Notes: generated by a model not told the origin, from the letters alone. A DNA stretch of 64,000 nt from a virus (IMGVR_UViG_3300010883_024574:1-64000); one strand, 5' to 3'; positions 1 through 64,000 are shown, numbered from the stretch's first letter. Translations and numbers: made by a program.

Positions 1-28
1 GAGATGGGAAGCATCTCCTGTACTACCA
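1..28 (+). other. 3' end of a tRNA-like RNA, truncated by the window edge, with a non-canonical T-loop
   Basis: GAGAT/ATCTC 5-bp stem, 7-nt loop GGGAAGC, then 7 nt (CTGTACT) + A + CCA: exact T-arm/acceptor geometry. Confidence 0.35.
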
Positions 29-42
29 AAAACTGGAGGTTA

Positions 43-123
43 ATGATGCCAAGTGGCTGGAAGTACGGTTTAATCAAAGTCGCAATTGAAGATGAAGGTA
101 CTGAAAAATTGGTTGGAGAATAA
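43..123 (+). CDS. short 26-aa ORF, possibly truncated (MMPSGWKYGLIKVAIEDEGTEKLVGE)
   Basis: GGAGGT Shine-Dalgarno just upstream of ATG; translated by hand. Confidence 0.4.
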   Translation: MMPSGWKYGLIKVAIEDEGTEKLVGE

Positions 124-126
124 GTG

Positions 127-146
127 AATTCCGCCCGCCTCCACCA
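127..146 (+). other. isolated 3' fragment of tmRNA or tRNA-Ala
   Basis: AATT-CCGCC-CGCCTCC-A-CCA matches the T-loop end, 3' T-stem strand and the acceptor strand that pairs with GGGGGCG (G3:U70); the 5' T-stem strand is absent. Confidence 0.5.
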
Positions 147-187
147 TTTTACACTATTAAAAAAAAGAAAATGACTTAATCAAAAAG

Positions 188-460
188 ATGGGGAGAAGAA
201 TGAAACCTGAAATTAAAGATACAGATATTATCATCAGACGAGCAGCAAATGGCTGGATCGTTTTCAGTGGTTCAGAGTATGAAGCAGATCATTTTATGAC
301 AACAGTATTCGAGGACGGCGAACCTTGGGGAGAGCAAGAATCTCTGATGCATCTTTTCCGTGAGCATTTCTCTGGATACACCCAATCAAAAAAGCAGGGC
401 GGTATAAAGCTGGAAGTGCGAGAGAAGGGGTGGGATATCGAATATGAGAGGGAAGAATGA
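188..460 (+). CDS. hypothetical protein
   Basis: ORF in a tight + strand run; ATGA overlap with the next gene. Confidence 0.7.
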   Translation: MGRRMKPEIKDTDIIIRRAANGWIVFSGSEYEADHFMTTVFEDGEPWGEQESLMHLFREHFSGYTQSKKQGGIKLEVREKGWDIEYEREE

Positions 461-675
461 GGACAACATCACTTAGAACAATCTACATCACAAGGGAAGA
501 GTTAAAGCAGGCCTTAACCAGTTGGATAGAACTAGAACATAAAGATACAGGACTGACAGCCCATTTGGCAGAGAATGAATGTGATATGTCTTGGTCACAG
601 GATGGGAAAGAGTTTGTTATCTCAATGGACGGAGAGTTTGTTGAGGCCGATGACGGGGCTAAAGAAGATGAATGA
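457..675 (+). CDS. hypothetical protein
   Basis: coupled start/stop overlap. Confidence 0.7.
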   Translation: MRTTSLRTIYITREELKQALTSWIELEHKDTGLTAHLAENECDMSWSQDGKEFVISMDGEFVEADDGAKEDE

Positions 676-934
676 AGAACTGGATGGGGAACAAGATAAT
701 GGACATTATATCGTAAAAGTCCAAGAAACACCAGATGGGGAGTCATTTGTTGAACTGCCTCAAGAACTAATAGACCAACTTGGCTGGGAAGCTGGTGATG
801 CTGTTGAATGGAATGAGACAGAGATCTGCGAAGATTGGGGAGAACACATGGGACTCGTACTGTCTAATCAATCCAAACGGTTTCGTGAGGCCACGGAAGC
901 TATCAAACAGGCAGTATCAATTGATATGGAGTAA
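668..934 (+). CDS. AbrB/MazE/SpoVT-like small DNA-binding protein
   Basis: VELPQELIDQLGWEAGDAVEW is the typical swapped-hairpin pattern; ATG at 668 overlaps the upstream stop. Confidence 0.65.
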   Translation: MNEELDGEQDNGHYIVKVQETPDGESFVELPQELIDQLGWEAGDAVEWNETEICEDWGEHMGLVLSNQSKRFREATEAIKQAVSIDME

Positions 935-943
935 GGAAAATCG

Positions 944-1222
944 ATGACTAATGCGAAAGAAAGCGTTTGGAAGGATAGATATTCAGATCAATGTGATGAT
1001 GATCCTGGTGATTATCTTTCCAGAATAGAAGAAGATTCTATACTGATTAATGATATGGGGGCTATTGCTTGCAGCTTCGGGCCGGGTATTAGCATCGAAA
1101 CTCCCGGCGCAGGAATGATGCACTTAGATGCTGCTAGTTGGAATTGGCTTCGACACATTCTTGTGGAGTTAATTAATTCTCGCAAAAATTTTAATCAAGC
1201 GGACCTTAGTAATAAAAAATAA
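944..1222 (+). CDS. hypothetical protein
   Basis: ORF with AAGGA RBS. Confidence 0.65.
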   Translation: MTNAKESVWKDRYSDQCDDDPGDYLSRIEEDSILINDMGAIACSFGPGISIETPGAGMMHLDAASWNWLRHILVELINSRKNFNQADLSNKK

Positions 1223-1223
1223 C

Positions 1224-1252
1224 TTGATTTATTTTTATAATATGATTATAAT
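1224..1252 (+). promoter_or_regulatory. sigma70-type promoter
   Basis: TTGATT-17 nt-TATAAT in an intergenic gap. Confidence 0.65.
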
Positions 1253-1260
1253 AAAGAATG

Positions 1261-1289
1261 AATGGTAGGCGGATAATCTGCCTACCATT
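1261..1289 (+). promoter_or_regulatory. strong hairpin in the 5' leader of the 1352 gene
   Basis: AATGGTAGGCGGA-TAA-TCTGCCTACCATT inverted repeat. Confidence 0.6.
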
Positions 1290-1351
1290 TTACCGACGAG
1301 GCGCGGGACTGTAAATGCCTCATTAACACACACAGAGATAGGAGAATAGAA

Positions 1352-1555
1352 ATGAGTAATTCAAAAAACGGGTACGAACTTCGTGCAGACCTTTTGGGTA
1401 TGGCGATTGGTATTTTAGAAAATCGAGCAAATAGACTGCTCCAAAACGAACATTTAAAATCAGAAGGGCTACGCGAATCAGTAGAACCTTATACGACTGA
1501 CAATGTTCTTGAAGAAGCCGAAAAGCTTTATCAATTCGTTCAAGCTAAGAACTGA
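1352..1555 (+). CDS. conserved small phage protein (NGYELRADLL...AEKLYQFV type)
   Basis: AGGAGA RBS; motif resembles a family common in large phages. Confidence 0.75.
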   Translation: MSNSKNGYELRADLLGMAIGILENRANRLLQNEHLKSEGLRESVEPYTTDNVLEEAEKLYQFVQAKN

Positions 1556-1651
1556 TTGACAAAGGATGAAGTTACCCCGTTTGTAGCGGGTGGGTTGCAT
1601 AGCAGCAGGTAAGTTGGTTGGGTCTTACCACCTTATATCTTAGGATTAAGA

Positions 1652-2236
1652 ATGAATGAAGAATCAGATAAGAGGTTGGTCAAAAACTTTCCCCTTCTTT
1701 ATAGTGATAGATATGCCTCAAAGCAATCAACAGCTATGTGCTGGGGGTTTCCCGGCGATGGTTGGTTTGATATAATTTGGGATTTATCCTCAAAGCTTGA
1801 ACCTATTATTCAGAAGTTTATAGACGATAATCCAAATCTAGGTTGTTCTAACTGCACATGCAATAAGGATAAACACTATGCTTGGAAGACAAAGACTCCA
1901 GGGAAGTGTTCTGCAATTCATATTGATCCAAACTCAGAAGAGGCCCCTCCAGGAAATTATAGAGTCTGCTTTTGTAATGCTTATGTAAGCGGCCACCCAA
2001 GAGCGGCACAGGTTAAGGAAAAGTTTGGCAGTCTTAGGTTCTACATGACAATCGGAACAGATGAGGTCTATGCTATGATAAGCGAGGCCGAAGAACTCTC
2101 TTCCAAAACCTGTGAGGAATGTGGAGGGCCGGGAGAACAAAGGTCTGGCGGCTGGATACATACCCTTTGTAGTAATTGCCATAAAAATTGGGATAAAATT
2201 CGACAAGAAAGGTGGAATAATGTTAGATCCAAATAG
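1652..2236 (+). CDS. phage protein of the QVKEKFGxLRFY family with C-terminal CxxC...CxxC
   Basis: GDGWFDII, QVKEKFGSLRFY, TCEECG, TLCSNC motifs. Confidence 0.75.
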   Translation: MNEESDKRLVKNFPLLYSDRYASKQSTAMCWGFPGDGWFDIIWDLSSKLEPIIQKFIDDNPNLGCSNCTCNKDKHYAWKTKTPGKCSAIHIDPNSEEAPPGNYRVCFCNAYVSGHPRAAQVKEKFGSLRFYMTIGTDEVYAMISEAEELSSKTCEECGGPGEQRSGGWIHTLCSNCHKNWDKIRQERWNNVRSK

Positions 2237-2435
2237 TTTGATTGGGAAAGAAGTTCGCGCTCTAGATGATGACGATTACGGGCATCGTGTTTTGGTATAT
2301 TATTCAGAAATAGAAAAGTATATTGTTGAAAGCATTTACTGGAACAGTGGAGAGAAGGTAAATCCAAATTACCTCGGAAGCACTATCAGTAAAGATGCTT
2401 TATATAGTAAGTACGATGTAACTTCGGCAAGATAA
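2220..2435 (+). CDS. hypothetical protein
   Basis: ATG at 2220 after AGGTGG; abuts the next gene. Confidence 0.55.
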   Translation: MLDPNSLIGKEVRALDDDDYGHRVLVYYSEIEKYIVESIYWNSGEKVNPNYLGSTISKDALYSKYDVTSAR

Positions 2436-2810
2436 ATGAAGATACTCGTAAATAAACTTTTGCCATTACTATTATTTATCGGATGCGGATACGGCAAGAT
2501 TTATAAAGATCCTGGCAAGGTTTATGAAAAGGGTTTCAAAGCTCTTTCTGAAAGCCCCTGTATAGATGGGACTATCGTAAATATATACGAAGCAGGGTGT
2601 GAAGTGTTCTATTGGGGAGTTGATCCAAATGGCATTATTTTAAAGATGCGCTGTGCTTATGCTCCAAAGGACAGCCTGTGGACTAAGTCAACCTTTTATG
2701 CGGTTCCTAATAATCATTCTATTATTCATTCTAATTGGTTTTTATTTTGTGAGGATAGGCAAGTTAGCCTATACTCTGTCTCGCAAGGAGCTGAGCTAAA
2801 CAATGAATGA
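2436..2810 (+). CDS. putative lipoprotein
   Basis: basic N-terminus, hydrophobic stretch and lipobox-like FIG-C. Confidence 0.6.
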   Translation: MKILVNKLLPLLLFIGCGYGKIYKDPGKVYEKGFKALSESPCIDGTIVNIYEAGCEVFYWGVDPNGIILKMRCAYAPKDSLWTKSTFYAVPNNHSIIHSNWFLFCEDRQVSLYSVSQGAELNNE

Positions 2811-3024
2811 TGACGAAAGATCTGCCCTTAATGACAAAGAAATGCTTTTTACTCTTTTGACTGCTTTTGTCAAAAGGAGTGGAGGAGAAATAAAAATATC
2901 AGAAGATGAAATGGATGCTGTAACAAAGAAGGATATGGTTATGATGTATTATGATAAAGTTGCAAAAGAAATAATTTTATCAACATATATGCTGACCAGC
3001 CCCTTAAGTGATGAGACCTTTTAA
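2803..3024 (+). CDS. hypothetical protein
   Basis: overlapping start, AGGAG upstream. Confidence 0.65.
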   Translation: MNDDERSALNDKEMLFTLLTAFVKRSGGEIKISEDEMDAVTKKDMVMMYYDKVAKEIILSTYMLTSPLSDETF

Positions 3025-3038
3025 ACACTAGGAATATA

Positions 3039-3818
3039 ATGACTGCCAAAACAAACCCAGCATGGAAAGCTATTATAGCAGGACTTAAAGCATGTCCTCA
3101 GACGGACAGAAAGAGCCAATGGGCCGAGATTAGCTTTGATAATATCACCCCCCTCACCGAAGCTTGGAACGCTCTATCTCATAGGCGAAAGATTAAGGCC
3201 ATAAAGGATAAAAGATGGAATCATTATCCGCTGTCCTCTTGGACCCCTGCATCCTCAAAGCGTTATGGGGGAGCAATACAAGAACTTGTTGAATCTATTT
3301 TACTTAAGGATGAAGATGATGCAGAGATACTGAGGAGTCATTCCACTGGTATCTTTGCAATTTTCACCATTGACTTATCTCCCTCCAAAGCTCGCATTAA
3401 GGTTGCAAAAAGAAATATTGCATCAAAAGATACAAGACTAAGAGGAAGGTGTGCAAAGATACTTCCTGTTAAATATATGAAACACTTTGTTAATGACAAT
3501 AACTATGCCATTAGAAGTACCGCTATTCGGAGGGTTGGATTCGACAACTGCTATAGCATGTTTCTTCCTTCTAAAACAACCTTGCAGAGCATGAATACTT
3601 TTTATGGGGGTGTGGGATGGCTTGCCTATCAAGCCATCAGGCGAGCGTCTCTTGACGAAGTGGAGGAACTATTGCCGCTTATGTCTTCGGACACATTCCC
3701 TACCAGACTTGTTGAGTCTATTTTGGCAAAAATCCCAAAAGAAGATATTTTATATTATCTTAATAACGCCAATGTCTCGGAGAGGTCGTCAAAGATAATT
3801 CAGGCCAAACTACGATGA
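3039..3818 (+). CDS. alpha-helical HEAT/LRV-like repeat protein, paralog of 35107, 22696 and 35838
   Basis: S-K-D-x-R-L-R and N-D-x-x-Y-A-I-R repeat pattern; C-terminal half aligns by eye with 35107..35829. Confidence 0.55.
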   Translation: MTAKTNPAWKAIIAGLKACPQTDRKSQWAEISFDNITPLTEAWNALSHRRKIKAIKDKRWNHYPLSSWTPASSKRYGGAIQELVESILLKDEDDAEILRSHSTGIFAIFTIDLSPSKARIKVAKRNIASKDTRLRGRCAKILPVKYMKHFVNDNNYAIRSTAIRRVGFDNCYSMFLPSKTTLQSMNTFYGGVGWLAYQAIRRASLDEVEELLPLMSSDTFPTRLVESILAKIPKEDILYYLNNANVSERSSKIIQAKLR

Positions 3819-3833
3819 TAAGTTGAGGACATT

Positions 3834-4901
3834 ATGATTAAGACTATTGTATGCGACAAAGCAGATTGGCTGGTTAGGTTTATCCTGCCTTCTGATGAAC
3901 TGTTAAAGCTGAATCCAATTATCGCCGGAGGCTCTATGCTGTCAGTGTATCGCGCCATAAGGCTGCATGACACACCTGACAAGTGGGAGGGGCTAAGACG
4001 GGTTTTAGAGCGCAATCCAGCCAAGGCCAAGCTTGATAAGTTTGGCGACATTGATATTTGGTTTAATAAAGATAATCCAATTCATAATGATGGTCACGAA
4101 TACAACTGGTTAATGTCTGACTTAGAAGGTGTGGGAATAGTCGCCAAGGCAGTCGGCCCACTCAGCGACACACCGGGCCTTCTGCCCGGAAATAAGTTAG
4201 GGCTTTATAGGCTAAACAGAGTTAGTCGTTGGGCAAATTCATTCCTTTGTAACACCACCAAGGAGAGCAAGCCTTTGTCTAAAGAGATTCAGTTTATAAA
4301 GAAAGAGTTTTCCTCAGTAAGAAAGCTTCTAGAATCATTTGATTTTATAAACTGTTCTGTAGCATATTTTGATGGAAAGCTTTATTATGATGACAGAATT
4401 GATGAAGCTTTTTCGTCTTTTGAATTAAGATTAAACAACTCAAGTGTATATAGTAAAGACTCCGTTGCTATGAAGGTGTTTAATGCTCTAAGGGCATTTA
4501 AGTATGTTAACAGATATAGCCTTGATTTTTGCGAGCCTCTAACTGAACATATTTTTAAGCTGTATGTTGACTCAAAAGATATAGATTATGATGCTTATAA
4601 AGCTCATGTAATTGAGTTGGAAGAGCATTATGGCAAAACTATTTCTTCTGTAAATACATTAAAAGATATGGTTACTAGCTTTCATGGTACTTTTTTAAAG
4701 TTTTCAAAGATGAAGTATTTTAAAAAAGAATATTCTCTTTTCCTGGTAGACAAAGAACACTTGTTTCCCGGCTTGAAAAAGCTAATAGGGGGAGACAGTC
4801 TGGCTATCAGCAATGAAATCAAACCAAACTATTACAACGCTAACATCAAATGTTATCTAAAGTCCCCTATTAAATTCAAGAGTCAGTTCAAAGTCATTTG
4901 A
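3834..4901 (+). CDS. Pol-beta-fold nucleotidyltransferase-like protein
   Basis: IAGGS...GDIDIWF...IQFI...SFDFINC motif series. Confidence 0.6.
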   Translation: MIKTIVCDKADWLVRFILPSDELLKLNPIIAGGSMLSVYRAIRLHDTPDKWEGLRRVLERNPAKAKLDKFGDIDIWFNKDNPIHNDGHEYNWLMSDLEGVGIVAKAVGPLSDTPGLLPGNKLGLYRLNRVSRWANSFLCNTTKESKPLSKEIQFIKKEFSSVRKLLESFDFINCSVAYFDGKLYYDDRIDEAFSSFELRLNNSSVYSKDSVAMKVFNALRAFKYVNRYSLDFCEPLTEHIFKLYVDSKDIDYDAYKAHVIELEEHYGKTISSVNTLKDMVTSFHGTFLKFSKMKYFKKEYSLFLVDKEHLFPGLKKLIGGDSLAISNEIKPNYYNANIKCYLKSPIKFKSQFKVI

Positions 4902-4902
4902 A

Positions 4903-5103
4903 GTGACCAATCACAAAATGAAGTCCTTAAAAAAGATAGAAAAGCTTGAAGAAAAAAATAGTATTTTAAAGGATCACGCCCGTTCAGAGCTAACAGATGA
5001 AGAGCTTGAAACGGTTATAGGCGGCATGTCAAAAGGGGCATACGATAGGTATGTAATCAAAATTATTAATGAGCATAATTCTTTAAAAATTGGTAATGAA
5101 TAA
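4903..5103 (+). CDS. small peptide with a double-glycine (bacteriocin/Nif11-type) leader motif
   Basis: ELTDEELETVIGG followed by a 25-aa tail; start may be ATG at 4918. Confidence 0.6.
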   Translation: MTNHKMKSLKKIEKLEEKNSILKDHARSELTDEELETVIGGMSKGAYDRYVIKIINEHNSLKIGNE

Positions 5104-5115
5104 CCATATAGAGCA

Positions 5116-6000
5116 ATGAAGAACCTATTACCTTATGAAATATTATCTACTGAAAGTTCTATTAACAATAGGACTTTAGAAAACCTTTATCATAAAGGAC
5201 AGTCTAATATTTGGGATGGAAAAGAAGTTCTATCCTCTTTGATTAATGAGTATGGAGAGACTACTTTATCAAAAGATCAAGTTAAATCAATAGAAAATAT
5301 CTTCTCCGTTATTTTCTGGGGAGAGTATGCCGCATGGAACATATCTTCTGAGCTTGCATTAAAACTTGAGTCTTTTGAGGCTAAAATGGCAGCTACATCA
5401 CAAGCTCATGATGAGGCCAGACACTTCTATGTCATGCGAGATTACCTAAATTACATAGGAGTTGAGCCAAAGCCCTTACCTCGTAACGCCGCAAGAGCAT
5501 TAAATTTTGTGCTGAATACTGATAATTTGGCAAAAAAGCTATTAGGTATGCAGCTAATGGTTGAACCAATAGCTATAACTATTTTCAAACTTGTAATGCA
5601 GAGCAAGATTGACCCTGTATTGTGTAATTTGCTAAAGTTATATGAAATAGACGAGGCGCGACATATTGCGTTGGGAGTCAAATACCTCCCCTCTTTAATA
5701 AAGAATATGAATTATTATGAGGTTATAAACTTGTTTGTTTGGCAGTTACGTCTGATGCTTATCGAGGTTGATGGGTTGAAGGAACTTCAAGGGGATTTTG
5801 AAAACTTAGGCTTCAATATTGACGAAGTATATGCGTTAGCTGAAAACAAGCAATTAGAAGCTGCAAGACTCATGAGTGATGAACTTGGATTGAAATATCC
5901 GCCTTGGGTAATTATGAAAAATGTTGTAAAGATAAAAAAAAATCTAAAGCTTTCTGATAATTTATTCATATCTAATATATTAAATTACATTAATTCATAG
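5116..6000 (+). CDS. ferritin-like diiron protein (AurF/desaturase-like superfamily)
   Basis: E (WGEYAA)...DEARH...E (VEPIA)...DEARH carboxylate-bridged diiron ligand set. Confidence 0.85.
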   Translation: MKNLLPYEILSTESSINNRTLENLYHKGQSNIWDGKEVLSSLINEYGETTLSKDQVKSIENIFSVIFWGEYAAWNISSELALKLESFEAKMAATSQAHDEARHFYVMRDYLNYIGVEPKPLPRNAARALNFVLNTDNLAKKLLGMQLMVEPIAITIFKLVMQSKIDPVLCNLLKLYEIDEARHIALGVKYLPSLIKNMNYYEVINLFVWQLRLMLIEVDGLKELQGDFENLGFNIDEVYALAENKQLEAARLMSDELGLKYPPWVIMKNVVKIKKNLKLSDNLFISNILNYINS

Positions 6001-6009
6001 GAGTATTAG

Positions 6010-6336
6010 ATGGCAATTACAATGACCGATCTTGCTATAGACAGGATTCAAGATTTAATGAAGAAAACACAGTGTGAAGACTCCTATCTAAGAATAGGGT
6101 TAAAAAGTGGGGGATGCTCTGGCTTGTCTTATCATTTTGATTTTACAAAAGAAGCGGAAGAATTTGATAAAGTATTTGAGTTTGAAGCAGTAAAGGTTTG
6201 TATTGATAAAAAATCTTATTTATTTTTAAATGGAATGGAGATTGACTATGAAGAAACTCCTTTTAAATCTGGTATAATGTTAAATGTTCCCAGCGTAACA
6301 AGAACCTGTGGTTGCGGAGAGTCTGTAACCTTTTAG
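6010..6336 (+). CDS. iscA: A-type Fe-S cluster carrier (HesB/IscA family)
   Basis: LRIG..GGCSG.SY and C-terminal TCGCGES motifs. Confidence 0.92.
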   Translation: MAITMTDLAIDRIQDLMKKTQCEDSYLRIGLKSGGCSGLSYHFDFTKEAEEFDKVFEFEAVKVCIDKKSYLFLNGMEIDYEETPFKSGIMLNVPSVTRTCGCGESVTF

Positions 6337-6355
6337 TATTGAGTGGAGATTATAA

Positions 6356-6826
6356 ATGTCTGATGGACATACAGACGCTTGGATGATAACTAGAGAGTTT
6401 GATAAGCGACGAGCGCATGATTATAGGCCGTCTTGGGATGATATATGGTCAAACTTTGCAAAGTCTATAGCAAAGCGTTCTCATGACCCAAAATATAAAG
6501 TTGGTGCAGTAATTGTTACTGATGATAACTCTCAAGTCTTAGCAATAGGCTATAATGGAGATCAAAAAGGCGGGCCAAACAAAAGAGATTCCCTCAAGGC
6601 TGGGGAGTCTGGGTTTATCCATGCAGAATTAAATGCTTTGATAAAATGTGATTATAACTTTCCTAAAGATAAAAAATTATATGTGACCCTATCTCCATGT
6701 GTTGCTTGTGCAAAAGCCATAATAAATGCCGGAATAAAACATGTGACTTATATAACAAAATATACCAACGAAGGTATAGAGTTGCTTGAGAAACATGGGA
6801 TAAGCGTAACAAGGTATCAGTGTTAA
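6356..6826 (+). CDS. dCMP deaminase (ComEB-like)
   Basis: KVGAVIV, GYNG, HAELNA, TLSPCVAC. Confidence 0.92.
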   Translation: MSDGHTDAWMITREFDKRRAHDYRPSWDDIWSNFAKSIAKRSHDPKYKVGAVIVTDDNSQVLAIGYNGDQKGGPNKRDSLKAGESGFIHAELNALIKCDYNFPKDKKLYVTLSPCVACAKAIINAGIKHVTYITKYTNEGIELLEKHGISVTRYQC

Positions 6827-6827
6827 A

Positions 6828-7178
6828 ATGAAATTAAACAGTATTCGTATTTCTACAGCCCTTGGTATAGTTGGGCAAAATGGAATTTTTTCAAATCAAG
6901 GTTTCAAATCTGGTGATACAGTCCTGTCTCTAACAGGAGAAGTGTCGCCTAACCCTACCCGTACCTCTATAAAGGTTGCCGAGAAAGAACATATTGAGGA
7001 TAGTGTTGGAAACTTTATTAATCATAACTGCAATCCTTCTTGCAAGATTGATGGAATCAAAGTTATTGCTCTAAAAAATATAAAAAATGGAGAAGAAATA
7101 ACTTTTGACTATTCTAAAAATGAAGATAAATTAGCAAACCCCTTTATATGCTCCTGCTGTAACAGGCTTGTTTCTTAA
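6828..7178 (+). CDS. SET-domain protein (putative methyltransferase)
   Basis: GIFS, FINHNCNPSC, GEEITFDY and a short post-SET CxC. Confidence 0.88.
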   Translation: MKLNSIRISTALGIVGQNGIFSNQGFKSGDTVLSLTGEVSPNPTRTSIKVAEKEHIEDSVGNFINHNCNPSCKIDGIKVIALKNIKNGEEITFDYSKNEDKLANPFICSCCNRLVS

Positions 7179-7190
7179 CACGGAGAAAAA

Positions 7191-8834
7191 ATGTGCGGAT
7201 TTGTAACCTATCTTGGCTCTAAATATAGTAGAAAAGACTTAGAGCCTCATGTTAACAAGATTCAATATCGGGGGCCAGATGGCTCTACATATAAAAAAGT
7301 ATCTTCAAATATTTCCTTCTTCTTTCATAGGCTTGCAATAATTGATGCATCTGAATCTGGAGATCAACCATTATATCTTCCAGAGGATTTGAATATTTCC
7401 ATTATTTGTAACGGAGAGATTTATAATTATAAAGAATTAATTTCAAAATATAACTTTAAAACAAACTCTGGATCTGATTGCGAAGTTATTTTGCATTTAT
7501 ATAAAAAGTTTGGTATAGAGAAAACTCTCAATATGTTAGATGGAGTATTCGCCTTTACCTTGTATGATGGAAATAAGGATATACTATATGCAGCAAGAGA
7601 TCCTTTCGGAGTCAGACCAGCCTTCTTTGGAGAGACCTATGATGGTGAGTTCATGTTGTCATCAGAAGCAAAGGCTATAAGCGATCTTTGTGATCTTATA
7701 TATCCATTTCCTCCCGGAACATGGTGGTCATCAGACGAGCCAAATGTGTTTTTATCATATCACTCTATCCTAAACATGAAAGAAAAGGCCTCATCAGAAG
7801 AAGAGATATGCAAAAACATACGACGAAGCTTAGTCGCAGCTGTTGAAAAAAGATTAATGTCGGAAAGAGAAATAGGATGCTTATTATCAGGAGGCTTAGA
7901 CTCAAGCCTTATAGCCGCCTTGGTGTCTCATATGCTAAAGGGCTATAGACTGATAGACGATGAGTGGAAATTATTTGAAGATCTGAAGTGTTCAACTCTT
8001 ATCAAAACCTTTGGCATAGGGATGAGCGGAAGCCCAGACCTAAAGTATGCAAAAAAAGTTGCCAAGTGGATTGGCAGTGACCATAATGAGGTCAGGTTAA
8101 CAAAATTAGATTTTTTAAATGCTATAGACGAAGTTATATATAAAATCGAATCATATGACACCACTACCGTCAGAGCCAGCATTGGAAACTATCTTGTATC
8201 AAAGTATATAAAGGAAAATACAGATTGTAAAGTCATTTTTAATGGAGACGGAAGCGATGAAGTATGCTGTGGATATGTTTACAATGCAAACGCTCCAACT
8301 CCAGGCGAATTACAATTAGAATCTCTTAGACTATTAGATGAAATTTATATGTTTGATGTACTAAGATCAGATAGAAGCATAAGCTCTAATGGGCTGGAGG
8401 CAAGAACACCTTTTCTAGACAAAAGCTTCGTCAGCCTATACTTATCTATACCTCCAGCTATGAAGACTTTTGATAAAACAAATAAGATTGAAAAATATTT
8501 GCTAAGAAAAGCTTTCGAGAAAGATAATTTATTGCCGCCAGAAGTTCTTTGGAGACATAAGTGTGCCTTTTCAGATGGAGTAAGCAGTATAAAAAATTCT
8601 TGGCACAAATCTATTAAGGAGTTTGTGGACAACATCGTAACTGATGATGAGTTCTGTAAGGCTTCGGAAGACATTAATCATTGTAAGCCTTTACTCAAAG
8701 AAAGTTATTATTATAGAAAGATCTTTAACAACTTGTTTCCTGGGCAGCATCATTTGATTGCTCATTTTTGGATGCCAAAGTGGACAGATGCTATAGACCC
8801 CTCTGCTCGCGAGCTTGGAGGCTATAAAGAATGA
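7191..8834 (+). CDS. asnB: asparagine synthetase B (glutamine-hydrolysing)
   Basis: N-terminal MCG, RGPD, NGEIYN, SDCEV, LSGGLDSS, ESYDTTTVRAS, GDGSDE, EARTPFLD, DPSAR. Confidence 0.95.
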   Translation: MCGFVTYLGSKYSRKDLEPHVNKIQYRGPDGSTYKKVSSNISFFFHRLAIIDASESGDQPLYLPEDLNISIICNGEIYNYKELISKYNFKTNSGSDCEVILHLYKKFGIEKTLNMLDGVFAFTLYDGNKDILYAARDPFGVRPAFFGETYDGEFMLSSEAKAISDLCDLIYPFPPGTWWSSDEPNVFLSYHSILNMKEKASSEEEICKNIRRSLVAAVEKRLMSEREIGCLLSGGLDSSLIAALVSHMLKGYRLIDDEWKLFEDLKCSTLIKTFGIGMSGSPDLKYAKKVAKWIGSDHNEVRLTKLDFLNAIDEVIYKIESYDTTTVRASIGNYLVSKYIKENTDCKVIFNGDGSDEVCCGYVYNANAPTPGELQLESLRLLDEIYMFDVLRSDRSISSNGLEARTPFLDKSFVSLYLSIPPAMKTFDKTNKIEKYLLRKAFEKDNLLPPEVLWRHKCAFSDGVSSIKNSWHKSIKEFVDNIVTDDEFCKASEDINHCKPLLKESYYYRKIFNNLFPGQHHLIAHFWMPKWTDAIDPSARELGGYKE

Positions 8835-8865
8835 TAGACATTATTTATCATTATTAGGAGTTTGT

Positions 8866-9444
8866 ATGAACTATAAAGAAATTGAATATAAATATTGGAC
8901 GAAAGACCTGTCTAAAGAAGAATTCTTAACCAAAGAAGAATTCTTAAAAAGAATTGAAAGTGTCGTGTCTAAAGAACCTGACTGGGAAATGCCAGAGGTT
9001 ATATATGTTGTATCCTGCGATGATTATTATACCAAAGAAAATGGGAGTGGAACTGACTTTGTACGCTTTAGAAAAGGCGGAGGAAGATACGAGTTGACCC
9101 TGAAGAGAAAAGAAAAAGAAAATGTTGTCAGAACAGAGATAAATCTAAATGTTACTAACAATGAAGATTCGGCTATAGTAGAGTTTTTAACATTAAGTGG
9201 CTACAGCTTGGCTTTCCAGGTTTACAAGGAGGCTTGGATTTGGAACTTTAATGACTGTGACGTGTCATATTATACCCTTTCAGACGGAAGAAGTGTTATT
9301 GAATTAGAAGCAATTAATTATTCCACAGTTAGAGGCGGTGTTGCTGCTATAAACAAATGGGAAAAAATGCTTAAGCTGAAAACACTAGATAAAGAACCTA
9401 GGTCATTATATGAGATCTTTACAGAAGAAAGAACGATTGAGTGA
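8866..9444 (+). CDS. CYTH-domain (triphosphate tunnel) enzyme
   Basis: EIEYKY (ExExK), VRFR, LTLK, RTEIN, IELE; AGGAG RBS before ATG 8866. Confidence 0.8.
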   Translation: MNYKEIEYKYWTKDLSKEEFLTKEEFLKRIESVVSKEPDWEMPEVIYVVSCDDYYTKENGSGTDFVRFRKGGGRYELTLKRKEKENVVRTEINLNVTNNEDSAIVEFLTLSGYSLAFQVYKEAWIWNFNDCDVSYYTLSDGRSVIELEAINYSTVRGGVAAINKWEKMLKLKTLDKEPRSLYEIFTEERTIE

Positions 9445-9743
9445 TTAAAGATAATGTTATAGAGGTTTTGTACAGATCCCTTCGTGACTCTATATCAAAT
9501 CAGATAGCCTGTGTTGATTTTGATGAGAAGAGAAGTACAATATACCTAACCTTAAAGGGAGAGGCTATGCCATATCCATATGATCATTCGCTTGATGATG
9601 AAAATAAGATTTATTTTAATGGGTCTATATGGAAAATTAATAAAAATGGTATAGAAAATATGTCTGAAAGATCCGATAGCACAGAAGGTCTTAGCCGGAA
9701 ACCTTGGGCTAAAAGATTTCTTAAATATTGTAAATTAATTTAG
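9441..9743 (+). CDS. hypothetical protein
   Basis: GTGA overlap with the upstream stop. Confidence 0.6.
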   Translation: MIKDNVIEVLYRSLRDSISNQIACVDFDEKRSTIYLTLKGEAMPYPYDHSLDDENKIYFNGSIWKINKNGIENMSERSDSTEGLSRKPWAKRFLKYCKLI

Positions 9744-9753
9744 TGAGTAAAAT

Positions 9754-10005
9754 ATGACTGATACAGAGTTTATAACTAGGCTGAAAATTTCAAGCATCGT
9801 TGAGAATGACGATGGAACCAGCACACTTAATTTTGATTTAAATGATGAATTTATAGAATGGTTTAAAGAAAGAGAGGGTTTGAAAAGATTTTCTCACAAA
9901 AGGTTTCAGAAGGTAATTGCAGAGGCTATAAGAGATTACGCCAAGAAAGAAGATAAAAACTTTACGGGAGTAATTGGAAACATTGTCTTGGAAGAGAGCA
10001 CATAG
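9754..10005 (+). CDS. hypothetical phage protein
   Basis: ORF; ENDDGTS-type beta-hairpin start. Confidence 0.7.
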   Translation: MTDTEFITRLKISSIVENDDGTSTLNFDLNDEFIEWFKEREGLKRFSHKRFQKVIAEAIRDYAKKEDKNFTGVIGNIVLEEST

Positions 10006-10050
10006 ATATACCTGCCTACTTTAAGTACAATCTTTTAAGCGAGATTTGAT

Positions 10051-10344
10051 ATGAAAAAAAAGAAGGTCTTAGGTTATAAGATTAGACACTCAGAAACAAA
10101 GCTATATTTATCTTCCATATCTAAAAAGAAGTGGACAAAGATTGGTAAGACCTGGCCGAGGAAGTGTGATGCCGTTAGGGCTATAAACATAGGCATGAAA
10201 TTCTTTACTAGATGGAAAAGCTTTAAGCAAAAAGATAAAGAAGATATATTTGAAGATATAGCAAACTGGGAAGTAGTTGAGCTAACAGAAGAGTCATCCT
10301 ACCCTGTGTTATTTCTGCTTGATAAAATAAAAACAGGAGAATAA
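10051..10344 (+). CDS. hypothetical protein
   Basis: ORF abutting the next gene. Confidence 0.65.
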   Translation: MKKKKVLGYKIRHSETKLYLSSISKKKWTKIGKTWPRKCDAVRAINIGMKFFTRWKSFKQKDKEDIFEDIANWEVVELTEESSYPVLFLLDKIKTGE

Positions 10345-10581
10345 ATGACTGACTTATCCGATAATTTTTTTAACGCACTCCTCAAAAGGTATGAGGCTGA
10401 AAAATCACAAGCCCTTGTGTCAACTCAGTTGTTATTAAGCAACTCTGTAGGAATAGGCGAACATTCAAACATTTTAGATGAACTCGATTCTTGGATAAAA
10501 GCTTTATCAGAAGCGGAAGAGAAGTTGAGCACCTTAAAAAACAATTTTCCACACTTACTTGTTAAGACTCTTAATCCATAA
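10345..10581 (+). CDS. conserved small phage protein (GIGEH family)
   Basis: NSVGIGEHSNILDE motif; AGGAG RBS. Confidence 0.75.
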   Translation: MTDLSDNFFNALLKRYEAEKSQALVSTQLLLSNSVGIGEHSNILDELDSWIKALSEAEEKLSTLKNNFPHLLVKTLNP

Positions 10582-10596
10582 CCAAAGGAGATAAAC

Positions 10597-10920
10597 ATGA
10601 CATTTGCAGCAAAACTTGACGAAGCAACCCCTCAATCAGTCTGGGAAGAACAAGAGGGGCTTGGAGGCAGACTCTTGCTAACTATACCCTTCGGATCTCG
10701 CATAGATGATATGCAGGGGTTTGTTTCTATGATGGGAGAAGACGACTTTGAAGCGGCTCCGTTTCCCGTTCTTACCTTCTGCGTAGCAAAGCCTATCGGC
10801 GGAGCAATAGTCTCTACTGTAGTGTTTCCAGGTAATGATTTATTTTTAGACTTTATTGACAAAATGCACTTCGATGCATACTCAAGATTTGATAGAACAA
10901 ATTTATTAATCGAAAATTAA
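10597..10920 (+). CDS. hypothetical protein
   Basis: AAGGAG RBS. Confidence 0.7.
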   Translation: MTFAAKLDEATPQSVWEEQEGLGGRLLLTIPFGSRIDDMQGFVSMMGEDDFEAAPFPVLTFCVAKPIGGAIVSTVVFPGNDLFLDFIDKMHFDAYSRFDRTNLLIEN

Positions 10921-11180
10921 TTCTTAACATTTACCTCTTGTCTAAACACAGGGTTTGTCAAAGAGGTTTTGTTTATGAAGCCTTTATATGGAGGCAGAAC
11001 AATATTTCTGCTTTTGTTCTTTAGGCTTTTATTTATATCTTCATATTTTAAAGGCTTATCTTCAATGCTTGGAGTCAAAACTGCCAAACTATAATTGCCG
11101 AACAGTCCTGTAAATATTATGATAATTATAAAAATTTTAAATATGATCTTTGTTAACATAACTTTTCCCAACTTACACAC
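10917..11180 (-). CDS. possible small membrane or secreted protein
   Basis: hydrophobic N-terminus; fills a gap with no + strand ORF. Confidence 0.4.
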   Translation of the reverse strand: MCKLGKVMLTKIIFKIFIIIIIFTGLFGNYSLAVLTPSIEDKPLKYEDINKSLKNKSRNIVLPPYKGFINKTSLTNPVFRQEVNVKN

Positions 11181-11267
11181 AAACAGTATCTATTACTCAA
11201 CCAGAATAAACTAGAGCATTTTGCTATAATTACATGCTTTAAAGTAATAGAACCGGAGAAGAGACCA

Positions 11268-11591
11268 TTGTTAGAAGAACTAATCAAACTTTCTAAAGAG
11301 CTTATGAATATGGAATTAACCAAAGAGGCTTTAGAAATTAATAATATGATCCATAAATTATATGGAGTAGGTGGAGCCTCGCCTGTTCCGCGTCATAACG
11401 ACAATGAACAGAGCAGATACTCGATTGATACAAATGTAGATCATTCTTCTTTAGAAGAAGTTAGAGAAATTATAGTAAATAATTATAACAATGAGGAGTT
11501 TAGATACGGAATATCAGACCTCTTGATTGAATCCATGTCGGTAGATGATTTAGAAATTATCAAAGAAGCAATTACAGAATATTTGGAATAA
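11268..11591 (+). CDS. hypothetical protein with the shared N-terminal helical motif
   Basis: LIKLSKELMNMELTKEALEINNMI resembles the motif in 18168, 28248, 28866 and 30718. Confidence 0.65.
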   Translation: MLEELIKLSKELMNMELTKEALEINNMIHKLYGVGGASPVPRHNDNEQSRYSIDTNVDHSSLEEVREIIVNNYNNEEFRYGISDLLIESMSVDDLEIIKEAITEYLE

Positions 11592-11594
11592 CAT

Positions 11595-11882
11595 ATGGAT
11601 AATATAACAATTTTTAGTTGGATATTCTTATTTTTATCTTTTATATTATCTGTTTTTAATATATCAATATTATTTATTTTTATAAATCGAATAAAAGAAA
11701 GCTTTATAGAGAAAAGCTTAAGCATAAACGCTCAAGAGTTTGATCTAATACAAAGACAGCTTCTATTGCTACAAGCAAAGACTGATATGAACACAAAGAG
11801 GGTAGATTCTATTGAGAAAGTGCTATCTGTTATGATTGCGTCAGGAGGCTACAGCGACGGTGGCGACGGGATCCTTCACTAA
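11595..11882 (+). CDS. membrane-anchored coiled-coil protein
   Basis: N-terminal hydrophobic helix followed by a heptad-like segment. Confidence 0.6.
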   Translation: MDNITIFSWIFLFLSFILSVFNISILFIFINRIKESFIEKSLSINAQEFDLIQRQLLLLQAKTDMNTKRVDSIEKVLSVMIASGGYSDGGDGILH

Positions 11883-11980
11883 CTTGCTATAGAAGCTTTT
11901 GTATAGTACTCCTTTAATAAAATTTAATACTGTTTAGGCATCGACTATACGCCCTTGAGTAGTAGTGCGAGATTTTTATT

Positions 11981-12703
11981 ATGATTAAATTGCTTGGTAG
12001 TATCCCAAACAAAATTGCTATTGCTGTATCAGGCGGGCCTGATAGCATGGCGGCTCTTAATTTCCTCCGTAACGGGGGTAAGAGAGAGGTCTTGGCCCTG
12101 CACTTCAATCATGGCACAGGAAGGCACTCAGTGGAGGCAGAGGCCCTGCTACAGTGTTATTGTGAAGACAATGGAGTACCCCTTGTTGTGGGCCAGTTGT
12201 CCAGAGGTAAGTTAAAAGAAGAGTCTAAAGAAGAATTTTGGAGAAATGAAAGATATTCTTTCTTTGGAGATTATCTGCTGGGGCCTTTCTCACAGCTGAT
12301 GCAGCCTTCAGAGCGTAGAAGGATTAATGCTTATCAGATTGAGTATGACCTTCTTGCGGATTTTTATTATTCTAATCCACCAATTATAACCTGTCATCAT
12401 CTTGATGATGCAGTAGAGACTTGGATCTTTACCTCCTTGCATGGCAACTCGATGCTTATTCCATACAAACGAGATAACTTTATTCGACCCTTTCTATCTA
12501 CAAGAAAGGCCGAGCTTACTGATTGGTGTGAGAATAAAAGGATTCCATACATTATTGATCCAAGCAATGAGGATACTTCTTATATGCGAAACTTCATTAG
12601 GCACACCTTATTGCCAAACGCTCTAAGGGTAAATCCTGGGCTTCACAAGGTTGTTAGAAAGAGGGTGGAAAAAGCATACAGAGAAAGTGTAGACCTTATC
12701 TGA
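11981..12703 (+). CDS. tilS: tRNA(Ile)-lysidine synthetase, minimal catalytic domain
   Basis: AVSGGPDS PP-loop, HFNHG, R..RY, HHLDD.VET, RPFL, DPSN, RNFIRH. Confidence 0.92.
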   Translation: MIKLLGSIPNKIAIAVSGGPDSMAALNFLRNGGKREVLALHFNHGTGRHSVEAEALLQCYCEDNGVPLVVGQLSRGKLKEESKEEFWRNERYSFFGDYLLGPFSQLMQPSERRRINAYQIEYDLLADFYYSNPPIITCHHLDDAVETWIFTSLHGNSMLIPYKRDNFIRPFLSTRKAELTDWCENKRIPYIIDPSNEDTSYMRNFIRHTLLPNALRVNPGLHKVVRKRVEKAYRESVDLI

Positions 12704-12717
12704 TAAATGACTACAAT

Positions 12718-12803
12718 GGGGATGTGGCGGAATTGGTATACGCAGCAGACTTAAAATCTGTCGGTCAAAGACCTTGTGGGTTCGAGTCCCACCATCCCTA
12801 CCA
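12718..12803 (+). tRNA. tRNA-Leu (anticodon UAA) with encoded CCA
   Basis: GGGGATG/CATCCCT acceptor, GCAGA-CTTAAAA-TCTGT anticodon arm, long variable arm, GTGGG-TTCGAGT-CCCAC T-arm, ACCA end. Confidence 0.97.
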
Positions 12804-12824
12804 TTACTTTGGGTGATATAACTT

Positions 12825-13034
12825 ATGGAAAAAGAAATGACATGGACTATATTATACGTTGACAAAGATAGAAGTGTTCTTCATAAGTCGGTAAATGCTC
12901 CGCACGGAAAGCAGGAAGCCTGGGACTATATACGAGAGAATTTTGAATTAGATATAATCGCTATTGTTCCGGGAAGTCATAATGTTTTCTCGAAGAGAAA
13001 GTTGGACACAATAAAGGGTTCGACTCTATTATAA
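12825..13034 (+). CDS. hypothetical protein
   Basis: ORF directly after the tRNA. Confidence 0.6.
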   Translation: MEKEMTWTILYVDKDRSVLHKSVNAPHGKQEAWDYIRENFELDIIAIVPGSHNVFSKRKLDTIKGSTLL

Positions 13035-13105
13035 ATACTTATTAAGTATATTTTTTAAATATAGTATTATTTATAATAACTAATGATATGTTCCTATAAC
13101 ATTAA

Positions 13106-13387
13106 ATGGATAACAAAATGGGAAGTTTAGAATTGAGTAAAATTGAATTAAAAGGTCGGCCATTTGATGAGCATAGATGCTTTCATATAAAAGACTTTAG
13201 AAAAGGCGATTCAATTCGGATTAAGGAAAAGAAGAATCAAAAGCCTACTCGCGGCGTTGTAACTTCTATAGACTTAGATAATAATGTCATATCATATATG
13301 ACTGCTGACTTTGATAAAAATCAAACTACAATAAACTATATTGTTACTTTAGAAGAATATAAACGAAACTTCTTGGAGCAAAATTGA
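13106..13387 (+). CDS. hypothetical protein (possible SH3/KOW-like beta fold)
   Basis: FRKGDSIRI...GVVTSID pattern. Confidence 0.6.
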   Translation: MDNKMGSLELSKIELKGRPFDEHRCFHIKDFRKGDSIRIKEKKNQKPTRGVVTSIDLDNNVISYMTADFDKNQTTINYIVTLEEYKRNFLEQN

Positions 13388-13725
13388 TGGACTCCTACGA
13401 GTGCAAAGATAGGCTTGAAAAAATCCTAAACACTTTGCTTGAAGTTTTTGACGAACATGATGTTACGCCGGAAGATGGCGCTTTATTGTCTGCTAATTTA
13501 TTATTTAACTCTTTGAGTTTTCTGCGTGAAGGGGATGCTGATGATTTATTCTCTAAATCATTAGAACACATCATGAGTATGATGGATGGTTTATCTGAAC
13601 ATGCCGTTGCAGACCAACAACTTCTAGGCCCCGCAATCTTTAGACCTAAGATAAATTCAGTTTATCACTTTGGCCTTAAAGGTGTCTGGGGTCTTGATCC
13701 CGTTCTTCTTGACGAAGAGCATTAA
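13384..13725 (+). CDS. hypothetical protein
   Basis: overlapping start. Confidence 0.65.
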   Translation: MMDSYECKDRLEKILNTLLEVFDEHDVTPEDGALLSANLLFNSLSFLREGDADDLFSKSLEHIMSMMDGLSEHAVADQQLLGPAIFRPKINSVYHFGLKGVWGLDPVLLDEEH

Positions 13726-13746
13726 CAACATAGAGAAGGAGAGTGT

Positions 13747-13899
13747 ATGAGTAAACAAGCCGAATCTGATGCAGAAGTGCGTCCAAACTCACAGGAAATC
13801 CCTGTTGATAATAACTCGAACAATTCAAGCGGAAAGAGCCAGAAGTCTAATTCTTCAAAGAACTCTGACCGCATTATGATCTTTAACAAGGAGGAGTAG
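13747..13899 (+). CDS. 50-aa low-complexity protein, not in the ORF track (MSKQAESDAEV...RIMIFNKEE)
   Basis: AAGGAGAG RBS; fills the gap to the next gene. Confidence 0.55.
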   Translation: MSKQAESDAEVRPNSQEIPVDNNSNNSSGKSQKSNSSKNSDRIMIFNKEE

Positions 13900-13901
13900 A
13901 A

Positions 13902-14105
13902 ATGTCTTTAGTAAATCGTTCAAAGAACACAAAGAGTGTGTCGATGAGTCTTCGCAGCGGAGACTGTCGTAAACAGGCTGGCAGTAACCGGCTTCAAATC
14001 ACTGTCCAATCACTTGATTGGCGGATTCCGAGTCAGGCCGTTAATATGACTATTCGTGACGCACAAGCCTTGCGGAGTTTTCTGAATCAGTATCTTGATC
14101 AGTAG
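13902..14105 (+). CDS. hypothetical protein
   Basis: AAGGAGGAG RBS; followed by a terminator. Confidence 0.75.
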   Translation: MSLVNRSKNTKSVSMSLRSGDCRKQAGSNRLQITVQSLDWRIPSQAVNMTIRDAQALRSFLNQYLDQ

Positions 14106-14127
14106 GTCATATTTATCTGATTGAATT

Positions 14128-14165
14128 ATAGCCGCAGGGTGACGTTGCCCTGCGGCTATTTTTTT
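14128..14165 (+). terminator. intrinsic terminator
   Basis: ATAGCCGCAGGG...CCCTGCGGCTAT stem followed by a T run. Confidence 0.85.
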
Positions 14166-14239
14166 AATTTTAAAACTTGTTTTTTTCAGCTACTCCGGTA
14201 TATTTTCTTATCGAGAAGCAAACAAAGGTATATAAGCTT

Positions 14240-14917
14240 ATGCGTTTAGTACATTGGGTATCTAGATCTTCTGATTCTAAAATTGGTAAAATTGTTGCAT
14301 CTTACTCTCCACTGGATACTTGTCCTGATTCTTGTGTGTTCAAGTCTGGAGGGTGTTATGCTTGGGGGTTGTTCTACTTGAGAATCTTAGGAAAGAAAAT
14401 TGAAGATGGCAGAATTAAGGCCAAGCCTTTAAAGGAGGCTTTGAAGTCAAGACATAAGGATTGTAAAATTGTACGTCACAGGGTAGCTGGCGATGTAGTT
14501 GGCGATGTGGATGGCACGATTGAAGAGTGTCACTTGGTAGAGCAGGAGGGCTTGATCAACATAGGCTATACTCACGATTGGGAATCGGAAGAAACACAGC
14601 CATTAAAGAAATGGTTTAGAGCATCGTGCAATACCCTTGAAGATGTTTTGAAAGCGAAGATGATGGGGTGGACAACGACCCTTGCTGTTCATGGTGATGA
14701 TATTCCAAAGGCTATTAACGTCTTGGGTCAAAGAGGAATCTTGTGTCCTGCTCGTCATGATGTGCCGGGAAAGAAAGATATAACCTGTAATGATTGTACG
14801 CTGTGTAAGGTTACAGATAAGACAAAGGACATTGTCGTAATGTTTAAGGTACATGGAACAAAGGCTACTATCAAAGAAGCCACGGAGAGGTCTGTTGACA
14901 TTAACGAACTTAGATAG
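14240..14917 (+). CDS. Cys-rich phage protein, Gp88-like
   Basis: TCPxSC...GCYA, RHRVAGD, GYTH, CPA, CxxCxLC; ATG at 14240. Confidence 0.65.
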   Translation: MRLVHWVSRSSDSKIGKIVASYSPLDTCPDSCVFKSGGCYAWGLFYLRILGKKIEDGRIKAKPLKEALKSRHKDCKIVRHRVAGDVVGDVDGTIEECHLVEQEGLINIGYTHDWESEETQPLKKWFRASCNTLEDVLKAKMMGWTTTLAVHGDDIPKAINVLGQRGILCPARHDVPGKKDITCNDCTLCKVTDKTKDIVVMFKVHGTKATIKEATERSVDINELR

Positions 14918-15755
14918 TCGCAAAGTTTTAATTATTGACGGCTATAATATGATTCACAGGTGCCGCTTCCAATGGGGCGGCGGCGCAACTGATGGTGAGT
15001 ATCAGATAGTATATAATTTTTTCAGAACCCTGAGAGCGTTGCTGGAAGAGTTCTCTCCTGACTTAGTTTACTTTCCGTTAGACGGAAAGCCCGCAGTTAG
15101 ACTTGCTGCTTATGCTGAATACAAGGGCAATAGGAGGATAAAAACTGATGATCCAGAAGAAGTAGCGTATTGGGAATCTTTTCGGAGGCAGAAGCGGATC
15201 ATCATTGATTGTTTGAAAAGTCACTATCCGATAATTACAGCTTATCATCCAAATCACGAGTGCGATGATATTGTTTTATTTTTGATAGAAACGTATCATC
15301 TTGATGATGAAACCGTGATCGTATCAAGCGATACAGATTTTATACAGATTTTAAACAATTACTCAGATAGGGTAAAGCTTTATAATCCTATCTCCAAGAG
15401 TTATCGAGAAAATACAGATTATGATTATGTTGCATGGAAAGCTATGGTAGGAGATAAATCGGATAACATTCCCGGTGTTCGTGGAGTAGGAAAGAAAACG
15501 GCCTCAAAGATTTTGGCAACAGACGGGGAACTGTCAAAGCGAATGGAAGACCCTGTTTTTAAAAGCAACTTTGAAAAAAGTTATGGTCTAATAAAACTAT
15601 TAGACCTTTCGGCTGATGAACAAGAGATTGAATATACGAAAGGAAAACTTGACCACGATAATATTAAGCTTTCCTTTTCATCTATGAATTTCAAAACTTT
15701 TATTGAAGAAAATTATTTAAAAAGATATTTTAATACATTTGAAAATTTGATATAA
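14895..15755 (+). CDS. 5'-3' exonuclease/flap endonuclease (T4 RNase H or PolA N-terminal type)
   Basis: IIDGYN, YKGNR, ECDD, SSDTDF.Q, GDKSDNIPGV.GVG.KTA; TTG start after GGAGAGG. Confidence 0.93.
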   Translation: MTLTNLDSRKVLIIDGYNMIHRCRFQWGGGATDGEYQIVYNFFRTLRALLEEFSPDLVYFPLDGKPAVRLAAYAEYKGNRRIKTDDPEEVAYWESFRRQKRIIIDCLKSHYPIITAYHPNHECDDIVLFLIETYHLDDETVIVSSDTDFIQILNNYSDRVKLYNPISKSYRENTDYDYVAWKAMVGDKSDNIPGVRGVGKKTASKILATDGELSKRMEDPVFKSNFEKSYGLIKLLDLSADEQEIEYTKGKLDHDNIKLSFSSMNFKTFIEENYLKRYFNTFENLI

Positions 15756-15768
15756 ACCGTAGTATAAT
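15739..15768 (+). promoter_or_regulatory. sigma70-type promoter upstream of glutamine synthetase
   Basis: TTGAAA-18 nt-TATAAT, then AAGGAG RBS. Confidence 0.5.
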
Positions 15769-15786
15769 ATGGTATAAGGAGAAAAT

Positions 15787-16857
15787 ATGAGTACAGCTAC
15801 TTTAAGGTGCGAATATGTTTGGCTAGATGGAGGAACGACTCCACAGGTTCGGTCTAAAACAAAGGTAATCACAGTTAAATCAGAAGAAGAAAATTGGAGC
15901 TTAAACCTAGCAGACTTCCCGGCATGGAGCTTTGATGGTTCGAGCACAGGACAGGCGACAACAGAGGCTTCAGATTGCGTTTTAAGACCCGTGTTTGCCT
16001 GCCTTGACCCAAACAGAACTAATGGTGTAATTGTATTATGCGATGTATTGAATACCGACCTAACCCCTCACGAATCAAACTATAGGGCGAGGCTTATTGA
16101 TGCTATGATAAAGCACCATGAAGCAGAGCCGTTTGTAGGGTTTGAGCAGGAGTATTTCCTATTCTCTGACGGAACCCCGTTAGGTTGGCCGACAGACCCT
16201 ACCGAGACCCCTGGACCACAAGGGCCGTATTACTGCGCAGTCGGAGCAGACAATGTGTCTGGAAGAGGGATTGCAGAGCTTCACTTAAATGCTTGTATAA
16301 ACTCTTCTCTTTCCGTCGAAGGTATAAACGCAGAAGTTGCTTTGGGACAATGGGAGTATCAGATAGGTGGCACTAACGTAAATGCCGTAGCTGCTTGTGA
16401 TCATCTTTGGGTATCAAGATTTCTTCTTTATAGAGTAGCGGAATCTCAAGGTGTATCTGTATCGCTTGACCCTAAACCAATTGAGGGAGACTGGAATGGG
16501 AGCGGCTTGCATACAAACTTCTCCACAAAGATGACTAGAGACAAGGGTGGGATGACGCATATTACGGCGGCATGTGAGGCCTTATCAGAGCCGGTAGCGA
16601 TAGACGCTGCTATGAATACTTACGGAGAAGGTCTTAAGAGGAGGCTTACCGGGTCGCATGAAACCTGTTCTGTGTCAGAGTTTAGATATGGTGTATCGGA
16701 TCGGGGTGCTTCTATTAGAATTCCTTGGCAGGTAGATCGTCAAGGGTTTGGGTACTTTGAGGACAGGAGACCAAATAGTAATGCAGATCCTTATAGGGTT
16801 GTTACCACATTGGTTAGCACGGTTTGTTCTGCGGTAGGCTCCAATGAAGGTAAGTAA
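15787..16857 (+). CDS. glnII: glutamine synthetase type II
   Basis: WSFDGSST.QA, QGPYYC, GINAEV..GQWEYQIG, DWNGSG.HTNFST, RLTG.HET, RGASIRIP, EDRRP; ~356 aa is GSII size. Confidence 0.93.
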   Translation: MSTATLRCEYVWLDGGTTPQVRSKTKVITVKSEEENWSLNLADFPAWSFDGSSTGQATTEASDCVLRPVFACLDPNRTNGVIVLCDVLNTDLTPHESNYRARLIDAMIKHHEAEPFVGFEQEYFLFSDGTPLGWPTDPTETPGPQGPYYCAVGADNVSGRGIAELHLNACINSSLSVEGINAEVALGQWEYQIGGTNVNAVAACDHLWVSRFLLYRVAESQGVSVSLDPKPIEGDWNGSGLHTNFSTKMTRDKGGMTHITAACEALSEPVAIDAAMNTYGEGLKRRLTGSHETCSVSEFRYGVSDRGASIRIPWQVDRQGFGYFEDRRPNSNADPYRVVTTLVSTVCSAVGSNEGK

Positions 16858-17290
16858 TTTTCTTAAAAAGCAAAAGATAAAAAAGGTATATGCTTATCAC
16901 GAAATGAAGCAGGATAAAAATACAACTGCTTTTGGCTGGGTGTTGTCTAAGTCTTTGGACCTAAACAATCCAGTTGTTGTATCGGCTGTATCTAAGAGTA
17001 AAAAGATATCAGATGATGATATGCAATGGTCAACAAAAGAGGGGAACAGTGCAGCTTCGGTATCAGACTACAAAAGATACTTTGAAGCCTTAACGGGAGA
17101 ATCTCCAGGCGTTTTCCTCAGCAAGTGGGCGGACAACAAAGACGAGTTAGAAGAGATAAGAAGAAGATCTAACGATAGGTATAGAGATGGAGAAGGCGAG
17201 TTCCTTTTGGGGCTAGCAAATCTGTTAGATGCTGGCAAAAAGTTCGTAAAATTTGGCCGCATATATAAAATAATTGATCCCAATACTTGA
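16844..17290 (+). CDS. hypothetical protein
   Basis: overlaps both neighbours. Confidence 0.65.
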   Translation: MKVSNFLKKQKIKKVYAYHEMKQDKNTTAFGWVLSKSLDLNNPVVVSAVSKSKKISDDDMQWSTKEGNSAASVSDYKRYFEALTGESPGVFLSKWADNKDELEEIRRRSNDRYRDGEGEFLLGLANLLDAGKKFVKFGRIYKIIDPNT

Positions 17291-17883
17291 AAAAAACAAT
17301 CTTTTCGGTAGTCGAAAACTATATGTATCTAGATATAAGCAGAGAGAAGAGTCGCAAAGAGCGTTACGAAGGCAAGAGGCAACAGGCTTTGAGCCTACCA
17401 GCAGCTTTAGCTGCTATTAGTTTTGACTTTGATGACAACGTAGCTTTCCTGATAAGAAGCGCTGTTTGTTTTGGTATTCGTGACGTATTTATAATTGGCA
17501 AGCTTCCAAGTAGAGGCAGTATCAATTCAAAAACAGGTTCTCTTTATGATTATATTTCTATTAAATCATTTTCGAATACATCAGAGTTTTCTAAGTATGC
17601 GAAAGATAATGGATATAAAATAGTGGCTATTGAGATATGTGAAAATGCAGAAAGCTTACATGACTATAAGTTTGCTTTTGATGAAAAAACAATTTTATTA
17701 TTAGGAAATGAAAGTACGGGAGTTCCTGGGGATTTGATCATAAGAAATGATGCTGTTTACATTCCTATGCCTGGGCTTGGATACTGCTTGAACGTAAGTC
17801 AGGCTGGCACAATTGTTATGAATGAGTATTACAGGCAGTATGCTGAGTTCACAAAAAAGGTTTCTTCGTATAAAAAGACTTAG
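17287..17883 (+). CDS. SpoU/TrmH-family SPOUT RNA methyltransferase
   Basis: N...IRSA..FG, LLGNESTG, IPM.G...LNVS.A. Confidence 0.9.
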   Translation: MKKTIFSVVENYMYLDISREKSRKERYEGKRQQALSLPAALAAISFDFDDNVAFLIRSAVCFGIRDVFIIGKLPSRGSINSKTGSLYDYISIKSFSNTSEFSKYAKDNGYKIVAIEICENAESLHDYKFAFDEKTILLLGNESTGVPGDLIIRNDAVYIPMPGLGYCLNVSQAGTIVMNEYYRQYAEFTKKVSSYKKT

Positions 17884-18021
17884 AGCTACTAGGTTCGTTG
17901 GCACGAAACAGCGCCGGGCATTGTAATCTGATGCCACGATGCTATTTTTTTAATAGAGTATTTGCATCGGCTACCCACTGATGGGTAGCTGTGTTGAGTC
18001 AATCGCAAGGAGGTATGGCAT

Positions 18022-18171
18022 ATGAGTGATACAAAAGAAGATATTTACTTTTCTTTCAAAGGTGGCCGACAAAGGCAGATTACCAAGGGAGAGTGGGAGC
18101 AAGAGTGGTTGAGGTGGTGGCAGAAGATTGATAAGGCTAGTGAAGATAGTCCGAATAAATCTCGGCCTTAA
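18022..18171 (+). CDS. 49-aa Trp-rich hypothetical protein, not in the ORF track
   Basis: AAGGAGGT upstream; converges on the - strand gene. Confidence 0.45.
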   Translation: MSDTKEDIYFSFKGGRQRQITKGEWEQEWLRWWQKIDKASEDSPNKSRP

Positions 18172-19535
18172 GTTACAAGCCTAACAACATTGTGTATAGC
18201 TGGCCGAAGAGAGGTCGATGCATCATCTTCTACACCTAGTCCTTCAAAAGAAGAAAAGTCTGCTGCGGCACCTGTTCGTTTTCTTGCTATATCTTTTAGT
18301 TTTTCTCGTTCTTTACTCCAAAATTTATTCAAGTAATGTTCTGATCCAAACTCTATCCCTATAAGTCCAGCGGTCAAGAGTATTGATATGCCTCCGGCCA
18401 AAACATCAGCAATAGGCAAAGGTCCGTCAAAAAATGCAAAAAGTATAGCAGCTATATCTAAGATTAAAGCAATAGCATTTGTTATGGCAAATATAACGTC
18501 AAGCCAAAATGAAGAAACTGTTTTCATTATGGTCAATATTTCATTTAGGTTTTCTACATTGTCAGCATTAGACTCAAGGGCAGAGCTTATTGGTCCTACA
18601 AGGAAAGGTATTCCGGCAGGAGTGAGTGCTGACAGCTTATTTATGCCGTATTTTTCAAAGGGTAGTTCAAAAAGAATTGCTTTTCCATTATTTAAGGCCT
18701 CTATTGTATTCTTGATAGCCAAGGGGAGGGAGAAGATTATGCCAACAAAAGGAAAGGCTTTTCCCCAAAAGCCGGGCCTCTTTCCCGCGACTCTTAATGC
18801 TTCCTTTGTTTTGTCTCCCTCTAGAAACTTATTCATATAGGCCGGATCTGCCATCGTTGCGGTAGCATATTTCATAAACTCTAACTCTAGTTGTTTGGAG
18901 TTTTTATTATAAAAAGAAGAATAGTGTGTTAGGTAATTTCCTTCTGCCGCAATCTTGCTTAATCCCCCGATGTTATCGTGACGAGCGAACAAGGAATCTA
19001 TATAACTACCTGCCTTGTCTGCATAGAGGCTTGCGCCTTCTAAAAACTCTTGGGCAAACTCTTGAGCAGTATCTATGTGTGAATCATAATCTATTGTCAT
19101 TATCTCATTGAGCAACCCTTTGTCTCCAGAATTCATAGAACTGAGTCCTGAGTCTAAACCATTTTTTGCCTCTACAAGCTTATTAACCGTTCCCGATATA
19201 AGGTCATGTCCAATCTTTTCCATTTTTTCAAGTTTATATGAACCACACCAATAATCATCTGCGCATCTTATGAGTTCTTCATACCTTGCTGTCTCTGGAT
19301 CTGAACTACCAACTGCGAAAAAAGCCCTCATTGCGGCAATCATTTCTGGAGATATAGCAAGCTCTTTCTCTGTCTCTTCCTCTATCTCTTTCTCTGTCTC
19401 TTCCTCTATCTCTTCTGCTTCTTTGGTATTGTTGATAATATATAGATCTTTTATCAAACCATCAATAGACCGAGAGGATTCAATATGACCTCTTTGCTTT
19501 AATTCTGTAGATAATTTTTTCAGTTTATTTTTCAT
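18168..19535 (-). CDS. hypothetical protein with the shared N-terminal helical motif and C-terminal hydrophobic helices (DGPLPIAD)
   Basis: 455-aa ORF with AAGGA RBS on the - strand; the only large - strand gene in the window. Confidence 0.8.
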   Translation of the reverse strand: MKNKLKKLSTELKQRGHIESSRSIDGLIKDLYIINNTKEAEEIEEETEKEIEEETEKELAISPEMIAAMRAFFAVGSSDPETARYEELIRCADDYWCGSYKLEKMEKIGHDLISGTVNKLVEAKNGLDSGLSSMNSGDKGLLNEIMTIDYDSHIDTAQEFAQEFLEGASLYADKAGSYIDSLFARHDNIGGLSKIAAEGNYLTHYSSFYNKNSKQLELEFMKYATATMADPAYMNKFLEGDKTKEALRVAGKRPGFWGKAFPFVGIIFSLPLAIKNTIEALNNGKAILFELPFEKYGINKLSALTPAGIPFLVGPISSALESNADNVENLNEILTIMKTVSSFWLDVIFAITNAIALILDIAAILFAFFDGPLPIADVLAGGISILLTAGLIGIEFGSEHYLNKFWSKEREKLKDIARKRTGAAADFSSFEGLGVEDDASTSLRPAIHNVVRLVT

Positions 19536-19613
19536 ATTAATTTAATCCTTTTATAACAGATATTCAGTAATATTAAATACTATTAGTAGTACAACAAACA
19601 ACAGGAGAATAGT

Positions 19614-19970
19614 ATGCCTAGGCTTGATGACTTTAGAGAAATGATTAATGGAATAGATGACCCAAGAGTGCTTGAGTCCGGACAGACTCTTCTTAGGGAA
19701 ATGATTTCAATTAATGAAATAAAAAGAAAGCTGGATCAACTTGAATCTGGACTAACGGATGGTGGCAAGGCTATATTTTATTTCTTTGCAGAAGAGCTTG
19801 ATGAAGATGAGGTTGTTTTTGCGGCAGAAAGAATATCCGGCAGAATAAAGAGACTCGAAAGATCAGAGGAGCTTCGCCTCAACGATAAAGAGGCCGATGA
19901 AGAGGCCAATGAAGAGGCCGATGAAGCTTGTGAGAAACTCGGCAAAGGTGATGTATTCCCTTGCCGTTAG
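19614..19970 (+). CDS. acidic hypothetical protein
   Basis: AGGAGA RBS; 12-nt repeat near the 3' end. Confidence 0.7.
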   Translation: MPRLDDFREMINGIDDPRVLESGQTLLREMISINEIKRKLDQLESGLTDGGKAIFYFFAEELDEDEVVFAAERISGRIKRLERSEELRLNDKEADEEANEEADEACEKLGKGDVFPCR

Positions 19971-19998
19971 AAAAAAATCAAAAAAGTTAGGAAGTAAG

Positions 19999-20658
19999 AT
20001 GAGAAGGGTTATTATATCTGATATACATATTGGTAGCAAAAATTATAAAGCAGAAGAACTTATATCTTTTTTGAAAAAAGCAGAATATGATCAACTAATT
20101 CTCGCTGGCGACATTATAGACTTTATAAAGATTCCATCCTTTACCAAAAGATTCCTTGATATAATAAAGGCTGTAGACTTTTCAAAAGATATTATTTATG
20201 TAGTTGGAAATCACGAGTCTTCAATGAAGGGCCTTATAGGGGAGAGTATCTATGGTGTGAGCTTTGTTGACAAGTACGAGTTTGAAGACGGTGAAAGGTT
20301 ATTCCGAATAGAGCATGGAGATAGATATGATGGAGGACTTGTAAAGAAAGATTTTCTTATGAAGATAATATCTATTTTTCATGATTGGCTGGAAAGAAGA
20401 TTCGATGTAGATTTGGCAACTTGGCTTGTTGAATATAAGTTAAAGAAAAGAAAGCTTAGAAGAATTTGGGATATATTAAAATGGAATGATGATGTTGATG
20501 TAATTATAATGGGACATTCTCATCATCCAGAGGCTATTATATGGGTTGATAATAAGCAGAAAATTAAAACTTATGTTAACTGTGGCGACTGGGTTTCTCA
20601 TCAGTCGTGGGTTTCCGTAGAAGACGGAATAGTGAGGCTACGGTCAGAGGCGGGTTAA
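19999..20658 (+). CDS. calcineurin-like metallophosphoesterase, LpxH-like
   Basis: SDIHIG, GDIID, GNHE, EHGD.YD, MGHSH, NCGDW. Confidence 0.85.
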   Translation: MRRVIISDIHIGSKNYKAEELISFLKKAEYDQLILAGDIIDFIKIPSFTKRFLDIIKAVDFSKDIIYVVGNHESSMKGLIGESIYGVSFVDKYEFEDGERLFRIEHGDRYDGGLVKKDFLMKIISIFHDWLERRFDVDLATWLVEYKLKKRKLRRIWDILKWNDDVDVIIMGHSHHPEAIIWVDNKQKIKTYVNCGDWVSHQSWVSVEDGIVRLRSEAG

Positions 20659-20702
20659 GCTGGTAGACTTTGTTATTAGTTTTGGTATTGACAAATAGAG
20701 TC

Positions 20703-20731
20703 TTGAACACTTTTGAGTATATAAGTAAAAT
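20703..20731 (+). promoter_or_regulatory. sigma70-type promoter upstream of groEL
   Basis: TTGAAC-17 nt-TAAAAT. Confidence 0.5.
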
Positions 20732-20752
20732 TATAGAAACAGAGGATTTATA

Positions 20753-22357
20753 ATGAGTAAAGAAGTTAAATTTGGTGCAGAGGCTAGATGCGGACTGCAA
20801 GATGGTCTTGATACTTTGGCAAATGCTGTCAAAGCAACCCTGGGTCCGAAAGGACGTAATGCAGCTATAGAAAGGGCATATGGCCCTCCGCTAATAACGA
20901 AGGACGGGGTGACTGTAGCTAGAGCTATAACCTTGGGCGATAGTGTTAATAATATGGGAGCAGAACTTGTAAAGAGTGTTGCTTCCTCTACCAACTCAGC
21001 CGCAGGTGACGGCACAACAACCGCAACAGTTTTGGCCCAAGCTATCTATACGGAAGGTGCAAAGATGGTGGCGGCAGGTCATAATCCTGTTTTAATCAAG
21101 AGAGGTATTGATAAGGCAGTTACGGTTGTTGTGGCTAAGCTTAAAGATATTAGCGTCCCCGTCTCTGATGATGAAACTGTTAAAAATGTTGCGATCATAT
21201 CGGCAAACAATGATGTAGAGTTGGGAGGCTTAATAGGGGAGGTGGTATCGGCAGTAGGGGATGATGGTATGATCTCTGTAGAAGAAGCCACTGGAGCGGA
21301 AACCTCTGTAGCCTATACGGAAGGCATAACCTTTGATCGAGGGTGGATCACTCCCACCTTTGCTACGAATCTGGAGAGGTTAACGGTTGAGTTTGAAAAT
21401 CCTTTCATATTAGTTTATGACGGCAGAATTTCATCTACATATGAAATAATGCCAATCCTTGAAGCTGTATCCGAACATAATAAGCCTTTGCTTATTATAT
21501 CTCAAACAACTGAGTCAGAAGCTCTGCAAACATTAATTTTAAATAAAGCTCGTGGTACGCTATCATCCTGTGCCGTTAGAGCGCCGGGGTTTGGAAGTAT
21601 CAGAAGAGACATGCTTGGAGATATTGCAACCGTTTGTAATGCAGTCTTGCTTACAGATGAGACCGGAAACCCTTTGCGAGATATAACTTTGAATGAACTA
21701 GGTACAGCGAGAAGGGTTATCATAAATAGAAATTCTACGACAATAGTTGATGGAGCGGGAACGTCGGAAGATATTATGTGCAGAGCAGATACTATAAGAG
21801 AACAGCTAGGTCAAGATCTGGAGTCTTATGAGTACGCTTCTTTGAAGCAGCGACTATCATCGCTAGCTGGATCTATAGCTATCCTTAAGGTTGGTGGTAT
21901 TTCTGAGTCTGAAATGAAAGAGAGAAAAGATCGTGTAGAAGATGCTATTAACGCAGTTAAGGCTGCAATAGAAGAAGGCATTGTTCCCGGAGGCGGGGCC
22001 GCTCTGTTGCATTGTGAATCAGACTTGCAAGACTTAAAAGAAAGCGAGGGGTTGATTACAGAAGAATTAGTTGGAGTCGATGTAATAGCGAGGGCAATAC
22101 GAGAGCCTTTTATTCAGATTCTCGTAAATGCTGGAATTGAACATCATTCTTATATGGAAAAGATTATCGGATCTAACAAAATGTTTAGCGGATTTGACGC
22201 TCTCAATGGCAAGCCTTCAAATGACATGTTGAAGGACGGCATTATTGACCCGGTGAAGGTTGTTAGGACGGCTATTGAAAATGCTGCCTCTGCAAGTGGT
22301 ACGCTTTTAACCACAGAGGTTGTAATTTATGAGTCGAATCAAACCGATGTAGATTAA
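20753..22357 (+). CDS. groEL: chaperonin GroEL
   Basis: TLGPKGRN, TKDGVTVA, GDGTTTAT, ERKDRVEDA, EEGIVPGGG, GIIDP.KV; no GGM tail. Confidence 0.97.
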   Translation: MSKEVKFGAEARCGLQDGLDTLANAVKATLGPKGRNAAIERAYGPPLITKDGVTVARAITLGDSVNNMGAELVKSVASSTNSAAGDGTTTATVLAQAIYTEGAKMVAAGHNPVLIKRGIDKAVTVVVAKLKDISVPVSDDETVKNVAIISANNDVELGGLIGEVVSAVGDDGMISVEEATGAETSVAYTEGITFDRGWITPTFATNLERLTVEFENPFILVYDGRISSTYEIMPILEAVSEHNKPLLIISQTTESEALQTLILNKARGTLSSCAVRAPGFGSIRRDMLGDIATVCNAVLLTDETGNPLRDITLNELGTARRVIINRNSTTIVDGAGTSEDIMCRADTIREQLGQDLESYEYASLKQRLSSLAGSIAILKVGGISESEMKERKDRVEDAINAVKAAIEEGIVPGGGAALLHCESDLQDLKESEGLITEELVGVDVIARAIREPFIQILVNAGIEHHSYMEKIIGSNKMFSGFDALNGKPSNDMLKDGIIDPVKVVRTAIENAASASGTLLTTEVVIYESNQTDVD

Positions 22358-22423
22358 TTTTTTAATTTAGTTTTTACATCAACTACCTAGCGATAAGGCC
22401 AGGTTTGCCTAATAGGAGAGAAT

Positions 22424-22693
22424 ATGTCTAATGCTGAAAGTAACCCTCATTTGGAGGTTGTTCCAGAGGAAAAACCTTTGACTAAAGATGAGATTCTAAA
22501 CTACCTCATAGCGATTGGGGTCAACACCTGCAACAGAGGTTATGATGCCGCTCAAAAGGAAATGAGGAAAGGCTTTTTAGCCATGCCTCTGAAAGAGATT
22601 GCTCCAACATGGGATCATCTTGAGGATCAGATTAAGGTTGCTGTTATTACAGAACATGCAGAGGAATTTAAAGCATGGGTAAATGGTGGATAA
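22424..22693 (+). CDS. hypothetical protein
   Basis: AGGAGAG RBS. Confidence 0.7.
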   Translation: MSNAESNPHLEVVPEEKPLTKDEILNYLIAIGVNTCNRGYDAAQKEMRKGFLAMPLKEIAPTWDHLEDQIKVAVITEHAEEFKAWVNGG

Positions 22694-22695
22694 AT

Positions 22696-23595
22696 ATGTT
22701 AGAAAAACTTTTTAATAAGCCACCGTCGATAACAAAGGCTAAAGATATACTTGTATCCAACGGTTTGAGCCATATCTTTGGGCAAACCTACAATATTTCC
22801 GAGGCTACAAAGAAGATGAGAAGTGCAATACTTTCTTATCCAGAAATCTTATCAGATCACTTTGGATCGATTAATAACAATGCAGCTTTGAATCAAGTAT
22901 TTGATACAGCAAATGAGCAAGAAGTTGATTTGTATAAAATTCCTTTTTGGAAAAAGAAGCTTGACAAAATAGCTGCATCTTCTGATGAAAATTTGGTAGA
23001 ACTTTGGAACGGCCATTCTAATCATATTGTTTCGGCTGCAAATATGGTTCCAGACTTTGACTGGATAAAGCTATTTAAAGCTCTATCTGGGAGGCAAGAT
23101 AGTAATAATTATATCAGACCCACCTATAGATCCGTTGTTGAAAGGTTTGTAGAAACAAGTCCAGATAAGTTTAAGTCTCATGTAGAGACTTCTGTTTTCT
23201 TTGCAAAAGAAGCCCGGCCAGCTTACGCTATAAGAGGACTTATGTATGCTCAGTATGTTAAGGCAGGCTTTCTAACAAAGAAGACTGCAAGAAAGATTAG
23301 AAGTGATGGTAGCGAGGATTCTTCGATAACTGGCTTGAAGGCTTTGGTTAAGAACCTAGACCTTTATTCTAATTCTGACGAGCTACTCCTTCAGTTTACT
23401 GATTCAAAATATGAGCAGGTTGTATGCTATCTTGCTCAAGAGTTACCTGAGTATTTGTTAACGTCTATCATGGGTACTGAATTTTTTTGGGCAAAGAGAA
23501 AGATAGAGGATAGGCTTGAGGCTATAGAGAAAGAAAGAGAGGCTAACAAAAAGTTGGCAGACTCAACAGGTGAGACAGAAGGTCTGACAATTTAA
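22696..23595 (+). CDS. alpha-helical repeat protein, paralog family with 35838, 35107 and 3039
   Basis: C-terminal FTDSKYEQVV.YL...LP...L..IM...KRKIEDRLE aligns by eye with 35838..36749. Confidence 0.6.
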   Translation: MLEKLFNKPPSITKAKDILVSNGLSHIFGQTYNISEATKKMRSAILSYPEILSDHFGSINNNAALNQVFDTANEQEVDLYKIPFWKKKLDKIAASSDENLVELWNGHSNHIVSAANMVPDFDWIKLFKALSGRQDSNNYIRPTYRSVVERFVETSPDKFKSHVETSVFFAKEARPAYAIRGLMYAQYVKAGFLTKKTARKIRSDGSEDSSITGLKALVKNLDLYSNSDELLLQFTDSKYEQVVCYLAQELPEYLLTSIMGTEFFWAKRKIEDRLEAIEKEREANKKLADSTGETEGLTI

Positions 23596-23614
23596 AATAA
23601 ATAAGGATTATAAA

Positions 23615-23884
23615 ATGGATAACTTTGCCTGGCTTGTTCAGCCTATACACCAAAACAAGCTAAAAGGCTTTAAGCTCGAAGACAACCCAGCGGTTAAGGA
23701 TAGCTTAAAGATGAGTTTTGATGGATCAATAATGGCCGTCCTAAGAAAGAGGGTGGAAACTTACTATAAAGAACAGAAGGTATCTATGATCAGGCATGGA
23801 TATGAGAAGATGCCAGATAAGATAAAAGTAGATGATGAGGAGTCTTTTTTTAAATATCTTGCGTATTTTGTTGATATAGATTAG
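23615..23884 (+). CDS. hypothetical protein
   Basis: AAGGA RBS; followed by a terminator. Confidence 0.7.
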   Translation: MDNFAWLVQPIHQNKLKGFKLEDNPAVKDSLKMSFDGSIMAVLRKRVETYYKEQKVSMIRHGYEKMPDKIKVDDEESFFKYLAYFVDID

Positions 23885-23907
23885 TCCCTATAGATTATAC
23901 AAACTTG

Positions 23908-23937
23908 AAGCCCGGCCATTATGGTCGGGTTTTTTTT
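23908..23937 (+). terminator. intrinsic terminator
   Basis: GCCCGGCCA...TGGTCGGGT stem followed by a T run. Confidence 0.85.
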
Positions 23938-23979
23938 ATGCTAATAATAAATATTAGTTATGAAATTTAAGGACGTATA

Positions 23980-24390
23980 ATGCCAAATGTGATGTATAAA
24001 AAAGCAGAGATTGAAGATTCGGGATTAACAGACCCTAGAACTAATTTGCCTATTCGTATCTCTACCACTACAAGGATAAAGTATAGAAAATACTTTGACG
24101 AAAGATATACTCATAGAGATGTTTTGTACGACCTAAGCAATAGGCAGTTGAACGAGATAATAGCACAAGACTTTGCCGCTAGTGCCGATGGTGCTCTTCA
24201 TATGTTTCTTTCTAAATCATCCAGCATAGACACGAAGAAAAGAGAGTGGATTGAAATAAGGCAAGTTTCTACTAGGCGAGCATTTAATTACTTCTTTTCA
24301 ATTATCCGCCCGAATGGTATAGATATTCTTACTACTTCTACTAGGTATGTTAGACCGAGAAAGCCTCGGTTGTTTGTTCCAAGTTTTTAA
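23980..24390 (+). CDS. basic hypothetical protein
   Basis: AAGGA RBS. Confidence 0.7.
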   Translation: MPNVMYKKAEIEDSGLTDPRTNLPIRISTTTRIKYRKYFDERYTHRDVLYDLSNRQLNEIIAQDFAASADGALHMFLSKSSSIDTKKREWIEIRQVSTRRAFNYFFSIIRPNGIDILTTSTRYVRPRKPRLFVPSF

Positions 24391-24400
24391 GAGATAGGTT

Positions 24401-27400
24401 ATGTATAAAGGTTCCAGAATAAATACATTTTTTAAACTGCTTAAGATTGCTAGCGATAGCTTGGAGTCTAAGTTTGTAGCTTTTATGCTAAGGAATAGTT
24501 TTACAGACTTTGAGGCAGAAGACGAAGAAGAAGACTCTTTGGAGGAATCTTTTTTAAAGCTGATGGAAGAAGCTGATGTTAATGATTTAAATCATGCTGG
24601 TGCAATTATATTTTGGATACTGAATGATAAGCTGCCAGAGCAAAAGCGCATCGGGTTTGCAGAGGACTTGTTCCATAAGTTGATAAGTGATAATTATTAT
24701 GGTTTAAACAAACTCTCTGTTGCTTTAAGGCAGCTGGCTTCGGGAAGATATGGCGGCAATAGTCAGTCAGTTTTTAATGCTATTATTACCTCTGGAAAAT
24801 TTAAAGACGATTTGGACAGCAAGACTGATGGAGGGATAGACTATAATAATTATGCTATTTTTAGCGCTGTAGAGTTAAAGCCATATTTCATAAATAAATA
24901 TACTTCTGCAACAAACACTGTTTTTGATACACTTCTTTCAGATGAAGACATAGGTTGGGAAGGGCCACAAGAGCTTGTAAAAGTTTTAGAAGCTGTGGCT
25001 CGCACAGAGGATGATGCTAAGAGAGCAATTTTTAATATAGTTAAAGATAAAATATCTTTATTGGTGGATAAATTTGAAGAGATAAATTATATATATAACA
25101 AAGAAGCGATGATCGAAGTACTTTTGAACACATTTGAAGGGATGCTTGATCAAGGCATATTGGAGAGATTAAATAAGCTTTTTGTCAAATCAGACAGAGT
25201 ATCTCCAACTGGAGGAAAGCGAACAGAGCTATATGTTGAGGAGATTAAGGCGGCTGTAGCAAGAAGCGATTTGCATAGACTGTATGAACTGGATATAGAT
25301 AGATACCTTCCAAGGTATGAGAGAAGTATGGTAGATCACATTATCGAAGGAGCATCGTCAGGCTCTCTTGGCTTTGTTGACGCTGAGTACATGGAAGAGA
25401 AGATTTTAAGAACATTCTTTTCTAAAGACTTGAATATAAAATTTCCAGAAATTTTTGATAAAGTAATTAGATTAGTTGTAAATAAAATGCCAAAGAAATT
25501 TTTAGGCATATCTAGTTGGTATAGAGCGCCAGATGGAATTCGATTGCACGATCTCGACAAGGATCAAGGACAAAAAGATGAATTCTTAAAGGAGGCCCTT
25601 AGAGGCTTGCTGCTTGTTGACACTGGTGATTTTATAAGCCTTTTCGATAGAGCCAAAGCAGACGGAACTGTTGAGATAGATACGGGGGTAGTTGTTTCCT
25701 TTGATACCTTCGACGGAATACTCAACGAAGCAGTTATGGACAGAGAGGCATTAGATAATATTAGTTCGGATAGTTTGGAGGTTTTATTTAGAAGTATTAT
25801 TGGTCACTCAGACCCAGATATGGCGACTGCTATTAATATATTTGAAAACTTAATGTCAAGAATGGATGAAGATGTTTGCGAGAAGATCATTGGTTCTTTG
25901 TATTATATGGAATCAGATCAACAAAAAGAGTTTTTTGGGAAAAAGATTGCAAAAGTAATTGACGAAAATATGGATAAACATTATAAGTGTTATATAAAAA
26001 ATAGCTACAAGGTAAATAGACATTTGGATAAGGGTGTTTCAGACAGAATGGACAGAAGAGCGTTGGAGGCAGTTATAGATGCCAAGGATAGCGTTACATA
26101 CTTTGACCATTTTTATGACAATTACACCAGAGGATATAGGTATGCATTAATTCCCGAGCCTTTTAGAAATTCTATAAAAAGGCTTGAGAAGATTATAAAT
26201 ATAGATGATGCAAAAGAAATATACAGTAATTCACATAATGATATCGAAGTAGAGGTCACTTCAGGTTCTAGGATTAAATATTCTGGCTATCAAGACCAGC
26301 AGAGACCGGCAGAGCTAAGTGAAAACAACATACCCAGATATGAGTTAACGCATGATAATATTGATCCTAATACTATTATGTATGATATAAATAAAAATCA
26401 TGTTAGTGCTGCAGACTTTGTGATGCATGTAAATTTAGGAAGCTCTGGCTTCACAACTGCTTGGGCTCTTATCTCTTTCCCAGAGGATAAATTACTTATT
26501 GAGCAGATACAATCAGATTATCCAGTTGTATTAGATAGGATCTTTAACAGGATGCCTCCAACCAAGAAGACATATAGTTCTATTTCTTACAAAGATAAGG
26601 AGACTGGAGCTAGGTTTGAATTAAATTATGACGAAGAAGGTGCTGGAGTTTTTCTTGATTTAAAAGGAAATATTAAGCCAAGCGAAAGAGAAGAGGCTAA
26701 AGAGCCTCTGGTAAGTCTCAAGGTGCGAGATAGTATGAATGGAGGCATTTTACACATAATGTCTGATCAAGAGTTTAACTCATATAAAGATAGGGTTAAA
26801 GTTTTTGAGGAAATTATTAGCAATTGGGATTCAACCGAGGACAAAAAGATAAAGGCCCAACAAGACGCGGGGGTTGTATACAGAGCAAGGTCTAAGAAGA
26901 TTAGAACAGCACTTGATGACTTGGGGCTTATTCCCGCAGGTCTTTATGCCTTAAACGAAAACTATTCAGAAGAAGATCAGAAGGATGCAAAAAAACATAT
27001 TGATATTATATCGCAAAACTATCCATATTTAATTGTTATAAACGCAATGAAGACAGCTCAAAGGATGGATAAAGAGTTTATATATCTCTTAAAAGATGGC
27101 GGCGGATCTATACAAAATAGGCATAAAAGAAAGAAGATATATGTTGATATCCCTAATGCTTTGGGGGCAACTTCTGATAAAATTTTAGATTTAAATGTTT
27201 TTAAAATTTCTGCAACAGATGAAAGCATTGCAAAAGTAAAAGAAATGCTTCCAATAAGAAAGACTCATGGGTATGATTACTCGTTACTGCCTTCTCAGAA
27301 TAGAGCTATAATACAGAGAAGACAGGATGAGACTAGAGAGGCTCGTCGCTCAGAACAAGACAAGCGAGACATACAGCTTAGTCGGGATCAGATAATGCCT

Positions 27401-27730
27401 GTGCTAAAACTGTTTGATGAGTATGGAGTAGAGGTGTCGTCAGAAGAGATAGATCGCGTTGATACTGCCGGAGATCTCTTGAGGCTTATTGGCAAGTACA
27501 GGGGAGAGTTGAAGGGCGCTGGGGTAAGCAAGAGGCGGTTAAACAAAGTTCAATCGGAAGTTGCGCGACTAAGGCTTGCTGAAATTATAGAAGAATTTGG
27601 GCTCAAAAAGATTGGTATGGATAAAGCAATCCCTCTTTATAGTATGTTAATTAAATATGAACTAAATAAAGAAGCAGAAGAATTGTATAATATGTTTGAG
27701 AAAGTAATTGATAATAAAATCTATTATTAA
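24401..27730 (+). CDS. large helical protein, putative virion/ejected protein
   Basis: 1109 aa; internal LLIEQIQSD motif; C-terminal copy of the shared helical motif. Confidence 0.7.
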   Translation: MYKGSRINTFFKLLKIASDSLESKFVAFMLRNSFTDFEAEDEEEDSLEESFLKLMEEADVNDLNHAGAIIFWILNDKLPEQKRIGFAEDLFHKLISDNYYGLNKLSVALRQLASGRYGGNSQSVFNAIITSGKFKDDLDSKTDGGIDYNNYAIFSAVELKPYFINKYTSATNTVFDTLLSDEDIGWEGPQELVKVLEAVARTEDDAKRAIFNIVKDKISLLVDKFEEINYIYNKEAMIEVLLNTFEGMLDQGILERLNKLFVKSDRVSPTGGKRTELYVEEIKAAVARSDLHRLYELDIDRYLPRYERSMVDHIIEGASSGSLGFVDAEYMEEKILRTFFSKDLNIKFPEIFDKVIRLVVNKMPKKFLGISSWYRAPDGIRLHDLDKDQGQKDEFLKEALRGLLLVDTGDFISLFDRAKADGTVEIDTGVVVSFDTFDGILNEAVMDREALDNISSDSLEVLFRSIIGHSDPDMATAINIFENLMSRMDEDVCEKIIGSLYYMESDQQKEFFGKKIAKVIDENMDKHYKCYIKNSYKVNRHLDKGVSDRMDRRALEAVIDAKDSVTYFDHFYDNYTRGYRYALIPEPFRNSIKRLEKIINIDDAKEIYSNSHNDIEVEVTSGSRIKYSGYQDQQRPAELSENNIPRYELTHDNIDPNTIMYDINKNHVSAADFVMHVNLGSSGFTTAWALISFPEDKLLIEQIQSDYPVVLDRIFNRMPPTKKTYSSISYKDKETGARFELNYDEEGAGVFLDLKGNIKPSEREEAKEPLVSLKVRDSMNGGILHIMSDQEFNSYKDRVKVFEEIISNWDSTEDKKIKAQQDAGVVYRARSKKIRTALDDLGLIPAGLYALNENYSEEDQKDAKKHIDIISQNYPYLIVINAMKTAQRMDKEFIYLLKDGGGSIQNRHKRKKIYVDIPNALGATSDKILDLNVFKISATDESIAKVKEMLPIRKTHGYDYSLLPSQNRAIIQRRQDETREARRSEQDKRDIQLSRDQIMPVLKLFDEYGVEVSSEEIDRVDTAGDLLRLIGKYRGELKGAGVSKRRLNKVQSEVARLRLAEIIEEFGLKKIGMDKAIPLYSMLIKYELNKEAEELYNMFEKVIDNKIYY

Positions 27731-27743
27731 GAAGGAATAGAAT

Positions 27744-28841
27744 ATGATTACGAAAGTAGCTCAACCTCCTTGGTGGCCCAAAGTTCTTTCTGGTATAAGA
27801 AAGATTACGAACCTTCCTCCGGAGGTGAGAGGTCTTATAGACGCCCCTCAGAGGCTCGTCTTTCATCAAGCGACTCCTGCCGGGGCAGATTCTATGGCAA
27901 AGGGGTATGTATCAACAGAGGATTCAGATGATGATGGCAACCTCGATACAGTTAATTTGGTTGTTACAAATATGGAAAAGGAGATACCATCTGACCTGCT
28001 AACCGGAATAAATCAGATGGACGAAACAGATCCGAATTTTCAGGAAATTGTATCTAATATAGCTAAGACTTTGGTTCATGAGTTAGCTCATATAGAAGAC
28101 TATGATCCCGATAGAGGATTTGCAGGAGGAGAGCCTGTGGCAGAATCAAAAGAAAGGTCTTTTAATCCGATTTTTGCACATTCTACTACTAATAAAAATA
28201 TTGGTAATGATAGTATTATCAAACTGAACTCTAAGGGAGAACTTAAAATGACCAAAGACATAATTAAACTAGCTAATCATTTAGATCAAATTGGGCATAA
28301 AGATTTGGCAGACAGACTTGACTCCATCATCAAAGCTGCGCAAGAGCTTCCTTGGGAAGAGCAACCACCGGCACTGATAGATTTAGAGGTCGGAGAGAAA
28401 CCTGCAAATGAGGTGGCAGAAGATTGTGGCGCAGAAGGCTGCATAACTGGTCCGACTGGCATTGTGTTTTCGCTGGGGCACAAGTGTTTTAAAGACAAAA
28501 AGGACCACAGCCTGGGCACGAAAGATTGTTATCAGATTGTAAGTACTGGTGATTCAAAGGCGGCTGGCATTGAACAGTGGGAAGGAATGTTTTTTAGTGG
28601 AGACCATAGGGCATTAATGCAAGAGCTTAGTAGTGCTAGAGAATGGGTCGCACAAAAGGAGAGAGCGAGTGGCGCTGAACAGCCAAATATGACCAATACT
28701 ACTGGCTCTCCAGACCTTGTTGATGACTCAGATGATTATTTAGCAGCAGGTCAAACTACTCAAGATAAGATTAATAAGTTAGCAGAGTTAATGGCGGGCG
28801 AGTTAAGCTCGGGAACCCCAGGGTCTTTCTACCGTAGATAA
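27744..28841 (+). CDS. HExxH zincin-like domain joined to a second module that has its own in-frame start at 28248
   Basis: TLVHELAHIED; internal AAGGGAGA-7 nt-ATG giving MTKDIIKLANHLD. Confidence 0.7.
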   Translation: MITKVAQPPWWPKVLSGIRKITNLPPEVRGLIDAPQRLVFHQATPAGADSMAKGYVSTEDSDDDGNLDTVNLVVTNMEKEIPSDLLTGINQMDETDPNFQEIVSNIAKTLVHELAHIEDYDPDRGFAGGEPVAESKERSFNPIFAHSTTNKNIGNDSIIKLNSKGELKMTKDIIKLANHLDQIGHKDLADRLDSIIKAAQELPWEEQPPALIDLEVGEKPANEVAEDCGAEGCITGPTGIVFSLGHKCFKDKKDHSLGTKDCYQIVSTGDSKAAGIEQWEGMFFSGDHRALMQELSSAREWVAQKERASGAEQPNMTNTTGSPDLVDDSDDYLAAGQTTQDKINKLAELMAGELSSGTPGSFYRR

Positions 28842-28865
28842 TATAAGGATATAAGGATAAATAAA

Positions 28866-30236
28866 ATGCAAAAAACACTTCAAGAAAGCCTCATTGGGCT
28901 GGCAAACCATTTAGATGATAAAGGTTACTTAAAACTTGCAGATCAAGTTGATTCCATTGTAAAGATGGCTCAGACTACCGATGATGATGATTCGGCAACC
29001 GATGATGATGATTCGGCAACAGATCCTAATGCAGCAGCAGCAACAGATCCTAATGCAGCAGCAGCAACAGATCCTAATGCAGCAACAGATCCTAATGCAG
29101 CAGCAGATCCTAATGCAGCAGCAGATCCTAATGCAGCAGCAGATCCTAATGCAGCAGCAGATCCTAATGCAGCAACAGCAACAGATCCTAATGCAGCAAC
29201 AGATCCTAATGCAGCAACAGATCCTAATGCAGCAACAGATCCTAATGCAGCAGCAGCAACAACAGATCCTAATGCAGGTACAGGGTCCGCACCAACAATG
29301 ACCGCAGAGAACTTTCATGAAGCAGGCCAGGGTTATGCAGATACTTATTCAGAGCAATTGGTTGCAGCCAATGGAAAATGGGACTTTGTTCTCAAGGGAT
29401 ATGGCAACAGGGATTGGTTAGTAAAAGGGCCTAATGAAGTTTGGCTCTATTCTCCAGGTATGTCAGGCACACCATCTAAGTTTACTGCTACTTATGCAAA
29501 GAGATATGCAAAACGACAGTTTGAGGGCAATCCGGATAAAGCGCCATTAAATTGGGATCAGATGGTGAAAAACCTAAACAGTCATACAGACAATGTTAAA
29601 GACGAAGGCCCTGGCTCTATAGTTTTTCAGGCTAGAGAGCCTCTTGCAGACGAGACAGATCCGGCTGGAAACCCGTGGGGTGAGGACGCTCAACAGGCAA
29701 GAGAAACAGCGTCTAGAGATTCTCATCAGACTGATGCAGAGAAGGCTATTGCAAGAAGTCAAGCCCCAGCAGAAGAGGCAGATGAAACAGCAGCCGCAGC
29801 CGCCACAGCAGCGCCAGACGGTGAAGCATTGACTCGCAGCTTAAAAGCAGAGAACCAAAGAGCTTTTAGAACTGCTGCAAATAATATTCGCAGAGGACAG
29901 GTGTGGACCCAACGGAAGGCGATTGGCAAAGTAACTTTGCCTCACAATAGTCCTGAAAAACGAAACGCAAAGGCAAGAGAGATATTATTATCAGCTGTTA
30001 ACGAATTACCAGATGTTACAGACAAAGGTGCTGCGGTAGAAAGCATGTTTAACTATCTCGAAACCTGGCTGAGAGACCCCAATGCTGAAGCCGAAGTAGC
30101 TGAAGCACTCGACGGGTTACTTTCAGAGGACGGGTTACTTTCAGATGCAGAGTATCAAGGTTATAGAATAGAAAAGACAGCAGAAAAGCTTTCACAATTA
30201 TTTAGCGTTCAAGACATACCATCCGTAAGGAGGTAA
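28866..30236 (+). CDS. repeat-containing protein with N-terminal LANHLD motif, putative virion protein
   Basis: LIGLANHLDDKGYLKLADQVD followed by (T/A)DPNAA repeats. Confidence 0.75.
   Translation: MQKTLQESLIGLANHLDDKGYLKLADQVDSIVKMAQTTDDDDSATDDDDSATDPNAAAATDPNAAAATDPNAATDPNAAADPNAAADPNAAADPNAAADPNAATATDPNAATDPNAATDPNAATDPNAAAATTDPNAGTGSAPTMTAENFHEAGQGYADTYSEQLVAANGKWDFVLKGYGNRDWLVKGPNEVWLYSPGMSGTPSKFTATYAKRYAKRQFEGNPDKAPLNWDQMVKNLNSHTDNVKDEGPGSIVFQAREPLADETDPAGNPWGEDAQQARETASRDSHQTDAEKAIARSQAPAEEADETAAAAATAAPDGEALTRSLKAENQRAFRTAANNIRRGQVWTQRKAIGKVTLPHNSPEKRNAKAREILLSAVNELPDVTDKGAAVESMFNYLETWLRDPNAEAEVAEALDGLLSEDGLLSDAEYQGYRIEKTAEKLSQLFSVQDIPSVRR
28977..29276 (+). repeat. coding tandem repeat: 2x TDDDDSA, then 13x DPN units with variable Ala/Thr spacers
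   Basis: invariant GATCCTAATGCA core separated by GCA/ACA triplets. Confidence 0.95.
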
Positions 30237-30237
30237 T

Positions 30238-32607
30238 ATGGAGGAAGAGAAAGAAGAGCTTTCTCTTCTAGATCTAATAAGTTACCATGAGACTGGCCCC
30301 GTTCTTAAGGAGCGGCCAAATGATGTTCTTAGAACCCCGTCTCATCCTGAAGAGTTAAACTTTAATTATGTTGACGACGACGAAATCCCGTGCAAAAGCT
30401 TGACAAGAAAAGCAAAACTTGCAAAGATGCAAAAGAAAGCCTTGGGGTTAACAGATATTCCCGGAGGAAGTCCTCCCGGAGCACAGGGCTATAGACCAAG
30501 ATCTAGCTATGAACAACAAGATTTTCAAACATCCCACACCACAGGTTTCGGTGGACCATCAGTTATAGATGTTGAGGAGGATAAGCCTCCGTCAAATATC
30601 AACAGAAGGCAGCGAAAGAAACCTATTAATATTTCGTTTAAAACTGAGACAGATAACTTTTTTAGTTTCTTAGAGACCGGCAGATTAAGAAGAAGAAGGA
30701 AAAGGGTAGGAGCCACTATGAACACAGAACAAAGAGAATTAACCAAGCTTGCTAAAGCCTTAAGGCTTTCTGGCTATAACGAACAGGCTGGCGCAATAAT
30801 AAGGTTGGCAGCAGGAGGCTTTGCCCCAGATCCTTTGAGTTCCGAAAAAGCAGATTGGGTTTCTGCCGTAACAGCTGCAACTGACGTAATAACCAAGCCC
30901 CCGATGAGCCTAGGTCCAGATGCAGAAACTGCAGCAGATACACATGGTGCAAAAGCATTGTTTGATGCTTATATCTCTCACCTTCTGACCCGGGTGAAGA
31001 CGAGGCTTGAGACCAGCGCGTCTGGGGGACTCCACCAGTGTAACCCATCGGCAGCTCCACTCGTACCCTGCGGGCTAACCTCTACTCAGGTTTCGGCTAT
31101 ACATTCTGCCCTAGAAACAGCGTGGAAAGCTTTTAGCATTGATTCTTATAAACCTGGCGATTTAAACAACTCTTTCGTTGGTGCTTTTGATTCAAACAAG
31201 GGGCTTTCATCGGGTGAGAGTGGTATAGCATGGCTAAGCGGTGGTAAGATATATGACAAAAAGGCCGATGCTAACTTGGTATTGCTTCAAGAATTAAAAA
31301 AGAAAGAGAAAGGCGGCGCCGTAGGAGGCTCTGGAAAAGGCTCTGGAAAAGGCTCTGGAGGAGGCTCTGTAGGAGGCTCTGGAGGAGGCTCTGGAGGTAG
31401 TCGTATGGCAGACTATACAGGGCAATATATCAAGAATAGAGACACAGGTAATGACTTTAGAGATTGGGTTCATTCTTCGGGAAATCTTGAAGCGGTAAAT
31501 GCACAGATTGTAGCTGACAACTCCAAGAGAACAGACGGCCTTGATAAAGGCTCTTCTTCCGCAAGTTGGTCCAATGGTTACATGTGGAGTGCTTGGAAGG
31601 CTGTTGGAGAAAAGTATAAGAGATCTAGAACAGGCAGAGAAAATAAGCCAGAAGGAGAAGGCACAGAGCAAAGAGGTGGCAGTCTAAGCCCTGGGTCTGA
31701 AGATCAAGAGCTTCCACTGAAAGCCTATCTTCAAGCACCTATGGGAAAAGCTCTTGGTGGAGATGAAGTACACAACTTACCATTAGCAGCAAGAAACAGA
31801 TTGCTTAGAGCAGTCGGAAGCGTAGGAAGAACAAGAAGGGATGGCGAAGACCCGCCTATAGTCCCAGCAGATGACGGCTTAAGAGACACTCTATTGAGCG
31901 ATCAGTTCAAAGCACACGTTGAAGAAGCTTATTTTGAAGATGCAGCAGATGATCCTTATTATGGCATTAAGCTTAAAAGACTTATGAGAGATGGTGGCGG
32001 AAGAAGAGGTCGGCGCAGACAGCTGGCTGGAGCCGCAACAGGTGATGGTGGAGAGATCAACAGAAATGATTATGTTATTGCTGGAGACATTTGGTTTAAG
32101 AAGTCAGATGCATCGGTTTGGTTTAAGACTAGTTACCCTGCTGCAAATGCAAAAGAAAAACTACCAGACAACTCTTACACTATAGCCCCAATAGCATCAA
32201 GAGACGGTTGGCCTGGGCAGATCGCTCCATATAATGTGGGGTATTTAGAAGGCTCTGAGAGAAAGGCTATTATAAGCGCATTAGGAGCAGAGTATCCAAC
32301 CCTGACTAATCGCGACTCCTCAAAGTCCGGAGGGCATCTCTTAGAGGCTCTATTCTCTGGCCAGCAACAGGCTACAAGGGGTGGGGTATTTAATACTGAT
32401 TCACACAGAGCAAAGGGCGTTGAGAAAAGAGATAAGGCAAGAAGGGGTTTGCAGAGTCTTCTTACACCCCTTTTGGGGCAAGCTGATCGCGCAGAAGATT
32501 TAAGAGATCTGACCCGGGCAGCGCGGGCTAATGATCATGTTTTGGTATCTATGGGTAATGAGGTCAGAAAAAGAAGGATAAACGCCTTAAGAAAAAATAG
32601 TATTTAA
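30238..32607 (+). CDS. large low-complexity protein with an internal in-frame start at 30718, putative virion protein
   Basis: 789 aa; AGGAG-5 nt-ATG giving MNTEQRELTKLAKAL; Gly/Ser linker. Confidence 0.75.
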   Translation: MEEEKEELSLLDLISYHETGPVLKERPNDVLRTPSHPEELNFNYVDDDEIPCKSLTRKAKLAKMQKKALGLTDIPGGSPPGAQGYRPRSSYEQQDFQTSHTTGFGGPSVIDVEEDKPPSNINRRQRKKPINISFKTETDNFFSFLETGRLRRRRKRVGATMNTEQRELTKLAKALRLSGYNEQAGAIIRLAAGGFAPDPLSSEKADWVSAVTAATDVITKPPMSLGPDAETAADTHGAKALFDAYISHLLTRVKTRLETSASGGLHQCNPSAAPLVPCGLTSTQVSAIHSALETAWKAFSIDSYKPGDLNNSFVGAFDSNKGLSSGESGIAWLSGGKIYDKKADANLVLLQELKKKEKGGAVGGSGKGSGKGSGGGSVGGSGGGSGGSRMADYTGQYIKNRDTGNDFRDWVHSSGNLEAVNAQIVADNSKRTDGLDKGSSSASWSNGYMWSAWKAVGEKYKRSRTGRENKPEGEGTEQRGGSLSPGSEDQELPLKAYLQAPMGKALGGDEVHNLPLAARNRLLRAVGSVGRTRRDGEDPPIVPADDGLRDTLLSDQFKAHVEEAYFEDAADDPYYGIKLKRLMRDGGGRRGRRRQLAGAATGDGGEINRNDYVIAGDIWFKKSDASVWFKTSYPAANAKEKLPDNSYTIAPIASRDGWPGQIAPYNVGYLEGSERKAIISALGAEYPTLTNRDSSKSGGHLLEALFSGQQQATRGGVFNTDSHRAKGVEKRDKARRGLQSLLTPLLGQADRAEDLRDLTRAARANDHVLVSMGNEVRKRRINALRKNSI
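31321..31398 (+). repeat. 12-nt coding tandem repeat encoding a GGGS/GKGS linker
   Basis: ~6.5 copies of G(G/T)A-(GGA/AAA)-GGCTCT. Confidence 0.9.
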
Positions 32608-32640
32608 TTATATTAAAAAAATTAAATCGGTTCTTCCATC

Positions 32641-32675
32641 GAATACCCCATCCTGTATAGGTATGGGGTTTTCTT
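32641..32675 (+). terminator. probable terminator hairpin
   Basis: ACCCCAT...ATGGGGT stem followed by TTTCTT, downstream of the 23980-32607 run. Confidence 0.55.
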
Positions 32676-33263
32676 GTGATAAATATATTTAGTGATAATA
32701 AAAAGAAAAAGAAGAATCCTAAGCATAGCACAAAGAAAAAGCGTAAAACGTCGATAGACTTAGCCGAAAGGGTTAGGGAAAATTTAGATAAACTAAACCC
32801 TATGGTGATCCCGCTGCTTGCAGTAAAGCTTCAAGAGAGTCCCGGCAATGACTTTCTTAAATCTAGTATTTCGGTGATTATGGAAAGACCTCATAGGCTG
32901 ACAGACAAGTGGATCAACTCTCTTAACGGATGGGCAGACTCGATTGCTAAGGCTGTCATGTTAGATGAGCCAGAGGTTGAAGTCGGAACAAGGATAGACC
33001 TCGGCCCTCTTGCAGTTTATAAGGTTGCGAAAGCAAACATGGACTCTGCATATCCTATGCCAGCCATTATCTGTGTTGACGATAGGGGGTGGAAGTGGTA
33101 TTTCAAAACATCAAAAGCTTATGACTTTAGCGTAGGAGAAACCATTACATTTACAGCAAAGGTGTCTGCTCATAAAGAGGGCATTACTTTTCTCAATCGA
33201 CCTAGTAAAATTAAGAAGGTTCTAAATATTCTAATAGAAATCGAAGAGGAAAGTAATGATTAA
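32676..33263 (+). CDS. hypothetical protein with a C-terminal OB-fold-like domain
   Basis: VGETITFTAKVSAH...TFLNRP pattern. Confidence 0.55.
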   Translation: MINIFSDNKKKKKNPKHSTKKKRKTSIDLAERVRENLDKLNPMVIPLLAVKLQESPGNDFLKSSISVIMERPHRLTDKWINSLNGWADSIAKAVMLDEPEVEVGTRIDLGPLAVYKVAKANMDSAYPMPAIICVDDRGWKWYFKTSKAYDFSVGETITFTAKVSAHKEGITFLNRPSKIKKVLNILIEIEEESND

Positions 33264-34272
33264 CAGGGCAGATATTGTAGTTGGGTTGGCATGGGGCGAT
33301 GAAGCAAAGGGTAAGATAACCAGCGAGTTAGCCTCATGTATCGGAGCAGATGGACTTCTTTTTTATGATATGGTTGCAAGATGGGGCGGCGGAAACAACG
33401 CAGGACACACAGTGTATGTGGATGACAAGAAGTATAAAACGCATCTTATTCCATCTGGTATTTTTTATGGAGTCCAATCATTGATTGGCCCCGGCTGTGT
33501 TCTGCATCCAGAGTCTTTTTATAAAGAGCTTGACTACTTATCAGACAACGGCTTTGACACCTCTCTAATCAAGGTTGCTCCAAACTGTCATATTATAACG
33601 GATAAGCACATAGCTTATGACAAGACGCATTTGTCTAAAAGGTTAGGAACAACGGGGAAAGGCATCGGGCCTTGTTATGCAGATAAAGCTGCAAGGATTG
33701 GCTCGATAGCTGTTGAGGTATTAGAGGGTGAGTTTATCTGGGACGAAGTTTTAAGCGGAAACTTGTTATGCGAAGGCGCTCAAGGAGTTTGGCTAGACAT
33801 TGATCAAGGTCTTTACCCGTATGTTACTTCCAGTGTAACCTTACCTTATGGGGCTTGCAGCATTGGGTTTCCTGCTCAAAAGATTAATAAGGTTTGGGGC
33901 GCTGCAAAGATATATGACACAAAGAGTGGCGAAGATCCTAGATTTCCAGCAAGACTTTTAGAAGACCCTGTGCTAAAGTTGCTTGCAGACTTGGGGGAAG
34001 AGTTTGGAGTAACGACGGGAAGGCGAAGAAAGGTGAATTGGCTCAACTTAGACATGCTAATCAAAGCAGTTAACATAACTGGAACCACACATTTAGTTGT
34101 AAGCAAGTGTGATGTTATAGACAGGTTGGGTCATTTTAAGTTGAGTCACGGCGGCAAGTTAGTTAAATTTCTAACCTTAGAGGATATGACCGTCTACATA
34201 GAAAAAAGAATAAGAGAGCTTTCGCCACTCTTGGAGTCTGTTAGATTCTCTTATTCCCCAAAGGAAATTTGA
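33256..34272 (+). CDS. purA: adenylosuccinate synthetase (short form)
   Basis: WGDEAKGK, GGNNAGHT, GTTGKGIGPCYADK, EGAQG..LDID.G.YPYVTSS, EFGVTTGRRR. Confidence 0.96.
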   Translation: MINRADIVVGLAWGDEAKGKITSELASCIGADGLLFYDMVARWGGGNNAGHTVYVDDKKYKTHLIPSGIFYGVQSLIGPGCVLHPESFYKELDYLSDNGFDTSLIKVAPNCHIITDKHIAYDKTHLSKRLGTTGKGIGPCYADKAARIGSIAVEVLEGEFIWDEVLSGNLLCEGAQGVWLDIDQGLYPYVTSSVTLPYGACSIGFPAQKINKVWGAAKIYDTKSGEDPRFPARLLEDPVLKLLADLGEEFGVTTGRRRKVNWLNLDMLIKAVNITGTTHLVVSKCDVIDRLGHFKLSHGGKLVKFLTLEDMTVYIEKRIRELSPLLESVRFSYSPKEI

Positions 34273-34274
34273 TA

Positions 34275-35123
34275 ATGTCAGAAAAAATAATGGTTCTATA
34301 CCATGCAAACTGCCCTGATGGATTTGGTGCTGCTTGGTCTTTCTGGAGAAAGTTTGGAGCTAATGCTGAATATTTGCCTGTAGTTCATGGAGAAGAAGGA
34401 CCGGACGTTAAAGATCGTGATGTATTTATTGTTGACTTTTCTTATGACAGGGCTATAATGCTTGATATGGAAGAGAAGGCGAAAAGCCTAATTGTATTAG
34501 ATCACCATAAGTCCGCAGAAGAAACCTGTGGAGACTTACCGTTTTGTTATTTTGATATGAATCATTCTGGCGCTTATTTGGCTTGGAATCATTTGTTTCC
34601 AGATGATAATGTTCCTCTTCTGATCAAGTATGTTGAAGACAGAGATTTGTGGAAGTGGGAAATGCAGCATACAGAAGAAGTATTGTCTGCCGTAGATTCA
34701 TTTGAAAAAACTTTTGAGAATTGGGACATGCTGCATGGCTATCTTGATGCAGCAGAGTCCATTAGATGGAAGCGTGTAAAGAATATGGGGGAAGGGATAT
34801 TGCAGTATAAAAGAAATCTGATTAAATCTCTTCTTGAAAACTCTTATACTGAAAACATTTTAGGCACTGTGGTCCCGATTGTTAATGCGCCATTCTTCCA
34901 ATCGGAAATGGCATCTGATTTAGCAGAGGGCAATCCTTTCGCTGCCGCTTATTACTTCGATGGAGAAGGATATAAATTCTCCCTGCGTTCAACAGAAGAA
35001 GGTGAGGACGTTTCCAAGATTGCTGCCGCCTTTGGCGGCGGAGGTCATAAGAACGCTTCTGGCTTTAGAATAACTGATTTGTCCACACTAATTACCGGAG
35101 TAACTGATGGCTCAAGAGAATAA
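34275..35123 (+). CDS. DHH/DHHA1-family phosphoesterase
   Basis: YHANCPDG, VDFS, LDHH, EDRDLW, SLRS, GGGGHKNASGF. Confidence 0.92.
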   Translation: MSEKIMVLYHANCPDGFGAAWSFWRKFGANAEYLPVVHGEEGPDVKDRDVFIVDFSYDRAIMLDMEEKAKSLIVLDHHKSAEETCGDLPFCYFDMNHSGAYLAWNHLFPDDNVPLLIKYVEDRDLWKWEMQHTEEVLSAVDSFEKTFENWDMLHGYLDAAESIRWKRVKNMGEGILQYKRNLIKSLLENSYTENILGTVVPIVNAPFFQSEMASDLAEGNPFAAAYYFDGEGYKFSLRSTEEGEDVSKIAAAFGGGGHKNASGFRITDLSTLITGVTDGSRE

Positions 35124-35829
35124 GAGCAAAAGCCTTAAGCATTTGATTGAAGAGATCAAGAGTATTAGGGGACTTGCGTGGAATGAATTTCGCCCAAAGC
35201 TTGAAAAGCTTGCACAAGATGTAAAGAAAAAAGACTTTGAAAGACTATGTCTAGAAAGTGCTATTTTTAATGAAGCATTTTATAATTCCTCTGGAAGATA
35301 TGGGAGGGTTGATTGGGTTGCGACTAGGATCTTGGAATACCTGCTACCTCACCATGTAGAGGTTGGCGACAAGGCTCTTAAGAAATCTGAGATAGATTTG
35401 GTTAAATGCTTGGTTATTACCAATGGCATATATAAAGATATTTCGTCTATAGACGCGGTGGCTAAAAGCGGGAGCGGGGATAGTCAGGCTCTTGCGGCAA
35501 GCTTCTGTAGCATTAAGGTACTAAGAGCTTTAAAGGGCCATAAGAGTTCTAAGATTAGAAAGGTCTACTATAATAGGCTTGGTCCTGTTGAGTGTTTAGA
35601 TGAAATGCTTGGCGATAGTATTGCAGACATTAGGTATGAAGGAATTGCTAGAGCGCCATATTATTATGACAAATTAAAGACTTTGACAAAAGAGATTGCG
35701 CGTGGCCCATTTAGTCTTTTGATTAACAAGATCCCTCTTGACTACCTTCCTATGCTTGTAGCTAATAGAAATGTAAAAAATAGTTGGGTTTCTCAAAGAA
35801 TTGAAGAAAGAATTAACTCTGGAAGGTAG
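35107..35829 (+). CDS. alpha-helical HEAT/LRV-like protein, paralog of 3039
   Basis: by-eye alignment with 3039..3818. Confidence 0.6.
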   Translation: MAQENKSKSLKHLIEEIKSIRGLAWNEFRPKLEKLAQDVKKKDFERLCLESAIFNEAFYNSSGRYGRVDWVATRILEYLLPHHVEVGDKALKKSEIDLVKCLVITNGIYKDISSIDAVAKSGSGDSQALAASFCSIKVLRALKGHKSSKIRKVYYNRLGPVECLDEMLGDSIADIRYEGIARAPYYYDKLKTLTKEIARGPFSLLINKIPLDYLPMLVANRNVKNSWVSQRIEERINSGR

Positions 35830-35837
35830 GAGACATT

Positions 35838-36749
35838 GTGTCTGAAAAAATATTGAAGAAAGTGGCTTTTAATAACAAGTTTGATTTGGCTGATGATTTC
35901 ATTAGTACAGTTTTGAAGTTTGCAATACCACATGCTGTGAGCGATATAGACTGTTACTGGCGAACCTCTGATGCTGAAAAGATTATTTCTGATGTTACAT
36001 TTGGATACATTTGGGATAACTATCCAGACACTAGGAATGAGCTATTGAATGTAGTTCACAATGTAGCAAGTAAGCATACTAGAATAAAGTCTTTATCAAA
36101 AGACTTTTGTACAGATGTTGTAAAAAGGGTTTATAGTAACATTGAAGATAACGAATCTCTAGAAGATAATAGACTGAAAGTTAGACTCTTGCCGGTTGTT
36201 GACCCGCTTTATGATTATCTAGATAAGATGTGCAAGTTTGCTTTAGACTCTGAAAAAGAAAATTTGTTTACCATCTGGAGACAAGCCGGGCTATCATCCT
36301 CTACGGATGAAGCTTTCTTTGACTATCTCTGGAGCAAGGTAAAGAGGGAGAAGGGATCTGTTAACATTAAGATAAACATTCTTGATAATGCCTTTGACAA
36401 CGAGGCAGTTTCAGATTCTCTTTTAAAGAAGATTGCAAAGTCAAGCCCAAAAAATATCAAGAGGTTGGCGACAAGCAAGCTGTCTGGCTATATTGCAGAC
36501 CAAAAACATAGAATTCGAAAATTTGAAAGGGATAATACAAAAGAATCTTTGGCAACAGCAGCTTTTCTACAAGAAAAAGTTGCCAAAGTAGAAAGGAAGG
36601 CTATGTTATTTGTAGACTGTACTGATCGGGAAGTTGTTTCTAACTTGCTGGACTGTCTCTCTAAGGACAATCTACCTTGGCTTATGCCTTCTGCCTCAAA
36701 ACATTATTACCTTTCAAGAAGATTGCAAGATATGATAGAGGCCGAATAG
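35838..36749 (+). CDS. alpha-helical repeat protein, paralog of 22696
   Basis: AGGAG RBS with GTG start; C-terminal similarity to 22696..23595. Confidence 0.6.
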   Translation: MSEKILKKVAFNNKFDLADDFISTVLKFAIPHAVSDIDCYWRTSDAEKIISDVTFGYIWDNYPDTRNELLNVVHNVASKHTRIKSLSKDFCTDVVKRVYSNIEDNESLEDNRLKVRLLPVVDPLYDYLDKMCKFALDSEKENLFTIWRQAGLSSSTDEAFFDYLWSKVKREKGSVNIKINILDNAFDNEAVSDSLLKKIAKSSPKNIKRLATSKLSGYIADQKHRIRKFERDNTKESLATAAFLQEKVAKVERKAMLFVDCTDREVVSNLLDCLSKDNLPWLMPSASKHYYLSRRLQDMIEAE

Positions 36750-36762
36750 AACAGGAATTAAA

Positions 36763-36963
36763 ATGGTAAATCGTAATAATGTTATGTTAAAAATTCGAGT
36801 AACTAATACTGAAACTAAAGCTGTTCATATTCATAATAGAGTACCCTTAGAGCATGTAGAAACATTAAAAATGAACTCATGTCTTAGGATAGAGGTGTTG
36901 GGTCAATCCAAGGGGTACGATGATGATAGAAGATTTAAAAGGGATAAAGAAAGAAATAATTAG
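36763..36963 (+). CDS. hypothetical protein
   Basis: AGGA RBS. Confidence 0.6.
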   Translation: MVNRNNVMLKIRVTNTETKAVHIHNRVPLEHVETLKMNSCLRIEVLGQSKGYDDDRRFKRDKERNN

Positions 36964-37567
36964 CATTACAATATTATGTTGTATGATTCCGATGGTTGCT
37001 TACGCAGCTCCATACAGGCCAGCTTTTATTGAAGATTTATCAACAGTGGAAAGGCTCGATGAGAGTTTGAGTTTGGGTGATAAAGTTATTGATTTATCTA
37101 TTTCATACCAAACAAGTAATGGGCAGATTCCTTCGGCCCTCTACAAATCACACAGCCCAGAAAATATAAAGGGTTGGATTCAACACTCATGGCCTGTCTT
37201 TAAGAGTTTTCTGGCGCAATATGATATGCCGACTGCTGACTGTAGGCGTAATTATAATTTGAATATGTTTGTGGTAACGCCAACTATCATGGACGACAGA
37301 GATCGCTTTGAGGAAGCGCCTTGGTCAACTGATGTTATAAGGGGCAAAAATGACCGTATCTACGGCTATTACACCGCCACTAAAGAGATCAAAAACAACT
37401 CAACCATCTTGGTTACAGATTGGGTGGGTCATAGAGAAAACGTGATTCTGGTTCACGAAATGACTCATTATTGGTATGACAGAATGTGTCTTAGGCCTCA
37501 TTGGAAGGGATCTCCAGAACATTTTGCAAGGACTTTTCAAGCTTATTATGAAGTGAGGGCACCATGA
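36920..37567 (+). CDS. putative exported HExxH metallopeptidase-like protein
   Basis: signal-like N-terminus ending VAYA; ILVHEMTHYW with downstream E.FA. Confidence 0.6.
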   Translation: MMIEDLKGIKKEIISITILCCMIPMVAYAAPYRPAFIEDLSTVERLDESLSLGDKVIDLSISYQTSNGQIPSALYKSHSPENIKGWIQHSWPVFKSFLAQYDMPTADCRRNYNLNMFVVTPTIMDDRDRFEEAPWSTDVIRGKNDRIYGYYTATKEIKNNSTILVTDWVGHRENVILVHEMTHYWYDRMCLRPHWKGSPEHFARTFQAYYEVRAP

Positions 37568-38676
37568 AGATTTACACATCATTAACATTGAATGAATCAG
37601 GAGAGCCTCCATCCTTCGATGATGTTATGCTTGTCCCAAGGTACTCAACGATAAAGTCAAGATTAGACCCTAATATACAGGCCACTATAGGTAGCGACAC
37701 AACATTGGAAATGCCTATTATTTCTTCACCGATGGATACTGTTACAGGCTCGGATATGGCTATATCTATCGGGAGTCGAGGGGCTATGGGGGTGCTTCAT
37801 AGATTTATGTCTGTGAAGGAGCAGTCAGATGAAGTTATGAAGATAATTGAGTTTAATAGAAAGAGCGAGGGTAACCCCACTTGTTCAAAAGCCCCCGTTG
37901 TACCTGCTATTGGAGTTGGCAGGCCAGAGCGTGAAAGATTTAAATACTTGTATGATGAGTATGGAAGCTTATTGGATTGGGTGGCGATTGACATTGCCAA
38001 CGGTCACTCAGAGCATATGAGGGAAATGATTGATTGGGTCAGAAACATGTCTGATGACTCATTGCAAATCTTAGCTGGGAATGTTGCAACCGGAGAAGGT
38101 TTTGCTTTTCTTGCTGACTCTGGAGCCAATGCAGTTAGAGTGGGAATAGGCGGCGGTTCTATTTGCAAAACACGTATCATGACAGGCTTTGGAGTTCCAA
38201 CTTTGGCCTCTGTAATAGACTGTCGCAAAACAAAGGAATCTAATTTTAATTATAAAAATGTATCAATAATTGCAGACGGAGGCATTAAGTATCCAGCGGA
38301 TTTAGTTAAGAGTCTTGCAGCTGGCGCAGATGCGGTAATTGCAGGAAGAATCTTCGCAGGCACTTTGGAGTCTCCAGGCGAGATTGTTACCATAAACGGG
38401 AAAAGAATGAAGGTATATAGAGGCATGGCCTCTAAAGAGGTCCAGGATGATAGGAGAGGCGGATTAAGACCCGGCACTTGTGCCGAAGGAGTTTCTGCAC
38501 ATGTCCCTCTGAAAGGAAAAGCATACTATATATTAGAAGAGTTTTGTGGAGGCCTTAGGTCTGCTATGACTTATGCTAATGCAAGAAGTATAACTGAACT
38601 TAGAGAGAATTCTTTATTCATAAGGCTAACCTCTTCTGCGATAGAAGAGTCTCACGCCTTTGGAACGAAACAATAG
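37564..38676 (+). CDS. guaB: IMP dehydrogenase/GMP reductase family protein without CBS domains
   Basis: [55 protein letters not shown]. Confidence 0.9.
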
Positions 38677-38686
38677 GAGTATAAAC

Positions 38687-39040
38687 ATGGCAAATAATTT
38701 GTTTGAAAATGAAGTTTTAGAAAAGTTATCTTCAATTGAAGATAGGCTGACTAATATAGAAGATAAGTTTGAAGAAGCTACTGGTTTTGCAGATAGCCTT
38801 CTTTCAGATGAAAATAGTCTTTTTGGCACAGACGGTCTGAATTCTATTAAGGATACTCTTGCTGCGTTTATGCCGTCACAGATTGAGGGCAATATAGCAG
38901 AGTCTAATGATATAGACCCAAATACACTACAGGATTTGGTCGGCTCCTTAAAAGACTTTAGAGATAGGCTGTCAGGGATAAAGACTGCAATATCTGACCT
39001 GCCAGAAGGGGGCGCTGAATTACAAAATGATGATGGATAA
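38687..39040 (+). CDS. acidic coiled-coil hypothetical protein
   Basis: AGGAG RBS before ATG 38687. Confidence 0.7.
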   Translation: MANNLFENEVLEKLSSIEDRLTNIEDKFEEATGFADSLLSDENSLFGTDGLNSIKDTLAAFMPSQIEGNIAESNDIDPNTLQDLVGSLKDFRDRLSGIKTAISDLPEGGAELQNDDG

Positions 39041-39126
39041 TAGTTTTTTAAAATCTGTTTTTACATCGAATACAATAACCTGTGGAGGTTTCTCCATACC
39101 ATTGTTCTTGCTGAAAGGAGACAAAA

Positions 39127-40203
39127 GTGAATATTGATCAAACTAAAGAAATTTTGAAAACAATGCCGATGGATAAGTCCATCATGTTACATGCAAAGCA
39201 TGGAGTGGGTAAGTCGTCAGTTGTTCGTCAAGTTGCAGATGAGATTGCAGAAGAGTCTGGAAAGCCTTGTGGCTTTTGGGACGTTCGGCTTTCTCAGTGT
39301 GAGGTAGGCGACATTAAGGGTATGCCGCTACTGGATTCTAAGGAGGGGATTACTCGCTTTCTTAAGCAGGAATGGTGGCCTCGCGACCCAGATAGTTGTG
39401 GAATCCTATTCTTTGATGAGCTAAACAGGGCTTCAAAGGATGTTTTGCAAGCAGTGTTTGAGATCTGCTTGGACCGTCGTTTAGACGGAGAAGACTTGCC
39501 CTCCGGTTGGCGGGTTGTTGCTGCGGTTAATTCCGATGATGACTACGATGTAGTTGAGTTGGACCCCGCTTTGCACGATAGATGGTTTCACATCGACTTT
39601 GACCCCTCTGCGCTTGAGTGGATGGACTGGGCGCGTGAAACAGATGTGCATGAAGCCGTTGTTGAGTTTATTAACCGCAATCAAAACCTGTTAGACCCTC
39701 CTATTGGAAACCTTGAGGCAGGTCGGATTTATCCCTCTCGCAGAAGTTGGGTTGCTTTTAGCGACACTCTTATCGGTATGGGCTTAGATTCTCGCACAGA
39801 TGATGGTATGCTTACTCAAGTCACAAAGGGTTGGGTAGGGAGAGAGATTGCTGTGATGTTTCAGAAGTTTCTTACTAATGAATTCTCACACCTTCGTCCA
39901 AGTGACATTCTTGATGACTTTGAGAAGGTCAAGGACAAGGTAGAGGCGGCTTGTAATGATATTGAGGTTGTCGCCGCTTTGTCACGCTCTGTTGTTGCAG
40001 AGGTTAATGAACGGTCTTTGACCAAGACCAAAGAAAAGCAAAGAAAGAATTTGAGAGAGTTCTTTATGATGCTTCCAAACGATGTTGCATCGCAGGCTTG
40101 GGTCGCTCTGTTGGGCGGACAAAAGAGTAAGAAGATTGTGATGGAATGGCAGAATGATGAAGACTTCCGCGAACACTTGAAGAAGATTTACCTTTCTTCA
40201 TAA
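39127..40203 (+). CDS. MoxR-like AAA+ ATPase
   Basis: HGVGKS Walker A, LFFDELNRA Walker B, AAVN, LDPALHDR, PSRRSW. Confidence 0.92.
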   Translation: MNIDQTKEILKTMPMDKSIMLHAKHGVGKSSVVRQVADEIAEESGKPCGFWDVRLSQCEVGDIKGMPLLDSKEGITRFLKQEWWPRDPDSCGILFFDELNRASKDVLQAVFEICLDRRLDGEDLPSGWRVVAAVNSDDDYDVVELDPALHDRWFHIDFDPSALEWMDWARETDVHEAVVEFINRNQNLLDPPIGNLEAGRIYPSRRSWVAFSDTLIGMGLDSRTDDGMLTQVTKGWVGREIAVMFQKFLTNEFSHLRPSDILDDFEKVKDKVEAACNDIEVVAALSRSVVAEVNERSLTKTKEKQRKNLREFFMMLPNDVASQAWVALLGGQKSKKIVMEWQNDEDFREHLKKIYLSS

Positions 40204-40265
40204 CTTCATCCCCACGGGTCAGGCACAGGGTAATCAGGTGTCTATCTTTTATAGGAGACTAACGC

Positions 40266-41408
40266 ATGGCTAATACACAAATCAAAAACAGGCTAGAGTC
40301 GGCTATTTCAAAGCTGGTAACTTTTCAGCCTTTATATGGAGAGGTTTTTCTTCATCTAAACAAAAAGGAAACCACTAAGGTTCCAACTCTTGCGGTTGGT
40401 GTTATTCGCCGCGTTGACCTTGCTTTGTATTACAATCCAGATTTTATTGCAAAGCTATCTTCAACAGAGTTGAGAAGCGTCTTAAAGCATGAGGCACTTC
40501 ATATATTGCTTCATCACTTGACACGCGCAAAACATTTTGCATATAATCCTCGCGGATACAATATTGCTGCTGATTGCGCTATTAACTGTCATATTGAGGG
40601 GCTTCCAGAGGGGGCTTTGTACCCACATCTGTTTGACCTTCCTAGTAATGAATCGTCCGAATGGTACTATGAAAAGCTAAAGAAAGAAGCAGAGGATAGA
40701 GGTGGAGACTTTGATACCCTTGTTGAAGGCAAGGGAGATACTGTTGACGACCACTCTATGTGGGATGAGTTTGATGATGATATTGTAGAAGAAAAGATTA
40801 GAAATATTGCAGAAAAGGCAATTAAAGAGCAAGAGAAGAAGGGTTGGGGCAATATTGCCGGAAACCTTGCGGCACAGATTATTGCAGCTAATAAGCCAAT
40901 CGTTAACTGGAAAAAGGAAGTTAGATGGTTTATTAACAAGCTGATTATGATGGGCCGTAAGTCTACCCGTATGCGCCCCAATAGGAGGTATGGCATCACT
41001 TCCCCTGGGACTAAAAGGAACTATACAAGCAAGCTGTTGGTAGCCTTTGATACGTCTGGTTCGGTGTCTGATGAACAGTTGGAATACTTTGCTACTGAAT
41101 TAAATGGAATGATTGATCATGTAAAAGTGGACTTCATCCAGTTCGATACTCAGATCTATGACGACCCTAAACCTTTTAGCAAGAAGGCAGCAAAGATTGA
41201 TATTGTGGGTCGCGGAGGAACGTGCTTCTCTCCTGTCATTGAGTTAGCAGACGAGCTAAGATATGACGGACTGGTAGTGTTCACAGATGGATATGCGCCA
41301 TTTCCGTCCAAGCCAAAGACGAGAGTTTTATGGGCTGTCTGTGATCAGGATAGGGGCGTAGAGTTTCCTTATGGAAAGAAAGTAGTTATTGAACAAAAAA
41401 ATCGGTAG
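40266..41408 (+). CDS. metallopeptidase-like + VWA domain protein (DUF2201-like), MoxR partner
   Basis: KHEALH, NIAADCAIN, DDHSMW, DTSGS (MIDAS), GRGGT.F, FTDG. Confidence 0.9.
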   Translation: MANTQIKNRLESAISKLVTFQPLYGEVFLHLNKKETTKVPTLAVGVIRRVDLALYYNPDFIAKLSSTELRSVLKHEALHILLHHLTRAKHFAYNPRGYNIAADCAINCHIEGLPEGALYPHLFDLPSNESSEWYYEKLKKEAEDRGGDFDTLVEGKGDTVDDHSMWDEFDDDIVEEKIRNIAEKAIKEQEKKGWGNIAGNLAAQIIAANKPIVNWKKEVRWFINKLIMMGRKSTRMRPNRRYGITSPGTKRNYTSKLLVAFDTSGSVSDEQLEYFATELNGMIDHVKVDFIQFDTQIYDDPKPFSKKAAKIDIVGRGGTCFSPVIELADELRYDGLVVFTDGYAPFPSKPKTRVLWAVCDQDRGVEFPYGKKVVIEQKNR

Positions 41409-41413
41409 TATAT

Positions 41414-41447
41414 AAGGGTGGAGACATAAAGTCTCCACCCTTTTTTT
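41414..41447 (+). terminator. intrinsic terminator
   Basis: AAGGGTGGAGAC-ATAAA-GTCTCCACCCTT followed by a T run. Confidence 0.9.
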
Positions 41448-41466
41448 ATCCTTAAGGAGCTGATTT

Positions 41467-42669
41467 GTGATTCATGTAATATCTAAAACACATAGTAGAC
41501 TTGCAACTATAATAGTTGCTTTTGATGCAGGTGCAAGGTCTGAGTTAACCGGAGAGTATAATTCTGGTATTGCTCATATGCTTGAACATTCTTTATTTAA
41601 GGGCACAGAGAAAAGAAATAGTGTACAGATACAAAGGGAGATAGCATTTCTTGGCGGGCACTCAAATGCTTTTACTTCGCACGAAACTGTTGCTTATTAT
41701 ATAAGTGTCCCCTATGAAAACCTAGAGCCATGTATGGAGATTCTTTCTGATATGGTTTTCAATCCTATATTTCCAGAGGATGAGTTCCTAAAGGAAAGAG
41801 AAGTCGTTAAAGAGGAAGAGGTTTCTTCAAATGATGATCCATCAATGTATATATGGAGACAGTTTTCAGACGAATTCTTTGATAATTATTTAGCACTACC
41901 TGTGCTTGGAACACAAGATAGTATTTCAAAGTTTACAAACGATGAAGTTAAAAGGTTCCATTCTCAATTTTGCCAAAGAAAGGATGCTATAGTCTCAGTC
42001 TGTAGTATCTTGAAAAAGAAAGATATAAAAAATCTTTTAAATAAATATTTTGGAAAGCAAAATGGGAAAATAAAAAGATCTTATAAGTTTGATGATTCAA
42101 ACTATTTAGACTCTAGATACATAGAGCTTTTTAAGGGAGGTCTTGAGCACGCCTATGTTTGGCTGGGTATGCCCGCTGACAGCATGGGTTCAAAGTGGGA
42201 TGGTGCAATCCAGATACTTATGACTATCCTTGGCAGGGGAATGGATTGTAGGCTGTTTACAGAGGTGAGAGAGAAGCTAGGCTTGGTGTATGGCATATCT
42301 GCAAATTATACTGATTGGCAGACAGGCGGATTGACCATGATAGAATTCTCCACAAGAGAGGATAATATAGCAGAAGCACTTGATACTGTTGACAAGGAGC
42401 TGGAAGTGATTAAAACATATATGCCTACCGAGGAAGAAGTACAGAGAGCGAAGAATAAGATAAGATCATCTTTTTATGCAGCTATGGAAGATAGCTATAG
42501 CATTGCTTATTGGGAAACCAAAAGAAGGCTGTTTAACATACCGGAAATAGATGAGTATATGAAAAAGATTGATGCCGTAACAAGGCAAGATGTTCTTGAG
42601 GCAGCCAATCGAGTCTTTGATACAGATAAGCAATTGCTGACGGTATGCAGAGGACCCGATGATGGCTGA
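41467..42669 (+). CDS. M16 family zinc peptidase
   Basis: GIAHMLEHSLFKGT (HxxEH), NAFTS, ER.VV.EE, RLF.EVREK.GL.Y. Confidence 0.93.
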   Translation: MIHVISKTHSRLATIIVAFDAGARSELTGEYNSGIAHMLEHSLFKGTEKRNSVQIQREIAFLGGHSNAFTSHETVAYYISVPYENLEPCMEILSDMVFNPIFPEDEFLKEREVVKEEEVSSNDDPSMYIWRQFSDEFFDNYLALPVLGTQDSISKFTNDEVKRFHSQFCQRKDAIVSVCSILKKKDIKNLLNKYFGKQNGKIKRSYKFDDSNYLDSRYIELFKGGLEHAYVWLGMPADSMGSKWDGAIQILMTILGRGMDCRLFTEVREKLGLVYGISANYTDWQTGGLTMIEFSTREDNIAEALDTVDKELEVIKTYMPTEEEVQRAKNKIRSSFYAAMEDSYSIAYWETKRRLFNIPEIDEYMKKIDAVTRQDVLEAANRVFDTDKQLLTVCRGPDDG

Positions 42670-43372
42670 CGGTATTGATCTTTATGGGGACGGAATAGGG
42701 CAAGTAGAACTCGTTGACTATATGGGTTCTGACTTGACCGTAGTGAACAGTGCTCGTGTAAGCTTTGGGAGAACAAAACAAGAGTTAGACCATAAAGATA
42801 AAAGGCTTATTAAGTACCTAGTAAACCACAAGCATACCTCTACCTTAGAACATAATGTTGTTACCTTTCGCTTTTGTGTTCCTCTCTTTGTAAGAAGTCA
42901 ACACCATCGTCATAGGACTTGGTCATATAATGAAATCTCAAGAAGATATACAGACTTTGACATAAGGTTTTATAGCCCACAGATGTTCAGAACTCAACAC
43001 GAATCTAATAGGCAAGCTAGCAACGCAGACCAGATGGTTAATCCTTTGGTGTCATATCCAAGGGTTGATTACGCAGCTTGCGTTGCGTCTGACGCGGTGC
43101 AAAAGCATAGTGAAATAAGTTTATCGCTTTATAATAGACTTGTTGGTGCAGGGGTCTGTAGAGAACAAGCTAGAGGCGTTTTGCCCCAGAATATGTATAC
43201 AGAATATTATGGAACAGTAAATCTAAACAACTTATTAAAGTTTGTTGACCTAAGGCTTCATGAAGGAGCGCAGAAGGAGATTCAGGTGGTGGCTAAAGCT
43301 TGTTTGGATATTGTGTCAAATCTATGGCCAATCACGGTTGATGCCCATAGAGAGAGAACAACCCGCGATTAA
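42659..43372 (+). CDS. thyX: flavin-dependent thymidylate synthase
   Basis: NSARVSF, H.S.LEH, RHRTWSYNEISRRY, REQAR.VLP, AQ.EI. Confidence 0.96.
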   Translation: MMADGIDLYGDGIGQVELVDYMGSDLTVVNSARVSFGRTKQELDHKDKRLIKYLVNHKHTSTLEHNVVTFRFCVPLFVRSQHHRHRTWSYNEISRRYTDFDIRFYSPQMFRTQHESNRQASNADQMVNPLVSYPRVDYAACVASDAVQKHSEISLSLYNRLVGAGVCREQARGVLPQNMYTEYYGTVNLNNLLKFVDLRLHEGAQKEIQVVAKACLDIVSNLWPITVDAHRERTTRD

Positions 43373-43487
43373 GGTCGGACGAACCCTTCTGGGCAAAAGC
43401 TTCACAAGAATTCGCGCCGGGTTGTGTTTAATATTTAATTGATATTAATATGATTTTTAAGTATATATAATTTAGTCGGAGTAATAT

Positions 43488-43820
43488 ATGAGTATGGTTG
43501 ATTTGTTCCTTTTTACATTCGGATGTGCTGGTCTTACAGTAATCCTTGTATTAAGTTCGGTTTTAGAGCCAGTTAGAGATTTTGTTTCTTCAAAGTCTAC
43601 TTCTTTGGGGAAGTTAATTAATTGTACTATGTGTTCTGGTTTTTGGGTTGGGCTGGTGGCTGCACTTTTGACTGGAGTAAATCCTGTGTGGGGAGCGGCT
43701 ATATCTAGTTTGTTTAGCTGGAGTATTTCGAATATTGTAGAATCCTTTTTTGCAGTAGGAGTATACTTTGATTCAATGTTAGAAGAGGATGGAGAAGAAG
43801 ATGAAAGAATTGTTGAATAG
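43488..43820 (+). CDS. membrane protein with CxxC (DUF1360-like)
   Basis: hydrophobic helices; LINCTMCSGFWVG. Confidence 0.65.
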   Translation: MSMVDLFLFTFGCAGLTVILVLSSVLEPVRDFVSSKSTSLGKLINCTMCSGFWVGLVAALLTGVNPVWGAAISSLFSWSISNIVESFFAVGVYFDSMLEEDGEEDERIVE

Positions 43821-44304
43821 AATATCTATACCTGGAAGAATCATAGACCTACTGTGGTCAGATGATGAATTCTTTAGAGATGTGTCATCGAATAAAAAGA
43901 CGGCTTCTGCTGGCAAGTTTCCAAGGTGCGACCAGTGGTGCGATGATACCGGCTTTCATATGGCCTTTGCATTAGCAGGATACTCGCCGGGAGACGTTGA
44001 TATTGTTGTTAAAAATAATGAACTTTATATAAATGGCCTTGGATCTAAGTTAGAAGCATTTGGCGATACTAAAACATCTGATACGATAGATGATGAGTAT
44101 CCAATCAAGACTCCAAACCTTGGGGTTCAGCAGGGCATGATTGTTCGTGGAATTGCTAGAAGAAATTTTAAAACAAAGTATTTTATAAATCCCTCTTTTA
44201 ATCTTGTAGGCGCAACAGCTTCTATGAGAAATGGATTACTTGAAATCGTAATTCCAAAGAAAGAAGAAGAGGGAGAGAAATCTATTAAGGTAGAGGAGAA
44301 ATGA
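43801..44304 (+). CDS. small heat-shock protein (Hsp20)
   Basis: ALAGY, RGIARRNF, A.MRNGLLEIVIPK, C-terminal I-x-V. Confidence 0.9.
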   Translation: MKELLNRISIPGRIIDLLWSDDEFFRDVSSNKKTASAGKFPRCDQWCDDTGFHMAFALAGYSPGDVDIVVKNNELYINGLGSKLEAFGDTKTSDTIDDEYPIKTPNLGVQQGMIVRGIARRNFKTKYFINPSFNLVGATASMRNGLLEIVIPKKEEEGEKSIKVEEK

Positions 44305-44305
44305 A

Positions 44306-44563
44306 ATGAGTACAAATATTGAATCACTATTAAGAACCATGGTTACTAGCATCGTTGATGATGTAGAGTCGGTAAGCATAGAAGAGGCAGAGACAGATAA
44401 AGAAGGTACGCTTTATGAGGTAAAGGTTGGCAAAGATGATGTTGGAAAGGTCATTGGCAAACAAGGAAGAATTGCTAGCGCCATAAGAACGGTTGCAAAG
44501 GCGGCTGGCGCAAAGAATGGTGAGAAGATTATGATTAATGTATTTAATAAACCTTTGGAGTAA
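44306..44563 (+). CDS. khpA: KH-domain RNA-binding protein (KhpA/UPF0109 family)
   Basis: IVD...V, D.GKVIGKQGR.A.AIRTV; ~85 aa. Confidence 0.88.
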   Translation: MSTNIESLLRTMVTSIVDDVESVSIEEAETDKEGTLYEVKVGKDDVGKVIGKQGRIASAIRTVAKAAGAKNGEKIMINVFNKPLE

Positions 44564-44567
44564 ATAT

Positions 44568-44948
44568 ATGACCATTGTTAACTGGAGACAAAAATGTTTA
44601 AACTATCCAAGCATTATGTTTGGAAGGGCTGTTCAAAATGCCAGAAACAGAGCAAAGAAAAGGGATATACCTTTTGAATTAACAAAAGAGTATATAGTGG
44701 CTTTATTTGAAGAACAGGATGGAAAGTGTTTCTATTCTGATATAAGGCTAAATATTGTTAAAAAGAATAAGGATCGAACACATGATCCTTTTAAGATGTC
44801 TTTAGATTGCGTGGTTCCAGGCTTGGGATACGTAAAAGGAAATGTTGTATGGTGCGCTTATTGCGTAAATGCACTTAAGCTAAAGATGTCAAAAGAGGAT
44901 ATGATAGAGGTATGCAGACATATAGTCAAAAAGACTGATAGTGTTTGA
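44568..44948 (+). CDS. HNH-like endonuclease family protein
   Basis: Q.GKCFYS, SLD.V...GYVKGNVVWC...N..K. Confidence 0.75.
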   Translation: MTIVNWRQKCLNYPSIMFGRAVQNARNRAKKRDIPFELTKEYIVALFEEQDGKCFYSDIRLNIVKKNKDRTHDPFKMSLDCVVPGLGYVKGNVVWCAYCVNALKLKMSKEDMIEVCRHIVKKTDSV

Positions 44949-45184
44949 TAGATTGTAGCGGAGGAGCTGTGTCGTCAAAGGTGCTTAAAGCAGAAGATGT
45001 AGAAAGAATAAAGAGCAAAGTCAACAAGATGTATGAGAACTATGGCATTGTTGTGGACGGCCTTGATGAGGGCGATGTAGCTAGGGTATATAGGTATTAT
45101 ATTGATAAAGAAGAGGAGTTAAACGCAGATCATCAAAAGTCCAAGAAATACATAGGATCATTTGATGATGATGATATAATATAG
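44945..45184 (+). CDS. hypothetical protein
   Basis: ORF; true start may be a downstream GTG after GGAGGAG. Confidence 0.55.
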   Translation: MIDCSGGAVSSKVLKAEDVERIKSKVNKMYENYGIVVDGLDEGDVARVYRYYIDKEEELNADHQKSKKYIGSFDDDDII

Positions 45185-45251
45185 GCTACTATTAATATTT
45201 GAGATTATATCGTTATATGCGCGCATACGCTTGCGTTGAAGGGTGATAAAT

Positions 45252-45536
45252 ATGGTAAATAAAAAAGATTTGGCTAAAAAGGTTGCAGCGAAGACGCTTC
45301 TGTCTCAGAAGGAGGCTTTGCAGGTCATAGATGGACTGATCGATACAATAGTGGAATCATTAGAAGAAGACGGAGAAGTGTCAATAGTTGGGTTTGGAAA
45401 GTATTATTTATATACACACGCAGCTCGACCTGTTAGAAACCCAAAGACACAAGAGGAAATGGTGCTAAAGCCTTATAAGTCTGTTAAGTTTAAAGTAAGT
45501 GACAAAATTAAAAAGCATTTTAAGAATTTAAAATAA
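45252..45536 (+). CDS. HU/IHF-family DNA-binding protein
   Basis: NKKDL, V.IVGFG, AR..RNPKT.E, VKFK. Confidence 0.93.
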   Translation: MVNKKDLAKKVAAKTLLSQKEALQVIDGLIDTIVESLEEDGEVSIVGFGKYYLYTHAARPVRNPKTQEEMVLKPYKSVKFKVSDKIKKHFKNLK

Positions 45537-45545
45537 AGGATTATA

Positions 45546-48500
45546 ATGGCTACGGATAGCGATGGCAAGCTTACAAAATTTGAATCCTCAGTTACAGTTG
45601 TTACTGCCGAATTAGCAAACTCTTTATTTGGAGGATTATACGGTACAAGCGAAGTGGCGTCGAAAGACACGTACCACCCACTCGCGCACGGACACGTGCA
45701 TGATGGCGAACACATTGATGGTCACGCCTCTCCAGTAAGCCTGTCAGAGCCTTACCATATAAGAGGGGTCCTGGTTCATGACAACCTAGGTGATGATGCG
45801 GTGATGAAGAACAATGTTTTTGACTCTATCTACCAAGACGATGTCATCCCAGAGTACGAAGAAATAGGCGGTGAGATACGTTACTACCTTGACCTGAGAT
45901 CTATTAGGTCAGACTTTATATTTAGAGAAGTACAGGACCCCGCAGGTGATAGAGGCCTACTGTCGGGGGCTGAAAATAAACTTATAAGGCAACGCAAGCA
46001 GCATTGGGACGGAAGTGCGTGTGCTGATATAGCAGATATTTGGGAAGACGCAGAACCTAATGGATATGACTTTGTCTTTGGATCAGAATCTCTTGAAGAT
46101 TTAGATCTCTTGGGGGCTGGAGATAATAGATTTTTATTTGATAAATCAAAAGGAGCCTTTAGAGCAGGCGGGGTTGAGGGGACCAAGTGGGACAACGCTA
46201 ACCGAGGAAACTACTCTGTAGCCTTTGGAAAAAATACTAAAGCATCTGGAAACAAATCAGCTGTTGGTGGAGGCGAAAACAATGAGGCATCTGGGATAGA
46301 GTCAACAGTCTCCGGCGGTGACTCAAACAAGGCAGAGGCAAGCAACTCCACCATTGGTGGTGGTCAGCAAAATGAAATAGACAATATGTCAACCGACTCC
46401 ACCATTGGTGGAGGCACAACAAACATAATAGACAATGGATCATTATCCGCTACGATTGGTGGTGGATTTGTAAACAAGATAGATAGTGGATCGGTTTATT
46501 CTATCATCGGCGGGGGCTTTCAAAATAAGATAATTGATACAAGCGAAGTGGCATCGACAACACACTCTGTCGTTTCGGGAGGCGGTGATAATAAAATAGA
46601 TAATGGCTCAACCCATTCCACCATCGGGGGCGGCACAACAAATACCATAGATAATGCATCAATCGAGGCAGCTATTAGCGGTGGCAGCACAAACGTAATA
46701 GACAACGGATCATCAGGATCTTGTATCGGCGGTGGCAATAATAACACTATAGACCTATCGGGTCTATCTACTCTTTCTGGCGGTCAGCACAACAAGATAG
46801 ACGCGGCATCATCCTTTTCTGCGATAGCTGGAGGAGGGGGAGTGGCCGAGGCTGATGGTAATTATATTTCTGGTGCATTATCCTCTTTCATTGGAGGCGG
46901 CACAGGCAACACTATAACAGACGCAGGATCGGTTATTGGTGGAGGCATTGATAACACGGCATCAGGCGGAGGCTCGACCGTAGGTGGTGGAGCAAACAAT
47001 AGTGCCCTTGGAGATTACTCTGTTGTATCCGGTGGCGGCGGGGCGAATCTTGCCGACAGAAACTCTGCATCATCCCCAGGCTCTTTCGTCGGCGGTGGCC
47101 GGTCGAATGATGCGCAGGGGAGTTATTCGGTTATTTGCGGCGGTGATAACAACGAAGTAAGTAGCGACAGTTCCGTTATCGTCGGTGGAAATAATAATGA
47201 TATAACTGGCAACTCTCAGTTCTCTATAATCGCCGGAGGAGGCGGAGCTGCCGGAGAGGGAAACGCTATAGGTGTTGAGTACATAACTACTTATAGCGGC
47301 CTACTCACAGCTCCGCCAACCCCATCTCCTGTTTCTGGAATATTTGGCGGGAAGAAGAACCGTGTTGTAGGCGGGCTTGATACAAGCGGCAATCCTGTTG
47401 GAGAATTTAACTTTATAATAGGCGGCTTACAAAATGGCATAGGCGCAGTAGAAGGGTCGGTTGAATCCTGTTACATATTAGGTGGTACGCAAAATGATAT
47501 CATTGCAAGCCAGCCTGTTGGCTCTGTTATAAGAAACTCAATGATTGGAGTTGGTGATACTAATGTTTTAGCAACTGCAGGCGGTCTCGTTATAGACTAT
47601 TGTGCAATTTTCTCTGGGTTAAGCAATCTAATAGAAGTGAAACAAAACCCTGGCTCAGAGGCCTTATTTTGTACAATTTTAAACGGACACGAAAATAAAA
47701 TTATAACTGCAGGACAGACCTCCTCGATAATTGGCGGCTCTAATAATGAGATCTCTTCTGCCTCAGGCGCCTTTTCATCTACTACAACAGCCACGTCAAC
47801 AATTATTGGTGGCTATAAAAACAAAATAGATAGCTGTCATGGCTCTATAATAGGCGGCGGTGGAACGCAGATAGATCCGCTGGGAAACCCCCTTCCGCCA
47901 TATACTATTGCAGGTGGAAGCACTGGCAATGAAATAAACAATTCTCATTATACTTCGATATTAGGAGGAAGTTCCAACAAGATAGATGAGCAGTCTCACT
48001 TTTCTACCATTTTATCTGGAGAAGATAATCTTATTACAAACCTCGCCACATGGTCGAGCATCCCTTATGGATCAAAAAATATAGTTAAATCTTATGGAGG
48101 AACGAAAACAAGTCATGCTTCAGCAGCTGGCCTTGAAAGCTGCTCTTATACTTTTGGGCAGGACTCTTTATCCTCTGGAAACTTTGATGTATTGGGAGAT
48201 ACATATCTTCAAACCTATGCTCCAAATCCAGCTATTGGGACGCCTGGAGTTTATGGGGGGAACACCCTCGTCGGAGAAACAGGTGGTGCTCAATCATTTA
48301 TTTTAAATGCCTTTGGACATTGGCGGTATTTGGAACCTCATATTGTAGATCCAGCAAGCTCTCCGAATTTCGGAGAATATGTTGCATACTTTGATGGCAA
48401 CAGCGTTATGTTTCAGCCAAGAGAGAATTCTGTTTATAGCTTTAATTTGCATTGTGTTTTGAGTTTTACTGAGGCTGGCGCAGCAAATGTACATCATTTT

Positions 48501-48824
48501 ATATCATTTGATTACAAGGGCGGCATATCTGTCGGCCACGATGGCGTCTTGAATGTGATGCATTATGGAGCAGGCCCCATCTTTGTCAACCATAACTCTA
48601 GTGCAGCAACCATATCTAATACTGCTGCTGCTGATTTTCAGGTAAGGTTTACACATGATTTTGCAGTACCAGTACATGAGGTTGCTCCAGGCGCCGCTAT
48701 AGCTCTTTCTCCAATGGCAATTTGGGTGAAGAATACTTCAAACCCAGGCACTTGGACGGCATCGTCCTTATCTGTAAGGGCGGAGTTCGTAGAGTGCAGA
48801 CTATATTATAGAGGCTTTATGTAA
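45546..48824 (+). CDS. putative tail fibre/adhesin with beta-helix-like S.IGGG..N repeats
   Basis: dozens of ~14-16 aa GG..N repeats; KGAFRAG motif; N-terminal module shared with the next gene. Confidence 0.75.
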   Translation: MATDSDGKLTKFESSVTVVTAELANSLFGGLYGTSEVASKDTYHPLAHGHVHDGEHIDGHASPVSLSEPYHIRGVLVHDNLGDDAVMKNNVFDSIYQDDVIPEYEEIGGEIRYYLDLRSIRSDFIFREVQDPAGDRGLLSGAENKLIRQRKQHWDGSACADIADIWEDAEPNGYDFVFGSESLEDLDLLGAGDNRFLFDKSKGAFRAGGVEGTKWDNANRGNYSVAFGKNTKASGNKSAVGGGENNEASGIESTVSGGDSNKAEASNSTIGGGQQNEIDNMSTDSTIGGGTTNIIDNGSLSATIGGGFVNKIDSGSVYSIIGGGFQNKIIDTSEVASTTHSVVSGGGDNKIDNGSTHSTIGGGTTNTIDNASIEAAISGGSTNVIDNGSSGSCIGGGNNNTIDLSGLSTLSGGQHNKIDAASSFSAIAGGGGVAEADGNYISGALSSFIGGGTGNTITDAGSVIGGGIDNTASGGGSTVGGGANNSALGDYSVVSGGGGANLADRNSASSPGSFVGGGRSNDAQGSYSVICGGDNNEVSSDSSVIVGGNNNDITGNSQFSIIAGGGGAAGEGNAIGVEYITTYSGLLTAPPTPSPVSGIFGGKKNRVVGGLDTSGNPVGEFNFIIGGLQNGIGAVEGSVESCYILGGTQNDIIASQPVGSVIRNSMIGVGDTNVLATAGGLVIDYCAIFSGLSNLIEVKQNPGSEALFCTILNGHENKIITAGQTSSIIGGSNNEISSASGAFSSTTTATSTIIGGYKNKIDSCHGSIIGGGGTQIDPLGNPLPPYTIAGGSTGNEINNSHYTSILGGSSNKIDEQSHFSTILSGEDNLITNLATWSSIPYGSKNIVKSYGGTKTSHASAAGLESCSYTFGQDSLSSGNFDVLGDTYLQTYAPNPAIGTPGVYGGNTLVGETGGAQSFILNAFGHWRYLEPHIVDPASSPNFGEYVAYFDGNSVMFQPRENSVYSFNLHCVLSFTEAGAANVHHFISFDYKGGISVGHDGVLNVMHYGAGPIFVNHNSSAATISNTAAADFQVRFTHDFAVPVHEVAPGAAIALSPMAIWVKNTSNPGTWTASSLSVRAEFVECRLYYRGFM

Positions 48825-51800
48825 TGGCATCGGATAGTGATACAAAACTGACCAGATATACATCAGCAGTAACCGTGATTACTGCAGATGTTATGAACGC
48901 CTTGTATGGTGGAGAGTATGGTTATAATACTATTGTGGACGAATATGATCCCGTTATCTATGGGCATGTTCACGACGGAACACATGCAGATGGTCATGCA
49001 TCAAAGGTGCTGTTAACTTCAGGGGCCCACGTCCGGGGCCATTTAGCACACGAAAACCTTGGAGGACACGACGGATCAATTCCCGCTGTTCAGTTCAGCA
49101 ACATACAGTGTTATCCAGAGAGTATATATGGAAGGCCATCGGAATATGCGGAACCATTCGCAATACCCGAGTATACAGAGGAAGGCGGAGAAAGATGTTA
49201 TTACTTAGACCTTTCTATGACAATAGGTGGTGACGACACACATGTTCAATACAATAAAGACGGCGAATTCGGCGGGGACTCTGGATTTATATATGACTAT
49301 GAAAACGGAAGAGTTGGAATAGGCGAAGATAGCCCTAGTTACTCTTTGGACATAGGTCATCCAGAAGATGCTAAGCAGTTAAGAGTTAGAGGAGGCTGGG
49401 ACGATAGTCTTGATAGTAATTCAAGAATAGTTTTAAATGATAGTAACTTTGGAATTGGAGCGGGACAGTATGGATCTGGAGGCAGCGAGGATGCAACTGT
49501 CATCTGGAGCTATGAAGGGGCAGGCAGAGGCATATTGTTCGCAAGCACCCCGGCCTGGGGTTCTACATATACTTTTGAACAAATGAACCATAATATGTTC
49601 ATAGCCGGAGATACAGGCCGAGTTGGAATAGGAACGGTTAAGCCTGACTCGTTGTTTCATGTGTCGTCAAAAGCATCTGGAGAGGGAACGATTACTCTTT
49701 CTCAACATAATGATGACGTAGATGGACCAAGCTTTATCTTTGAAAAGGCAAGACTTGATCCATCAGACAATATTGCATCTGCTGCTCCCGGTGACTTTTT
49801 GGGGTCAGTTCAGTTTTATGGATACGATGGATCTGGCAATGATCTTTGGGCCGGAATATTCTCGTCAGTAGATGGGGTTCCGGCCTCCGGCACATCACGT
49901 CCATCTGATTTATCCTTTTGGACAACAGAGAATACAACGACTGACTTGTTGCAAAGAATGGTTATAAACAACGAAGGTAATGTTGGAATAAACGAAACCT
50001 CTCCAACTACGTTTTTACATATAACAGGAGATGGTGCAAATCCACCTGTTATAGTTGAAAACATGATAGCAGGATCAGGTACGGTTGTCGTATGGGACTC
50101 TGGAACAAATGAGTTTAAAGTAGACTCTACCATTGGATCAGATCAAAATGTTTTTGATGATATAACCCTAACAAAGACGGGGACAGGCACATCGTCTGGC
50201 GGCCCAATAGTGGCCGATGATACATCAGATACGTTAACCTTGATAGCCGGAGACGGAATAGACTTAAGTGGGAATGCAGGCGCTGATAGTATCACGATAA
50301 CATCCACCGCAATAGCCGTCCCCGGTGGGAACAATACAAACATTCAGTTTAATGACTCCGGATCATTCGGAGGAGATGATGGGTTCTATTATAACAAAAC
50401 CCCTAGTGATCCGGTAGTCTCTATATTAAATACAGATCCAGAGAATGCAGGTGGCGGAAGAAAGACGGTGCTTTCTTTTGAGGGAACAGATAGCAGTGGA
50501 AATGAAGCTGCGCTTGCAAGCTTGCAGGCATCTCATGAGGGCGATCTGGCCGATAGCAAAGGTCAGCTTAATATTTTTGTTAATGATGGAGTCACCGGGC
50601 CGGAGCCTGTTATAAAGATTTCTAGCAATGGCTTTACTGGAATCGGAGCAGTCAACGACGGCGAGCCAGTAAGAAGATTGCATATAAAGCAGTATGAAGT
50701 TCCGCCATTAAGGATAAATGATCTCTCCTATGGAGAGGGCATAGTGATGGTGTGGGATCCGAATTTAGGAGATGTATATGTCGACCCTACTGCTGGTAAC
50801 ATGTCGCCTCAACCAAGCAGTAAGGTCTGGCCTCCCCCGGCTATAGACGGCGGCCCGACAGATGTTGTTTTTGACAAAAATGATTCAGGCGGAATCATTA
50901 TTATTAAAGGCCCATGGAATGGCTCAGGTAAAGTGGTTCTGCCAAGCGTTCCGCCGTCAGCAGGGGAGGGAGGTTCGTGGGATAATGGTGACCATTTTTG
51001 GATAAAGAACTTTAGTAAAGATGTCGAAAATGAAAACTTTATCTCTATTCAAATAAGCTCGGACAATGCGAACGATACTTTGGATGGAGATCAGTTTGAT
51101 AACTCATTCACATTAGGCCCGAAACATACCGTTCATATATCTTGCTTAAAGCAAGAGGGTTCTCAGATTAATCAATGGATTATAATTTCTCACTATCATC
51201 CGTTTGAGCAACAGGAGCAGGCCAACGATAACAGCCCGCCTGTAGCGGAAATAGCAGGGGAGTACTCGGGTGGGGATAATGAGCCCACAGTTCAGGTTAC
51301 AGGTGGGGATACGATTTTGGCAGGAACCGTTGTAACTATAGATGGATCAAACTCATATGATATGGATATAGATCCATTGACATATATATGGTCTGGAACT
51401 GTAGATGGAGGCGTAATAATCATGCCAGGCCCTGATGTTGTAAATTTTGAGATTGATACAACAGAAGTTGCAGGCTCTACGCTGACTGTTGGGTTAAAAG
51501 TTAATGACGGATCTGTAGACAGCCCAGAGGTGTTTTTAACCTTTGATGTGGTTGCGAATCAGAAACCGGTAATTACACTGATTGGTTCTTCGCCGCTTGA
51601 GCTAGATGCCGGAAGTCTAGATATATATACAGATGATGGAGCAACCGCTTATGATGATATAGACGGAGATATATCTGCAGACATTGTGGTTTCCGGAGAT
51701 ATCGTGAATATGGATTCGGTTGGACAATATATAATTAATTACAACGTAACGGACTCTATGGGTCTGTCAGCAGATACTGTATCTAGAGTTGTTAATATAA

Positions 51801-53662
51801 ATGCTGTAAACCAGAAGCCTGTTGCTGCTTTGTATGTAAGCAGCGCAGAGCCGTACTCAACCCCCATTTCTAACTCTTTAAGCGCTGACTCAATATACTT
51901 AAACGGAGAGGGAAGTAGCGATCCAAACGGAGATTCTATTGTAACTTATTCTTTCAGCGAGCAAGTCGATGGATCATACAATACTCTTCTAGAGAGTTCA
52001 AATGACAAAGTGCCGATTGGCTCTCCAGGCGGAGGAACGCATACTTTTAGACTTATAGTTAATGATGGAAATCTAGATAGCGATCCTGTTTATGCCTCTC
52101 TAACAGTTAATCACAGACCCGTAGCTGTAGCAACAGGAGATGCCTCTGGCACAGTTGGGCAGGCCGTGAGTTTGGATGGCTCTTCTAGTTATGATAACGA
52201 TAATGAAGACACCCTTACTTATGAGTGGAGCTTTGTAAGCAAGCCTGCTCAATCTAATCTTACCGACGTGAATTCGCCAAATAGCGAAACTCCATCATTT
52301 ACTCCGGACGCTTCTGGCGACTATACCGTTAGGTTAATTGTAAGTGATAGCAAGGAATATAGTTTGCAGGATACTGTCGATACCACGGTATCTGAAGCGA
52401 ATCAAGCACCGGATGTTACGGTAACGCTTAATGACGGAAATGTTTATGAGGTAGGAGAGAACATCGTTGTTCATGCAGATGCAAGCGATACAGATGGTTT
52501 CTTGGTTTCTTATAACTGGTATTTGCCATCAGATGAGGCTGGGTACCCAGTAGGTTCAAACCCACAGTTAACTGATAGCGGTGGTAGCTTCTCAGGCGAC
52601 ACTCAAGTGGAGGCCTTTCAAACTACGTTCACCACAGATATGGCCGGAACTTACAAGGTTAGAGCAAGAGTCTATGATGGAGAGTTTTATAAAAATGATG
52701 ATGTAATGTTTACAATGGCTGCTGCAAATGTAGGCCCCTCCGTTTCTATCACCAGTGTGGCAGGTGATTTGTTTACAGATAGCACAATAACACTAACCTC
52801 TGTAGCATCAGATGACGACGGAACTATAGAGTCTTATCTATGGACCGTAGAGTCTGCTGCAGACGGGGGCGGTAACTCAATAGGCGTAGATACATACTCG
52901 TTTGTTGACAATTCTGTTTCGGAATCTAGCTTTATAGCAACCATATCTGGAACTTATAAGATTAGGGTAACGGTTCAGGATGATGACAGTGCAAGCGCCT
53001 ATGATGAGACAAATGTAGAGATTGCTCAAGCTGCAGCAAACACCCTTCCAGCTGCGGTTGTAACACAGATATCTGTTACCACTGAGCAGGGGCAGGGGTG
53101 GGGGATAGATCTGGACTCCTTCTTGCCCGATAATGATATGATTCAGGCTTTTGACTTAGTTCCAACTTATGACTTCGTCGGAGGAGATGGTGATCCAGAC
53201 GTTCCGAACATGGGCTTTGATTTCTCTGAAGCCGAGTTGCCCCCTAATGCTGAAGACTTTTATAATACAACCATTGGAAAGAATGATTATATATTCTTAT
53301 GGGGAGGTAAGTCATCCGATGCAGAGGATACTGGAGGCGACTATGATTGGCAAGATCTTAGCTTTGAATTAACATACAATTGGAAATTTACGCAAGTCCC
53401 AGCAGGCTCCGTGTACGAACCATACGTAGGAACTGATAACCCTACAATATCAGGGGTTGGTGCGCCTGTCTGGTATAATGGTATGTATGTTTTCCCGGTC
53501 GAAAATAGAAGCCCCATATTAAAATTCCGACCAGACCGGGTAGGATCTTATAAGATGCAGTTGACAATTGAAGATTCTTCAGGGGGAGTCGATAAGTTTA
53601 TTTGCTGGATCTTCGTATACACTCAGCCAGGGCTGCCAATTTCCGTTCCCCAACTTCCCTAG
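48824..53662 (+). CDS. putative tail fibre/virion protein with VGIG fibre repeats and C-terminal PKD/Ig-like domains
   Basis: GRVGIG and GNVGI segments; two GG....Q(Y/F)N..G.FGGD.GF motifs; several P.A...DGS.S.D...Y.W...L.V.D domains; one DUF5011-like KPVITLIG domain. Confidence 0.8.
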   Translation: MASDSDTKLTRYTSAVTVITADVMNALYGGEYGYNTIVDEYDPVIYGHVHDGTHADGHASKVLLTSGAHVRGHLAHENLGGHDGSIPAVQFSNIQCYPESIYGRPSEYAEPFAIPEYTEEGGERCYYLDLSMTIGGDDTHVQYNKDGEFGGDSGFIYDYENGRVGIGEDSPSYSLDIGHPEDAKQLRVRGGWDDSLDSNSRIVLNDSNFGIGAGQYGSGGSEDATVIWSYEGAGRGILFASTPAWGSTYTFEQMNHNMFIAGDTGRVGIGTVKPDSLFHVSSKASGEGTITLSQHNDDVDGPSFIFEKARLDPSDNIASAAPGDFLGSVQFYGYDGSGNDLWAGIFSSVDGVPASGTSRPSDLSFWTTENTTTDLLQRMVINNEGNVGINETSPTTFLHITGDGANPPVIVENMIAGSGTVVVWDSGTNEFKVDSTIGSDQNVFDDITLTKTGTGTSSGGPIVADDTSDTLTLIAGDGIDLSGNAGADSITITSTAIAVPGGNNTNIQFNDSGSFGGDDGFYYNKTPSDPVVSILNTDPENAGGGRKTVLSFEGTDSSGNEAALASLQASHEGDLADSKGQLNIFVNDGVTGPEPVIKISSNGFTGIGAVNDGEPVRRLHIKQYEVPPLRINDLSYGEGIVMVWDPNLGDVYVDPTAGNMSPQPSSKVWPPPAIDGGPTDVVFDKNDSGGIIIIKGPWNGSGKVVLPSVPPSAGEGGSWDNGDHFWIKNFSKDVENENFISIQISSDNANDTLDGDQFDNSFTLGPKHTVHISCLKQEGSQINQWIIISHYHPFEQQEQANDNSPPVAEIAGEYSGGDNEPTVQVTGGDTILAGTVVTIDGSNSYDMDIDPLTYIWSGTVDGGVIIMPGPDVVNFEIDTTEVAGSTLTVGLKVNDGSVDSPEVFLTFDVVANQKPVITLIGSSPLELDAGSLDIYTDDGATAYDDIDGDISADIVVSGDIVNMDSVGQYIINYNVTDSMGLSADTVSRVVNINAVNQKPVAALYVSSAEPYSTPISNSLSADSIYLNGEGSSDPNGDSIVTYSFSEQVDGSYNTLLESSNDKVPIGSPGGGTHTFRLIVNDGNLDSDPVYASLTVNHRPVAVATGDASGTVGQAVSLDGSSSYDNDNEDTLTYEWSFVSKPAQSNLTDVNSPNSETPSFTPDASGDYTVRLIVSDSKEYSLQDTVDTTVSEANQAPDVTVTLNDGNVYEVGENIVVHADASDTDGFLVSYNWYLPSDEAGYPVGSNPQLTDSGGSFSGDTQVEAFQTTFTTDMAGTYKVRARVYDGEFYKNDDVMFTMAAANVGPSVSITSVAGDLFTDSTITLTSVASDDDGTIESYLWTVESAADGGGNSIGVDTYSFVDNSVSESSFIATISGTYKIRVTVQDDDSASAYDETNVEIAQAAANTLPAAVVTQISVTTEQGQGWGIDLDSFLPDNDMIQAFDLVPTYDFVGGDGDPDVPNMGFDFSEAELPPNAEDFYNTTIGKNDYIFLWGGKSSDAEDTGGDYDWQDLSFELTYNWKFTQVPAGSVYEPYVGTDNPTISGVGAPVWYNGMYVFPVENRSPILKFRPDRVGSYKMQLTIEDSSGGVDKFICWIFVYTQPGLPISVPQLP

Positions 53663-53680
53663 TTGAAAACAAGGTTTTAA

Positions 53681-54034
53681 ATGAATGCTTATATTTTATT
53701 GGGATGTAATGGGTTTACAGATGCAAGCAGCTTTAAATACTGCAGTTCTGCTTTAAACCCAATAGTTGACCTATCAATGTTAGATTCAGGGGATCAAGAT
53801 AAGGTTGCTAATTTTTTAGACAATGCCTGTGGATTGCTTGTCGCGCCTTGTTACGATTACAATAAATGCATTAATATTGTTAATTTTTTATACCGGCAAT
53901 TTAGTATTATAGACGAAGACGGGCTGCATAGAATACAGGGGTTTTTAAAGATGCACAGAAGATGCGGCCTGTATATTATGTTAACTTCAAAAGAGGATTA
54001 TAATGAGCGATGTGAAGCTTCCGAGCAACAATAA
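53681..54034 (+). CDS. hypothetical protein
   Basis: ORF in an overlapping run. Confidence 0.65.
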   Translation: MNAYILLGCNGFTDASSFKYCSSALNPIVDLSMLDSGDQDKVANFLDNACGLLVAPCYDYNKCINIVNFLYRQFSIIDEDGLHRIQGFLKMHRRCGLYIMLTSKEDYNERCEASEQQ

Positions 54035-54353
54035 GTATATGGATTCTAAAAAGCACGAGAAAAATAATATAGAAAATGCTTTCAATGATTTTAAGAAATT
54101 GTTAGCAGACAAGACTCACCCCGATAATCAAACTCCAGCTTATCACAACAATGTGGTATCTACTCTCAACAGGCTACTTGTGTCTGCGGATGAATTAGAT
54201 GGAGTAAACCCTGGAGAGGGAATTTTTGGATTAATAGTTTTGGCCCTTAGGTCTTGTTTGAAGTTAAGCGATGACAATGTAAAACTAGAAGTAGAATTGA
54301 GAGACTTAAGGCTGGAAATAAATAGGCTTAAGAAAAATCAGAAGGCAAGATGA
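54003..54353 (+). CDS. hypothetical protein with a C-terminal coiled coil
   Basis: GAGGA RBS. Confidence 0.7.
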   Translation: MSDVKLPSNNKYMDSKKHEKNNIENAFNDFKKLLADKTHPDNQTPAYHNNVVSTLNRLLVSADELDGVNPGEGIFGLIVLALRSCLKLSDDNVKLEVELRDLRLEINRLKKNQKAR

Positions 54354-54568
54354 CATTTAAGAATAAGGTTATAAATCTTATTTTAGATCGAATATCAGAA
54401 ACCAATAAAGATATAAGATATCTGGAAGATCAATCTAAGAAATATTCTGTTGCTCCAGGCTCCAACGGTGTCTATACTGGTATGGTAGGACGCCGCGAGG
54501 CCCTGCAGGACTTGTTGTCTGAAATAAGGAGCATTAATGAAAACGAGCGAAATAATAGAGATATTTGA
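54350..54568 (+). CDS. hypothetical protein
   Basis: ATGA overlap. Confidence 0.65.
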   Translation: MTFKNKVINLILDRISETNKDIRYLEDQSKKYSVAPGSNGVYTGMVGRREALQDLLSEIRSINENERNNRDI

Positions 54569-55628
54569 GCCAAAGAAGGAAGAAAAACTCTTTGGACTGC
54601 TTAAGTCGTTTGGAATAAAGGCCGACTCTGTTAAGTTAGAGGAGAAGAGGTTTTTTGATATATATGACGTGAAGCTCGCCAGTGGCGTAAGGTCTTCAAG
54701 GCTCGATAGGGTTTTGGTCGATATAGGGATGGCTATGTCGTCTCATGCTCATCCTAGTGGATTCCCAATTATGAAGGATGGGATCTACAGACTAGAGATG
54801 CAAAGAGAGGAGATAAGGTCGCCTACTTTTCAACAGGTTTATAATTCTTTTCCAAAAAGTTATTACGCACCTGTCGCCTTAGGAGTAGACTCTCTTGGGG
54901 AGTTTGTGTCTATAGATCTAAATGTCTTGCCAAACCTTTTGGTCGGAGGAACAACAGGCTCTGGGAAGAGCGTGCTTCTTCATAGCTTTGTTTTGTCCCT
55001 GATAGGTTCAGACGCATTACTGTACCTGATAGACCCTAAGATGGTAGAGTTCGGGGTTTATGCTGGCTTCTCCTCTGTTAAGTCAATAGTTAATTCAGCA
55101 GATGACGCAGAGCTTCTTATAGAAGAGGTCAGAACAATCATGGAGGCAAGATTTTCTCAGCTGCAAAAACATGGATGCAGAAATGCTGTTGAATATAACA
55201 AAAGAGTTACATCAAAAAGCAGGATGCGCCCGGTTGTAATAATTGTAGATGAATGGGCGGACATAGTGTTACAGAACAAAGAGGTTCAGAAATCCTTATG
55301 TTTGGTTGCCCAAAAAGGGCGAGCTGCAGGTGTATCGATAATATTGGCAACACAAAGACCTTCTTGCAGAGTAATATCTGGCCTAGTTAAGGCTAACTTC
55401 TCTGGAAGAATTGCGTTAAAAGTTGCGTCTGCAGTTGATAGTAGAGTTATTCTAGATCAACGTGGAGCAGAGAAGATAACAGATGTTGGGACGGGCTTGT
55501 ATTTGGACGGGACATTGTCGAAACCAAAGCTGTTTCGAGCGCCATATATAGGCGACATTCAAAGAGAATTAAATATTATAAAACCAATAGCTAAAAAGAG
55601 ATCATTTTGGAATAGGCTGTTATCTTGA
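54537..55628 (+). CDS. FtsK/SpoIIIE-family ATPase, motor domain only
   Basis: GGTTGSGKS, IDPKMVE, VDEWAD, AQKGRAAG, LATQRP, DSRVILD..GAE. Confidence 0.93.
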   Translation: MKTSEIIEIFEPKKEEKLFGLLKSFGIKADSVKLEEKRFFDIYDVKLASGVRSSRLDRVLVDIGMAMSSHAHPSGFPIMKDGIYRLEMQREEIRSPTFQQVYNSFPKSYYAPVALGVDSLGEFVSIDLNVLPNLLVGGTTGSGKSVLLHSFVLSLIGSDALLYLIDPKMVEFGVYAGFSSVKSIVNSADDAELLIEEVRTIMEARFSQLQKHGCRNAVEYNKRVTSKSRMRPVVIIVDEWADIVLQNKEVQKSLCLVAQKGRAAGVSIILATQRPSCRVISGLVKANFSGRIALKVASAVDSRVILDQRGAEKITDVGTGLYLDGTLSKPKLFRAPYIGDIQRELNIIKPIAKKRSFWNRLLS

Positions 55629-56164
55629 TTAGATATTCAAAAGAAGAGATTGTAAAAACTGTAACAATAACCACCCTAGCTGATAAGTTTTCAATATCTT
55701 TAGAGCAAATAAGCAGTGGTAATTTTACACACAGATGTAGATGCCCCTCTAGGGAGCATAAGAATGGCTCTGAAAGAACCGGGTCTTTGTATATTGATGA
55801 TGTGAATAATAATTTTTATTGTTTTGGGTGCGGCGCTTCCAATAATGTTATTGACTTTTATATCCTAAGTAAAGGCGTGGATTTCTCTACGGCAATATAT
55901 GATCTATCAGAATTTGTTGATCCAACTAAAATTGGCAAAATTACGAAGCATAGAAAGTCTGTAAATTTTCCACAGCTTTTACAAATCTCTACTTGTTTTA
56001 GAGATGCTCAAAAGCAACACCCTGATGACATAAAGTGGATAGAAGGACTTATGAGTAAAGCAGATGAGTATATAGATGAGACTGATAGACACGATGTAAA
56101 TAAAGCTAAAGCACTTCTTAAGAAAATAAGAGGAGCTATATATAGGAGGTATTTAGACAAATGA
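55625..56164 (+). CDS. CHC2 zinc-finger (primase zinc-binding) domain protein
   Basis: CP...H....E.T.S.......FYCFGCG...VIDF; no TOPRIM domain follows. Confidence 0.85.
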   Translation: MIRYSKEEIVKTVTITTLADKFSISLEQISSGNFTHRCRCPSREHKNGSERTGSLYIDDVNNNFYCFGCGASNNVIDFYILSKGVDFSTAIYDLSEFVDPTKIGKITKHRKSVNFPQLLQISTCFRDAQKQHPDDIKWIEGLMSKADEYIDETDRHDVNKAKALLKKIRGAIYRRYLDK

Positions 56165-57330
56165 GAATAATTGTTTGTGGAGATACACATTTTGGTGCTG
56201 TTTTTGGGTTAGGAAGGTCTAATGGTAATGGTGGAAACACCAGGATCGATGATTATGAAAAAACCTTTAACTACATAATTGACCATGCGATAGATACAAA
56301 GGCAGATATTTTTGTTCAAACGGGGGATATCTTTGAGTATAGGGATCCAAGTATTGATCATATGAGGATTGTAGATAAGGCGCTCAAAAGATTGTCAAAT
56401 GCAAATATAGCAACCTTTGTTATAATGGGCAATCATGATTACAAAAAGAGTGGATCGAGCTTTACAAGCTCTATAACATCTCTTTCTGCTATAGAATACC
56501 CCAATGTTAGAATGCTGCTTGAGCCAGAGTTGGTACATATTTGTAATGCGAAAAACGAAAAAGTTAACCTTCTTCTTGCTCCCTATCGGGACAGGAAGAT
56601 GTATGACGGAGCAACCTCTGCAGAGCAGTCTAAAGGTTATGACTCCCACATGAGAGAGCTGATAGAGTCATCCTCGAACAAGGATCCTATTTTGGCAATT
56701 GGACATAACTTTTTTTATGAAGGAAGCTATACAGATTATGGCGGCTCAGAGATTATGGCTAGCCCATCAGCCTTTGAAGGCTGTGATATAGCTATGATGG
56801 GGCACTTGCATCAGTTTAGGGTTCTGCGCAAGCATGCGCCTGTATGCGTGTATACAGGCTCTATGGAGCGAACAAACTTTGGAGATGCAAATACAGATAA
56901 ATATTTTGTTGATTATAACATAACAAATAAGAAGGCGAAATTTTGCAAAATACCAACCAGAGATTTACTAGATGAGTCGGTCAACCTTTCGGGGATAGGC
57001 TTCTCAGATGTAACTGACTCTTTGGGCTCAATCCTGAAGGGGTTTGATCTAAAGAATAAGATTGTAAGGCTAAAGATCTTAATAGATGAAAAGGTTCTTC
57101 CCGCCATAGACAAGGCCTCGATTGAATCGGACTTGTACAGCATGGGGGCTTTTCATGTTTCAAGAATTTCTATAGAAGCTATAACAAAGAGGCTTGTCCG
57201 AGATAGTTCTATACTAAATAACAAGGATGACTTTTCAATGTTTAAAGCATTTGTTGAATATCAGGACATGGAAAGTGAGTATAAAAAAGCCTTATTAAAA
57301 GAGGCTAAAATAATAATGGGAGAAACATGA
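56161..57330 (+). CDS. sbcD: SbcD/Mre11 (gp47-like) nuclease subunit
   Basis: DTHFG, GDIF, GNHD, GH, MGHLH, YTGS.ER..F. Confidence 0.92.
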   Translation: MRIIVCGDTHFGAVFGLGRSNGNGGNTRIDDYEKTFNYIIDHAIDTKADIFVQTGDIFEYRDPSIDHMRIVDKALKRLSNANIATFVIMGNHDYKKSGSSFTSSITSLSAIEYPNVRMLLEPELVHICNAKNEKVNLLLAPYRDRKMYDGATSAEQSKGYDSHMRELIESSSNKDPILAIGHNFFYEGSYTDYGGSEIMASPSAFEGCDIAMMGHLHQFRVLRKHAPVCVYTGSMERTNFGDANTDKYFVDYNITNKKAKFCKIPTRDLLDESVNLSGIGFSDVTDSLGSILKGFDLKNKIVRLKILIDEKVLPAIDKASIESDLYSMGAFHVSRISIEAITKRLVRDSSILNNKDDFSMFKAFVEYQDMESEYKKALLKEAKIIMGET

Positions 57331-59432
57331 TACCAACTAAGCTTAAGATGAATAATTTCTTTTCTCATAAGGATAGTGAAGTAGATTTTTCAAAGTTTGA
57401 TTCAGCCCTCCTTATAGGAAATACAGAAGGCGATTACAGAAAGTCAAATGGTTCTGGTAAGAGCGCAATCTTTGAAGGCATTTTGTGGTGCTTATTTAAC
57501 AGATCTAGAGTTGCTATGATGGATGATATAATAAGATGGGGAGAGGCCACTTGCGCTGTTGAGCTAGAGTTTAACCATGGAGACTCAGTTTATATGGTCA
57601 AAAGAACTCGCAACAGAATCAACTCAACATCAGTGGTTGAATTTTTCGCTTTAGACAAAGCCGGTGACTGGCAGGATATATCTTGCTCTACCTCTGGAGA
57701 TACAAACGAAAAGATAGAATCAACTATAAAGTTAGATAATAAAACTTTTATAAATTCAGTTTATTTTAGGCAGAATGATATATCTGAGTTTGCAGAGTCA
57801 GAGCCGTCTAAGAAAAAAGAAATACTAAAATCCATAGTAGACATATCTCGCTGGGACGATTATGAGAAGTCATCCAAGAAAAAGGCTAGAGATTTAAATA
57901 TGGAATGTAAAATTTTAAAGAAATCTGTAGAAGAGTATGACTCTGTAGTTGAAAGGTTGAGCGAGGCGAAGGTTGACATAAAAGAGTCTAGACTTAAATC
58001 AAGAGCCCTTGTTTCGCAGAAAGAAACTTTATTTACTCAGATAGATTCTTTGAATAAAAAATATATAGTTATAAAAAAGTCATTAGATACAGATGCATAT
58101 GATAAAGTTATTGATCAAATAAAGTTATTAAAGAAGGATAAGGCAGGGTGCGAAGAGAAGATAAAGCTATCCTCAGAAGCTATAGACGAACATAAGGAGG
58201 AGAAGGATAAGATAGGCAAAAAGATTGAGTCATTTGTTCATAAGATTAAAGACAGAGAGACAATAGAGGTTCCAGATGGAAAGACCGAAGATCTTAGGAC
58301 ACAGCTTATGCACTTTAAATCAACAAAGGCTTCTTCAGAAGAGTTGTCTGAAACTTTAAAGGGAATGAACATCTCTTCTGATGAATGCTATATTTGTAAT
58401 CAATCAATTGATAATAAACTCTTTAAAAGATTAAAGGGTGAGCATGATAATAAAGTTGCTTACTATGCCTCCCAAGTAAGTGGTGCAAATAAAGAGGTTT
58501 TATTATTAGAGAAAGAAATAAATAAGTGGATATCTATAAAAAAAGATAATGATGATTTAAGCATTTTTAATTTAAATATTAAATCGTTAACATACAAGTT
58601 AGATTTAATCACATCTTCGACAAAAGAATCAGAAGATTTGCTTGATCAGGCGAAAACTTCCCTTAAAGATGTTGAATTTAAATTAAAAACAAATATAGAT
58701 ATATTAGAATCTATTAAGAATGAAGATTTTCAGTCTTTAAGAAGAAAGATAAAAGGATTTGTAGAAGAGAAGGATGATGTTGTTAGGCGCGTGTCAGAGG
58801 AGGATAAAAGGATCGGAAGATTAATTGAACGAGTATCTCTGTTAGAAGAGCAGGAGACAAAGATGAGAGCTAATAAGAAATCTGTATCTAAAAAGCTCGA
58901 AAAAGCATCCCTATTCGACAAGTTATCGAAAATATTCGGGAAAGGTGGAATACAAACTATTCTTCTGGACAGCGTAATTGAGGATCTTGAAAAATCAGCA
59001 AACAATATTCTCGTATCAATCTGTAATGAACCAGCAGTTATTGTTTTGGAGACCCAAAGGTTGGGAGCTGACGGATCTTCTATTATTGAAACATTAGATC
59101 TGAAGGTTAGAAAAGACGGGCATGTGCAAAACTTCAAATCTCTTAGTGGAGGAGAAAAGTTCAGAATATCATTAGCTCTTAGAATTGCCTTAAGCGATAT
59201 CTCCAGCAGGTACGGCGGGTCGTCTTTAGAATTTTTGCTTATGGACGAAGTAAACTCCCCGTTAGACAGGTTTGGGGTAGAGACATTGTTTGTAAATGTA
59301 ATTAAATCATTAGAAGATAGATATAAGATATTGGTCATCACACATGATGAGTCTTTAAAAGAGAAGTTTGATAATGTAATAAATATTACAAAGATAAACG
59401 GAGAGAGTGAGCTTGAGTTTACTACTAGATAG
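57327..59432 (+). CDS. sbcC: SbcC/Rad50 (gp46-like) ATPase
   Basis: NGSGKS, Q-loop, coiled coil with CYIC hook, LSGGE, LLMDE, ITH. Confidence 0.94.
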   Translation: MIPTKLKMNNFFSHKDSEVDFSKFDSALLIGNTEGDYRKSNGSGKSAIFEGILWCLFNRSRVAMMDDIIRWGEATCAVELEFNHGDSVYMVKRTRNRINSTSVVEFFALDKAGDWQDISCSTSGDTNEKIESTIKLDNKTFINSVYFRQNDISEFAESEPSKKKEILKSIVDISRWDDYEKSSKKKARDLNMECKILKKSVEEYDSVVERLSEAKVDIKESRLKSRALVSQKETLFTQIDSLNKKYIVIKKSLDTDAYDKVIDQIKLLKKDKAGCEEKIKLSSEAIDEHKEEKDKIGKKIESFVHKIKDRETIEVPDGKTEDLRTQLMHFKSTKASSEELSETLKGMNISSDECYICNQSIDNKLFKRLKGEHDNKVAYYASQVSGANKEVLLLEKEINKWISIKKDNDDLSIFNLNIKSLTYKLDLITSSTKESEDLLDQAKTSLKDVEFKLKTNIDILESIKNEDFQSLRRKIKGFVEEKDDVVRRVSEEDKRIGRLIERVSLLEEQETKMRANKKSVSKKLEKASLFDKLSKIFGKGGIQTILLDSVIEDLEKSANNILVSICNEPAVIVLETQRLGADGSSIIETLDLKVRKDGHVQNFKSLSGGEKFRISLALRIALSDISSRYGGSSLEFLLMDEVNSPLDRFGVETLFVNVIKSLEDRYKILVITHDESLKEKFDNVINITKINGESELEFTTR

Positions 59433-59467
59433 TATGCTAATTTTATTAAATAAGCTGCGAGGTAAAT

Positions 59468-60346
59468 ATGATTGTTTTAACTTTAGAGGAAAGCGGAGAA
59501 GAGTATATATCTGGATTTCCAAAATATATAACATTTTCATCCAATAAGCCTTCTACGATTTATTACACATTAGACGGCTCAACCCCTGATGAGGACTCTG
59601 TAATTGCAGTTGGAAATGTATATTTACCAACCAGTGGTTCTTCTGTAACGATCAAGGCAATTGCTATATCCTCTGATGACTCATCCTCTGTCCTTGACGC
59701 AGAATACAGCACAGACTCAACAAACTTAGATAGACCACGACACATCGGGAGCGAAGGTATTGTGTTGGTTCCATATGGCGCAGACATAGTTGACAGTATG
59801 TCTATGAACTTAGATGGGGATGCCACTCAAGAGACTTCTATTGATTTTTCTGATTTAGAGATAAAAGCCTCCAGAGTAGACTCTGGAGGGGTAATGCTAG
59901 ACCCTCAAAAGACATCTGTATCCTTTGTTAACTTTGCTAAAAAAGCGCCTCAAAATACAGAGCCTATTCAGTCAACCCCTAATAATAATTCTGAATTTGA
60001 TCCTTCTGCAAAGTTTATTATAATCGACGGCTCTACCGATGAGGCTTTTGAAAATCAGGTTGTCAAAATAGTTAATCGGCCCTATAATACTTTTGACCCA
60101 GTTAGTAAATTTTATAACGAAAGGCTTGGGGAAAAAGAGCCGATTATAACCGGCAACTATGTGAGAAGTTTCTGGGCTCCAGACAAGGGCTTGTGGATTT
60201 CTTATTATTGGGAAAGCCTGGAGTCTAGGTGGATAAAGTCAGTTCAAAAAATAGACAAGAAGGTTCTAAGCATAGGGTCTAGCGCTACAGGTAATCGCTT
60301 TGTCTTTAGATGGATCCAAGACAGAGCGTTAAGTCAGCTATTTTAA
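59468..60346 (+). CDS. protein with an N-terminal chitobiase/Fn3-associated Ig-like domain, putative virion protein
   Basis: TIYYTLDGSTP...TIKAIA motif. Confidence 0.65.
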   Translation: MIVLTLEESGEEYISGFPKYITFSSNKPSTIYYTLDGSTPDEDSVIAVGNVYLPTSGSSVTIKAIAISSDDSSSVLDAEYSTDSTNLDRPRHIGSEGIVLVPYGADIVDSMSMNLDGDATQETSIDFSDLEIKASRVDSGGVMLDPQKTSVSFVNFAKKAPQNTEPIQSTPNNNSEFDPSAKFIIIDGSTDEAFENQVVKIVNRPYNTFDPVSKFYNERLGEKEPIITGNYVRSFWAPDKGLWISYYWESLESRWIKSVQKIDKKVLSIGSSATGNRFVFRWIQDRALSQLF

Positions 60347-60367
60347 TACCGTCCTAAGGAGTTTGTT

Positions 60368-61132
60368 TTGTTAAAATTATCAGTGTCATCAATGGATACC
60401 TACGCAAAGTGTCCGAAAAAATATCATTATAGGTACATAGAAAAGCCTGATGTTCCCAAGAATAAATGGGGATTTACAGAGTTTGGGTCTTGTGCCCATT
60501 TGGTTTTAGAGCTTTTTCACAAAGAGCTATTATCCAAAAATATTCAAGAAAATCAATATTCAATCTTGATGAAAGAGTGCTTTAAAAAGTCCGTTAAGAA
60601 ATTTGATATTCAATCTTTAGAAGAACCCGTATGGACTCCCAACGGAGATGTGCCGGGGCTTCTTTGTCTGAGGGACATAATGCAAGTCTATTTGGACAAG
60701 ATTAGATCGGATGGCGTGCCGGAAGTTATAGGCGTCGAGCTGCCATTTAACTTTAAAATAAACAAAGATACGTTAGTCAGAGGATTCATAGATCGGGTAG
60801 ATAGGGTGGGTCCAAAAGAATATAGAGTTGTTGATTACAAGACGAGCAAGAATGCAAAATACTTAACAGAGTTTCAGTTGCTTGTATATTCCGAGGCCTT
60901 AAGAAGAGTATATAAGGATGCAGAAATTATTCATGGGTCATATATAATGTTGAAGCATGACTGTAAGTCTTATGACTATACTTTTAGATTAAATGATTTA
61001 GATAATTGTAAAAAATTAATTACTAAAAAAGCAGGCTTTATTGATTCGGACGCAACATGGGTCAAGAAGCCATCAATACTTTGCAGGTGGTGCGACTATA
61101 AACCAATATGCCAAGATGCTTGGGCAGAATAG
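60368..61132 (+). CDS. PD-(D/E)xK RecB/Cas4-like exonuclease with Fe-S cysteines
   Basis: CP at the N-terminus, G.IDRVD, VDYKT, QL..Y, C..C.Y...C. Confidence 0.92.
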   Translation: MLKLSVSSMDTYAKCPKKYHYRYIEKPDVPKNKWGFTEFGSCAHLVLELFHKELLSKNIQENQYSILMKECFKKSVKKFDIQSLEEPVWTPNGDVPGLLCLRDIMQVYLDKIRSDGVPEVIGVELPFNFKINKDTLVRGFIDRVDRVGPKEYRVVDYKTSKNAKYLTEFQLLVYSEALRRVYKDAEIIHGSYIMLKHDCKSYDYTFRLNDLDNCKKLITKKAGFIDSDATWVKKPSILCRWCDYKPICQDAWAE

Positions 61133-61135
61133 GGG

Positions 61136-61948
61136 ATGATAATGAAAGATAATTTTGAAGGCATTGTTAAAATGTATGATGAAGAAGTTTACATAAGTAA
61201 GCAAACGAAAGAGGGATACACCAGGGTTCTTCAGAGGATTGATCCACTCTTATGCAAGTGGGCGTCAAAGACTTATATGCCAGGATATAACTTTGAGGAT
61301 ATAAAGCAGGAACTGTCATTGATAATCATAGAAGGGGTTAATGCTTTTGATCCGAACAAGCAGGTTAAGCTTAGCACCTTCTTGCATACTCACCTTAGAA
61401 ACAAATTAGTTTCAAAAATAAAAAGTGTTAATAAGTTATCAAATGATGCTTATAGCTTATATGAAAAAGTAGAGGCAGAAATTTGTGAGTGCGGAGGGCT
61501 TGTTTCTTTTTCTAAAACAAGATGCCTAGAAACTGATAACCTTATTACGAGATATCGCTGTGAATCATGTGATAAAGAATATAAGCCAAACTATAGAAAA
61601 TCAAGAGAAGAACTTGTCTTTAGTTCTATGCCGAAAAAGGACCCAAGGAGTGGCGAGGAGTATGCTGAGTTTGAACACTGCTTATCAGATTCTGATAACA
61701 TCTATTCTGATAATAGATCGCCATATGAAAGAGTTGACTTAGAACTTGCAATAGAAAAACTAGCAGAAATAATTGATAGTAAGACATATATAATATTAAG
61801 AATGGTGTGCCTTGAGGGTCACTCTATAAAAGATGCCGCGAAAGAGGTTGGTCTCACTGGATGGGCGGCAAGTATGAGGCTTAAGAAGCTTGAAAGATAT
61901 AAAATAATAAATGATTTATTATCTGACTTTATAAATAAAAATGAATGA
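61136..61948 (+). CDS. sigma70-family factor with an inserted Cys4 segment
   Basis: region 2 EDIKQE...FDP...KLSTF; region 4 HTH SIKDAAKEVGLT; CECGG...CESC between them. Confidence 0.8.
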   Translation: MIMKDNFEGIVKMYDEEVYISKQTKEGYTRVLQRIDPLLCKWASKTYMPGYNFEDIKQELSLIIIEGVNAFDPNKQVKLSTFLHTHLRNKLVSKIKSVNKLSNDAYSLYEKVEAEICECGGLVSFSKTRCLETDNLITRYRCESCDKEYKPNYRKSREELVFSSMPKKDPRSGEEYAEFEHCLSDSDNIYSDNRSPYERVDLELAIEKLAEIIDSKTYIILRMVCLEGHSIKDAAKEVGLTGWAASMRLKKLERYKIINDLLSDFINKNE

Positions 61949-63296
61949 TAATTTTTTAAAATATATTAAAAATGAAAAAGATATTTCTAGATATAAAGTT
62001 TCTGTTTTAGAAAAAAGACCTAACAAGAGTTACACTCATAGGCTCATTTCTATTGAGAAAGATTTTTTAGAATACCCCTTTGAGAAACTTGAGTATAAGA
62101 GTATTGAGAATCTTAAAAATGCTGTATCTTTATTTAAAATAGACAGAAGACAGTTTGAAAAAAGGTTTGCTAAAAATATTGTTTCGAAAACAATAACAGT
62201 ATCTAATCAACAAGCTGGGATTTTAAAAAGAAAGATAAAATATTATGAAGATTTATATATACATCTTTTAGATGTTAAAATAAAAGAAGTTAATTTGTTA
62301 CAAGATGATTATATAAAGTCTAAATTAAAAAAGATAAGCCAGAAGGAGATGCCTATAGGTCTAGACACCTTATCTCAGATAGAGGGCGTCCACCTCTCAA
62401 AGAAGAGGGCGAGAATTCAGATCTTAACATATTGTTTATCTAGATTTATTTTTAATGAAATAAAGATTATTAAAAATGGTATTGATTTTGAAAATGTTTC
62501 TTTTGAAGCATATGAGGGTGCAAGAAGATGTTTAGATGATCTCTTTGCAGATGTTAGGTTCAAGCTTTTTAAGCATTATAATGATGGAATAAATGAAGTC
62601 CCCCTTCTAGTAAACGGAACCTTGGGTCATAATAATTTTGTTCATACAGTTTATCCGTTATCAAACTTGATAGACAGGTATCCAGAGGATTATTGCGTCA
62701 AAAGGTTGTTGCAACAAAATAAAAGTTTTTTTAAAAAGAATAATTCTCCAATAAATAAAAAGTTTGTCAAAAGAGGTCTGGGAATAATCACCCCAATGGA
62801 GAGGACTGGTAACGAGTCTATAGAGTTATTGTATTTAGATCTATGGACAAAAAATGGAATATCAATAAGCAACATTATGGAGAAAGAATTTTTTAATTAT
62901 AATTTAAATGGAAAATATTATAAAACAATTTCAACAAAGCCAGTATGGATGCTTAATCAAAATATTGATAATAAATTCTTACTAAGAGAAGTTTTATCTC
63001 TTTTGGAAATTAGCGATCTTTCGCTTACTGATGAGGTTGATTTTTCAAATATAGATGTTTTAAAAAGTATAAACAATATAGATAAAGGAAATATTCTTAT
63101 TTGCCCTGAATCAAGTAAGATTTTTATTTCAACAACTAGATCTGAATCTGAACATATAAAAGAATCTTATAGGTGGATAGAGTTAGTCATAAATAAAATA
63201 AAAAATGATTATAAGGATATTTTTGATCCTATTACTTTAAAAGATAAAGAAAGAGAATATAGGATAAATAAGACTAGGAATAACAAGGAACAATAG
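61941..63296 (+). CDS. hypothetical protein
   Basis: 451-aa ORF overlapping the sigma gene stop. Confidence 0.75.
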   Translation: MNDNFLKYIKNEKDISRYKVSVLEKRPNKSYTHRLISIEKDFLEYPFEKLEYKSIENLKNAVSLFKIDRRQFEKRFAKNIVSKTITVSNQQAGILKRKIKYYEDLYIHLLDVKIKEVNLLQDDYIKSKLKKISQKEMPIGLDTLSQIEGVHLSKKRARIQILTYCLSRFIFNEIKIIKNGIDFENVSFEAYEGARRCLDDLFADVRFKLFKHYNDGINEVPLLVNGTLGHNNFVHTVYPLSNLIDRYPEDYCVKRLLQQNKSFFKKNNSPINKKFVKRGLGIITPMERTGNESIELLYLDLWTKNGISISNIMEKEFFNYNLNGKYYKTISTKPVWMLNQNIDNKFLLREVLSLLEISDLSLTDEVDFSNIDVLKSINNIDKGNILICPESSKIFISTTRSESEHIKESYRWIELVINKIKNDYKDIFDPITLKDKEREYRINKTRNNKEQ

Positions 63297-63300
63297 GTTT

Positions 63301-64000
63301 ATGGACATTAATAAAATTCATGAAATCAAAAAGGGTTTAGGTATAGAGGACGCTCAGTTAGATGACTTTTCTGTCGCGCTGGGGGGTTTGCATTCTAATT
63401 TAAATTCTGCAATAGAGATAGCCTCATCTATACTTAGCGGCAGAGAAGAGAGTCAGTTTGAGGAGAGCTATGAGGATGAAGGCGGCGAAGACCAGGCTCA
63501 ACCCGAATTGGACTTCTCTTTTTACGGGGAATCATTCGATAAAAATGATGATCAGGGCGATGGGCCTGTTGCAGAAGATATTACAGAGAAGACAGACGAA
63601 TCTCGAATTGACGAATTGACGGCCTCTTTGAAAAAAGTATTTGAGTCTGGTGGATTAGTTGCTGTGGACAGAAAGCTTGAAGAGTCAATTGGAGAGTTAA
63701 GGTTAAACCTGGAAAGTCTTAGCCCTTTTCGCGAGAATGTAGAATACTTCGTTAGAGAATATGGCTTTACAGAGTTTATTCAAAGTAAGTTTTTAAACAT
63801 ATCTTCTAGCCTGTCAGGAGAGGAGGCCCCTCCCACAGGAGTGCCTGAAGATGAATCTTTAAATATTCCGCCAGTATCTGGGCCTATAAAGAGAAAGCCG
63901 TTTCGCATTTTAGATAAGCTCAACTTGAGTCAAAATATTTATAATAATATGAATATAGAGCAGGCCTTTTTTGAGGCAGAAAATACTGAATCAACTTACT
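63301..64000 (+). CDS. acidic hypothetical protein, truncated at the window end (MDINKIHEIKKGLG...)
   Basis: ATG at 63301; frame stays open to the end of the sequence. Confidence 0.75.
   Translation, partial: MDINKIHEIKKGLGIEDAQLDDFSVALGGLHSNLNSAIEIASSILSGREESQFEESYEDEGGEDQAQPELDFSFYGESFDKNDDQGDGPVAEDITEKTDESRIDELTASLKKVFESGGLVAVDRKLEESIGELRLNLESLSPFRENVEYFVREYGFTEFIQSKFLNISSSLSGEEAPPTGVPEDESLNIPPVSGPIKRKPFRILDKLNLSQNIYNNMNIEQAFFEAENTESTY

Follow-up and report, generated by a model that had tools for sequence, protein, structure and literature searches.

A conserved double-glycine leader peptide of marine large phages occurs independently of the diiron enzyme encoded next to it

Do the closely spaced genes at positions 4903-8834 of an uncultured marine large phage make a modified peptide, or does a small peptide gene with a double-glycine leader merely lie among unrelated neighbors? 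The first-pass annotation had grouped these genes into a RiPP-like system centered on the peptide and an adjacent diiron enzyme. To answer the question, we analyzed the whole 64-kb stretch (hereafter, the window), which comes from an 86-kb source record with a completeness of 26% (CheckV estimate). The ORFs, motifs, coordinates, and gaps described earlier were all found again when the sequence was checked. The features are collected in Table 1.

Table 1. Features of the locus, with window coordinates and the basis of each assignment
Feature	Position	Strand	Basis or remark
Nucleotidyltransferase-fold protein, Gad2-like, 355 aa	3834..4901	+	ESM Atlas feature similarity
Peptide ORF, 66 aa or 61 aa	4903 (GTG) or 4918 (ATG) to 5103	+	
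N-terminal extension, variable, helical	4918..4986	+	AF2 helix residues 2-26; low information upstream of -13
Double-glycine leader module ELTDEELETVIGG	4987-5025	+	Positions -13 to -1
Post-GG segment, 25 aa, MSKGAYDRYVIKIINEHNSLKIGNE	5026..5100	+	Conserved positions; AF2 helix residues 44-64
Ferritin-like diiron (or Mn/Fe) carboxylate oxidase, stand-alone	5116-6000	+	Ligands, fold match
A-type Fe-S carrier (IscA/SufA/ErpA family)	6010-6336	+	TIGR00049, 107.2 bits versus cutoff 58.8
dCMP deaminase	6356-6826	+	PF00383, 3.5e-21; phrog_174 dCMP deaminase, 1.5e-45
Minimal SET-domain protein, 116 aa	6828-7178	+	PF00856, 42.8 bits versus cutoff 22.4
Glutamine-hydrolysing asparagine synthase B (AsnB)	7191-8834	+	NF006949 equivalog, 512.6 bits versus 499

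The peptide ORF is a real coding gene, since dN/dS is below 1 in both its leader half and its core half, indicating purifying selection on both. A profile search returned 23 matches, more loci were found in IMG/VR and metagenomes, and the family comprises 44 non-redundant members. It is a family of marine large-phage peptides not described before, spread over related marine phages of ~190-255 kb and present in a single copy per genome. In the public collection, the ORF was called from the ATG start (61 aa); the N-terminal extension that follows this start is missing or different in many family members, and in L094 and L104 the leader has no upstream ATG, GTG, or TTG start. In L100, L102, L111, L126, and P0142, the module is fused in-frame to the C terminus of an SH3-like small domain, an arrangement compatible with a long leader and equally with an intracellular two-part protein. 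Together with the HMM and regular-expression matches described below, the homologues and dN/dS values bear out the earlier claim of a genuine small ORF with a double-glycine leader motif.

Across the 44 non-redundant members, the conserved module spans 29 residues, ELTDE(E/Q)LExV(I/V)GG-(M)SxxxFxx(Y/W)xxx(L/I)(I/L)NE, with the leader consensus E(-13)L(-12)[T/S]D[E/D][E/Q]L(-7)E x V(-4)[I/V]G G, which is canonical for a double-glycine leader. Eleven of the 13 leader positions reach at least 3 bits, and positions -13, -12, -10, -7, -6, -4, -2, and -1 are nearly invariant. The LSxxELxxIxGG consensus of substrates of peptidase-containing ABC transporters (PCATs) is defined by positions -12, -7, -4, -2, and -1; because all of these are among the nearly invariant positions, the identification of the segment as a leader is supported. 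The motif is also above chance: the regular expression L[ST]..[EQD]L..[IV].GG had one match when the window was translated in all six frames, versus 0.007 expected per codon-shuffled window, and the segment of the peptide matching the leader consensus is LTDEELETVIGG (4990-5025).

Profile models of known leaders gave a divided result. The window peptide passed the bacteriocin-type signal model TIGR01847 marginally, by 0.1 bit (15.8 bits versus a cutoff of 15.7), and this model was matched by 11 of the 23 family members (E<=0.1). Matches to all other GG-family models fell below their cutoffs, including sub-threshold matches to NF038167 (GG-leader family) in 15/23 members. The Nif11 model TIGR03798 was not reached (13.2 versus a cutoff of 32.3), and the NHLP model TIGR03793 gave weak matches in just 2/23 members (E<=0.1).

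The conserved unit extends from -13 to +16, that is, to both sides of the GG. After the GG, the pattern is (M/A/Q)S xxx F xx (Y/W) xxx (L/I)(I/L) N E, with conservation of +1 M, +2 S, an aromatic residue at +6, Y/W at +9, aliphatic residues at +13/+14, +15 N, and +16 E; F at +6, Y/W at +9, and N at +15 were present in 42/44 members. The leader is conserved more strongly than the core, but six to eight positions are conserved in the core too, which is not hypervariable. Conservation thus runs on past the GG, through +6, +9, and +15. Cores have a median length of 26 aa (range, 18-60 aa), and 31 of the 44 have no Cys. With a net charge of +1, a GRAVY of -0.96, and hydrophobic runs of at most 4 residues, the core is predicted to be a hydrophilic amphipathic helix. 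An AF2 model of the peptide has a helix-loop(GG)-helix arrangement, with packing that is not confident (pTM 0.36). Conservation of the post-GG helix is expected of any small folded or partner-binding protein and is, alone, no sign of secretion.

Double-glycine leaders are address tags for peptidase-ABC exporters. The C39 peptidase domain (PF03412) was detected neither in the 86-kb record nor in five records of related phages (two of these complete), while control genomes were matched; no transporter, immunity, or regulator gene was found near the peptide gene, and none of the phage genomes searched contains a maturase. A near-invariant tag, no exporter, and a conserved soluble cargo therefore suggest either secretion via host machinery or targeting of that machinery; either, if true, would mean that phages in the ocean interact with hosts or with one another in a new way. 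The earlier idea of export through, or interference with, a host transporter is accordingly still live for a phage without a C39 transporter, while its RiPP modification component is unsupported.

As the best explanation of the sequence data, which we hold with roughly even confidence, we propose that the peptide is unmodified and exported by a host PCAT, and that the other genes of the block are unrelated to it. The peptide would be made without modification inside the infected cell, and its leader helix would be recognized by the C39 peptidase domain of the host transporter. Cleavage by this domain after the GG would set free a soluble helix of ~25 residues outside the cell, and the freed helix may then serve as a signal or interference factor that binds a protein target, not as a pore former in membranes. 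The broader proposition, that a group of uncultured marine large phages borrows the host PCAT to release such a 25-residue helix as an extracellular factor, is possible but doubtful; if true, it could serve, for example, phage-phage communication or the manipulation of neighboring cells. We know of no phage that uses the double-glycine leader/PCAT route.

Among known systems, those nearest to the phage family include class II bacteriocins and pheromone peptides of the ComC/BlpC type, which are exported by PCATs. The phage leader shares with theirs L(-12), S/T(-11), E/Q(-8), L(-7), V(-4), G(-2), and G(-1), and in both cases the post-GG cargo is short, with no requirement for Cys and no modifying enzyme. 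In contrast to those systems, the phage peptide comes from large marine phages of lytic type, and its gene has none for a transporter, immunity, or a regulator close by; its cargo is hydrophilic rather than membrane-active and is conserved even among distant members, and long N-terminal extensions or domain fusions occur in part of the family. Prochlorosins (Nif11/NHLP, marine cyanobacteria) have a leader end of the ELSDEELExVxGG type, and their precursors share with the phage family a marine habitat and, in some members, long N-terminal domains. Unlike prochlorosin loci, the phage loci have no LanM or other maturase, and the core is neither hypervariable nor marked by a Cys/Ser/Thr pattern. 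Arbitrium precursors have a Sec signal, extracellular processing, and a cognate phage receptor gene. If the phage peptide is exported, it would resemble arbitrium in being a small phage-encoded peptide that leaves infected cells; no receptor gene was identified here.

Alternatively, and as the chief rival reading, the module may be a small intracellular helical protein or the C-terminal tail of an effector (for example, in anti-defense or host takeover) that is never exported, its likeness to double-glycine leaders being convergent. In this reading, which we consider unlikely, the conserved F/Y/L/I/N face would be the surface that contacts a host protein. The reading would account for a conserved unit that lies on both sides of the GG, for the in-frame SH3-like fusions, for the hydrophilic core, and for the absence of a transporter gene from every phage genome searched. 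On the other hand, a match at seven or more PCAT-consensus positions, with an invariant GG at its end, is hard to reach by convergence, the hairpin packing in the AF2 model is not confident, and the post-GG length is typical of GG-leader cargo.

An intracellular role is also favored by the constant neighbor of the peptide gene in the window's phage clade. The Gad2-like nucleotidyltransferase gene is the sole neighbor kept beside the peptide throughout this clade (the window, L002, L094, L103, and L104; more distantly, L113). Its product had no match in a Pfam scan whose library does not include PF26128 (Gad2); by ESM Atlas features, it is similar (0.96-0.97) to phage clusters with PF26128 in 63-84% of their members, and structural matches point to PolyA_pol/CCA nucleotidyltransferases. 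Gad2 is an anti-Gabija protein of phage (bioRxiv 10.1101/2023.05.01.538930). The neighbor is thus a candidate anti-defense gene, and it hints at an intracellular counter-defense context for the peptide.

Less probable still is that the peptide acts as a decoy, occupying the host C39 peptidase or ABC transporter without productive export and so blocking secretion of host bacteriocins, RiPPs, or pheromones during infection. The leader evidence (TIGR01847, regular expression, conservation) fits a decoy as well as it fits export, as do a phage without a transporter and a leader conserved more strongly than the core. However, a pure leader decoy has no need of a conserved core, including a nearly invariant Asn at +15, and the literature that could be searched contained no precedent.

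Returning to the preferred reading, that an unmodified peptide is exported and the rest of the block is unrelated, we compared gene content around the peptide and diiron genes. In the window, 12 nt separate the peptide stop from the diiron start, and the pairing is kept in a 79%-identical relative (L002). Among ~30 non-redundant peptide loci, the diiron gene is present just in these two. Conversely, no GG peptide lies near the diiron gene at 89 further loci, 9 from phages and 80 from bacteria, the bacterial ones scanned to ~6 kb around the gene; the scan, including the 9 phage loci, gave one spurious regular-expression match in ~0.9 Mb. Complete genomes split the two genes as well: G002 and G004 have the peptide without the diiron gene, G008 has the diiron gene without the peptide, and in G006 both are present at least 8 kb apart. 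Gene order also varies, being peptide→dCMP deaminase in L103 and peptide→SET→AsnB→CYTH in L094/L104. No enzyme recurred next to the peptide gene across the loci compared, and Pfam and NCBIfam scans of the neighbors detected only diiron, IscA, deaminase, SET, AsnB, and CYTH domains, with no RRE domain or known RiPP maturase. The pairing may recur within the clade, as the longest contigs of P0144 (an L094-type peptide) and of the diiron homologue P0020 are both listed as 13,232 bp, and thus are putatively one shared contig.

A RiPP precursor whose core is oxidized by the diiron enzyme before export, possibly with help from IscA, SET, or AsnB, is therefore very improbable and largely refuted by the co-occurrence data: the 12-nt gap, the pairing in L002, its possible recurrence on the shared contig, and conserved aromatics at +6 and +9 that could in principle be oxidized are outweighed by the independence of either gene from the other in phages as in bacteria, the lack of a detected RRE domain, the TetR-associated bacterial diiron genes, the structural relatives of the enzyme, and the housekeeping type of AsnB (see below). 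Two outcomes that the first-pass annotation had named as refuting its reading were observed, namely peptide homologues without the diiron gene and conservation that continues across the GG. Neither the RiPP-like system nor the peptide-diiron pair proposed there thus survives the comparison, and dropping the RiPP-cluster label removes a tempting wrong annotation.

Gaps between the genes that follow the diiron ORF are likewise short (9, 19, 1, and 12 nt), and all these genes are on the + strand. Because the + strand carries nearly all genes of the window, co-orientation and tight gaps carry no weight; close co-oriented genes are not evidence of an operon-level system in a phage genome. The block at 4903-8834 is a set of accessory genes gained and lost independently in a plastic all-plus-strand region, rather than one system.

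The other genes of the block (IscA, dCMP deaminase, SET, and AsnB) have ordinary auxiliary roles. In G007, 167 kb separate the IscA gene from the diiron gene, and the complete, diiron-bearing genomes G006 and G008 have no IscA gene; SET occurs at peptide loci only in the window's clade; neither is linked to the peptide beyond this narrow clade. AsnB starts with MCGF and so has the N-terminal Cys nucleophile. As a candidate lasso cyclase (NF033535, 143.9 versus a cutoff of 525) or macrolactam cyclase (NF033561, 44.6 versus a cutoff of 300), it was rejected. The caution voiced earlier, that the deaminase, IscA, and AsnB look like housekeeping enzymes, was correct, AsnB passing NF006949 and failing the RiPP cyclase models.

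With its generic ferritin fold, the diiron protein stands alone as an ADO/R2lox-like oxidase and belongs to no peptide system. It contains two DEARH motifs (E100/H103 and E180/H183), and its metal ligands, arranged as E, ExxH, E, ExxH on four core helices, do not vary among 32 sequences (E70, E100, H103, E150, E180, and H183). Its structure model (pLDDT 85.9) matches ADO, R2lox, and RNR-R2 at Z 22-24: the VIA comparison with ADO gave Z 24.2 (rmsd 2.4 over 212 residues) and that with R2lox Z 23.3 (rmsd 2.5 over 248 residues), scores for RNR-R2 and MMOH being about equal to these. R2lox and ADO share with it a ferritin-like four-helix core and a 4-carboxylate/2-His metal site, at 13-18% sequence identity to the structural relatives; the best PDB sequence matches are R2lox. 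The protein scored below every family cutoff, including those of AurF (PF11583, 25.3 versus 29.6) and R2lox (NF006200, 23 versus 194), and no peptide-modifying enzyme was among the structural matches listed. Its substrate is probably a hydrophobic small molecule. The family has more than 1700 homologues, and 392 stretches of the GTDB genome collection match it. In bacteria, the gene usually lies behind a TetR regulator and is common in Myxococcota; the family recurs in marine phages. It is a large uncharacterized ferritin-like group that is worth a functional study of its own.

The peptide gene, the ferritin-like diiron gene behind it and their neighbours (see table) agree in ORFs, motifs and coordinates with the first-pass annotation, whose labels for IscA, the deaminase, the SET protein and AsnB were upheld by family scans. 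The IMG/VR source record is 86,248 bp long and 26% complete by CheckV; several independent studies' marine and seawater metagenomes contain DNA of the window, and the sequencing runs listed as matching it include no RNA dataset. Because nearly all long ORFs (at least 150 aa) in the rest of the window also lie on the + strand, co-orientation and tight gaps are uninformative about shared function. Promoters and terminators scanned over 2400-10000 were no more numerous than in shuffled controls; a hairpin at the end of IscA would fit a diiron-IscA pair inserted as a separate cassette, in a region whose terminator count is not above chance. None of the peptide, diiron and SET proteins matched a PHROGs family. 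Searches of the GenBank phage collection (blastn/tblastn) with the region, the diiron protein, two peptides and two related loci gave no match and identified no cultured relative or host; GroEL was the sole query to reach GenBank phages, through distant homologues of at most 48% identity.

Coordinates of features in the window and at related contig loci (L numbers)
Feature	Position	Gap before (nt)	Observation
Lipoprotein-like gene, 124 aa	window 2436-2810		CGYG...SESPC.DGT
355-aa protein	window 3834-4901		no Pfam match; NTase-like predicted fold
Peptide ORF	window 4903 (GTG) or 4918 (ATG) to 5103		ELTDEELETVIGG at 4987-5025
Diiron protein, 294 aa	window 5116-6000	12	two DEARH motifs
IscA	window 6010-6336	9	TIGR00049, 107 bits vs cutoff 58.8
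Terminator-like hairpin	window 6310-6340		9-bp stem, then T run; very end of IscA
dCMP deaminase	window 6356-6826	19	PF00383 and phrog_174 dCMP deaminase matches
SET protein	window 6828-7178	1	PF00856, 42.8 vs cutoff 22.4
AsnB	window 7191-8834	12	NF006949, 512.6 vs cutoff 499
TilS-like PP-loop ATPase	window 11981-12803		PF01171, 3.1e-34; immediately upstream of tRNA-Leu(TAA), the window's only tRNA gene
Peptide frame lacking a usual start	L094:3578-3784 (identical in L104)		no ATG, GTG or TTG upstream of leader
Sulfotransfer_2 and peptide genes	L095:3349-4605 (also L096-L099, L097/L106)		PF03567, 29.7 bits; peptide gene overlaps its 3' end
SH3-like fusions	L100:3791-4093, L102:3779-4099 (also L111, L126, P0142)		no start codon in between
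GGASR subfamily	L109:2118-2558, L119:3812-4252 (also L118)		GGASR..F..WAA..YN.HRK

The first-pass annotation had suggested that perhaps only the peptide and the diiron enzyme are linked, but each occurs without the other across contigs, loci and complete genomes, and the two are not a conserved pairing. At E<=1e-3 the diiron family has over 1700 proteins, and 392 stretches of the GTDB genome collection matched it, most of them from MAGs of Myxococcota. Ten IMG/VR phage contigs carry it; the order peptide-diiron-IscA appears only in L002, a 222-kb contig (79% identity), and the remaining nine (46-50% identity) have unrelated neighbours. A loose GG-leader regular expression run over 89 other diiron loci (~0.9 Mb) gave one match, spurious, within a 545-aa ORF. 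Starting from the peptide, a word-indexed search returned one relative only, a profile search of 1.84 billion representatives 23 small proteins, and scans of IMG/VR and metagenome contigs ~30 further non-redundant loci; among those ~30 loci, tblastn detected the diiron gene in the window and L002 alone. The peptide homologue P0144 and the diiron homologue P0020 may share a 13,232-bp contig.

Synteny inside the window's clade is decisive on this question. The window and L002 read 355-aa gene, peptide, diiron, IscA, deaminase, SET, AsnB, CYTH; L103 reads 355-aa gene, peptide, deaminase; L094 and L104 read 355-aa gene, peptide, SET, AsnB, CYTH. Among larger phage genomes, two complete ones (G002, G004) carry the peptide with neither diiron nor IscA, and a third (G008) has diiron without peptide or IscA. 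The complete genome G006 has both genes, at least 8 kb apart, and no IscA; in G007 (75% complete) the peptide was not found, and diiron and IscA lie 167 kb apart. From clade synteny and whole-genome distribution together, we conclude that the two genes came to lie side by side in the window by local accident, as cassettes were gained and lost. Complex prediction for the two proteins scored 0.00, which gives no verdict and was counted neither for nor against. Searched with the peptide profile, five bacterial genomes with diiron homologues gave no match, and 301 genomes from a single bacterial phylum gave one, spurious, inside an 876-aa frame; neither result bears on the true host.

In the diiron protein, the metal ligands E70, E100, H103, E150, E180 and H183 are invariant (32 homologues). 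Its AF2 model (pLDDT 85.9) matches aldehyde-deformylating oxygenase (Z 24.2), R2-like ligand-binding oxidase (R2lox; Z 23.3), RNR R2 (Z 22.6-23.3) and methane monooxygenase hydroxylase (Z 22.4), four structures that on this predicted fold rank as essentially tied; no peptide-modifying enzyme was among the structural matches listed. The best PDB sequence matches are R2lox (profile E 2e-5), and the protein fell under the cutoff of every specific family model. At bacterial diiron loci (L013-L092, mostly Myxococcota MAGs), the commonest neighbour is a TetR-family regulator directly upstream (~20/59), an arrangement suggestive of a two-gene unit that responds to a lipid or other small molecule. Fold, sequence relatives and bacterial TetR neighbours together suggest that the protein oxidises a small hydrophobic compound. 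The searchable literature held nothing relevant on phage R2lox.

AsnB was rejected as a lasso cyclase (143.9 vs 525) and as a macrolactam cyclase (44.6 vs 300); judged by its pass of the equivalog model NF006949, it is a housekeeping glutamine-dependent enzyme. SET is confined, among peptide loci, to the window's clade, and family scans of the neighbours turned up neither an RRE nor any further RiPP maturase domain.

The peptide gene is real, and stands without a linked enzyme or transporter. The GG consensus regular expression matched once in the six-frame translation of the window, against 0.007 expected per codon-shuffled window; hence the motif is not due to chance. In an alignment of 44 non-redundant members, set on the GG and with some of positions -13 to -1 serving as anchors, these positions are nearly invariant except -5 (E L T/S D E/D E/Q L E x V I/V G G). 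The classical leader bound by C39 peptidase domains is LSxxELxxIxGG; the conserved positions include exactly those of this consensus, and the leader module is the most conserved part of the peptide. Past the GG, conservation covers +1 (M/A/Q), +2 (S), +6 (F, 34/44), +9 (Y/W, 44/44), +13/+14 (aliphatic), +15 (N, 42/44) and +16 (E) and decays beyond +17; upstream of -13, members are unrelated in sequence. Of the leader types named in the first-pass annotation, the cutoff of the bacteriocin-type signal TIGR01847 was marginally reached (15.8 vs cutoff 15.7), and the Nif11 and NHLP models both failed. ESM Atlas leads were Type-A lantibiotic and Blp-like clusters, all sub-0.9.

Every member stems from a metagenome or a viral contig, with one peptide gene per genome, and dN/dS is well under 1 on either side of the GG. 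The median core is 26 aa long, with a net charge of ~+1, GRAVY of -0.96 and hydrophobic runs of at most 4 residues; cores resemble soluble helices that bind a partner, and not peptides that form pores. In the AF2 prediction, helices at 2-26, 32-38 and 44-64, the last two separated by a loop at the GG, are not confidently packed (pTM 0.36). Some members begin at the module, others, including that of the window, with a 25-aa helix, and several carry the module as an in-frame C-terminal fusion to an SH3-like small domain of the MKVGDLV type. This architecture recurs across diverged sequences; no fused form of at least 197 aa was found, an absence that weighs little.

The best-supported reading is that the peptide is left unmodified and that its leader would depend on a host peptidase-containing ABC transporter (PCAT). 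The host PCAT would recognise the leader, cleave it and release the core, and the freed helix would find its protein target beyond the cell that made it. The lack of a C39 transporter, already conceded in the first-pass annotation, extends to the whole window record and five related phage records (two complete), all without a C39 peptidase. By motif, the peptide groups with the double-glycine leader peptides of class II bacteriocins and pheromones and would work alike. It differs from known GG-leader peptides in being phage-borne, in lacking a transporter, immunity or regulator gene, and in a cargo that is hydrophilic and conserved across distant members. No description of a phage or cyanophage double-glycine peptide family was found in the searchable literature, and the family may be new.

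Chief among the alternatives is a small protein that acts inside the cell, favoured by the conservation across the GG, by the domain fusions and by the 355-aa protein of predicted nucleotidyltransferase-like fold, the product of the only constant peptide neighbour in the clade (window, L002, L094, L103, L104). ESM Atlas puts this protein beside phage clusters with PF26128 (Gad2, anti-Gabija) at 0.96-0.97; in Gad2, which phages use against Gabija, an NTase domain is predicted (bioRxiv 10.1101/2023.05.01.538930). A third option is a decoy that jams the transporter. The original proposal, a RiPP system in which adjacent enzymes modify the peptide, is very improbable and its interpretation of a confirmed observation not supported, given the unlinked diiron gene, the housekeeping type of AsnB, the clade-limited SET and the lack of RRE or maturase domains.

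A distant copy of the 355-aa gene follows the peptide in L113. Programmed frameshifting from the 355-aa gene into the peptide was rejected, the peptide frame being +1 in the window and -1 in L094. In L094/L104, the sole candidate starts are a V within the leader and an M directly after the GG; a non-canonical start, decay or core-alone expression is possible.

In the Sulfotransfer_2 lineage, an FKBP-type PPIase gene follows the peptide; the Sulfotransfer_2-peptide arrangement, seen in this one lineage, is reminiscent of the sulfated GG-leader peptide RaxX with RaxST and RaxB. The GGASR subfamily has a long Cys-rich C-terminal extension (CYYSC...CDC), and after it comes a recurring ~160-aa gene whose product has a hydrophobic N-terminus. 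Several members (L110, L117, L123, P0136, P0137) lie directly downstream of tRNA genes, and the open frame ahead of their leader resembles translated tRNA (…RVRLPPSPP…, …GSNSVGQSSVLIKRRSRVQVP…). The 124-aa lipoprotein-like gene recurs near diiron loci and near peptide loci on many contigs (L002, L004, L005, L095, L097, L103, L117), and marks the contigs bearing it as related marine phages that belong together in a broad group.
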